NCBI GenBank assembly: GCA_963514005.1
Contig: OY740795.1
Span: forward strand, 992,001-1,056,000
Length of the DNA stretch: 64,000 bases
Reading direction: 5' to 3'
DNA from: Raja brachyura
Taxonomy: Eukaryota
Position 1 is the first letter of the stretch; each line of letters starts with the position of its first letter. The notes below the pieces were generated by a model. That model was not told the origin of the DNA, ran no database searches, and was given only the letters and a program-made list of their open reading frames with translations. Below, piece by piece: positions 1-64,000 of this stretch. Made by a program: the position numbers and the translations under genes.

Positions 1-241
1 AATCGTTCACGCCACCNNNNNNNNNNNNNNNNNNNNNNNNNNNNNNNNNNNNNNNNNNNNNNNNNNNNNNNNNNNNNNNNNNNNNNNNNNNNNNNNNNNN
101 NNNNNNNNNNNNNNNNNNNNNNNNNNNNNNNNNNNNNNNNNNNNNNNNNNNNNNNNNNNNNNNNNNNNNNNNNNNNNNNNNNNNNNNNNNNNNNNNNNNN
201 NNNNNNNNNNNNNNNNNNNNNNNNNNNNNNNNNNNNNNNNN

Positions 242-494
242 ACCTGGTGACGATTGTAATTCTCTCGCAAGGAAGATGCGGCCTCTCCAAATGCTACCTG
301 GTATTTATGGCGGTGGCGGATATCCTGGTCATTGTCACTGCCGTTATCTGATGCCGACCTCGGGTCATTTACCTCAACTCCACGTTGCTGTCCACCATCC
401 CGGCGTGCAGTCTCATTATTCTGCTCACCTGGGCTTCCGTCAGGTTCACGGTCGCGTTCACCTTCGATCGGTTCGTGGCCATTTGTTGCCAGAA
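242..494 (+). pseudogene. Disrupted GPR139-like GPCR exon-2 fragment (paralog of 4841-5757)
   Basis: Near-identical DNA to 4844-5118 (NLVTIVILSQGRCGLSKC...[15 protein letters not shown]) but with small deletions and frameshifts. It runs directly into CR1 RT sequence at ~495; the 5' side is an N gap. Confidence 0.85.
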
Positions 495-2700
495 ATGGGA
501 ATTTTCTGAGGATGTAACGGGGATAATGGACAAGGGAGAGCCAGTCAATGTAGTGTACCTGGACTTTCAGAAAGCGTTTGATATGGTCCCACATAGGAGG
601 TTACTGGCGAAATTAGAGCGCATGATATTGGGGTAGGGTGCTGACATGGATAGAAATTGGCAGACAGGAAACAACGGGTAGAAATTAACGGGTCCCCTTT
701 CAGAATGGCAGGCAGTAAGTAGTGAGGTACCGCAAGGCGCGGTGCTGGGACCGCAGCTATATACAATATATATATTAATGGTTTGGATGAAGGGATTAAA
801 AGTAACATGAGCAGCTGTGCAGATGACCAAAGCTGGGTGGCAGTGTGAAATGTGAGGAGGATACTGTGAGGATGCAGAGTGACTTGGACAGGTTGGGTGA
901 GTGGGCAGATGCATGGCAGATGCAATGTAATATCCGCCATTTTCTTGTTCCCCATAATGAATTCACCTGTTTCTGTCTTCAAGAGATCCACATTGGTCTT
1001 AACTATTTTTTTCCCTCTTCACATACCTAAAGAAGCTTTTATTATCCTCCTTTATAATCTTAGGCAGCTTCCCTTCGACCTCGTCTTTTCTCCCCGTATT
1101 GCCCTTTTAGTTATTTTCTGTTGCTCTTTAAAGTTCCCAATCCTCTTGCTCCCTGCTCATCTTTCCTATGTCACACGTCTTCTCTTTTATTTTTATACTG
1201 TCCTTGACTTCCCTTGCCATTGTCGCCTCTTACTCCCATTAAAATCGTTCTTCCTCTTTGGAATGAACTGATCCTGCACCTTCTGCATTGTTCCCATAAA
1301 TACCTGTCATTGTTGTTCCAATATCATCCCTGCTAGGGTCAATTTCCAAACATTGGCGAGCTCCTCCCTCATGCCTTAGTCCCCTCTGCTCAACTGTATA
1401 CTGACACTTCCGGTTGTCCCTTCTCTCTCTCAAATATAGATTAAAATTTACCATTTTATGGTCACTACCTCCTAATGGCTACGTTCCCTTGCGTTCCCTT
1501 ATCAAATCCGGTTCACCAGACAAAACTAAACCCAGAATTGCCTTCTCCCCCGTATTGTACAATACAAGCTGCACTAAGAATCCATCTGGGAGGCACTCCA
1601 CAAACTCCCTTTCTCGGGGTCCAGTGCCAACCTGATTTTCCCAGTCTACCTGCATGTTGAAATTTCCAATACCCACTGTAGCATTACCTTTGCGCCATGC
1701 CAATTTTAAGTATTGATGCAACTTGCACCCCATAAACAGGCACACAATCCAAGTTTAGTTTCGTATTACAGACCGATTCGAATCCTGTCCTCGATCGTAA
1801 CCCTCCCACCCCAGCCTAACAGGCGGCCCGATAGCATATTTTAACTTTTGATAAACATAAAACCGCAGGAAGTTAGTTACATTTCGTAATACAATAATCT
1901 AACCGAGTTTTTATATGTTGGTGGAGTCGGACAATGTCCAGTCCGGTCCCTTCTCTGACCCTTGTTTTGGAGAAGGTCCAGAGGAGGTTTACAAGGATGG
2001 TTCGGGGAATGAGTGGGTGAGCTTGTGATGAGCGTTTGCAAGCCATGGGCCGTTACTCAGTCCCTTTAAAGTTTTACTCAAACTTTAAAAGGTTGAGGGG
2101 AGACCTTATTGAAACTTACAGAATAATGAAAGTGGATATGGAAATGATGTTTCCACGGTGAGAGAGTCTAGGACAAGAGATCATAGCTCAGAATTAAAGG
2201 GCGCTCTTTTAAAAATGAGGCGAGGAGGAACATCTGCAGTCAGAGGGTAGTTAATCTGTGGAACTCATTGCCATGGAAGGCTGTGGAGGCCAAATTAGTG
2301 AATATTCTTAAGGCAGAGATAGACAAATTCTTGATTAGAACGGGTGTCAAGGGTAATGTGGAAACATAGAAACTTAGGAACAAAGAAAACACGTGCAGGA
2401 GTAGTCCATTCGGCCTTTCGATCCAGTACCACCATTCAATATGATCATGGCTGATCTTCCAAACTCAGTAACCCGTTCCTGCTTTTTTCCCATACCGCTT
2501 GATTCCGTTAGCCCGAAGAGCGACATCTAACTTTCTCCTGAAAACATCAAGTGAATTGGCCTCCACTGCATTCTGTGGCAGGGAATTCCACAGAATCACA
2601 ACTTTCCGGGTGAAAAAGGCATCTCAATCCTAAATGGCCGTACCCTTATTCTTAAACTGTGACCGCTGGTTCAGGTAACCCCCTACATCGATAACATTCT
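495..2700. mobile_element. Cluster of decayed CR1-type LINE fragments in both orientations
   Basis: RT motif [11 protein letters not shown] on plus (~550), ORF2 pieces on minus (935-1740) and 3' end fragments (~1975-2700). Boundaries approximate. Confidence 0.8.
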
Positions 2701-3110
2701 ACTCCTGTAGCTTGAGAACGTGAACTTTTACAACGTGCAATGTCCTCCTCCCTGAAAAGCAATGAAGCGTTAGGTTTTTCGGTCAATATTGTGTTCGTAG
2801 TCGCCCTTTCTATTTAATCTCACATGTTTTGCACTTTATTTCGCTCTATCCAACTTCGTTCTTGGAAATATCCGCAGCTACCTACTGTCAGTTAACTTAG
2901 ATTTGCAATATTCCATCATAAACATATATGTCTTCACTTTTAATTAGGTAACAAACGTGTGCAGATGACTGCCATAATTTGTTTGTTCACGTAGCTGTAA
3001 CTAACGATTATGATGATGTTATTGCTCTCGAGATTGCTCTGGACTAAATATAAGGACAGCGATGCCTCTATTAGAGATTGCAACTCGCCATTTGATTGTT
3101 CTCCAGGAGA

Positions 3111-3180
3111 ATGCATGCGCCTGGAAATGGACCTGTCTTCGCCGTTTATTACTCAACTCTTGCTACTTTCGGTGTTCCAG
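3111..3180 (+). CDS. GPR139/GPR142-like class A GPCR, exon 1 (MHAPGNGPVFAVYYSTLATFGVP)
   Basis: ATG at 3111, 70 nt, ends CCAG|GTAAAA in phase 1, matching the exon 2 acceptor phase. YY..LA.FGVP is the start of TM1. A TATA-like AATATAA lies at ~3047. Confidence 0.85.
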
Positions 3181-3884
3181 GTAAAATGTGACCTAACTCG
3201 GGCCAACGAGAGATTAATGGTTTCATATCTGGGTGTCTTTCTCGTTTTTTTTTGTTATTTAAGCGGCTTTTCATTACAAATTATGCAAAATAAATTAAGC
3301 AAAACATTTCTAGATAGTTTATTATGTTTGTGGAAAATATGAATTTAATCAAGCCTTGAAAATGCTTATGTTTTTTGCGAGGCCATTGGTCTACCAGATG
3401 TGATGTGAGTTGGTATTGCTTTATATTTTTCCACGACTAATCATTGCAGCGCAATCAAATCATAATGGCCTGAAATGCATGGATTACTTGCCTACATTCG
3501 CGTTCGCCCAATCTATTGCGATACACCCCATAGACACATCCCATAGAGGGCGCCGCTGCACAACGAGCTGCTTTGTATTCCCGAAAAGCCCCAATTCCGC
3601 AATTCTCACGAGTGCTACGTATGGAGACACAGAATTGCATTTATTGTTTATATCTGTTTATTTTCCTATCTGTCTTGCCTTCTCGATAAATGCGTATTCC
3701 GCCTTACTTCCGACAGTGTTTATAACACTGATGTATCCTCCTTCATTTCTACCGGTGTCTATCAAACCATTTTTTTGTTGTTATTTTCACATTCAGAATG
3801 CTATCTCCATGTACGCCTTATTCTCAACAAATTCATGTTGATGTACGGACGTTGGCACCAACAAAACACATCTCTAACCTCTAA

Positions 3885-4235
3885 GGAAGATTGTTCCCGA
3901 TGTTGGGGAGGTCCAGGACAAGGGGTCACAGCTTAAGGATAAGGGGGAAATCCTTTAGGACCGAGATGAGAAGGAATTTTTTCACACAGAGAGTGGTGGG
4001 TCTCTGGAACTCTCTGCCACAGAGGGTAGTTGAGGCCAGTTGATTGGATATATTTAAGAGGGAGCTAGATGTGGCCCTTGTGGCTAAGGGGATTAGAGGG
4101 TATGGAGAGAAGGCAGCTACGGGATACTGAGTTGGATGATCAGCCATGATCATATTGAATGGCGGTGCAGGCTCGAAGGGCCGAATGGCCTATTCCTGCA
4201 CCTAATTTCTATGTTTCTATGTTTCTATGTTTCTA
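3885..4235 (+). mobile_element. CR1 LINE 3' fragment in the GPCR intron
   Basis: Encodes RTRGHSLRIRG...FTQRVVGLWNSLP and ends in a (TTTCTATG)n tail. Confidence 0.85.
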
Positions 4236-4840
4236 ACGCGTCATTCTCCCTATAACCAATATGTGTTGAAATACGTCAAATATCTAAACTCAATCTATAT
4301 ATATAAATTAGGCGGCCATGAGCTCGTATTCTGTGTGCGACCGTTACGGTTTGTATCGCTCCGTTCTTCGGATACATTGCTGATAATAGCGCTGTTGGAG
4401 TATGGACTTTCAAATAGCCCGCGTATCCGGGTAAAGTGTTATATGAACGCATAGAATAATCATTGGGATCACTCCAGCATTTGTATCCAATATACTTACC
4501 CCGCAAGACGAACGCAGGGTGAACAGTGAACCTTTCATCATGTGTTATTCGAATTGCATGCTTTTATGTCTATTGCATCCACTGCTTATAATTTGTTCGT
4601 TTGATGTGTTAAATGATATATGGAATCTCAAACAAACCATAACTATTGATGTGAACATTGAATATATTATTTAATTGGAATCCCAGCCAGCGGTTTTAAC
4701 CAGATCAACTAATTTCACGCCTGTCTGCCGATAATGTAACGGGGTGCCAAATCACTACTGTTCTCTCTGACAATCTTTCACCCCACCCACACCCACGCCC
4801 TCTCTATCTCCCTCTCTCTCTGTCGCTCTCTCCCCCACAG

Positions 4841-5757
4841 CTAACCTGGTGACGATTGTAATTCTCTCGCAAGGAAGATGCGGCCTCTCCAAATGCATCA
4901 CTCGCTACCTGGTGTTTATGGCGGCGGCGGATCTCCTGGTCATTGTCACTGCCGTTATCTTAAGCCGACTTCGGGTCATTTACTTCAACTCCAGTTTCCT
5001 GTCCACCACCCCGGCGTGCAGTGTCATTATTCTGCTCAGCTGGGTTACCAAAGACGCTTCCGTCTGGTTCACGGTCGCGTTCACCTTCGATCGGTTCATC
5101 GCCATTTGTTGCCAGAAAGTGAAGCTAAGATATTGTACAGAGAAAATCGCGGCGGTCGTCATTGGAGCCCTTTGCCTGCTCGGCATTGTGAAAAACGTCC
5201 CTCTGTATTTTAAATATGAGCCCCTCTACATCATGGATAGCGTATCTTGGTACTGCATCATAAGGGAGATCTATTATACTTCAGTTGCATGGAGATTCTG
5301 CGATTGGCTGCACCGCATTTTAAACCCATGTCTCCCGTTCGTTCTGATCTCCCTGCTCAACGCCTTCACTATCAAACATATCCTTGCCGCCAGCGCAGCC
5401 CGCAAGAGACTACGCTCTCAAAACCAGGGCGATAAACAAAGCGACCCGGAGATGGAGAGCAGGAGACGGTCTATCATTTTACTCATGGCGATCTCTGGCA
5501 CCTTTCTCCTGTTGAAACTGACCTACATTGTAAATTTCCTCTTCGTCCAATTTTCAAGCAAGATCTACGCCACCAACAATAATTCCTATGATCCAAAGTT
5601 TATTCTGCAGGAAAGCGGACACATGCTGGATCTTCTCTGTTCCTGCACCAACTCGTGTATCTATGCGGGGACGCAGACAAAATTTAGACAGCAGTTGAAG
5701 ATAGCGGTCACGTACCCTGTCAATGTAATGAGCAAATGTATCGGGGTGCGATCATAG
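4841..5757 (+). CDS. GPR139/GPR142-like class A GPCR, exon 2 (328 aa spliced product)
   Basis: Polypyrimidine tract and CCCCACAG acceptor at 4840. Uninterrupted frame with 7TM motifs: MAAADLLV, FTFDRFIAICC, PCLPF, SCTNSCIY..TQTKFR. TAG stop at 5755-5757. Confidence 0.92.
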
Positions 5758-7859
5758 GAACATTCTGCCTCACTTTGCAATAGTAACACGGAATTGTTGG
5801 TCGCATTGGAACCGCATATATGCTGATTGTTTATATTCTCGGCCATAAAGTTAATGTTTGCCCTCCGTGAACTATGAAAATGCTTGCTGACGATTATAGG
5901 AATTAGGTAGTTGTAATCCTTCCAGTGCAAAATAAGCAAAACTGAGTTGTGCGGAGCAAATGCCCAATGTCAGAGAATAAATCGGAATGACACGATCATT
6001 GGGACATAATAACATTGGTTAGATATTGACCTCGGGCCGACGTGAGAATTCCCAACCCTCTTATTGAAACAGAGATGATGTGGGGTTTTTTTACACACTA
6101 TTCTAATCCTATTTGCGTAAAGATAACCCCTTTATGGTGCACCGGCCAGTGATATTTTACGAAATTTGTCGTCGTTCAAAAACTACAATTGGAGGGAGAT
6201 GGTTGCAAAGAGAGCAGTTCTAACTGAATAGCAAACTGGAAACTTCGGCATATGCACTGTAATGCTTTCTTTCTCCGGCCGGGAAGCAACACATTTGGTC
6301 ACAGAATTGCTAAATTAATAACGATCTATGTATTGCTTTTATTGATGTCTAATCAGTCTGGAAAAAAAATAAATGCTTGAGGCTAAATATATTGTCATTT
6401 CATCTCATTATAGGACATAGAAAGTATAGCTCAGGAAAAGGCACTTCGGCCCATATTATCGGTGTAAATTAAATTCACCTGCCAGGACATGATCCATCGC
6501 CCTCCATTCCCTGAATACCCATTTGTCTAAAAAAAATAAGCCTCTTAAATGACGCCATCATATCTAGCTCCACCGCCACCGCTGGCAGCGCGGTTCACAC
6601 AGCCAACATAATCTGCCTAAAAAGGAATCCCACTCATCTTCAAGATGTGGTCTCTATTCTTTGACATTTTAACCCTGGGGATAAGATTGCATTATGTTAT
6701 ATTCTTGCTCGTTGCACCATCAGTCCGCAGCCCCCCTCCCCCTCAGACCTCGCTGTTCTAATTTCCAGTCCAGGCGACAAAACCGCAGTTTATTCGTTTG
6801 TGCTAACTGACAAAGTCTTCAACCGCCTTTTCTGCAACCGCACCTCCAACGCATTTTTTGTATTTTGCCATTGCTTGGCTTCTCAACGGCTACCCATTGA
6901 AGGGACCTCTCGTGTTCTATCGTTCATTGAGACAGGCGGTCTGACATCCAAGAACCCTCTTGTCGCCTGTAACCCATGTAATCGGCGGTAACCGGTGAAC
7001 TATGATTATATATCAAACCGAAATTGCAGAAAAACTGATTGGAAATGAAATATTTCGCGTGTGGGCTGTGAGGAAAGATTAATCCGGTGGTACCACTCGC
7101 TTCCATACCACCTCATTTGCATTGTCGTTGCTTCAAATGTATGCCTTGTTCCTATTCAATTCATAGTGGAAGAAATTGAACCCGCAACAATTGTTGTCGT
7201 ATGGACTGTTATTTATTTGCAAAACATTAAAATAATGCGAAGGTGGACACAAAATGCAGGAGTAACTCAGCGGGGCGGGCAGCATCTCAGGAGAGGAGAA
7301 ATTCGTGACGTTTCTCCCTTCTATTGGAAACGTCACCCATTCCTTTTCTCCATAGGTGCTGCCTGACCCGCTGAGTTCCTCCAGCGTTTCGTGCCTACCA
7401 TAGACTTAAACCAGCATCTGCAGCTCTTTCCCACACATTAAAGAAAATGTCTGCTCCCAAAACAAACGTAGCTAATTGAACAAAAGAATATGTTCTATCT
7501 GAAAAATCGAAGAAATCCTAAGTACAAAGTTGACATTTTATCGAGAAGGGACAGGGATTACTGAAAGGAAATCGTTTGCATCGTGAATGTCGAGTCGTTC
7601 TGATAAAACGGATTGTGCCTTGTGACGCGCAGTTGGGTCATTTCTTCTGCATGCCGTCGGTGGAGAATCCCAGCGGCGAATATTTGCCTGTTTGGAATAA
7701 AGGGAATAGCGAACGGTGAAAACTGAGGTCCTTGGACTGGCATCTAGCCACAGGAAAGTTGGAGTGTGAGATTTGGTCAACATTTGCTGAACAGGGATTG
7801 GTCCAACACAAATCTCGGCACCCCGCAACTGTTCTTCCCCCTAGTCGCAACAGGGACAC

Positions 7860-8385
7860 AGTCCCCGTAGTCCTTACCTTTCACCGAATCAACCGTCCCA
7901 TACAACACATAATCCTCCGGCATTTTCGCTACCTCCAAAAGGGATCCCACCACCGGTCGCATCTTCCCGTCTCTACCCCTCTCGTCTTCCGCAGAGACCG
8001 TGCACTCCCAGGTTAACTCATCCCTACCCAACCAAATCACCCCATCCCCAGGTACCTTCCCCTGCAACGCAACAGACGCACCACATATCTCTATACCTCC
8101 TGCCTTGACTCTGTCCAGGGACCCCGACACTCCTTTCAGGTTAGGCAGAGGGTTACTTAAACCTCATCCAACCCCGTCTCCTCTATCCGTTGTTCAAGGT
8201 TTGAACTGTTATACATCGGCGAGACTAAACGTAGACTTGGCGACCGTTTCGCTGAACGCCTTCGCTCAGTCCATGTGCACCCACCTGATCTTCCGGTTGT
8301 CAAACATTTTAATTCCCCTTTTTACTACCACATTCACTTTTCTGCCCTGGGTCGCCTCCAGTGTCAAACACAAATCGTTGCAATT
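7860..8385 (+). mobile_element. Penelope-like retroelement fragment (GIY-YIG endonuclease remnant)
   Basis: YIGETKRRLGDRFAE at ~8210-8258; upstream VPVVLTFH...IQHIILRHF resembles the Penelope linker region. Frameshifted. Confidence 0.7.
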
Positions 8386-8424
8386 TTTGTAAAACATGTT
8401 GTTCATGTGTTCAATATCTAACTA

Positions 8425-10005
8425 CAGTGGCTTGCAAAAGTTTTCATACCCCTTGAACCTTTCCACGTTTTGTCACGTTACAACCACAAACGTAAATGTA
8501 TTTTATTGGGATTTTATGTTATAGACCAACACAAAGGTGCGCATAATTGTGAAGTCGAAGGAAAATGATAGATGGTTTTCAAACTGTTTTACAAATAAAA
8601 AACTGAAAAGTGTGGCGTGCAAAAGTAATTCAGCCCCCTTTACTCTGATACCCCTAAATAAAATCCAGTGCAACCAATTGCCTTCAGAAGTCACCTAATT
8701 AGTAAATAGAGTCCACTTGTGTGTAATCTAATCTCAGTATGAATACAGCTGTTCTGTGAAGGCCTCAGAGGTTTGTTAGAGAACATCAGTGAACAGCCAG
8801 CATCATGAAGCCCAAGGAACACACCAGACAGGTCAGGGATAAGGTTGTGGAGATGTTTAAAGCAGGGTTAGGTTACAAAAAATATCCCAAGCTTTCAACA
8901 TCTCACGGAGCACTGTTCAATCCATCATCCGAAAATGGAAAGAGTATGGCACAACTGCAAACCTACCGAGACATGGCCAACCACCTAAAGTGACAGGCCG
9001 AGCAAGGAGAGCATTGAACAGAGAAGCAGCCAAGAGGCCCATGATAACTCTGGAGGTGCTGCAGAGATCCACAGCTCAGGTGGTCGTCCACTCCACAAAT
9101 TGGGCCTTTATGGAAGAGTGGCAAGAAGAAAGCCATTGTTGAAACAAAGCCATAAGAAGTCCCGTTTGCAGTTTGCCACAAGCCATGTGGGGGACACAGC
9201 AAACATGTGGAGGAAGGTGCTCTGGTCTGATGAGACCAAAATTGAAGTGTTTGGCAAAACGCTATGTGCGGCGGAAAACTAACACTGCACATCACCCTGA
9301 ACACACCATCCCCACTGTGAAACATGGTGGTGGCAGCATCATGCTGTGGGGATGCTTTTCTTCAGCAGGGACAGGGAAGCTGGTCAGAGTTGATGGGAAG
9401 ATGGATGGAGCCAAATACCGGGCATTCTGGGACGAAAACCTGTTAGAGTCTGCAAAAGACTTGAGACTGGGGCGGAGGTTCACCTTCCAGAGGACAACGA
9501 CCCTAAACATACAGCCAGAGATACAATGGAATGGTTTAGATCAAAGCATATTCATGTGTTAGAATGGCCCAGTCAAAGTACAGACCTAAATCCAATTGAG
9601 AATCTCTGGCAAGACTTGAAAATTGCTGTTCACAGACGCTCTCCATCCAATCTGACTGAGCTTGAGCTATTTTGCAAAGAAGAATGGGCAAACATTTCAG
9701 TCTCTAGATGTGCAAAGCTGGTAGAGACATACCGCAAAAGACTTGCAGCTGTAATTGCAGCGAAAGGTGGTTCTACAAAGTATTGACTCAGGGGGGGCAG
9801 AATATTTTTGCACGCCACACTTTTCAGTTTTTTATTTGTAATAAAATTTGGAAACCATGTATCATTTTCCTTCCACTTCACAATTATGCACCACTTTGTG
9901 TTGGTCTATCACATAAAATCCCAATAAAATACATTTACGTTTGTGGTTGTAACGTGACAAAATGTGGAAAATTTCAAGGGGTATGAAAACTTTTGCAAGC
10001 CACTG
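8425..10005 (+). mobile_element. Tc1-family DNA transposon with both termini, frameshifted transposase
   Basis: TA|CAGTGGCTTGCAAAAGTTTTCATACCCCTTGAA ... TTCAAGGGGTATGAAAACTTTTGCAAGCCACTG|TA, with ~215 bp inverted repeats. Motifs VLWSDETKIE, HGGGSIMLWGCFS and WPSQSTDLNPIENLW are split over several frames. Confidence 0.95.
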
Positions 10006-10319
10006 TATATCTCTCGATTCCTTTTCCCCTGGCTTGGTCTGAAGAAGACCCGAAATCTCACCTGTTCCTTCTCTCCAGAGATGCTGTCTGTCCCGCTGGC
10101 TTACTCCAGCTTTTTGTGTCTATTTTCGGTTTAAACCACGATCTGCAGTTCCTTCCTACAAACAGGGAATCGTTACCTGCCTGTTCTTAAACGTTTACAT
10201 GCGAGCAAGGTTGAGATAACGAATTTTTAAAGTCCTGATTGTTGTAAATAAAACCTCAAACTGCAATAGCGATGTATTGACATGTCCATTACAGGGCATT
10301 GAGCCAGACCAGAAGCATT

Positions 10320-11003
10320 TGGCTTACAGGTACAGCAGGCAGTGAAGAAAGCTAGTGGAATGTTTCCCTTCGTAACAAGAGGATTTCAGTGTAGGAGTAA
10401 AGAGGTCCTTCTGCAGTTGTACAGAGCTCTGGTGAGACCACATCGGGAGTATTGTGTACAGTTTTGGTCTCCTAATTTGAGGAAGAACATCCTTGTGATT
10501 GAGGCAGTGCAGCGTAGGTTCACGAGATTGATCCCTGGGATGGCGGGACTGTAATAAGAGGAAAGATTGAAAAGACTAGGCTCGTATTCACTGGAGTTTA
10601 GAAGGATGAGGAGATATCTTATAGAAACATATACAACTATAAAAGTACTGGACAAGCTAGATGCAGAAAAGAAAATCCCAATGTTATTCGAGTCCAGAAC
10701 CAGGGGCCACAGTCTTAGAATAAAAGGGAGGTCATTTAAGACTGAGGTGAGAAAAAACGGTTTCACCCAGACAGTTGTGAATTTATGGAATTCCCTGCCA
10801 CAGAGGTCAGTGGAGGCCAAGTCACTGGATGGATTTATGAGAGAGCTAGATAGAGCTCTAGGGGCTAGTGGAGTCAATGGATATGGGGAGAAGGCAGGCA
10901 CCGGTTATTGATAGGGGACGATCAGCCATGATCACAATGAATGGCGGTGCTGGCTCGAAGGGCCGAATGGCCTCATCCTGCACCTATTTTCTATGTTTCT
11001 ATT
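10320..11003 (+). mobile_element. CR1 LINE 3' fragment
   Basis: LYRALVRPH.EYCVQFWSP and RTRGHSLRI motifs, followed by a TTTCTATG tail. Confidence 0.85.
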
Positions 11004-11969
11004 CTTGGCACTGAAATTGGGAAAGGGTCTGAAGATATTAGGGAGGTCTGTGAAAGTGTTGCGGGAATGATTCGGGAGATTTGTGCATTACATATGCGAC
11101 CTTACAGGATAACGAGTTTTAAACTGATTCTTAAAACAAGCAATGGACCATTTAGCACCTTCAGATTAATCTACCAGACGTCAAACATTGCACGTCTCAT
11201 TTACGAAACAATATATTGTTATTAATTATTGCTTAAATAACGCACCCTATCTCAACTATCCGTTTAGATATCAATCGCATCTGCGGATGGAGGGATCTTC
11301 GTGAGGAAGCACGTTCGCAGCATTCCTTCATAAATATCCCAACTCCATTGCTAAGATGGTACCTAGACTCAGAAGATGCCAATTTAACGACTGCAGAGAC
11401 ACATATTATCCAACATGTGCGATTTCCAAATAAAGACTAGTGAACGTGTTTTTTGGTTGTCATCAACTATCGCAAGGTCACATTTACACAGGGATTTCAG
11501 TTTTCTATTGTAATGCATCTAAGTAGTATTGTTCTGCCGGGTGGACCCTGCCTAGACTAAAAAGCAAGTAATGCAAACATAATGCCACAGGACAGTTGGA
11601 ATTATTGAAAAATGATTAAAAAAACAAAGACATAGAGATCACGTAGATAAGTTATAAGTTTAAGAACGATATGGAGATTGTATGTGGCGGAGGTGCAAAA
11701 TGCCCAGGCGATGTTAAGTAATCATTATATAACAGCAGAATATAAAACAGTGGCATGTGTACTGAGGGTGACGAGTAACTATCCTGCCAGCAAACGTTCA
11801 AAAACCTAAATAATTCAGCACTAACCTCACAACGTGGCTGGAGCCGGAGGACAGGCGGGGGGATACGTCATGGACAATCGAGAAATATTGCTTACACCGT
11901 TTATTCCGGACATGACCAGCGGCCACACGATGTCTTTCCATGTGCCAATTTGAGTGAACCAGCCTCACC

Positions 11970-12079
11970 TTACATCATCCAGACACAAACCGTCATCAGG
12001 ACATTGAACGCAATGCTCTTAAGCAGGAGGATCCTCAAAGCCATCAACGTCAGAGAGATAGCATTCACTTTTGATACAT
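11970..12079 (-). CDS. TRDC: TCR alpha/delta-type connecting peptide/transmembrane exon (xVSKVNAISLTLMALRILLLKSIAFNVLMTVCVWMM*)
   Basis: Acceptor TTGTTACAG, phase 1. Contains the TM Arg and Lys at the TCR alpha/delta spacing (R....K), plus KVN..SLT and FN.LMT motifs. TAA is followed by a G|GTGAG donor, and an AATAAA lies at 11900-11905. Confidence 0.9.
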
Positions 12080-12289
12080 CTGTAACAATGGAAAACATAN
12101 NNNNNNNNNNNNNNNNNNNNNNNNNNNNNNNNNNNNNNNNNNNNNNNNNNNNNNNNNNNNNNNNNNNNNNNNNNNNNNNNNNNNNNNNNNNNNNNNNNNN
12201 NNNNNNNNNNNNNNNNNNNNNNNNNNNNNNNNNNNNNNNNNNNNNNNNNNNNNNNNNNNNNNNNNNNNNNCACCCCTCTCTCTCTCGGT

Positions 12290-12649
12290 CCTTCGTTTGT
12301 CGCTTCGATATCCCACTTTCCTCCCCTATTTATTTTACATTTTTGTTTCTTCCTCTCTATCTTTCTTCGTTCTTTCCTTCCTTCCTTCGTTCCTTCCTTC
12401 CTTCCTTCCTTCCTTCCTTCCTTCTTACCTACCTTCCTTCCTTCCTTCTTACCTACCTTCCTTCCTCTTGCGTTATTTATCTATTTATTTGCCTGCTTAA
12501 ATATTTATCTACGTGCTTTTTTTGTTTTGTGTTCATTTGCTTGCTTATTTATGTATTTATCCATTTAGCTATTTATTTGCGTGTTTATCCTTTTTTGCCC
12601 TATTTACGTATTTATTTATCTCGCTCGCTTTCTTTCTCGTTTCCTTTCT

Positions 12650-12680
<31 letters not shown>

Positions 12681-12693
12681 GCTATCTCTCCCC

Positions 12694-12725
<32 letters not shown>
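12290..12725. repeat. Compound microsatellite (CCTT)n/(TATT)n/(CT)n/(AT)n next to the N gap 12100-12270
   Basis: Directly visible simple repeats. Confidence 0.9.
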
Positions 12726-12726
<1 letters not shown>

Positions 12727-12819
12727 ACCATATAACCATATAACAATTACAGCACGGAAACAGGCCTTCACGGCCCTTCCAGTCCATGCCGACCATTATT
12801 TTTCCCCTAGTCCCATCTA

Positions 12820-24059: not shown

Positions 24060-25065
24060 ACATAGAAACATATAAACATAGAAAAAAGGTGCAGGAGTAG
24101 GCCATTCGGCCCTTCGAGCCAGCACCGCCATTTAATATGATCATGGCTGATCATCCAACTCAGTATCATATACTTGCCTTCTCTCCATACCCCCTGATCC
24201 CTTTAGCCACAAGGGCCACATCTAACTACCTCTTAAATATAGCCAATGGACTGGCCTCAACTACCTTCTGCGGCAGAGAATTCCACAGATTCAGCTCTCT
24301 CTGTGTGAAAAATGTTTTTCTCATCTCGGTCCGAAAAGACTTCCTAAAAGACAAGGCATACTAACCATGAACGCTGTCACATGGACAGGGCAACAAGGCA
24401 TTCAAGCCTTCTGTATTATGCGTCTAAAAAATGCTTGGCCGCTGCTGAAGATTTTGCAACAAATGCAAACACTCTGACAGAAGTGGATGACTTTGGCAAA
24501 GCGTGCGAATTTCAGTATTGTTTAGTATTGTACTGGGTTCAAAGACAATCGCTTATAGGTATGTACAACTGGGCTCCGTTCCAATGAACTACCGTCGCCT
24601 TTTGCAATGTTACGTGTGGGCGTAGACCATGCAGCTAAGTTTCGAAATCAGGCAGATTGACAATAGACAACATACAATAGACAATAGACAATAAGTGTAG
24701 GCGTAGGCCATTCGGCCAATCGAGCCAGCTGATCACCAGCTGATCATTTCCAATCAGTACCCCGTTCCTGCCCTCTCCCCATATCCCCTGACTCCGCTAT
24801 CTTTAAGAACCCTAACTAGCTCTCTCTTGAAGGTATCCACCGCCCTGTTGAGGCAGAGAATTCCACAGACCCACAACTCTCTGTGTGAAAAAGTGTTTCC
24901 TCATCTCCGTTCTAAATGTCTTACTCCTTATTCTTAAACTGTGGTCCCTGTTTCTGGACTCCCCCTACATCGGGAACACGTTTCCTGTCTCTAGCGTGTC
25001 CAAACCCTTAATAATCGTATATGTTTCAATAAGATCCTCTCTCATCCTTCTAAATTCCAGAGTAT
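24060..25065 (-). mobile_element. Two CR1 LINE 3' fragments (24060-24345, 24660-25065)
   Basis: Reverse-complement CR1 tails (CATAGAAA, CAATAGA repeats) and ORF2 C-terminus remnants. Confidence 0.75.
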
Positions 25066-27837
25066 TCCAGCCATTCCAGAGTATAGAATGATCAGCATAT
25101 CATCCCGATATTTGTGTGGATACTGCCTCGGTTTACCACCCTACTTGTAAGGAGCTAAATAGTAATTCCGATAACAGATACATTGCTTGTCTCTTCTTCG
25201 GTTTAAACCAGCATCTGCAGTGCCTTCCTATACGTTTCAATGCGGATTTGCCAAAATGCACCAGGATTTTGCTAAAGTTAGAACAAATTGAGAGAATGTA
25301 CACAGTCATGTGAAGAATGCATGGGAACGTTGCAAAATTGAAAACACGGACCGAATTTCCAAAAATACTGGGAATTCGCAAAATGATGTTGATAGCTTAC
25401 GTTTAGCAGGGCGTTTTATCAAAATGTTTCCAGGAATAATATCAAAGAAAGGATAGACTAGGTGTGTTCTCATTGGACGGTAGTGAACTCGTAGGGGAGT
25501 ATAAGACTACTAGACCAAGTGCCGACCCGTTGGGTCTGGTCCCCGAACGTGCTTCAGTCGCGCAAATCGGCCGCGGGAGAACAAAATGGCGGCGTTTTTG
25601 GAGGAGAGCGGGCTGCAGCAGCTGCCGTTATGGTGTCTGGCCAACAGGAGGCCACAAAATGAGTGTGTGTGTGGGGGGGGGGGGGGGTGTGAAATGTGTA
25701 CATAAAAATGTCTAAATGTAATGAGGAGTGAATGGGTGAATGTAAAAGTGTACTGTGTGGCAAAATGGAAAATATCTCGGGGTTTGAAAGTGTGGTTTTA
25801 GCGAACCATGAAATCAAAGGGCAAATCTGACACACACACACAGAGAATGTTAATAGTATATAGATGAAAGGATAGATCAGGTTCATCGTCATAAGGTTTT
25901 TTTTCCAGAGACAGGGTAGCATGAAACTGGAGAGGATGGTTTTCGGGAGAGCTTTCTTTTCACACAGAGGGTGGTGGATATCTTCAACGAGTTGTCAGAG
26001 CAGCTGGTGGATGAAGATACGTTTACGACGTTTCAAGGGAATGCGGACAAATATTTTGAAAAGACGAGCAGAAGGAGATGGGGTCCTAAATAGGAGTATG
26101 TATCTAATTCCACTCTTCTCATGTAAGTTGAATTCAGACTTTCCCATTGACACTCGGTTATGCTCTTGTAATGTGTAGCCATTTTGAAACCAACATGCGA
26201 TCCGAAATGTTATGCAGTGAATAGGTTTCAGAACTGCACATTTCACGTTGAACTGTACCTGAGTGGCAATGATATTTTGAATTGGCCTCTGTAAATTGCC
26301 CCGAGTTTGTCGGGAGTGGGCGATTAAGTGGGATAACATGTAACTAGTGCGAACCGGTGTTCGATCGTCGGCGAGACTCGTCGGCCAAATGGCTGTTTCC
26401 ATACTGTATCTGTGAACCAGAGATGAGCGACTGTGTGTGTCACAGTGAGATCAGATAAAAGGATGAGGGAGAAATGCAAAATGTTGGGTTCACAGAGTGA
26501 AATGGAAGGGCGGGAGACATGTTAAGCATACTGTTTTATTCTGATGACATTGGCGGCATGGTTTCTGCTTGGGGTGCATATTTCAAACGTGTAAAAAGCG
26601 ACGGTATCGGAATTAAGTTCCGTTCTTTCCACCTGTTTCTGCGCCGGAGATACCCTGGCCTGAAGGGACGCGATATAGCGATCGTGATGGGGAACCCGTC
26701 AGCTGCGAGCAACCAGTATATTTCTGGGTTTGCCTTGGCGGGACCGGCTCCCTTCCGGCGGCAATGTCGACAGCGCTGTGCAGAAATGTGAAGCATGGGA
26801 GGATAGAGGCGACCCACCAGCGTGAACAGATGTACACAGGGCAAACGGTTAGAGACATCGCTGCAACAGCGGAACCCGTCGACTTATGGAGCTATCGAGC
26901 CATAGAGTGATACTGTGTGGAAACAGACCCTTCGGCCCAAGTCACACACTGGTCAAAATGTCCCAAGCAATGTCCACCAGCCTGCGCTTGGTCCATATCC
27001 CTCCAAACCTGTCCTATCCATGTACATGTCGAACTGTTTCTTAAACGTTGGGATAGTCCCTGCCTCAACTACCTCATCTGGCAGCTAGCTCTTTCCTCAC
27101 ACCCTCCACCCTTTACGTGAAAAGGTTACCCCACAGATTCCTATTCAATCTTTTCCGCCTCACCTTGAACCTATGTCCTCTAGTCCTGGATTCCCCTACT
27201 CTGGGCAAGAAACTCTGTGCATCTAGGTAGGATACATTGTGCATCTAGTGGGCTTGTGGGCGATGAACGCACTTCGCTCCATGAAAATGCGGGCCAGAGA
27301 CAAATAAATCGCCCAGCCGAGAGGTGGGAACGTATCACATCCGAAATAGCACCAGAGCCACTGTACATGCTCCCCATAACACATACACGTGTACGGAATT
27401 CTTGTTTCATACTCTCTATGTGGAAATTTGCGAACGTATTGGCGAATAATCCGGCAAATCAATAAACGACCCACTGCCTGCAGAAACCCACCTGGTCTAG
27501 AGTAAACAAGACATTTGACCCGGATAAAGAATAGTCGCCTGTGAGGATTTCATGGTCATTTTCTATTGCCATTTATTTTAACTTTGACTTTGAGAGCTCA
27601 GCGATTAACCCCAAACACTGATCCAACACCCGATATTCCCTCCAAAACAACTTTTAACAACTTCGCAAGAAATGCTCCCCTCGCAATTTTCACGTCCAAG
27701 CTAACATATCGCCAGGTAAGAACATACGACGTTGTACAGCACAGCGTGGGCGAGAGCCTTCCAGCACCCAATGTCCGTGCCGAATATAATGCCACGTTAA
27801 ACTAATCTCATCTGCCTACACATGATACATATTCCTT

Positions 27838-28356
27838 CTTGCCATAGAGGGAGTACAGAGAAGGTTCACCAGACTGATTCCTGGGATGGCAGGACTTCCA
27901 TATGAAGAAAGACTGGATAGACTCGGCTTGTACTCGCTGGAATTTAGGAGATTGAGGGGGGATCTTATAGAGGCTTACGAAATTCTTAAGGGGTTGGACA
28001 GGCTAGATGCAGGAAGATTGTTCCCGATGTTGGGGAACTCCAGAACAAGGGGTCACAGTTTAAGGATAAGGGTGAAGTCTTTTCGGACCGAGATGAGAAG
28101 ATCTTTTTTCACACAGAGAGTGGTGAGTCTGTGGAATTCTCTGCCACAGGAGGTAGTTGAGGCCAGTTCATCGGCAATATTTAACAGGGAGCTAGATGTG
28201 GCCCTTGTGGTTAAAGGGATCAGGGGGTATGGAGAGAAGGCAGGTACATGATACTGAGTTGGATGATCAGCCATGATCATATTGAATGGCGGTGCAGGGT
28301 CGAAGAGCCGAATGGCCTACTCCTGTACCTATTTTATATGATTCTATGATTCTATA
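27838..28356 (+). mobile_element. CR1 LINE 3' fragment
   Basis: YEERLDRLGLYSLEFRRLRGDLIE motif and 3' tail. Confidence 0.85.
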
Positions 28357-29639
28357 TTCCTTCATTCCCATCATATCCACGTTCCATCCATCCAAAAAAA
28401 ACCTTTAAATGCCACTACCGTATCCGCCTACACCACCTCCCCTAGCCACCAATTAAAACGTTCTCCGTGTAAAAACAATTGCCCCACGCAAATGCTTTAA
28501 TCTTTGTTCCATTCATCTTCAAGAAAACCGTCTGGTCTTTGACATTTCCACTCTGTAATAAAGGGCACTAGTATTCATATTCGAACCACATTTAAAACGT
28601 TCGCTGCGTGAATTTGCAAAGTCATCATTCCAAGAACATCAATTATTTTTCGATTTTCAATGAAGGTTTCCTATCGCCCTTGGGTTCGTTACTCATTTAT
28701 TGGCATTTGGGGTTTTGTAAGAGACGTGGTAGCGGGTTAGTTACCAACGCAGCGACTTCGGTTTCTTTACTTGTGTTATTTAAAATATATAATAAATTTA
28801 ACTTAATGAACTGTTCGAAATTCTTTAAAACATCAATTGATACAATTTATTCTATAACTGAGCGAACGGTGAGACCGGAATAGACAGGGGGGCGAGGTAA
28901 GATCGAAACAAATCAGGGCCGACCTGAGGAAGTGTGGAACCCATAATGACCCGTTGTGGTCTGGGAAAGGTGTGAGAGCAGGGGGAGTACAAGGATTCGA
29001 CCAGTTAGGTAGGACGACTTGGAATCGGGAGGGGGGAGAAAGGGAATGCAGGAGTTACTTGAAATTATACAAATTAACGTTCATGCAGCTGGGTTTGGTA
29101 AATTTATTGCCATAGAAGGCTGTGGAGCCCAAATCAATGTATTTTTTAAGGTGGATATCGATGGGTTCGTGATTATTACGGATGTTTTCACTAGCGGAAG
29201 AGTCTAGGACTAGAGGTCATCGCCTCAGATTTAAAGAACGTTCCTTTAGGAAAGAGAAGGGACGGAATTTTTCTGGTAAGAGGGTGGTGAATCTCTGGAA
29301 TTCTTTGCCACAGGTGGCTGTGGAGGCCACGTCAATGCATATTGTTGCGGTGAAGATTGGTGGATTCTTCATTAGTACGGGTGTCAGAGGTTATTGGGAG
29401 AAGGCAGGAGAATGGGGTTGAGTGAGGCAGATAGATCAGCCATAATTGATGAGCGGAGTAGACTCGATGGGCCGGATGGCCTAATTCGGCTCCTATGACC
29501 TATGAACTTATATAAGCTGCCCAAGCGAAATATGAGGTGCTCCAGCATTTTGTGTCTGGGTAATTTCGGCGTTGTATGTCTATCTTCGGTGTCAACCGCC
29601 ATCTGTAGTTCGTTCCTACTTGCCTTTTCATGTTCCTCG

Positions 29640-29830
29640 TCCTGGGCCTTATCCTCACGCACTCCAGCGACAACGCCAGAAGCCTTTCAGTTCATCCATG
29701 GTCAGCAATTACACATCCGCCAGTTTAACTAGTTCTGAAGCGATGTCCCAGGAATCCACCACGGCAAGTACCTCTGCACCGTGCCGTCGCACACACCGTT
29801 ATAATGCGGGCACGAGGCTACACATAAACT
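29640..29830 (+). pseudogene. Probable 5'-truncated TCR V pseudogene remnant with 23-RSS
   Basis: Frameshifted pieces LGLILTHSSDNA / FSSSMVSNYTSASLT / SDVPGIHHGKYLCTV, followed by CACACCG(29792)-23 bp-ACATAAACT(29822-29830). Confidence 0.5.
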
Positions 29831-29989
29831 GCACGCGTTTCTGACTCGGCTAATATCCGATGCAGCAGTCAGAGGGCGTCAGATGGGCAGTGGGCGGGTA
29901 CTATAGACCTGCACGTGAAGGTGGACGCTCCCGCCCCCCACGAGTCTCGGGCAGATGGGGCTCGTCCGTCAGCCTGGGAAGTCCCATAC

Positions 29990-30668
29990 CACTTCACACC
30001 AATGACAGCGATGTGGAGGTGGTCAGTAGCACTAAGTTCCTGGGGGTGCAGATCACTAACAGTCTGACCTGCTCGAATAACATCTCATCAACACTTAAGA
30101 GAGCGCAGCAGTGGTTGCACTTTCTGCGCCGGATGAGAAGAGCTCACCTCCCCCATCCCATCCTCACCACTTTCTACAGGGGCACCATAGAGAGTATTTT
30201 GACCAGCTGTATCTCTGTCTGCTTTGGGGACTGTAAAGCCTCTGACTGGAAGTCCGTGCAGAGAGTGGTGAGGACAGCGGAAAAAATCATCGGGACCTCT
30301 CTCCCCTCAATCGGTGATATTGCGACCAAACGTTGCGTGTCTAAGGCCAGCAGTATTATAAAATACCCCATACATCTCCATCACGGACTGTTCACTCTGC
30401 TGCCCTCGGGCAAAAGATATCGTAGTATAAGGAGCAGAACATCAAGGTTCTGCAACAGCTTCTTCCCACGAGCCATCAGACACCTGAATGCCGTGTAACG
30501 TGCTGCAACCATTGTCTATTTATCCTTTTATCCATTTTATCCATGTTATCCTTCTGTTAATTATCGTGTTGCACAGGGAGCCAAATACAACGGAATTTCG
30601 TTTGGAACTGCATATATCGATGTATTTCTAAATGACAATAAAGTTTGTTTGACTTGACTTTGACTTGA
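29990..30668 (+). mobile_element. Rex1/Babar-type LINE 3' fragment
   Basis: KFLGVQIT...FYRGTIESILT...LLPSGKRYRSI, AATAAA and a (TTGAC)n tail. A near-identical copy lies at 47460-47970. Confidence 0.8.
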
Positions 30669-31559
30669 CAGTCCTTCTAGGAGTGGAAAACTCTGATTTA
30701 AAAACCTCCACTGCCTTGTGGCCATATCCAGTCATGGAAAAGCCCCCTGGAGTAAACCTCAACGAAATCCGGAGCCAGAGCCCCGACGATTGTTCGGCGT
30801 TTTCTACAACCTCACTCTGGCAGCTCTTGCGACGGCGCTGGTGCCAAACTGTAACGGCCGTGCTGTTCCTTTGGACCGATCAGCGACGTGGAGAAGGGGG
30901 GGGGGGGGGTGTGCTGCATGGGCAACATCCTGTCCTCCATATGACATCGCCCAGGCTTGCATCCGACCACACATAACCTGCAAACTATGATGCATCACGC
31001 ATGGTCAGTCCTAGACAATAGACAATAGACAATAGGCGCAGGAGTAGGTCATTCCGCCCTCAGAGCCAGCACCGTCATTCAATGTGATCATGGCTGATCA
31101 TCCCCAATCAGTGCCCCGTTCCTGCCTTCTCCCCATATCCCATGACACGTCTATTTTAAAGAGCCCTATCTAGCTCTCTCTTGAAAGCATCAGGAGGAGG
31201 AATAGTCAGAGGAGGAATATTGGCCAAGATTGCCTAATTATTCAGGGATAGTATGCTCTCAGACAGCAACTTCCACATCTCGTAACCAGTGCCGCAATCA
31301 TCCACGACCATTAATTATTTCACATTTCACTCTCGAACATTACTCATCCTGGCTTTCTTCCGTGAACCAGTTTGCCGATTCTAAACTAGCTGTCCCAGAT
31401 CTCACGTTACAGCAGTAACAGCAAACACTAAACGCCAGCATTACTGGGTGAGACTCTCTGAAGTCTTCGTGTATCAGAAGGAACTGCAGATGCTGGTTTA
31501 CGCCGAATCTAAACCCAAAATGCTTCAGTAATTCGATTCAGGCAGCATCTCTGGAGTAA

Positions 31560-32288
31560 AGGCACCAAGACCTGGCTTGGCTGGCGGTGAGGGGAGCCCT
31601 CCCAGTCAGATCCTTCCTGCACCGTCGGAACCTCACTGCCAGCGCACGCTGCCCTCGGGACGGCTGCTATGGAGAGCAGACGGTTGCCCACCTCTTTGCA
31701 GAGTGTGGATTTGCCCAAAGAGTTAGGAGAAAAATGCAAGGGTCCCTGGTATGCTTTATTCCAAACAGCTCCGTCACAGAGGACTCTGTGATTTACGGAC
31801 CGTTCCCAGGGACACATTCATAGACTGACATCAAGTGCTGCTGGAGGGTCATCAACTCGGTGAAAGACGCTCTTTGGTCTGCCCGAGCTTTGTTCACCAC
31901 CCAGCCGTGCGAAATGTCCTTCGGGGAATGTTGCCGACTGGCCCACTGCAAACGGCAGGAGTACGTGCTGAGGGACGCACTGAAGCTCGGTGCATCCAAC
32001 GCCAAGGCTCGGTGGGGGAGGGCCACAGTCTAAGGTCCTTCCTCTGCTGGACATGGGGGGCACGGTATGGTGGAGACGCCCCTCAAAATAAGGGAAGGTA
32101 TCCCATGCCGGGGGGCCACATGAGTGGCACGGGTGGGGGATCGACTCTCGAAATTTGAGAAATGTGTATAGACTGTATGGAACAATTTGTATAGCCTCCG
32201 AAAATGTCGGATGGATTTTTCGCACGGTTGATGTATTGTATATATTTATTACTTGAATAAAGTCTATTTTGAAATATTTAAAAAAAAG
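31560..32288 (+). mobile_element. Tx1/L1-clade LINE 3' fragment
   Basis: LAWLAVRGALPVRSFL...CPRDGC..EQTVAHLFAEC zinc-knuckle motif, then AATAAA and an A-rich end. Confidence 0.75.
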
Positions 32289-34719
32289 GAATAGGTGATA
32301 TTTCGGGTCGAGACCTTCACTAGCCTGCCTGACCCGCTGAGTTGCTCCAGCATTTGCTTTCTACCTCTGAAGTCGTTTACGTTCCGTCGAAGAATACAAA
32401 TTCGTGGCGGACGCCGATACAAACCCAATGTAGGGCACGGTATTTCACACCGAGGGCGATACGTGTCAATGTCATAAACGCAGATCCCTGCAATGTTATT
32501 AGAATAACACATCCATAATACTATCATGTCATAAGGCCACAAGTGATAGCAGTAGAATTGGCCTATCAAGTCTACTCCGCCATTCAACCATGGTTTATCT
32601 ATCTCTGCTAACCTCATTCTCCTACCAATAACATTTGACGCCTGTGCTAATCAAATCTATCCGTCTCTGCCTTACAATATCCAGTTACTATGCCTCTACA
32701 GCGTTCTGTGGCAAAGAACTCCACAGATTCACCACCCTCTGAGTAACGATATTTCTCTCCATCTCCCCCCTAAAATAACATCCTTTAATTATTCAATGTG
32801 GAAGTTTTTAGGTCAATACTTGCAAAAAGATAGTTAAAGAAATATTTTTTTTTATTCACTAGTATGTGGTTAATCGTCTTCGTCGAGTCCGTTGCAATCT
32901 CAAATGTCACTCTGCCAGTATCTGGCGCAGGTCACAGCTGGTCGGGTGGGTTCAGCCAGGTCCTCGGGGCTGCACTGGGGGGCGTCGTCACACTCCAGTA
33001 GGTGGGACATTGTCTGCACTGCTCCATGGCTGCATGTGTCTTCTGCCGTTATGTGGTTCAAACGGCAGAAGACATTATGTTACCAAACATTGGTCGGACA
33101 TTAATTGGCGTTTTGTGCGTAATTCTGGTCTCCAGAATACTCGAAGGGCGTGGTAACTTCAGAGAGAGTGCAGAAGAGATTCATTGGGATGTTTCATCTG
33201 ATAGGGTGCTTTAGTTATAAAGGCAGGTTGGATAGGCTGTGATTCTATTCACTGGTACATAACCGCTGTCGTGGCCGAAACTTAACAGAGTGAAACGGTG
33301 ATAGATTGTTTCCTGAAAAACCTGCTCTCTGTGGAATTAAATTAATCGCCAGTAGCACGTGGTGGTCGGTTGATGGCGCTGTTCGCCAAGGATTAGCAAT
33401 AATTCCAGTAAACACTCCGAAGGTGACTGTTCTAATGGATCTCCGAGTTAACGGGGCGAATTTACGCTACAGAGCAATGTGTCTAAAATTGCAGGTACAG
33501 CTCCATATTTCCTTCTCGTCGTTTCTCTTCATGATTTTAATTTAAATCGTGTTGAAATTTGCAACAAATAGAAATTAGCCCTTTGCGCAGGGCTGTTCTT
33601 CCGAAAAGGAGGGAACTATAGATGGTGGTTTACAAAATATGACTCGGAGCGCTGCATTAACTCAGCGGTCGCAGCAACATCTCCGGAGAAGATGGATAGG
33701 TATTTTTTTTGGTCGGCGCCTTGCGTGAGACTGAATTCGGGTCAACGTTGCCGATGATTTGTGGAGTTACACATAAAGAGAAACTGGGAGGGTCGGAATA
33801 GTTCATCCATGGTTTGAAGCACTGGGTTAAGGAGCTCGATCCAGAAGTAACAAGGGAGTCGTGAATGAGGAGAGTCAAGAGTCTTTAATTTGCACATGTA
33901 GAAACAAAGTAACACAGAAAATGGGTGCATGAGGAGGCCATTCGGCCCTTCGAGCCAGCAGCGCCATTCATTGTGATCATAGCTGATAATGATCCCCTAT
34001 CAATAATTAATGAATCAATAATCAATAACTGCCTTCTCCATATATCCCTTGACTCCACAAGCCCCTAGAGCTTTGTCTAACTCTCTTAAATCCATCCAGT
34101 GACTTGGCCTCCACTCTATGGCAGGGAATTCCACAAATTCACAACTCTCTGGGTGAAAACGGGTTTTCTCACCTCAGTCTTAAATGGCCTCCCCTTTATT
34201 CTAAGACTGTGTAGCCCCTGGTTCTGGACTCACCCCACATTGGGAAAATTTTTCCTGCATCTAGCTTGTCCAGTCCTTTTATAATTTTATATGTTTCTAT
34301 AGGATCCCCTCCTCATCCTTTAAACTCCAGTGAATATAAGTCTAGTCGTTTCAATGTCCCCTAATATGTCAAGTCTTTTCAATATTTCCTCATATGACAA
34401 GTCCGACATCGGAATCATTAGCTCGCAGCGGCATAACAGACCTGAAATAGGAATGCCTACATGGGAAAAGCTTATCCACGTCAACTCTGTCTATCCCTTT
34501 CATCATTTTAAAGACCTCAATCAAGTCCCACCTTAACCTTCTGCGCTCCAAAGAATAAAGACCTAACTTGTTCAACCTCCTCGAGCAGAAGGCGACCATG
34601 ATCGGTGCCACTGTAATTAAAAACACAGACTCAAGTCAACAAGGTTTCAGAACGGTTTGAGATGAATCTGACCATTTGCCGAGCGTCGTTGCCTGTCACA
34701 GCCGCTTCTGCATTCCCCC

Positions 34720-34758
34720 TATTTTTGAACGGGCCCTTCATCCGCTTTCCATACGGTG
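34720..34758 (-). other. 23-RSS of V segment 2
   Basis: CACCGTA-tggaaagcggatgaagggcccgt(23)-TCAAAAATA on minus. Confidence 0.85.
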
Positions 34759-35043
34759 CGACCCCGGCACAAATGTAGATGGCTTCATCGTTTGTGTCAA
34801 CGTCTCTAACAGTCAGGCCGCTGTACCTCAGGCTTTGATCGTACGTCGCCGATATTCTCCCGGCGCTCACATCACGGTGAAGCCCGGTCGTCAGCAGTTC
34901 CAGATGGCGAGCGTGGGAGAGGCGATACCACTGGAGAAAGCTCATAGATACATTGACGGTGCAGTTCAATACCAGTGACGATCTTTCCGCGGCGACATAT
35001 CTCGAGGGAGTTTGCGATATCTGGACAGTTTGGGCCATGACAT
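34759..35043 (-). CDS. V segment 2 exon, TCR alpha/delta-type V
   Basis: VMAQTVQISQTPSRYVAAERSSLVLNCTVNVSMSFLQWYRLSHARHLELLTTGLHRDVSAGRISATYDQSLRYSGLTVRDVDTNDEAIYICAG. Both Cys, the core Trp and D.A.Y.C are present. GCAG acceptor, phase 1, open frame. Confidence 0.85.
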
Positions 35044-35517
35044 CTGCGTCGTTCAACCATATCCACGGAGACAGCGGTGGAAAAAAAAAGAGCAGGTAAT
35101 GCTTTAATTCATTGGCAGTGAATTGTTAGAATCATCCAACCCCACAACACCGAAACGGGCCCCATTGGCGCGTCTCGTCCATGCCTTCGTGGAGGCCTAT
35201 CTGTGATGATTCCACTCACCGCACTAAGCCCGTGTCCGACCGACCCATATCTATCAAATTACCTGCGCAAATATGGATTACACGTTGTGACTTTAACTGC
35301 CTCCATCGGTTTCTCTGGCAGCTGCACATATTCGATACCATGTGTATGAAAATCATAAGGTGAAAGGGGGGAATTTTAACGGAGACCGGAGGGGGTAAGA
35401 GTGAAAATCATACCCGACTAATCCCCTTTAAATGTCTCCCTTTTCATCTGACCTTCTGAACCTTCTAGACCACCTGGGGAAAATGACTGATGTGTCTATC
35501 ATGCCAGCAAGCGTCGT

Positions 35518-36060
35518 AACATAGAAACATAGAAACATAGAAAATAGGTGCATGATAGTAGGCCATTCGGTCCTTCGAGCCAGCACCGCCATTCAATATG
35601 ATCGTGGCTGATCATCCAACTCAGTATCCTGTACCTGCCTTCTCTCCATATCCCCTGATCCCTTTAGCCACATCTAACTCCCTCTTAAATGAACTGACCT
35701 CAACTACCTTCTATGGCAGAGAATTCCACAGATTCACCACTCTCTGTGTGAAAAATGTTTTTCTCATCTCGGTCCTAAAAGACTTCCCCCTTATCCTTAA
35801 ACAGTGACCCCTTGTCCTGGACTTCCCCAAAATCGGGAACAATCTTCCTGCATCTAGCCTGTCCAACCCCTTAAGAATTTTGTAAGTCTCTGTAAGATCC
35901 CCCCTCAATCTTCTAAATTCCAGCGAGTACAAGCCGAGTCTATCCAGTCTTTCTTCATATGAAAGTCCTGCCATCCCAGGAATCAGTCTGGCGAACCTTC
36001 TCTGTACTCCCTCTATGGCAAGAATGTCTAGGAGACAAAAACTGTACGCAATACTCCATG
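35518..36060 (-). mobile_element. CR1 LINE 3' fragment in the V2 leader intron
   Basis: ORF 35711-36136 matches the CR1 ORF2 C-terminus; CATAGAAA tail. Confidence 0.85.
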
Positions 36061-36239
36061 TAACAAGAGACAATATGTGCAAGAGTAGGCCACTCGGCCT
36101 TTCAAGCCAGAGTCGCCATTCAATGTGATCATCCACAATCTGTAGCCGGTTCCTGCCTTCTCCCAGTATCCCCTGATTCCACTGTCTTATCTAACTCAAT
36201 TTAACCGTCTATTCCGCAACAAAGCTATCTTTGGTGTAG

Positions 36240-36545
36240 TTGAGTTTAGAGATGCAGCGCGGAAATAGGCCCTTCGGCCGAACGAATCCGCGTCTATCAG
36301 CGATTTCCCGCACATTAACACTAACCTGCACACGGGGTCAATTTACATTTATAACATGCCAATTAACATAGAAACCCGCACGTCTTTGGACTGCGGTATG
36401 AAACTGAAGATCGTGGAGAAAACCCACGCACGTCACGGGGAGAATGCGAAAACTCCGGACAGACAGCCCCCGTAGTCCGGATCCGGCTCTCTGGCGCTGT
36501 AAGCGCTGTAAGGATGCCACTCTACCGCTTCGCCACTGTGCCGCT
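36240..36545 (-). mobile_element. SINE (HE1-like); related copies near 20640-20885 and 46050-46330
   Basis: Recurring ~300 bp unit with a tRNA-like head (GCGGCACAGTGGCGAAGCGGTAGAG on minus) and a GGCCGAAGGGCC LINE-like tail. Confidence 0.6.
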
Positions 36546-38275
36546 CCTGTGCCGCCGTGCTACCCCTATCTCTCAGTCTCGGTTTGAATAAACCTCTTAT
36601 ACAATATATCATCATAACTATCGCCTCAAATAGATATGAGTATCGATCCATGGGCAAACCATTTATGAACGCACCTGTACATACTCGTCCTCATGCTTGA
36701 CATTAATCTATCATAATCCTTCCTCCCCCTAAGGCTTTATCCAACGCCTGTTCAAGGACAGAACGCAACAAATTCTAAATCCGCCCCCTCTCTGATTAAA
36801 GCAGCTTCTTTCGATTTTATGGCCGACTGTGGTATATCCATAACAATGCAGTTTTTCGATTTCCATCTCTAAAGTTAGACAATTAAATTCGAAAATGCAA
36901 TCATCGCTGGCTCCTACGTTCGATGCAAAAATTGTTTCAAAATGCTCCAATTATGAGAGAACCATATAACCATATAACAATTACAGCACGGAAACAGGCC
37001 TTCTCGGCCCTTCCAGTCCGTGCCGACCATTTATTTTCCCCTATTCCCATTTACCTGCACTCAGACCATACCCCTCCATTCCCTTCCCGTCCATATACCT
37101 ATCCAGTTTACTTTTAAATGTTAAAATCGATCCTGCCTCCACCACTTCTGCTGGAAGATCATTCCACACAGCCACCACTCTCTGACTAAAGAAGTTCCCC
37201 CTCATGTTACCCCTACACTTGTGTCCCTTAATTCTCATGTCATGCCCTCTTGTTTGAATCTTCCCTACCCTCAATGGGAAAAGCTTAATGAGATAGCACT
37301 ACACCCTATTATAGATACCACTATCATGCAATGGAGTTAGACACAAAGAGCTGGAGTAACTCAGCGGCACAGGCAGCATCTGTGGAGAACAGGAATGGGT
37401 GACGTTTCGGATCGAGACCATTCTACCGACTCTCGACCCGAAACGTCACCCATTTCTTCTCCCCGGAGATGCTGCCTGTCCCGCTGAGTTACTCCAGCTT
37501 TTCGCGACTATCTTTGGTTTATACCAGCAACTGCAGTTCCTCCCTACAAATATCATGCATTGGTTGGAGTGCATTGGCACCAGTGAGAGGTAGGACAGTC
37601 ATATATCGTTTTCTCTGGAATGCCGGAGGTTGAGGGGAGACCCGATAGAAGTATGTAAATGTATGAGAGGCGTAGACATGTTAGACAACCTGATCATTTT
37701 TCCCTAAATATCAAATACCAGAGGAGATAGCATTGACGTGAGATGGGCGAAGTTGAAAAGAGTTAGGCAGATCACGCCTGTGACAGAGAGGGTACTGAGT
37801 GCCTGGAACGCACCACCGGCGGTGGTGGTTGAGGCAGATACGACAGTGCCGTTTACGAGGTTTTAAGAATTGAACAGGGGGACGCGGGGGAATTGAGGGA
37901 CATGGATTATATGATGCAGATACGTTGATAGACAATAGACAATAAACATTACGCCAGCACCGTAATAGACAATATTACATTACGCCAGCACCGTAATGAA
38001 ATATACGTAATGTAATATCCTTCAAGCCAGCACCGCCATTCAATGTGATCATGGCTGATCATCCCCAATCAGTCCCCCGTTCCCGCCTTCTCACCATATC
38101 CCCTGACTCCGCTATATTTAAGAGCCCTCTCGAGCTCTCTCTCTCTCTTGATGTTGATATCTTGATAGGCACAGACATTGTGGGCTAAAACTCGTTCCTA
38201 TTCCGCTCTGTTTCGTATAGCTTTTACATAAGTAGTTAAGGAATCTCAATCACGAAAATGTGAAGCTCGACTCAC

Positions 38276-38333
38276 CTGAAAACGAAGCCATTAAATTGAA
38301 CAGGGGGAACCAGATCCCAATCTGGATCGTCAT
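38276..38333 (-). CDS. Leader exon of V2 (MTIQIGIWFPLFNLMASFS)
   Basis: Kozak-like AAACCATG, 58 nt, TCAG|GTGAGT donor in phase 1, in frame with V2 (G+AT = Asp). Confidence 0.75.
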
Positions 38334-39104
38334 GGTTTATTGAACGTGCTTCCTGTCATGTATATTGCCGCGACCCCATGCCTCCAACGAGAGACCAACC
38401 CGCAGAGAATGTATTTGTTTTATTTTTATATTCCCCGTGTTGTAAAGGTAAACGTCGAAGCCTTGTTCTTCGCGGTGTTAGGTAAGCGTGCGTAATTGAC
38501 AAACCCACTGCACGGAGAGCTAACGCAAGAGTGCTTTGGAAATATAAGCGCTAACGTGCAACTGCAATTGTGCAACGCCCTCCAACCATTTCCACGCCCC
38601 CATTTTTCATGTTTCCACATTGTTTTTCTCAACGTTTGAGAAGCACCACCAAGCCTACCCTTCATATCTGGTTTAGTTTTCAGAGCTAACATGTTCATCT
38701 GGCAAGACATTTGACATTTGACATTTCCTCTGACATTTCTCAACCTTCCTTCTTTCTGCTTTTTTGTAGTCGGCAACGATCATAAATGTTTTAGTGTCCC
38801 ACTACCTCGCCAGTGAAAGCAGCGACGTAATACATGTTCAGGTCAAACCGTATACAAGCTTTAAAACGGTATTAAATTCTCTCCGTACTCTGGTTAGCCA
38901 TAGCCCACTACCCATTCCATTCATTTGGTTTCTATTTCTCTATATCATCGTCTATATCTCCCGTTCCCTTTCCACTGACTCCGAATCTGAAGAAGGGCCT
39001 CAACCCGACATGTCACCTGTTAGTTTCCTCCCTAGACGCTGCCTAATACATTGAGTCGCTGCAGATTGTTGCGTCCATGTTTGGTTTAAATCGGCATCTG
39101 CAAT

Positions 39105-39640
39105 TACTTCTGAGAAAAGACATCCTTGCCATAGAGGGGGTACAGAGAAGATTAACCAGACTGATTCCTGGGATGTCAGGACATTCATATGAGGAACGAC
39201 TGGATAGACTCGGCTTGTACTCGCTGGAATTTATAAGATTGAGGGGGGATCTTATAGAAACTTACAACATTCTTAAGGGGTTGGACAAGCTAGATGCTGG
39301 AAGATTGTTCCCGATGCTGGGGGAGTCCAGAACAAGGGGTCACAGTCTTAAGATAAGGGGGAATTCCTTTAGGACCGAGATGAGGAAAACATTCTTTACA
39401 CAGAGAGTGGCGAGTCTCTGAAATTCTCTGCCACAGAAGGTAGTTGAGGCCAGTTCATTGGCTATATTTAAGAGGGGCGTTAGATGTGGCACTTGTGGCT
39501 AAAGGGATCAGGGGGTATGGAGACAAGGCAGGTACAGGATACTGAGTTGGATGATCAGCCATGATCACATTGAATGGCGGTGCAGGCTCGAATGGCGGAA
39601 TGGCCTACTCCTGCACCTATTTTTCTATGTTTCTATGTTT
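39105..39640 (+). mobile_element. CR1 LINE 3' fragment
   Basis: ORF 39077-39421 and a TTTCTATG tail. Confidence 0.85.
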
Positions 39641-39910
39641 ATTTGGGTCTGTGATGTCGAGGCTTGAATGCGCGGCCGGGTGAGGTGCTGGAAACTGATA
39701 GGATGGCGGAAGATCAGAGGCACTTGAACATGCAAGGAATTGAGGCAATGTGGCATGTGTGAGCAGGTGAGACTAGTTCAGATTGGCATCACGTTGGCGC
39801 ACACACACACACACACACCGTGCTTGATGGCGTATCCGTGTACTGCACTGTTTATGCTTCCGCGTGAGACCCCTTTCAGCCATTCACAAAGTAAACATTA
39901 ACCACTTAAT

Positions 39911-40217
39911 GCCCCTGTCCCACTTAGGAAACCTGAACGGAAACCCCTGGAGACTTTGCGCCCCACCCAAGGTTTCCGTGCGGTTCCCGGAGGTTCCAGG
40001 AGGTTGTTGTCCTCCGGCAACCACCTTCAACTAGTATCGCAACCGGCTTCGACTAAAAAAATACCGATTTTTTAAACGGAAACCACTTTCGACCATTAGG
40101 GAGACTGACAAAAACCTCCGGTAACCCAAGGGAACCTCCGGAAACCACACGGAAACCTTGGGTGGGGCGCAAACTCTCCGGAGGTTTCCGTTCAGGTTTC
40201 CCAAGTGGGACAGGGGC
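39911..40217. mobile_element. Fold-back MITE (PIF/Harbinger-like)
   Basis: GCCCCTGTCCCACTTAGGAAACCTGAACGGAAACC ... GGTTTCCGTTCAGGTTTCCCAAGTGGGACAGGGGC; long near-perfect palindromic arms and no ORF. The superfamily is inferred. Confidence 0.75.
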
Positions 40218-40345
40218 GTACCGATTGTATTAACGAAACTGCACCCTCCACTTCCCACTAGGTGGGCCTCTTACACTTTTAATTGCCTCATTTGAAGCAA
40301 ATAAAAAACTCCAGCGCAAACTTTATTGAGGCTCTGCTTAGACGA

Positions 40346-40374
40346 GTGATGACGACCGAGCGTGCGTGACGTGG
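40346..40374. promoter_or_regulatory. Paired CRE-like sites (GTGATGACG, TGACGTGG) ~100-130 bp upstream of the V3 ATG
   Basis: Motif shared with the V1 upstream region. Confidence 0.45.
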
Positions 40375-40476
40375 GTAGGTAAGGCGTATGTACCACGTGC
40401 CCTCTCCGGCGTATCTTCATGAGATGGCCTTGCCCTCGCTGCTCGAGATGCTGCCAGCCGATCAGTAACTCCTGAC

Positions 40477-40525
40477 ATGGAAATCGCTCCGTATCTCGTC
40501 GTCGTGGTGCTGTCTCGTGTATTCA
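40477..40525 (+). CDS. Leader exon of V3 (MEIAPYLVVVVLSRVF)
   Basis: GACATGG start, TTCA|GTGAGT donor in phase 1, in frame with the V3 exon. Confidence 0.85.
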
Positions 40526-41129
40526 GTGAGTCTCTCTCCTGTTTTCCGTTCCAACTGGATGTACGTTTAGAAAACGGGCAGAAAGTAAAGGGGCACGCGC
40601 AACATAAACACGGGCAGTGGAAAAGGGCAGATTTTGAACGTCAACATTTTAATTGTGAAAGGGCTCTCAGCTCGGGTCAAGAAACGTGGGAGGAATATTA
40701 ACCAAACAACGCAGAAAAAAAATCTATTAACTGGGCGAATTGGCGCAAGGAGGCATACAATCAATAACATTAATCGGAAGGGCAGTGAAACTAGTCATAC
40801 TACGGTGGGGGGGTCGGGGAGAGTGTGAAAGGAAGGGTTAGAGAAATCAATATTCATCGGCTTTGTAAGCCGTACAAGCGAAATATGAGGTTGTGTTCCT
40901 CCGATCGGGCCGCGCTCTGACAGCGGAGGAGGCTCAGGACAGAAATATCAGTGTGGAAATGGGAAGGGGAAGTTAAAGTTAGCAACCGGGAGATACAGGC
41001 CAGGGCGGGTAAAGATATCAGAGGTGTTTCTCCAATAATGCAACCGTCTCTGTCTCGTGTGTATCTTTGGTCTGGAGTGCTCCCTTCCGTAATGCACCCC
41101 CCTATTCTTCTCTCCCTTTCTCCTAACAG

Positions 41130-41427
41130 GAGCCGCATCGGTCATTGTGCTCGCCCAACCGGAATCTGCTGCTGTGCAGGTCGAAGGAGATGCGCGGTTC
41201 TCGTGCGAAATGACGGGGGGTTCCATCGACTCCTACGTCATGTATTGGTACCGCCAGCGTCCAGGGAAAGGACTGGAATGGACGACGAGATACTACGACT
41301 CTACCAATATCCAGTATGCTCCTGATGTTCAAGGCCGACAGGAGGCTACAAGCTCCCACTCGAACCTCTACTTGCATGTAAACACCATCCGGGTGGAGGA
41401 CGCTGCCGTGTATTACTGCGCTGCTCG
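41130..41427 (+). CDS. V segment 3 exon, IgH-like (TAILV/VH-delta-like)
   Basis: AAS-VIVLAQPESAAVQVEGDARFSCEMTGGSIDSYVMYWYRQRPGKGLEWTTRYYDSTNIQYAPDVQGRQEATSSHSNLYLHVNTIRVEDAAVYYCAAR. CTAACAG acceptor. Aligns without gaps to V1. Confidence 0.88.
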
Positions 41428-41466
41428 CACAGCCGTATAATCAGCGGCTGTGCTGGTGAGAAACAC
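41428..41466 (+). other. 23-RSS of V segment 3 (degenerate)
   Basis: CACAGCC-gtataatcagcggctgtgctggt(23)-GAGAAACAC; the spacer is homologous to the V1 spacer. Confidence 0.75.
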
Positions 41467-42189
41467 CAGTGCGCTGTAACTGCTGGGAAACCCCAGATCG
41501 AGAACAGACAACATCATTTTTCGCCATCAATAGCTCAAACTGTTGGAGCGCCAGCCGTCCCCTCTCACCAAAGGATCGCGTCGGCGCAGCAGCAGAAGTA
41601 ATCCGCCGCTCGGCCGCAGATCTACCCACTTATTAACTTATGAACCGCATATTTCCTTCGACCTGCACTTATGTTCATAAGTTCATTAATTATAGGGACA
41701 GAATTAGGCTACGCGGCCCATCGAGCCTACTCTGCCCTTCAGCCATGCCTGATCTAGCGCCCCCTCCTAACCCAATTCACCTGCCTTCTCCCCATAATCC
41801 TTGACAACCGTTCCTATCAATTGGCGGTCACTGGGTCATGGGGTACTCTACCACGAAACATGCCCTTCGGTCTACCCTGTCCATGCCCAAGAAGACGTTT
41901 AATCTTCGCAAATTCCAAGTTCCCGCACTTGGCCCATTTTCCTCTAAACCTTTCCTATACATGCTTGGACCAACTGTCTGTTAGTTGTAGGTTTCTAAGT
42001 CACATTCCTTCCCAGCAACTGGCAGTCAGCTCCTCTGGCTTTGCAATTGCCCATGGCGGAGGCCTATTCGGTCTGTCGCCCGTAAACACAGGGGCGACAC
42101 AATGGCGCGGCGCTTTCCACGCCGGGAGAGGCCATTCTGTTTGCAAATTCACTCAAATCTACACACTCGCAAGAAGCATATTTACTTCT

Positions 42190-43170
42190 TCATAGAAACA
42201 TAGAAAAAATAGGTGCAGGAGTAGGCCATCCGGCCCTTCGAGCCTGCACCGCCATTCAATGTGATCATGGCTGATCATCCAACTCAGTATCCCGTACCTG
42301 CCTTCTCTCCATACCCCCTGATCCCTTTAGCCACAAGTGCCACATCTAACGCCCTCTTAAATATAGCCAATGAACTGGCCTCAACTACCTTCTGTGACAG
42401 AGAATTCCAGAGACACACCACTCTCTGTGTAAAGAATGTTTTCCTCATCTCGGTCCTAAAGGAATTCCCCCTTATCCTAAGACTGTGACCCCTTGTTCTG
42501 GACTCCCCCAACATCGGGAACAATCTTCCAGCATCTAGCTTGTCCAACCCCTCAAGAATTTTGTAAGTTTCAATAAGATCCCCCCTCAATCTTCTAAATT
42601 CCAGCGAGTACAAGCCGAGTTTATCCAATCTTTCCTCATATGAAAGTCCTGACATCCCAGGAATCAGTCTGGTGAATCTTCTCTGTACCCCCTCTATGGC
42701 AGGAATGTCTTTCCTCAGATTTGGAGACCAAAACTGTACGCAATACTCCAGGTGTGGCCTCACCAAAACCCTGTACAACTGCAGTAGAACCTCCCTGCTC
42801 CTATACTCAAATCCTTTCGCTATGAATGCTAACATACCATTTGCTTTCTTCACTGCCTGCTGCACCTGCATGCCTACTCTCAATGACGGGTGTGCCATGA
42901 CACCCAGGTCTCGTTGCATCTCCCCTTTTCCTAATCTGCCACCATTCAGATAATAGTCTACCCTCATGTTTTTGCCACCAAAATGGATAACCTCACATTT
43001 ATCCACATTATACTGCATCTGCCATGCATCTACCCATTCATTCAGCCTATCCAAATCACCCTGCAGCCTCCAAGCATCCTCCTCGCCCCTAACTATACCG
43101 CCCAGCTTGGTGTCATCTGCAAATTTGGAGATGTTGCATTGAATTCCCTCGTCCAAATCATTAATATATT
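42190..43170 (-). mobile_element. CR1 LINE 3' part (RT with FADD)
   Basis: ORF 42284-43189: ISKFADDTKLGG...RPHLEYCVQFWSP; CATAGAAA tail. Confidence 0.9.
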
Positions 43171-44729
43171 CACACTTAATAATCTTCACACATTAATAAT
43201 CTTCACACTTTCAACATTTGTTATCAATCTGCGTTTAACATATTTCCATTTTTAAACTAAACAATTCCAATTTCTCCTGCCTCAATCCAGTCCCATCATG
43301 GGAAAGAACGTTTAATGAAAACTCTTCATTCGACTATGGTGTCTGGTATGGAGCAATGCGTCTGTGCACTACACACACTGTCAGTACGATGTAGGTATCC
43401 TAGGGCTTGAACTGGTTTATAGTTAAGATCCGAGACTGGGGCCTGGAGAACGGACAACGGTCATTAAAGGGTCTTCAAATTTCGAACTTGAATTTTAACA
43501 ACATAATTTAATTTCAAATGTGCTATCCAAGTGAGTCCATGGGCAGAAGGAATAGCGCAGCTGCTAGAACCACTGCCTCGCAGAAACACAAGTTCGACCG
43601 TTGTCAGCATGGAGTTTGACCGTTCTTCCTGTGGCCGTGCAGGTTTCCTCCGGGAGGTTCAGTTCGCACCAGTCCCGTCTCCCCCCCCCCCCCCCCCCCC
43701 GTTTGTACGTTCTGCCTGCGGCCTGCGTGCGATTTTTTCCGGAGCTGCGATTTCCTCCTACAACTCAATGACGTGCAGGTTTGTACAATACAATACAATA
43801 CATTACAATACAATACAATGCAATACAGTACCATGAGTTTTATTCGTCACATTGCACATAAAGTGCAAGTGAAATGAATTCCCCAGCAGTGTTACAATGA
43901 TAAAGAACACACAAAAACACACTACAAATTTAACACAAACATCCACCACAGCATTCATCACTGTGGTGGAAGGCACTAAATTTGGTCATCCTCCTCCATT
44001 TACCCCCGTGATCGGGACCTCATCCCTCCGCAGCCGTCGCTTCGGGCGTCCAGTTGTTCAGACAAGGTAAAAAGTCCAGGTATGTCCTGAATCGGTGCTT
44101 CCCCACCGGAGACCGCGGCTTCGGGCTGGTGTAGGCCGCAGGCCGGCGGTCGGAGATTTAAAGTTCGCGCAGCACCGCAGACTGCAGGGCCGGCAGTCGA
44201 TGCTCCCCTCCAAGGATCCCTGGCGAGGCACCCCCGCTCCTGATGGTAAGTAAGTCCCCACTGCGCCCGCGGTGGAAGTAGGCCGCGGGCCTGCATTTGG
44301 AGCTTCTTCTTCCGGGTCCCCCACGAGGGATCCCAGGATGTGGACGCCGCGCCTCTGGAGCTATGCAGTCCCCGGATTCAGGCTGCCGCGGCCAGCGATC
44401 GGAACGCTCACCTCCGGCGAAGGCTCGCCCGCTCCACGCCGAGTCCGTGCTGCACCGGCCGCTGAAGCTCCGGGCACGTCTCCGGAATAGGTCGCCCTAT
44501 CCTCGCTGTTACACTAATTGGCATGGTAAAATTGTAAATTGTCCCAAGTGTATAGGATAGATCTAGTGTACGAGGGTCGCTGGTCGGACCGGAATCGCTG
44601 GGCCGAAGGGTAATCCGCACTGTATCTCTAAAAGCTAAAATGAAAGGGTGAAGCTGGAGGTCCTGTTTCCGTGTAGTTTTTATTGGTGTAGTTTTCCATG
44701 TAGTTTCAATTTAATGAAAGGGGCGCATG

Positions 44730-45965
44730 ATACAATAGACAATAGACTATCGACAATATGTGCAGGAGTAGGCCATTCGGCCCTTCGATCCAGCACTACC
44801 ATTCAATGTGATCATGGCTGATCATCCCCAATCAGTACCCCGGTGCCTGCCTTCTCTCCATATCCCCTGACTCCGCTATTTTTAAGAGCCCTATCTAGCT
44901 CTCCAGAAATCATCCAGAGAACCGGCCTCCACCGCCCTCTGACGCAGAGAATTCCACACTCACTACTCTCTGTGGGAAAAAGTGTTTCCTCGTCTCTAAT
45001 GGCTTACTTTTATTCTTAAACTGTGGCCCCTGGTTCTGGACTCCCCCAACATCGGGAACATGTTTCCTGCCTCTAGCGTGTCCAAGCCCTTAACAATCTT
45101 ATATGTTTCAATGATATCCTCTCTCATTCTTCTAAACTCCAGAGTGTACAAGCCCAGCTGCTCCATTCTCTCAGCATATGACAGTCCCGCCATCCCGGGA
45201 AGTAATCTTGTAAACCTACGCTGCACTCTCTCAATAGCAAGAATGTCCTTCCTCAAATTAGGGGAACAAAACTACACACAATACTCCAGGTGTGGTCTCA
45301 CTGGGGCTCTGTACAACTGCAGAAGGACCTCTTTTCTCTCTCCCGCCTTTATTAAAAAGTGAGATAACATTCGCTACCCATCAATCCACAGGAACTGATC
45401 CTGAGTCTATAGTAGATTAGAAAATTATCACCAATGCATTCACGATTTCTAGAGCCACTTCCTTAAGTACCCTGCGGTGCAGACCATCAGGCCCCTGGGA
45501 TTGATCAGCCTTCAGTCCCATCGGTCAATCCAACACCATTTCCTGCCTAATGTGGATTTCCTTCAGTTCCTCTGTCACCCCAGATCCTCTGGCCACTACT
45601 ATCTGAGGAAGATTGTTCGTGTCTTCCTTAGTGAAGAAAGATCCAAAGTACCTGTTCAACTCATCTGCCATTTCCTTGTTCCCCAAAATAAATTCACCCT
45701 TTTCGGTCTTCAAGGGTCCAACTTTGGTCTTAACTATGTTTTTCCACTTCACATACCTAAAGAAGCTTTTACTATCCTGCTTTATATTCCTGGCTACCTT
45801 ACCTTCCTCCCTCATCTTTTCTTCCCGTATTGTCTTTTTGGTTATCTTCTGTTGTTCTTGAAACATTACCCACTCCTCTTGCTTCCCGCTCATCTTTGCT
45901 ACGTTGTACTTATTCGCTTTAATTTTTACACAGTCCTTGACGTCCCTTGTCAGTCATGGCCGTCC
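44730..45965 (-). mobile_element. Internally deleted CR1 LINE fragments
   Basis: ORFs 44996-45256 and 45525-45893 match non-adjacent parts of ORF2. Confidence 0.8.
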
Positions 45966-47459
45966 CTGATACAGCGCATGCACGATGTTTTTCTATCCTA
46001 CTGCATTCTCAGATCCTCCAAATTGCTTCCAGTCTTAGTTTTAGTTTAGTTTAGTTCAGAGATACAGCGTAGCAACAGGGCCTTCGGTCTACTGACTCAA
46101 TGCCGACCAGCGACCCACGCACTAGGAACAATTTACATTTTTTTTACCGAAGCCAACTAACCTACAAACCAGTACATCTTCGGAATATGGGAGGAAACCG
46201 GAAGTCCGGGAGAAAACTCACGCGGTCACGAGGAGAACGTGCAAACAACGCACAGACAGCACGGGTCGCCAGGGTGGAATCGAGGTTTCTAGCACCGTAA
46301 GGCAGCAACTCTACCGCTGTGCCACCATGTCAACCACTTCATGTTTCCAGTTGATGGAAACGTGTAATGTTCCAACAGTGCCTTCTCAATGGCAGCTCGG
46401 CGCAGATAACTGCTGCCCTCCGAGTGGAATATCTTAACCGACATATTTATTTTCATACTTCACCCACTCCGATTGGACCGATATTTGGACCCTGCCCCGT
46501 GATATAGCCTCTTACTATTCATCCTGCCTATATCCGTCATTGCTCTGTAATCCTCTGTAACTAAAGCATCCATTCAATGCAGAAACCTGGAGGATCTTCT
46601 GCGTCATGGACCACTTTGAAAGCAATTGGTGTACTTGTTCTCTTTGGATTTGGTGATCACAATATAATCATGCCCAACATCCAGTTTTTACCCGCGTTGC
46701 GTTATTTTTAATTGCCATCTGCAAAACTGAAGTCGCTCAAAACGCAGCTAGCCGAGACATGTATCAATCCAATCCTTTCTGGCCGCCATGGGTTCCTAAA
46801 ATGGCTGTAGGTGAATCGTCGAATTCTCAGAGTGGTGCAGCCGACAGAACTGCTGCCTCACAGCGTCAGGGACCGGGGCTCCATCCCAATCTTAGATGCT
46901 ATCCATGCGGAGTTTACTCGTTCACCCAAGGGCAGCCTGGGTTTCCTGCGGGTGCTTCGGCTTCCTACCGCATCCTAACCACGGTTTGCTGGTTAAGTTG
47001 CCTCCTAACATTGCACCAATGTATACAAAATGGATGCGAAAATGGATAAACAATATAGAACTTGCGTGACGGGTGATCAACGCTCGTTGTTGACTCGGGA
47101 ATGCAGAGCCGGTTTTTTTCAAGTTGTGTATCTCAATCAATCAACCTATCACCCCGCTCCCATGTGCTCCTACAACGCTATATTTTGATACACATAAGCG
47201 GCCTTGCCACCGCACACCCCACCTGCTCTACGTTGGATTACCACACAGGGGTATCAGGAGTTATGGAGGAGAAGGCAGGTGAATAGGGTTGGGAGTGAAG
47301 TATAGATAGCCATGACTGAATGGCAGAGTGGTCGAAATGGCCCAATACTGCTCCTAGAACTTGTGAACTTATGAATAATTATGAGTGTCCAGATTTTGGT
47401 TCACGTGGGAAACGAATACGGGATTTTGTCCCCCCCCCCCCCCCCACCCTCTGGATTTA

Positions 47460-48775
47460 TCCCGTCCTCACTACTTTCTACAGGGGCACCATAGAGAGTA
47501 TTCTGACCAGCTGCATCTCTGTCTGGATTGGGGACTGTAAAGCCTCCGACTGGAAGTCCGTGCAGAGAGTGGTGAGGAAGGCTGTAAAAAAATCATCGGG
47601 ACTTCTCTCCCCTCAATCGGGGATATTGCGACCAAACGTTGCTTGTCTAAGGCCAGCAGTATTATAAAAGACCCCACACATCTCCATCACGGACTGTTCA
47701 CTCTGCTGCCCTCGGGCAAAAGATATCGCAGCACAAGGAGCAGAACATCAAGATTCTGCAACAGTTTCTTCCCACGAGCCATCAGATTCCTGAATGCCAT
47801 GTAATGGGCTGCCACCATTGTCTATTTTATCTTTTTATCCATTTTATCTTTTTATCCATTTTATCCTTCTGTTTATTATCGCGTTGCACCGGCAGCCAAA
47901 TGCAGCGGAATTTCGTTTGGAACTGCATATATCGATGAATTTCTAAATTACAATAAAGTTTGTTTGATGATGATTCGATTTTTATGATTTGATCAACATG
48001 CTCGTTTCGTTTTCGCCCTTCAATAAGTGGCCGATTAGGAAAAGGGGAGATGCAGCGCGACCTGGGTGTCATGGTACACCAGTCATTGAAAGTAGGCATG
48101 CAGGTACAGCAGGCAGTGAAGAAAGCGGATGGTATGGTAGCATTCGTAGCAAAAGGATTTGAGTATAGGAGCAGGGAGGTTCTACTGCACTTGTATAGGG
48201 TCTTGGTGAGACCACACCTGGAGTACTGCGTACAGTTCTGGTCTCCAAATCTGAGGAAGGACATTATTGCCATAGAGGGAGTACAGAGAAGGTTCACCAG
48301 GCTGATTCCTGGGATGTCAGGACTGTCTTATGAAGAAAGATTGGATAGACTCGGTTTATACTCTCTAGAATTTAGGATATTGAGAGGGGATCTTATAGAA
48401 ACGTAAACAATTCTTATGGGGTTGGACAGGCTAGATGCAGGAAGATTGTTGGGGAGGTCCAGGACAAGGGGTCACAGCTTAAGGATAAGGGGGAAATCCT
48501 TTTGGACCGAGATGAGAAGGATTTTTTTCACACAGAGAGTGGTGGGTCTCTGGAACTCCCTGCCACAGAGGGTAGTTGAGGCCAGTTCATTGGCTATATT
48601 TAAGAGGGAGTTAGATGTGGCCCTTGTGGTTAAGGGGATCAGAGGGTATGGAGAGAAGGCAGGTACAGGATACTGAGTTGGATGATCAGCCATGATCATA
48701 TTGAATGGCGGTGCAGGCTCGAAGGGCCGAATGGCCTACTCCTGCACCTAATATCTATGTTTCTATGTTTCTAAT
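47460..48775 (+). mobile_element. Rex1/Babar-type 3' fragment (47460-47970) followed by a CR1 3' fragment (48027-48775)
   Basis: FYRGTIESILT motif, then QRDLGVMVH...GYGEKAGTGY and a CR1 tail. Confidence 0.8.
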
Positions 48776-50135
48776 AAATACTCAATTTGTCTGTAGTCAA
48801 AGGCGACTGCACAGATTTTTTTTTAACACACATAAAGTGCGGAGGTAACTCGGCGGGTCAGGCAGCATCTCTGCAGGCGACGATTCCTGTCGGACCCCTT
48901 TTCAGATATTGCCGGGGAGAAACCAGGAATAAATCTAGGGGCAGGACGTGTCATCCGTGTGATAGGGGATACAGGTGAGGAGAGCTGTGGTTGGCAGATG
49001 GTCGGATAAAGGCCAGTGATGAAAACACAAAGGGTTATGCATAAGAGGTTATGAAATGAAGGGGAGGGAAAGGTGACCCCAGGGGAAGGGATAAAGTTGG
49101 AAAGGAGCAAGGGGAGCGGGTTTATGGGAGAAATAGTTACGCATGCAAGTGGGCGCAGGGAGTAGAAGGGGGGGTGTGTTTGTTGGTTAGTAACCCAATA
49201 TTAAAGGACTCAATGTTCATGCCGGTAAGTTTTAGAAAACCCACGAGTAGTATCAGGGTGCTGTTCCTCTAGTTCTCCAGCAGCTCCACTCTGGCTGTTC
49301 AAAGGAGGCCAGGACAGAAAAGTCAGTACGGGAATAGGAATGGAAGTCAAAATGGTTAACAACCGATAGATTCAACAGGCCCTGGCCTACCGACCCCCAA
49401 GTGTTTAGTGAAATATTCGTCTAGTCTATGCTTGGTCTCGCCGACGTAAAGGATGGATATAGCAGAACCCCCGAATGCAGTAAACTAGTGTAGTGGACGT
49501 CAACGTGAAGCTATATATCACCCGGAAGGGCTACTGGAGTCTTGGACAGATTTAACGGTGGAGGTGTCGGGACAGATGTTACATCTGCAACGGTTGATTG
49601 GGTAACGTACCTGGGGAGGGAAGGGTTAGGGTGCGAAGAGATGAGTGGACCGAGGAGTTGCGGATTGAGTCGGCGCCGTAGAAAGCGGAAAGGAGTGGAG
49701 ATGGGAAGATGCGATTGTTGGCGGGTTCACTTCGGACGTGAGGACAATGTTGGGGAATCCTGCTTTGGGTGCGAAAACTGGTCGGGTGAAAGATAAGCAC
49801 CAAAGAACACACTATCCGAGGTGAAGTGCGAATTTTAGCCCTGCATAGATTGCCAATCGGTGACGTGTTGGGAGATGGAACAATCTAATTTAGATGTGTC
49901 ATTTACGGGAAGCTATGGACTTGGACCTCAAGAACCCTTTGTACTTTAATGCTGTTGATGGTACTGACACTAACTATACAGGTTCCGCGTACATTCGACC
50001 TCGCAAAGTGCAATGCCTCACAATTGATCGGATTAAACCTCATCTGCCACTTCTCCGTCCATTTCTGTAATTGTTTTAGATAACAAAGCCGATGTCTCTG
50101 ATTGTGAATTTAGTTGGTGGGAATTTAGTTTATGA

Positions 50136-50671
50136 ATGATATGCTTCAGAAGATGGGAGTGGACTCCGCCTTTATCTCCTGGAAATACAACTAACTGGCG
50201 GGTCGACCACGGTTTGTTAAGCTGGGGGACTGTGCCTCTGGCACAGTGGTGTGCAGTGTTGGAGCCCCACAGGGAACGGTTCTGGCCCCGTTCCTCTTCA
50301 CTCTGTGTACTGCAGACTTTAATTATAAGTCTGACACATGCCACGCACAGAAATATTTAGATGACATAGCGATTGTGGCATGTGTAAGGAACGGGCATGA
50401 GGAGGACTACAGGCACTTGAGCAGTGCCGTCTTTGCCTGGACTATAGAGAACTGTCTCATCCTGAACACAACTAAGACTAAAGAGATGGTGGTTAACTTT
50501 GGCAGGTCCAAGCTCCCACTTCAGCCGGTCAACGCTGCAGGGGCTGACATTGAGGTGGTGCAGACATATAAATGGAGTGCACCTGGATAACAAACTGGAC
50601 GGGTCTGACAACTTTGACGCCCTCTACAAAAAAGGCCTGAGCAGACTCTTTTTCCTCAGAAGGCTCAAATC
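50136..50671 (+). mobile_element. Rex1/Babar-type LINE, 5' piece (RT)
   Basis: VGAPQGTVLAPFLFTL...YLDD...LNTTKTKEMVVNF; ends FLRRLKS. Confidence 0.8.
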
Positions 50672-53645
50672 ATAAAAACATAGAAACATAGACAATAGGT
50701 GCAGGAGGAGGCCGTTCGGCCCTTCGAGCCTGCACCGCCATTCAATAAAATCATGGTTGATCATCCAACTCAGTATCCCGCACCTGCCTTCTCTTCATAC
50801 CACCTGATCCATTTAGCCACAAGTGCCACGTCTAACGCCATCTTAAATATAGCCAATGAACTGGCCTCAACTACCTTCTGTGGCAGAGAATTCCAGAGAC
50901 TCACCACTCTCTGTGTAAAAAATGTTTTCCTCATCTCGGTCCTAAAGGAATTCCCCCTTATCCTTAGACTGTGACCCCTTGTTCTGGACTCCCCCACTCC
51001 CCCAACATCGGGAACAATCTTCCAGCATCTAGCTTGTCCAACCCCTTAAGAATTTTGTAAGTTTCTATAAGATCCCCCCTCAATCTTCTAAATTCCAGCG
51101 AGTACAAGCCGTGTCTATCCAGTCTTTCCTCATATGAAAGTCCTGACATCCCAGGAATCAGTCTGGTGAATCTTCTCTGTACCCCCTCTATGGCAAGAAT
51201 GTCTTTCCTCAGATTTGGAGACCAAAACTGTACGCAATACGCCAGGTGTGGCCGCACCAAAACCCTGTACAACTGCAGTAAAACCTCCCTGCTCCGATAC
51301 TCAAATCCTTTCGCTATGAATGCTAACATACCATTTGCTTTCTTCACTGCTTGCTGCACTTGCATGCCTACTTTCAATGACTGGTATACCATGACACCAA
51401 GGTCTCGTTGCATCTCCCCTTTTCCTAAAGTGCCACCATTCAGATAATAGTCTACCCTCATGTTTTTGCCACCAAAGTGGATAACCTCACATTTATCCAC
51501 ATTATACTGCATTTGCCATGCATCTGCCTATTCACTCAGCCTATCCAAATCACCCTGCAGCCTCCAAGCATCCACCTCACACCTAACTATACCCCCTAGC
51601 TTGGTGTCATCTGCAAATTTGGAGATGTTGCATTGAATTCCCTCGTCCAAATCATTAATATATATTGTAAATAGCTGTGGTCCCAGCACTCAGCCTTGCG
51701 ATACCCCACTAGTCACTGCCTGCCATTCTGAAAAGGACCGTGTACTCCTACCTTTTGCCTCCTGTCTGCTAGCCAGTTCTCTATCCACATTAATACTGAA
51801 CCCCCAATACCGTGTGCTTTACGTTTGTATACTAATCTCTTATGCGGGACCTTGTCGATAGCCTTCTGAAAGTCTAGATATAACACATCCACTGGTTCTC
51901 CCGTATCCACTCTACTAGTTACATCCTCGAAAAATTCTATCAGATTTGTCAGACATGATTTACCTTTCGTAAATCCATGCTGACTTTGTCCAATGATTTC
52001 ACCACTTTCTAAATGCGCTGCTATCCCATCTTGAATAACTGACTCTAGCAGTTTCCCCACTACCGATGTTAGACTAACTGGTCTGTAATTCCCCGCTTTC
52101 TCTCTCCCTCCCTTTTTTAAAAGTGGGATTACATTAGCTACCCTCCAATCCTCAGGAACTACTCCAGAATCTAAGGAATTTTGAAAAATTATCACTAATG
52201 CATCCACTATTTCTGTGGCTACCTCCTTGAGTACTCTGGGATGCAGACTATCTGGCCCTGGGGATTTATCGGCCTTCAATCCGTTCAATTTACCCAACAC
52301 CACCTCCCGGCTAACCTGGATTTCACTCAGTTCCTACATCTTTATTGACCCCCGTTCCACTGATACTTCCGGCAGATTATTTATGTATTTCTTAGTGAAG
52401 ACAGAACCAAAGTAGTTATTCAATTGGTCTGCCATGTCCTTGTTCCCCATGATCAATTCACCTGTTTCTGACTGCAAGGGACCAACATTTGTTTTAACTA
52501 GTCTCTTTCTCTTCACATATCTATAAAAACTTTTGCAGTCAGTTTTTATGTTCCCTGCCAGTTTCCTTTCATAATCTATTTTCCCTTTCCTAATTAAGCC
52601 CTTTGTCCTCCTCTGCTGGATACTGAATTTCTCCCAGTCCTCCGGTAGGCTGCTTTTTCTGGCCAATTTGTATGCCTCATCTTTTGTTTTTATACTATAC
52701 CTGATTTCCCTTGTTATCCATGGATGCACCACCTTCCCTGATTCATTCTTTTGCCAAACTGGCATGAACAATTTTTGTACTTCATCCATGCAGTCTTTAA
52801 ATACCTTCCACTGCACATCTACGGTCAACCCTTTAAGAATCACCTGCCAGTCTATCTTGGCCAATTCACATCTCATACCTTCAAAGTTACCTTTGTTCAA
52901 GTTCAGGACCCTTGTTTCTGACTTAATTTTTTCACTCTCCATCCTAATGAAGAACTCAACCATATTATGGTCACTCTTGCCCATGGGGCCACGCACAACA
53001 AGACTGCTAACTATCCCTTCCTCATTACTCAATACCCAGTCTAGAATAGCCTGCTCTCTCGTTGGTTCCTCCACATGTTGGTTGAGAAAACTATCCCGCA
53101 TACATTCCAAGAAATCCTCTTCCTCAGCACCCCTGCCAATTTGATTCACCCAATCTACATGCAGATTGAAGTCACCCATTATAACCGTGTTACCCTTGTT
53201 GCACGCATTTCTAATTTCCTGTTTGATGCCATACCCAACTCCAATACTACTGTTAGGTGGCTTGTACACAACTCCCACTAGCGTTTTCTGCCCCTTAGAG
53301 TTTCGCAGCTCTACCCATATCGATTCCACATCCTCCACGCTAATGTCCTTCCTTTCTATTGCATTAACCTCCTCTCTCACCAGCAACGCTACCCCACCTC
53401 CTTTTCCTTTTCGTCTATCCCTCCTGAATATTGAATATCCCTGGATGTTCAGCTCCCAGCCTTGGTCACTCTGGAGCCATGTCTCCGTGATCTCAACTAT
53501 AGCATAGGCATAAATCGCTATCTGCACCTTCAACTCATCCACCTTATTACGAATGCTCCTCGCATTGAGACACAAAGCCTTCAGGCTTGTTTTTACAACA
53601 CTCTTACTCCTTATACAATTATGTTGACAAGTGGCCCCTTTCACA
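50672..53645 (-). mobile_element. Near full-length CR1 ORF2 (APE endonuclease + RT), frameshifted
   Basis: LNARSIRNK, ITETW, GDFN, SDH endonuclease motifs; NYRPVSLTSV and YLDFQKA RT motifs; 3' tail. Confidence 0.92.
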
Positions 53646-53841
53646 TCGATCCCTATTACACTTGGCCATACTCTCCTATCCCTGCATCTAGCCTGTCCAA
53701 CCCCATAAGAATTTTGTAGGTTTCTACAAGATCCACCCTCAATCTTCTAAATTCTAGCGCGTACAAGCCGAGTCTATCCAGTCTTTCTTCATATGAAAGT
53801 CCTGGCATCCCAGGAATCGGTCTGGCGAACCTCCTCTGTAG

Positions 53842-54425
53842 TCCTTCAATGTGCGTATTGATATGCTGCACATGTTTTACAACATTGTGGTTGCAAGTGT
53901 GATTTTCTCCGCTGTTGTCTGCTGGGGCAACAGCATTAGGGCAAAAAACAACAAGAAGCTGGACAAACTAATTAAACGAGCTAGCTCAGTGCTGGAGGGG
54001 AGAGTGGACTCTGGGATAGATGTGCTTGTGAGGCGCTTGAGGCGCAAGGTGCAGGTCGTCCTGAAAAACCCCAGGCATCCTCTCCATGTAATTCTGGAGA
54101 GTCAAAAGAGCACTCGGAACAACAACCGGCTCATCGTTCTGCCCTGTAGAACGGAGAGGTTCAGGAGATCCTTCACCCCTGCAGCCATTAGATTTTATAA
54201 TTCGGACCGCTATGCTGTAGGGGGATGCATTTTTGCATTTTTAAATTTTTAGTTGTTAACTATTGGTCTTTTTAAGTATGTATTGCTCTCAGGTAGTGCC
54301 CACGTTGTATTGTATGTATTTTCTGTCTGCGTTCGTTTTGAATCTGTGGATTTGTTGATTGGGGGCTTCTGGACATCAGGATTTCCCTGAGGGGATCAAT
54401 AAAGTAGTTATTATTATTATTATTT
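53842..54425 (+). mobile_element. Rex1/Babar-type LINE, 3' piece
   Basis: SFNVRIDMLHMFYNIVVASVIFSAVVCWG...RTERFRRSF; AATAAA and a (TTA)n tail. Continues the 50136-50671 piece. Confidence 0.8.
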
Positions 54426-55218
54426 ATTATTTGTTCATATTTAAAAATTGTTTGTAGCGAATTATTAATTCTGAATATTCTGCAGACGTGAAGGCGTGAG
54501 CATAAGGGTTGATACGGGCAGAACTGTAGATGTTGTATATCAGGACTTCAGCAAAGCATTCGACAAAGTCTCACATGGTAGGCGGCTCTGGAAGGTTTGA
54601 TCGCATGGGATTCAAGGAGAGATAGCTGAATGGATAGAAAATTGGCTTCATGGAAGGAAGCAGAGGGTGATGGTGGAAGGTTGCTTCTCGTGTGACTAGT
54701 GGTGTGCCTCGGGGTTCGGTCCTGGGCCCACTATTGTTTGTCATCGATAGCAATGATTCGGCTGAGAACATACATGGAAAGTTTCCAGATGACACAAAAA
54801 ACTGGGTGGTTTTGCAGATAGTGAAGATGGTTGTGAAAATTTGCAGCAGGGTATTGATCGATTTGCCAGGTGGGTTGAGGAATGGTTGATGGAACTTATT
54901 ACAGAGAAATGTGAGGGGTTTAATTTTGCGAAGTGTAACATGGGCTAGATCTACACCGTGAATGATAGGGCTTTAGGGAGTGTCGTGGAGCAGCGGGATC
55001 TGGGAATGCGGGTGCATGGTTCCTTGAAGTTCGAGTCGCAGGCAGATAAGGTGGTCAAAAAGGCTTTTGGCACATTAGCCTTCATCAGTATTGAATATTC
55101 AATGTTGGGAGGTCATGTTGCGCTTGTATTAGACGTTGGGGGGACGAATTTGGAGTATTGTATTGTTGTAGGAAAGATATTGTCCAGCTGGAAACTATAC
55201 ACACACTATCTACGAGAG

Positions 55219-58200
55219 TAGAAACATAGACATAGAAATTAGGTGCAGGAGTAGGCCATTCGGCCCTTCGAGCCTGCACCGCCATTCAATATGATCATGG
55301 CTGATCACCCAACTCAGTATCCAGTACCTGTCTTCTCTCCATACCCTCTGATCCCCTTACCACAAGGGCCACATCTAACTCCCTCTTAAATATAGCCAAT
55401 GAACTGGCATCAACTACCCTCTGTGGCAGAGAGTTCCAGAGACCCACAACTCTCTGTGGGAAAAAAGTCATTCTCATCTCGGTCCTAAAGGATTTCCCCC
55501 TTATCCTTAAGCTGTAACCACTTGTCCTGGACCTCCCCAACATCGGGAACAATCTTCCAGCATCTAGCCTGTCCAACCCCTTAAGAATTGTGTAAGTTTC
55601 TATAAGATCCCCTCTCAATCTCCTAAATTCTAGAGATATAAACCGAGCCTATGCAGTCTTTTTTCATAAGACAGTCCTGACATCCCAGGAATCAGTCTGG
55701 TGAACCTTCTCTGCACTCCCTCTATGGCAATAATGTCCTTCCTCAGATTTGGAGACCAGAACTGTACGCAATACTCCAGGTGTTGTCTCACCAAGACCCT
55801 ATACAACTGAAGTAAAACCTCCCTGCTTCTATACTCAAATCCTTTTGCTATGAAAGCTAAGATACCATTCGCTTTCTTCACTGCCTGCTGCACCTGCATG
55901 CCTACTTTCAATGACTGGTGTACCATGACACCCAGGTCGCGCTGCATCTCCCCTTTTCCTAATCGGCCTCCATTTAGATAATAGTCTGCTTTCCTATTTT
56001 TGCCACCAAAGTGGATAACCTCACATTTATCCACATTATACTGCATCTGCCAAACATTTGCCCACTCACCCAGCCTATCCAAGTCACCTTGCAATCTCCT
56101 AGCATCCTCCTCACAGCTAACACTGCCCTCCAGCTTAGTGTCATCCGCAAACATGGAGATATTGCCTTCAATTTCCTCATCCAGATTATTAATGTATATT
56201 GTAAATAGCTGGGGTCCCAGCACTGAGCCTTGCGGTACCCCACTAGTCACTGCCTGCCATTGTGAAAACGACCTGTTTACTCCTACTCTTTGCTTCCTGT
56301 TTGCCAGCCAGTTCTCTATCCACATCAATACTGAACCCCCAATGCCGTGTGCTTTAAGTTTATATACTAATCTCTTATGTGGGACCTTGTCGAATGCCTT
56401 CTGGAAGTCCAGATACACCACATCCACTGGTTCTCCCCTATCCATGCTACTAGTTACATCCTCGAAAAATGCCACAAGTTTCGTCAGACATGATTTACCT
56501 TTCGTAAATCCATGCTGACTTTGTCCAATGATTTCACCACTTTCCAAATGTGCTGCTATCCCATCTTTAATAACTGACTAGCAGTTTCCCCACTACCGAT
56601 GTTAGACTAACTGGTCTTTAATTCCCCGTTTTCTCTCCCCCCCCCCCCCCCCATTCTTAAAAAGTGGGGTTACGTTTACTACCCGCCAATCCTCAGGAAC
56701 CACTCCAGAATCTAAAGAGTTTTGAAAGATTATCACTAACGCATCCACTATTTCCGGAGCTACTTCCTTGAGTACTCTGGGATGCAGCCTATCTGGCCCT
56801 GGGGATTTATCGGCCTTTAATCCATTCAATTTACCCAACACCACTTCCAGACTAACCTGGATTTCACTCAAGTGCTCCTTTGACCCGCGGTCCCCTGCTA
56901 TTTCCGGCAGATTATTTATGTCTTCCTTAGTGAAGACGGAACCAAAGTAGTTATTCAATTGGTCCGCCATATCCTTGTTCCCCATGATCAACTCACCTGT
57001 TTCTGACTGCAAGGGACCTACGTTTGTTTTAACTAATCTCTTTCTCTTGACATATCTATAAAAAACGTTTGCAGTCAGTTTTTATGTTCCCTGCAGTTTT
57101 CTTTCATAATCTATTTTTCCTTTCCTAATCAAGCCCTCTGTCCTCCTCTGCTGGTCTCTGAATTTCTCCCAGTCCTCTGGTATGCTGCATTTTCTTGCTA
57201 TTTTGAACGATTCATCCTTTGCTTTGATACTATCCCTGATTTCCCCTGTTATCCACGGATGCACTACCTTCCCTGATCTATTATTTTGCCAAACTGAGAT
57301 GAACAATTTTTGTAGTTCATCCATGCAGTCCTTAAATGTCTTCCATTGCGTATCCACCATCAACCCTTTTAGAATTGATTGCCAGTCAACCTTGGCCAAT
57401 TCACGTCTCATACCCTCAAAGTTACCTTTCCTTAAGTTCAGAACCATTGTTTCTGAATTAACAATGTCACTCTTCATCCTAATGAAGAACTCGACCATAT
57501 TATGGTCACTCTTGCCCAAGGGGGCACGCACAATAAGACTGCTAACTAACCCTTCCTCATTACTCAATACCCAGTCCAAAATAGCCTGCTCTCTCGTTGG
57601 TTCCTCTACATGTTGATTTAGATAACTATCCCGCATACTTTCCAAAAAATCCTCTTCCTCAGCGCCCCTGCCAATTTGATTCACCCAATCCATATGTAGA
57701 TTGAAGTCACCTATTATAACTGTTTTTGTCTTTGTCGCACGCCTTTCTAATTTACTGTTTGATACCATCCCCAACTTCACTACTACTGTTAGGTGGGCTG
57801 TACACAACTCCCACTAGCGTTTTCTGCCCCTTAGTGTTTCGCAGCTCTACCCATATCGATTCCACATCCTCCAAGCTAATGTCCTTCCTTTTCATTGTGT
57901 TAATCTCCTCTCTAACCAGCAACGCTACCCCACCTCCTTTTCCTTTCTGTCTATCCCTCCTGAATATTGAATATCCCTGGATGTTCAGCTCCCAGCCTTG
58001 GTCACCCTGGTTCCATGTCTCCGTGATCCCAACTATAGCATACTCATTAATAGCTATCTGCACGTTCAACTCATCCACCTTATTACGAATACTCCTCGCA
58101 TTGAGACACAAAGCCTTCAGGCTTGTTTTTACAACGCTTTTACCCCTTATACAATTTTGTTGAGAAGTGGCCCTTTTTGATTTTTGCCCTGATTTTGTCT

Positions 58201-58330
58201 GCTGCCACTTTTACTTTTCACCTTGCTCCCTATTGCTTCCACCCTCGTTTTACATCCACCTGCCTCTCTGCTCTTGTACCCATCCCCCTGCCACATTAGT
58301 TTAAATCCTCCCCGACAGCACTGGCAAACA
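55219..58330 (-). mobile_element. Near full-length CR1 ORF2 (APE endonuclease + RT), frameshifted
   Basis: ORFs 57752-58111, 57082-57807, 56602-57012, 55630-56547 (GVPQGSVLGP, FADD) and 55295-55618. Confidence 0.92.
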
Positions 58331-59340
58331 CAAAGGATGTTGCCAGGACGAGAGGGTCTGGGCTATATGGAGAGGTTTAGGAGTAACTATATTCCTTGGA
58401 GCGCAGGAGGATGAGGGGTGATCATATAGAGGTGTATACAATAATGAGAGGAATAGATCGGGTAGATGCACAGCGCCTCTTGCCCAGAGTACGGGAATCG
58501 AGGACCAGAGGCCATCATCATCATCATCGGCGGTCACTCCAAACGAGTATGACTGTCCTCTCAAGGAGGATGCCTGTGCGTGACCTTGTGGGAAGACTGG
58601 TGCACAGACAGCCACCCCACGGTCCTTGGCAGATCTGGATCCAGAATCCAGTGGAATAAATCCAAGACGACCGGGGACCATTTTCTGCTGCAGCCTTCAT
58701 CCGCCTTCCCAGCCGATGTGATGATACCCCACTAAAGTCAGCCATCATCCTCCGCCTGTGCCAGGGGACATAGGTTTAAGGTGAAGGTGAAAATATTTTT
58801 AAAGTGTCTGAGGGTAGCTTTTTTACCCAAAGTGTGGCGGCTGTAGTTCCCGACCTGCCAGAGGAGGTAGTTAAGGCATGGACTATCCCAATGTTTCAGA
58901 AACAGTGGTTAGGATGAGTTGAGAGAGATATGGACCAAACGCGGGCAGATGGGACCAGTGTGTCGGGGAGATGTGGGCAGCCAAAAGGGCTGCTTTCACG
59001 ATGTATCACTCTGTGACTTCATTTGGATTGTGTCTGAGAATGTTCCTACCGGAAATTGTAGGCACAGCTGAGAAATCGATGGATGAATAAAATTGTTGGT
59101 GATGACTGGGCAATCGCATCGCACATGACCTAATCGAATGTTGGAACGTGCTCGGGACACAGCGTACTGTTGCTTCCCCGTTGTGCGCCCCTATTTCATT
59201 GATCGCACCACTGGTCAGTTGTCTTCACAACCCCCCCCCACCCCCCCCCCCCCCCCCCCCCCCTTCGCTCATGCGTACTACTCCAGGGTGTTTCCACTGC
59301 GCATGTGCTCATGTGAGTCTGTGGGCAGCTGCGAGGGAAG

Positions 59341-59419
59341 AGTTTTTGTATTGACATTTTTCACTGTGGGACTGGGTACGCACGGTAACTAAAATGCCCA
59401 GCGCCGCCGTACATGAACC
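59341..59419 (+). other. TRDD: TCR delta-type D segment 1 (coding 59369-59380 GGACTGGGTACG) with 12- and 23-RSS
   Basis: AGTTTTTGT-12-CACTGTG | D | CACGGTA-23-ACATGAACC. Confidence 0.92.
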
Positions 59420-60619
59420 TCCCTACTGCAGCGCATTGACATATCCGACACTTAAGTTCAAATTCCATGATAGGGCCTTAGGGAGTGTGGTAGAGCAGGG
59501 GGATCTGGGAATGCGGGTGCATGGTTCCTTGAAGTTGGAGTCGCAGATTGATAAGGTGGTCAAAAAGGCTTTTGGCTCATTAGCCTTCATCAGTATTGAA
59601 TATTGAATGTTGGGAGGTCATGTTGCACTTGTATTAGACGTTGGGGGGACGAATTTGGAGTATTGTATTATTGTAGGAAAGATATTGTCCAGCTGGAAAC
59701 TGTACACACACTATCTACGAGGATGTTGCCAGGACGAGAGGGTCTGGGCTATATGGAGAGGTTTAGGAGTAACTATATTCCTTGGAGCGCAGGAGGATGA
59801 GGGGTGATCTTATAGAGGTGTATACAATTATGAGAGGAATAGATCGGGTAGATGCATAGCGCCTCTTGCCCAGAGTACGGGAATCGAGGACCAGAGGCCA
59901 TCATCATCATCATCGGCAGGTCACTGCAAACGAGTATGACTGTCCTCTCAAGGAGGACGCCTGTGCGTGACCTTGTGGGGAGACTGGTGCACAGACAGCC
60001 ACCCCACGGTCCTTGACAGATCTGGATCCAGAATCCAGTGGAATAAATCCAAGACGACCGGGGACCATTTTCTGCTGCAGCCTTCATCCGCCTTCCCAGT
60101 CGATGTGATGACACTCCACTAAAGACAGCCATCATCCTCCGCCTGTGCCAGGGGACATAGGCTTAAGGTGAAGGAGAAAATATTTTTAAGGAATCTGAGG
60201 GTAGCTTTTTTAACCCAAAGGGTGGTGGCTGTAGTTAACGACCTGCCAGAGGAGGTAATTGAGGCAGGGACTGTCCCAATGTTTCAGAAACAGTGGTTAG
60301 GACAAGTTTAGAGAGATATGGACCAAACGCAGGCAGATGGGACCAGTGTGTCGGGGACATGTGGGCAGCCAAAAGGGCTGCTTTCACGATGTATCACTCT
60401 GTGACTTCATTTGGATTGTGTCTGAGAATGTTCCTACCGGAAATTGTAGGCACACCTAAGAAATCGATGGATGAATAAAATTGTTGATGTTGACTGGGCA
60501 ATCGCATCGAACATGACCTAATCGAATGTTGGAACGTGCTCGGGACACAGCGTACTGTTGCTTCCCCGTTGTGCGCCCCTATCTCATTGATCGCACCACC
60601 AGTCAGTTGTCTTCACAAA

Positions 60620-60650
<31 letters not shown>

Positions 60651-60733
60651 ACCTCTTTCGCTCATGCGTACTACTCCAGGGTGTTTCCACTGCGCATGTC
60701 CTCATGTGAGTCTGTGGGCAGCTGCGAGGGAAG

Positions 60734-60813
60734 AGTTTTTGTATTGACATTTTTCACTGTGGGACTGGGGTACGCACGGTGACTAAAATGCCCTACGCCG
60801 CCGTACATAAACC
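60734..60813 (+). other. TRDD: TCR delta-type D segment 2 (coding 60762-60774 GGACTGGGGTACG) with 12- and 23-RSS
   Basis: AGTTTTTGT-12-CACTGTG | D | CACGGTG-23-ACATAAACC. Confidence 0.93.
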
Positions 60814-61103
60814 TCCCTACTGCAGCGCATTGACATCTCCACCACTTCGGTTCCAATTCCGCTTGCAAGCGGAAACCTTGTGGTTTCCTACTCTTGTCCT
60901 CGCCCTGCACTGTTCCGGTTGCCTGGATATTGATGGGGTTTTTTTTCCCAGCGCTGACACGTTTCCGCCGGATGTATGCTTCCTTGCCTCCTCCACCCAT
61001 TGGTCGAATCCCCCTCTCGCGGGGGGGTTCACGTCTGGTTGCGTTGCCCGTCGCTCATGTGAAACGTTCTGGGAAGTTTCTCTGCGGTCAGCAGCGAGGT
61101 GGA

Positions 61104-61181
61104 GGTTTTTGTATTGCCTTGTATCACCGTGACTGGGATACGCACAGCAACTAAACTACTATGAGCGGCCGTACATTAACC
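61104..61181 (+). other. TRDD: TCR delta-type D segment 3 (coding 61132-61142 ACTGGGATACG) with 12- and 23-RSS
   Basis: GGTTTTTGT-12-CACCGTG | D | CACAGCA-23-ACATTAACC. Confidence 0.93.
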
Positions 61182-61443
61182 TCTCCACTGCAGCGCCTCG
61201 CCTTCCAGTCGGTAGCTTGGTTAATATTCAGCGGTATTGCCAACATTAGACTGAAAGTTCTAATTAACGTTCATTTTTGTTTTTTTTAACCATTCGTTGT
61301 CTGTCGAGCGTACAGGGATCGCCAGATGATAGAGATAAACTCGCTCGCCAGACTAGTCCTATCATGAAAAAGCAATACGCACGGTTACCGGGAGATATGG
61401 ACGGAATCCAGACCGATCTAGTTAAAGTGAATGCAACATGAGT

Positions 61444-61485
61444 GGTCACAAGCTCACTTACGGGGAAGGAACAGCACTGTAAGTA
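61444..61485 (+). pseudogene. Possible J pseudogene (GHKLTYGEGTAL*)
   Basis: KL.YG.GT.L pattern ending in CT|GTAAGT; no convincing RSS. Confidence 0.4.
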
Positions 61486-62857
61486 CTTAATCTTCAACAC
61501 ACCCGTCTGTTATTCATTGTTATTTCACGATTGGAAAGTGGAACCATGCAGCATCGTCGATCGGGTATTTGTCCAGTCGTATTAGTTGGTTGAAGAAGAG
61601 TTGAGGACGGGAGTGGGGGGTGGGTTGTATCGCCGGGGAGCCGAGTAGATCGTCGCAGTCTCCTGTTTATCCAGTCAAGGTGGTTCGGTGAATGGTGTGG
61701 AATGTTTTCTAATGCACGTCTTCAAATACATTTACATGAACTGTCGAGCGAAGTTTGACCTCCAGGTGAACTGAAACATGGATGGCAATTTAGAAATACA
61801 TCCCAAACGCCCAATTCATAAAACAGCAGAATGCCCGTGTCCCTTCCACCTTCTTCCAAGTCGTTTCACGGCATTGCAATTATCGACCCGTCAACAACAG
61901 ATCTGCCCTCTCTGCATATGAAGTCTACTGATTGCATTGGCAACTGAACCATAGGAGATCAGAACAAACCGTGGAGACGCAAGGAGATGCAACTGTTGAA
62001 ATCTTGAGCAAAACATAAAGTGCTCAAGACTAGGGTGAATCGGCCAGTCAGGCAGTATCAGTGGACAGCCGACATTTCGGGTCTGGACCCTTATTCGGTC
62101 TTCCTGAACGTTCTTGTTTCCACGGGGCTGGTCTCGGTGGATCAAATGCACAAAGAAATGGCATTTAAGCATGTTTCGCCAAATGAAGTTTAACATTGTG
62201 GGAGATTGTTCAATGCAAGTTGTATAATGCTCCCTCTGAATACTAACACCCGACAATGTTGGAGAAAAATTCACAAATGATCGTTTGAAAGGTTCTGCAA
62301 ATTCGTCTTTTTTTACAGTATTTTGCATGCGACAGTGATGCATTATTCAGTTAACACTTTAAGAATTCACGCTGAAACGTGGGGATTGCTTTTGTAAAAT
62401 ACGACACTGCCTCACACAATCTTCCTTGACCTTAGCTGCTTAGCTCAGAAGCACAATTATAGGACGATGCCTCTAGTTCCACCGACAAGTGCACGGTTTA
62501 TGGAAGGTTGCGGCATTTCATTGGAAAGAAACTAACAACAGCTTTCCCGTTCATAGCCATGCTGATTCTTCTCTGAATTGGGATAGAAACACAGAAAATA
62601 GGTGCATTCGGCCCTTCGAGCCTGCACCGCCATTCAATATGATCATGGCTGATCATCCAACTCAGTATCCCTTACCTGCCTTCTCTCCAGACCCCCTGAT
62701 CCCTTTAGCCACACGGGCCACTTCTAACTCCCTCTTGTAGCTATTAATCGCTTATATTGACGTTTCCTGTTATGATGTTCATGGATAGTTTCATATTGGA
62801 TACAACGTGGCTCTGGGGCTTCATGACACTGGCGTCATGCGTCTGTGCTTTGGAATA

Positions 62858-62885
62858 GGTTTTGTTGTGGGGGTTTAATGTAGTG
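62858..62885 (+). other. 12-RSS of the right J segment (degenerate heptamer)
   Basis: GGTTTTGTT-gtgggggtttaa(12)-TGTAGTG; the essential terminal GTG is retained. Confidence 0.75.
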
Positions 62886-62937
62886 CAAAGAGAAAAGTTA
62901 ATATTCGGCGCTGGGACTGAACTCAAGGTGCAACCAA
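62886..62937 (+). CDS. TRDJ: TCR delta-type J segment (QREKLIFGAGTELKVQP)
   Basis: KLIFG.GT motif, A|GTGAGT donor in phase 1, upstream 12-RSS, located downstream of three D segments. Confidence 0.9.
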
Positions 62938-64000
62938 GTGAGTAAATCAATATCAATTTCACCCTACAAACAGCTTGCAATGTTTACTTTATCATCGTTA
63001 ATTTTTGTGCACATCTTTCATCCATTGTTCTTTATCTCTCCACATCACCGTCCATATCGCTCGTATCCCTTATCCCTAACCAGTCTGATAAAGGGTCATT
63101 CCTTGTCTCCAGAGATGCTGCGTGTCCCGCTGAGTTACTCCAGCTTTTTGTATCTATCTTCAGTTTCACTGAAATTAATTTGCTTGTGCGTGTTCCCCTA
63201 TTGAGAGGGGAGAAACCTTGTTCGTACGGCATCATGGAAGACTTATTTTGCTAATCACAGAAATGTTATACAGTGGAAGGATCGCATTAGGATGCTTACA
63301 TCTAGGTCCAACTGTTCCCCATTTTATTCCATTGGTCTTTACTCTATCTCCCACTTCCACTATCTACCACAAGGACCCATGACCTTCCAACAGCTATTCA
63401 TTTCCGTTGTTAAAAATCTTCCATTACCATCCCCTCTGGTAAACCACGCCAGCTGCCAGTCGCTGGCTCTCCCATGCTTCCTGCAATGTTCAGAAGACAT
63501 TGAAGAATATTCGGCCCATGGCATCTCTTTTGGCTTTCAGACCAAACCCATCATCCTCACTACCAATCTCTGACTCCCTGACATCTATACCCTCGCTCCC
63601 ACACGCCCTTTAACCTTCGCATGCTTCATGTACCACCCGGCACACCAGGGGTACATGAGAATGAACACGTTGATTTATCGGATCATTGCAGAGCTCAGGA
63701 ATTGGACCTTATGATCACCATGTCCACGCCAACATTTTTGCTGTGTGTACATCCCATTTGCCCGCCCGAGCACCGCATCCTTCTATGCCATGCCTTTTCA
63801 AATGTCTGTCTCACTGCCTACCTGCAATATACATGCATGAGAGGCATAAGAAGTGAATGCATCTGATTCTCCCACCTCCCCTGGCTTCGTGTTCCAGATA
63901 TAAACCATCCTCTATCTCTAAAAGAAACTTACATCCCCTTGAAATTTCCTTGCTCTCACGTTAAATCGACACCACAGAGAATTCCACAGTTGTGAATCTG

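Follow-up and report, generated by a model that had tools for sequence, protein, structure and literature searches.

The three D segments in the window (the whole 64,000-nt stretch analyzed here, contig positions 992001-1056000) are very probably TRDD genes, lying in a canonical TRA/TRD locus of a cartilaginous fish (probably a skate), and a fourth copy of their 5′ signal probably represents a germline D-J join in an inverted cassette. For J18, the inverted J segment that carries this fourth signal, such a join is the most likely origin, judging from the flank that it shares with the D segments. The D trio by itself is a useful annotation of ordinary TRDD; novelty rests on the J-fused fourth D signal and on a second C-delta. 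Features are collected in Table 1, in which positions beyond the window end are given in extended window numbering.

Table 1. Segments, exons, and duplicated DNA of the skate TRA/TRD locus.
Feature	Position	Strand	Details
C-delta 2 TM exon	11969..12079	-	open, with R...K pair; N stretch just before
C-delta 2 Ig exon	15027..15335	-	in frame with J18; one in-frame TAA at 15231-15229
J18, inverted J	18520..18632	-	coding 18587-18522, TNAQKNGKLVFGSGTALYVKP, with donor; D-homologous 12-RSS and 5′ flank
V21, IgH-like	20934..21277	-	open frame; 23-RSS 20972-20934; inverted
V34, divergent TCR-type V	34720..35043	-	23-RSS; inverted
V41, IgH-like	40477..41467	+	probable leader 40477-40525; V exon 41130-41427; RSS with 24-nt spacer or weak nonamer
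Tandem duplication, ~1.39 kb, source of D1 and D2	58334..60860	+	copies 58334-59466 and 59720-60860
D-delta 1 (D1)	59341..59419	+	12-RSS 59341-59368; core 59369-59380, GGACTGGGTACG; 23-RSS 59381-59419
D-delta 2 (D2)	60734..60813	+	12-RSS 60734-60761; core 60762-60774, GGACTGGGGTACG; 23-RSS 60775-60813
D-delta 3 (D3)	61104..61181	+	12-RSS 61104-61131; core 61132-61142, ACTGGGATACG; 23-RSS 61143-61181
J-delta 1	62858..62937	+	12-RSS 62858-62885; coding 62886-62937, QREKLIFGAGTELKVQP; splice donor
J-delta 2-4	~67.0, 73.3, 74.7 kb (extended)		FGXG type, as J-delta 1
C-delta 1 Ig exon	84672-84980 (extended); contig 1076672-1076980	+	downstream of J-delta
C-delta 1 hinge exon	~85.9 kb (extended)		
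C-delta 1 TM exon	~87.1 kb (extended)		
J motifs	after C-delta 1, before C-alpha		91 motifs
C-alpha	~254.8 kb (extended)		

The locus reads V-D-J-C-delta-J-alpha-C-alpha, a tetrapod-like order without the teleost inversion: the D array lies 5′ of four J segments and C-delta, these lie 5′ of the 91 J motifs and a second C, and the interval from C-delta to the J-alpha array yielded no inverted V. That the RSS pairs sit between V segments on one side and J-delta, C-delta, J-alpha, and C-alpha on the other upholds the identification of the three segments as D-delta, made in an earlier, sequence-only reading of the window. Among single-stretch matches, the best relative of the C-delta 1 Ig exon is the named Leucoraja erinacea TRDC (54% identical), with which it clusters with tree support of 95/95. 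In PDB, the TM exon matches a TCR delta constant best and an alpha constant almost as well, such that this exon alone cannot separate delta from alpha; a word-index protein search with the C-delta exon returned no match. The RSSs of all four J-delta segments are weak (the J-delta 1 heptamer is CACTACA, and J-delta 2-4 have poor nonamers), unlike the near-consensus 5′ RSSs of the D segments and the RSS of J18. Between C-delta 1 and its Leucoraja counterpart, the Ig domain is 54-57% identical and the TM exon 85%, and the J segments are nearly identical; rapid change of the C-delta Ig domain within skates is possible. Further downstream, ~40 J-alpha segments, nearly identical and with 5′ ends that vary, form a block (contig ~1,163,000-1,200,000; window numbering 171-208 kb) that is a recent tandem expansion.

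The sequence-only reading had described the three D segments as each bearing a 5′ 12-RSS and a 3′ 23-RSS, and both cores and signals were located. Every 5′ 12-RSS has 1 mismatch to the consensus, and the 3′ 23-RSSs of D1, D2, and D3 have 4, 2, and 4 mismatches, respectively, the best being that of D2. D-like RSS pairs occur only at these three places in the 64-kb window and in the 464 kb also scanned, and 200 order-1 Markov copies of the window contained 0 such pairs, compared with the 3 observed. By the 12/23 rule, this arrangement should permit D-D joins, as had been proposed. None of the three cores has a stop in any forward frame—that part of the earlier description stands, but it carries little weight, as ~60% of random 11-13-mers qualify (60-66% of the window's own 11-13-mers and 50-64% of core shuffles). 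A TGACTAA at the 23-RSS of D2, which we take to be an AP-1-like motif, was rejected as a D-specific mark, since a similar TGATTCA starts two V RSSs in the locus.

Because D1 and D2 lie within one tandem duplication, whose copies agree at 1083 of 1141 aligned columns, the array comprises two independent D lineages, not three. Separate contigs of sequencing run X1, which is possibly the assembly's own sample, cover D1 and D2 with zero differences, the D1 core and 3′ RSS lying inside one X1 contig (59347-59529, zero differences). Organism C has pieces on both D1 and D2, and organism B has two different contigs at the place of D2, corresponding to two copies or two alleles. The sequencing runs cover introns and repeats as genomic DNA would, and among the 15 joints listed none falls at a D or J end, all being in repeats or in the duplication. 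The D1/D2 duplication is thus probably real and common to relatives, bearing in mind that X1 may be the sample of the assembly itself.

Two IgH-like V segments, V41 and V21, were located upstream of the D array, as the sequence-only reading had supposed. They are 50% identical to each other; their best matches in the genome are IgH V segments at ~40% (35-40%), compared with 23-33% for local TCR V segments. Both cluster with IgH V, supported at 89/95 in a tree that retained 12 of 28 Ig loci after trimming, yet sit inside the TRA/TRD locus. No convincing leader candidate was found for V21, and a word-index protein search with V41 returned no match. Elsewhere among the V segments, a V34-like fragment at 26764-26880 (+ strand, 41% identical over 39 residues) is probably a V remnant, and an open frame at ~5,200-5,700 (+ strand) reads, in our estimation, like an orphan G-protein-coupled receptor.

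In such a locus, RAG would join the D segments with V segments upstream, with one another, and with the four J-delta segments, with subsequent splicing to C-delta. Under the 12/23 rule, the V-D, D-D, and D-J joins would proceed by deletion for V segments on the + strand and by inversion for V21 and V34, and one D pool would serve conventional and IgH-like V segments alike, giving CDR3s of moderate length.

The general features of this array have each already been described in other vertebrates. A 12/23 RSS arrangement on D-delta is reported for the duck (PMC5278385, in excerpt) and the platypus (PMC3457774, in excerpt), and D segments open in three frames are reported for salmonids (PMC8559430, in excerpt) and cattle (PMC2846910). 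Multi-D joins are known from cattle, in which the bovine TRDD1-5 contribute one to five D per CDR3 (PMC2846910), and VDDJ joins on an IgH-like V are known from the excerpted platypus account (PMC3457774). IgH-like V segments close to C-delta appear in the stingray, for which the excerpted Table S1 of PMC12227049 lists six before TRDC. The skate segments share with the TRDD of salmonids, cattle, duck, platypus, and human (D-delta2/3, PMC4144731) the same RSS layout, short G-rich cores open in three frames, the same place between V and J-delta/C-delta/J-alpha/C-alpha, and the capacity for multi-D joins. Salmonids, by the excerpted text of PMC8559430, also have three D segments (TRDD1-3), whereas two of the three skate segments derive from tandem duplication. 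The RUNX1 site that human D-delta2 carries at its coding/heptamer junction (PMC4144731) was not seen at the three skate D segments when these were read by eye. As in the elasmobranch TAILV or 'Ig-TCRd V' arrangement (PMC12227049, in excerpt), IgH-related V segments stand directly 5′ of D-J-C-delta; in the skate, however, only the two were found, and one of them is inverted, with its own J and C. Our literature search found no published description of skate D-delta cores, key nurse-shark locus papers lying outside the survey.

Resemblance of the cores to TRDD was assessed against 5 of 6 distinct salmonid TRDD (PMC8559430 Supplementary Data 8) and the human TRDD3 13-mer, with 7 of the 13 distinct IgH D cores of this genome as a control; the IgH D cores were taken from the 19 of 28 Ig loci yielding one and from one additional cluster. 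The human 13-mer, quoted in the sequence-only reading, occurs in a TCR-delta CDR3 primer (PMC4506578), and a CDR3 with most of it is labelled TRDD3 in the excerpted Table 1 of PMC9583675. For the D1-D3 cores, shuffle p-values were 0.0008-0.044 against salmonid TRDD and 0.0004-0.0098 against human TRDD3, a comparator picked for its resemblance; against the seven IgH D cores they were 0.13-0.72, i.e., at chance level. Put together, p was below 0.05 in 18/18 TRDD comparisons and 0/21 IgH D comparisons, these values being uncorrected over 39 comparisons of G-rich 8-14-mers. The cores thus fit salmonid and human TRDD better than IgH D, for IgH the reverse of an outcome that the sequence-only reading had named as contradicting it. 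The core closest to human TRDD3 is D3: TGGGATAC is common to it and trout D2/D3, and GGGATACG to it and the human segment. D3 of organism B, whose flanking DNA is ~96-97% identical, has three extra letters and one substitution at its 5′ end; only the 3′ G-tract-ATAC part therefore looks deeply conserved. The proposal of deep conservation of the D-delta core accordingly holds for this 3′ part, shared with human and salmonid segments, but not for the 5′ half of D3. The first seven letters of D3 in organism B (run X5; read by hand) equal those of the commonest IgH D1 core of this genome, the end of this D3 being TRDD-like; possible readings are chance, or an exchange between IgH and TRD D segments.

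Two explanations that would remove the D-delta ancestry of these cores can be weighed on this evidence. The likeness to TRDD3 could reflect chance or convergence of short G-rich cores: they measure only 11-13 nt, D1 and D2 count as one lineage, the human comparator was selected after the fact, and the 5′ end of D3 is altered in organism B, where it starts with the first seven letters of an IgH D1. We consider this unlikely, given that the independent salmonid set shares TGGGATAC with D3 and that the split between TRDD and IgH comparisons arises with shuffles that preserve G content. Inheritance of a G-tract followed by ATAC/TAC from a jawed-vertebrate ancestor is the likely reading of the motif comparison, and the D trio would then be one more data point for a D-delta core of ~8 nt persisting from cartilaginous fish to trout and human. 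Far less credible is the notion that the segments belong to IgH or TCR-beta, or that they arose as an artefact of assembly. RSS geometry alone does not decide against it, as IgH D1 of this genome also has 12 and 22/23 RSSs, and IgH clusters occur on the same contig ~0.5 Mb away (an arrangement that parallels the antigen receptor complex in the excerpted text of PMC12227049). Nevertheless, in place of the elasmobranch IGHD minicluster of V-D-D-J-C with a WGXG J and an Ig C, the downstream J segments are of FGXG type and C is TRDC-like; the D1-D3 cores differ from the seven IgH cores compared among the 13 distinct ones; and an artefact would have to coexist with the separate X1 contigs matching D1 and D2 (with the proviso on the origin of X1) and with the pieces on both in organism C. 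The position of the D array is not that of TRB. The idea is largely refuted by the locus position together with the expressed chain P0024 described below. Searches for TRBD gave no D in the contig stretch designated C4 (V, three J, and C; TCR-gamma-like, by inference) and neither D nor J in the stretch designated C8. Of two exons on short contigs that we take to be probable C-beta, one had no D or J in the 14 kb of its contig, and the other lies near its contig end.

Whether the adjacent IgH-like V segments are the main users of the D array, building long antibody-like multi-D loops as the sequence-only reading had imagined, bears on use and not on identity, and here the evidence includes an expressed chain. 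P0024, a 293-residue protein from a Logan contig, clusters with Leucoraja TRDC and reads in one frame as leader, V, YYCA-DWGT-RD-QREKLTFGAGTELKVQP, C-delta, and TM; this single continuous frame marks it as the product of a spliced, rearranged transcript. It is a single chain, known as protein only, from another species (C-delta 57% identical). DWGT equals D2 in frame 2, and the J matches J-delta 1 at 16/17 residues. The following RD would be encoded by D3 of organism B (differences read by hand) and is explained equally by N additions. This one chain of a related skate carries a D2-type peptide ahead of what appears to be the J-delta 1 orthologue; its RD is compatible with D3, and it contains nothing of D1. 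A word-index protein search with the 3′ part of P0024 matched only a Leucoraja protein. The V of P0024 is conventional, being 32-37% identical by tblastn to open local TCR alpha/delta-type V segments other than V34 and 24-29% to V41/V21, and its CDR3 has 13 residues.

In favor of long loops on an IgH-like V, V41 is the V nearest to the D segments, is open, has a probable leader, and groups with IgH V (the support quoted above is not starred); the RSS geometry permits VDDDJ; the RD after DWGT is compatible with a second D of the organism B type; and platypus VH-delta used both D segments in 8/11 CDR3s (PMC3457774, in excerpt). On the other hand, the three untrimmed D segments amount to just 36 nt, or 12 residues, so that the array allows long but not exceptional loops, and the sole chain found pairs a conventional V with its 13-residue CDR3. 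The RSS of V41 has 2 heptamer mismatches in addition to its 24-nt spacer or weak nonamer, and delta CDR3s of the nurse shark average 9.8 residues with a range of 4-27 (PMC5278385, in excerpt). The proposal of long multi-D CDR3s on an IgH-like V is not supported by present data, and a dedicated role of this kind appears improbable.

The J18 flank scores 66, 62, and 56 against the D flanks, compared with a mean of 21.8 (SD 3.8, maximum 37) for 95 J flanks; it is identical to a D flank at 36/45 positions, with other J segments reaching at most 29. Across 514 kb searched, J18 is the only place besides D1, D2, and D3 at which the D 5′ flank matches at E<0.01; between V21 and J18, no D 3′ flank occurs. 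J18 is single-copy by DNA search and is spanned by one contig in X1 and by one in organism B (runs X3 and X5 of a single sample), so this arrangement is germline: a 5′ RSS and flank of D type immediately adjoin the J coding sequence, and the D 3′ RSS is missing. Across J18, organism B differs at 24/481 letters; among the 21 listed, none lies within 18569-18643. Six changes fall in J18 (four synonymous, one K to I, and one at the last base; read by hand), and the donor GT is kept, which hints that J18 may be under constraint, the comparison being with one relative and the interval chosen afterwards.

These observations also admit a reading without any join, in which J18 is either an ancestral J that never split or a J with a D 5′ flank acquired via duplication or conversion. 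It is a serious contender, although we hold it to be the less probable one. No recognizable D core is found in the first 20 nt of J18, its heptamer-to-FGXG phenylalanine distance of 32 nt lies inside the 16-33 of other J segments, and J18 is as near to the flank of D3 as D2 is. The flank is nonetheless absent from 95/95 other J segments, and a single join accounts at once for the D-type sequence on the 5′ side, the absence of a 23-RSS, and the 11-nt extension of J18 beyond J-delta 1. Germline joins are, moreover, documented for Ig of sharks and skates (PMC2193156 and PMC5192425, both in excerpt), where likewise the signal of one segment stands directly before the coding sequence of the next; at J18 the join would instead be of TCR-delta D to J, as read from flank homology only. 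A RAG-made D-J join in germ cells, as known for shark Ig, would account for J18, and if this germline join is true, germline RAG activity extends from shark Ig to TCR.

J18 belongs to a cassette in the order V34, IgH-like V21, (D)J, and C-delta 2, all inverted. A genome search gave two C-delta-like exons and no more; C-delta 2 shares 41% identity with C-delta 1 and 52% with a C-delta-like model from Heptranchias. In a C-delta tree built without P0008 and P0024 and with no tetrapod rows, a clade of C-delta 1 and C-delta 2 excluding Leucoraja C-delta was rejected (p-AU 0.0105), placing the C-delta duplication before the split from Leucoraja; deeper placements had p-AU of 0.2-0.3. The Ig exon contains one TAA in this assembly, and the hinge exon was not found in the readable letters between the Ig and TM exons, an N stretch adjoining the latter. 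The C-delta 2 gene is likely dead in this genome, to judge from a TAA known from the assembly alone. The simplest account would be that D-J-C-delta was duplicated long ago and then inverted, with C lost later in the inverted cassette, after the germline join. The cassette may be intact in relatives; in organism B, the J18 signal and frame are kept. We advance only tentatively the suggestion that the skate cassette gives, or gave until recently, delta chains of antibody-like type with only one somatic junction, possibly from intact copies in relatives. Our literature search found no published second C-delta in cartilaginous fish, again with key nurse-shark locus papers outside the survey.

The order of the cassette recalls the inverted cluster of frogs. 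Frogs and birds possess a duplicated VH-delta-D-J-C-delta cluster, inverted in amphibians and proposed as a TCR-mu precursor (PMC3457774, in excerpt), and in the skate, too, the main J-C-delta unit is preceded upstream by a second, which has an IgH-like V and is inverted as in the frog. In contrast to that cluster, the skate unit is from a cartilaginous fish, its D is seemingly pre-joined to J, C-delta 2 contains a stop, and the hinge exon was not found. If the suggested antibody-like role is true, a VH-delta-D-J-C-delta duplicate would be as old as jawed vertebrates or would have been re-invented in cartilaginous fish; a skate cassette with an IgH-like V in frog orientation makes an earlier origin testable across shark and ray genomes. 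The cassette does not match NAR-TCR, in which a NAR V-D-J is spliced to a supporting V-delta that lacks a leader: the strand of J18 has the second C-delta, and no V, downstream of that segment, and a double-V splice for J18 was rejected on this ground.

Two further observations concern the same contig and the IgH loci. In seven IgH clusters (L075, L076, L077, L078, L079, L082, and L091), one or no D lies between V and J, and in L091 J follows directly after V; clusters of this kind may be germline-joined IgH genes. A NAR-TCR-like remnant lies ~175 kb upstream of the window (contig ~813,700-820,400; window numbering -178.3 to -171.6 kb). It consists of a truncated piece of a NAR-type V and, after it, two V segments; the first has 54-63% identity with the supporting V in NAR-TCR-like shark models, and the second is frameshifted.
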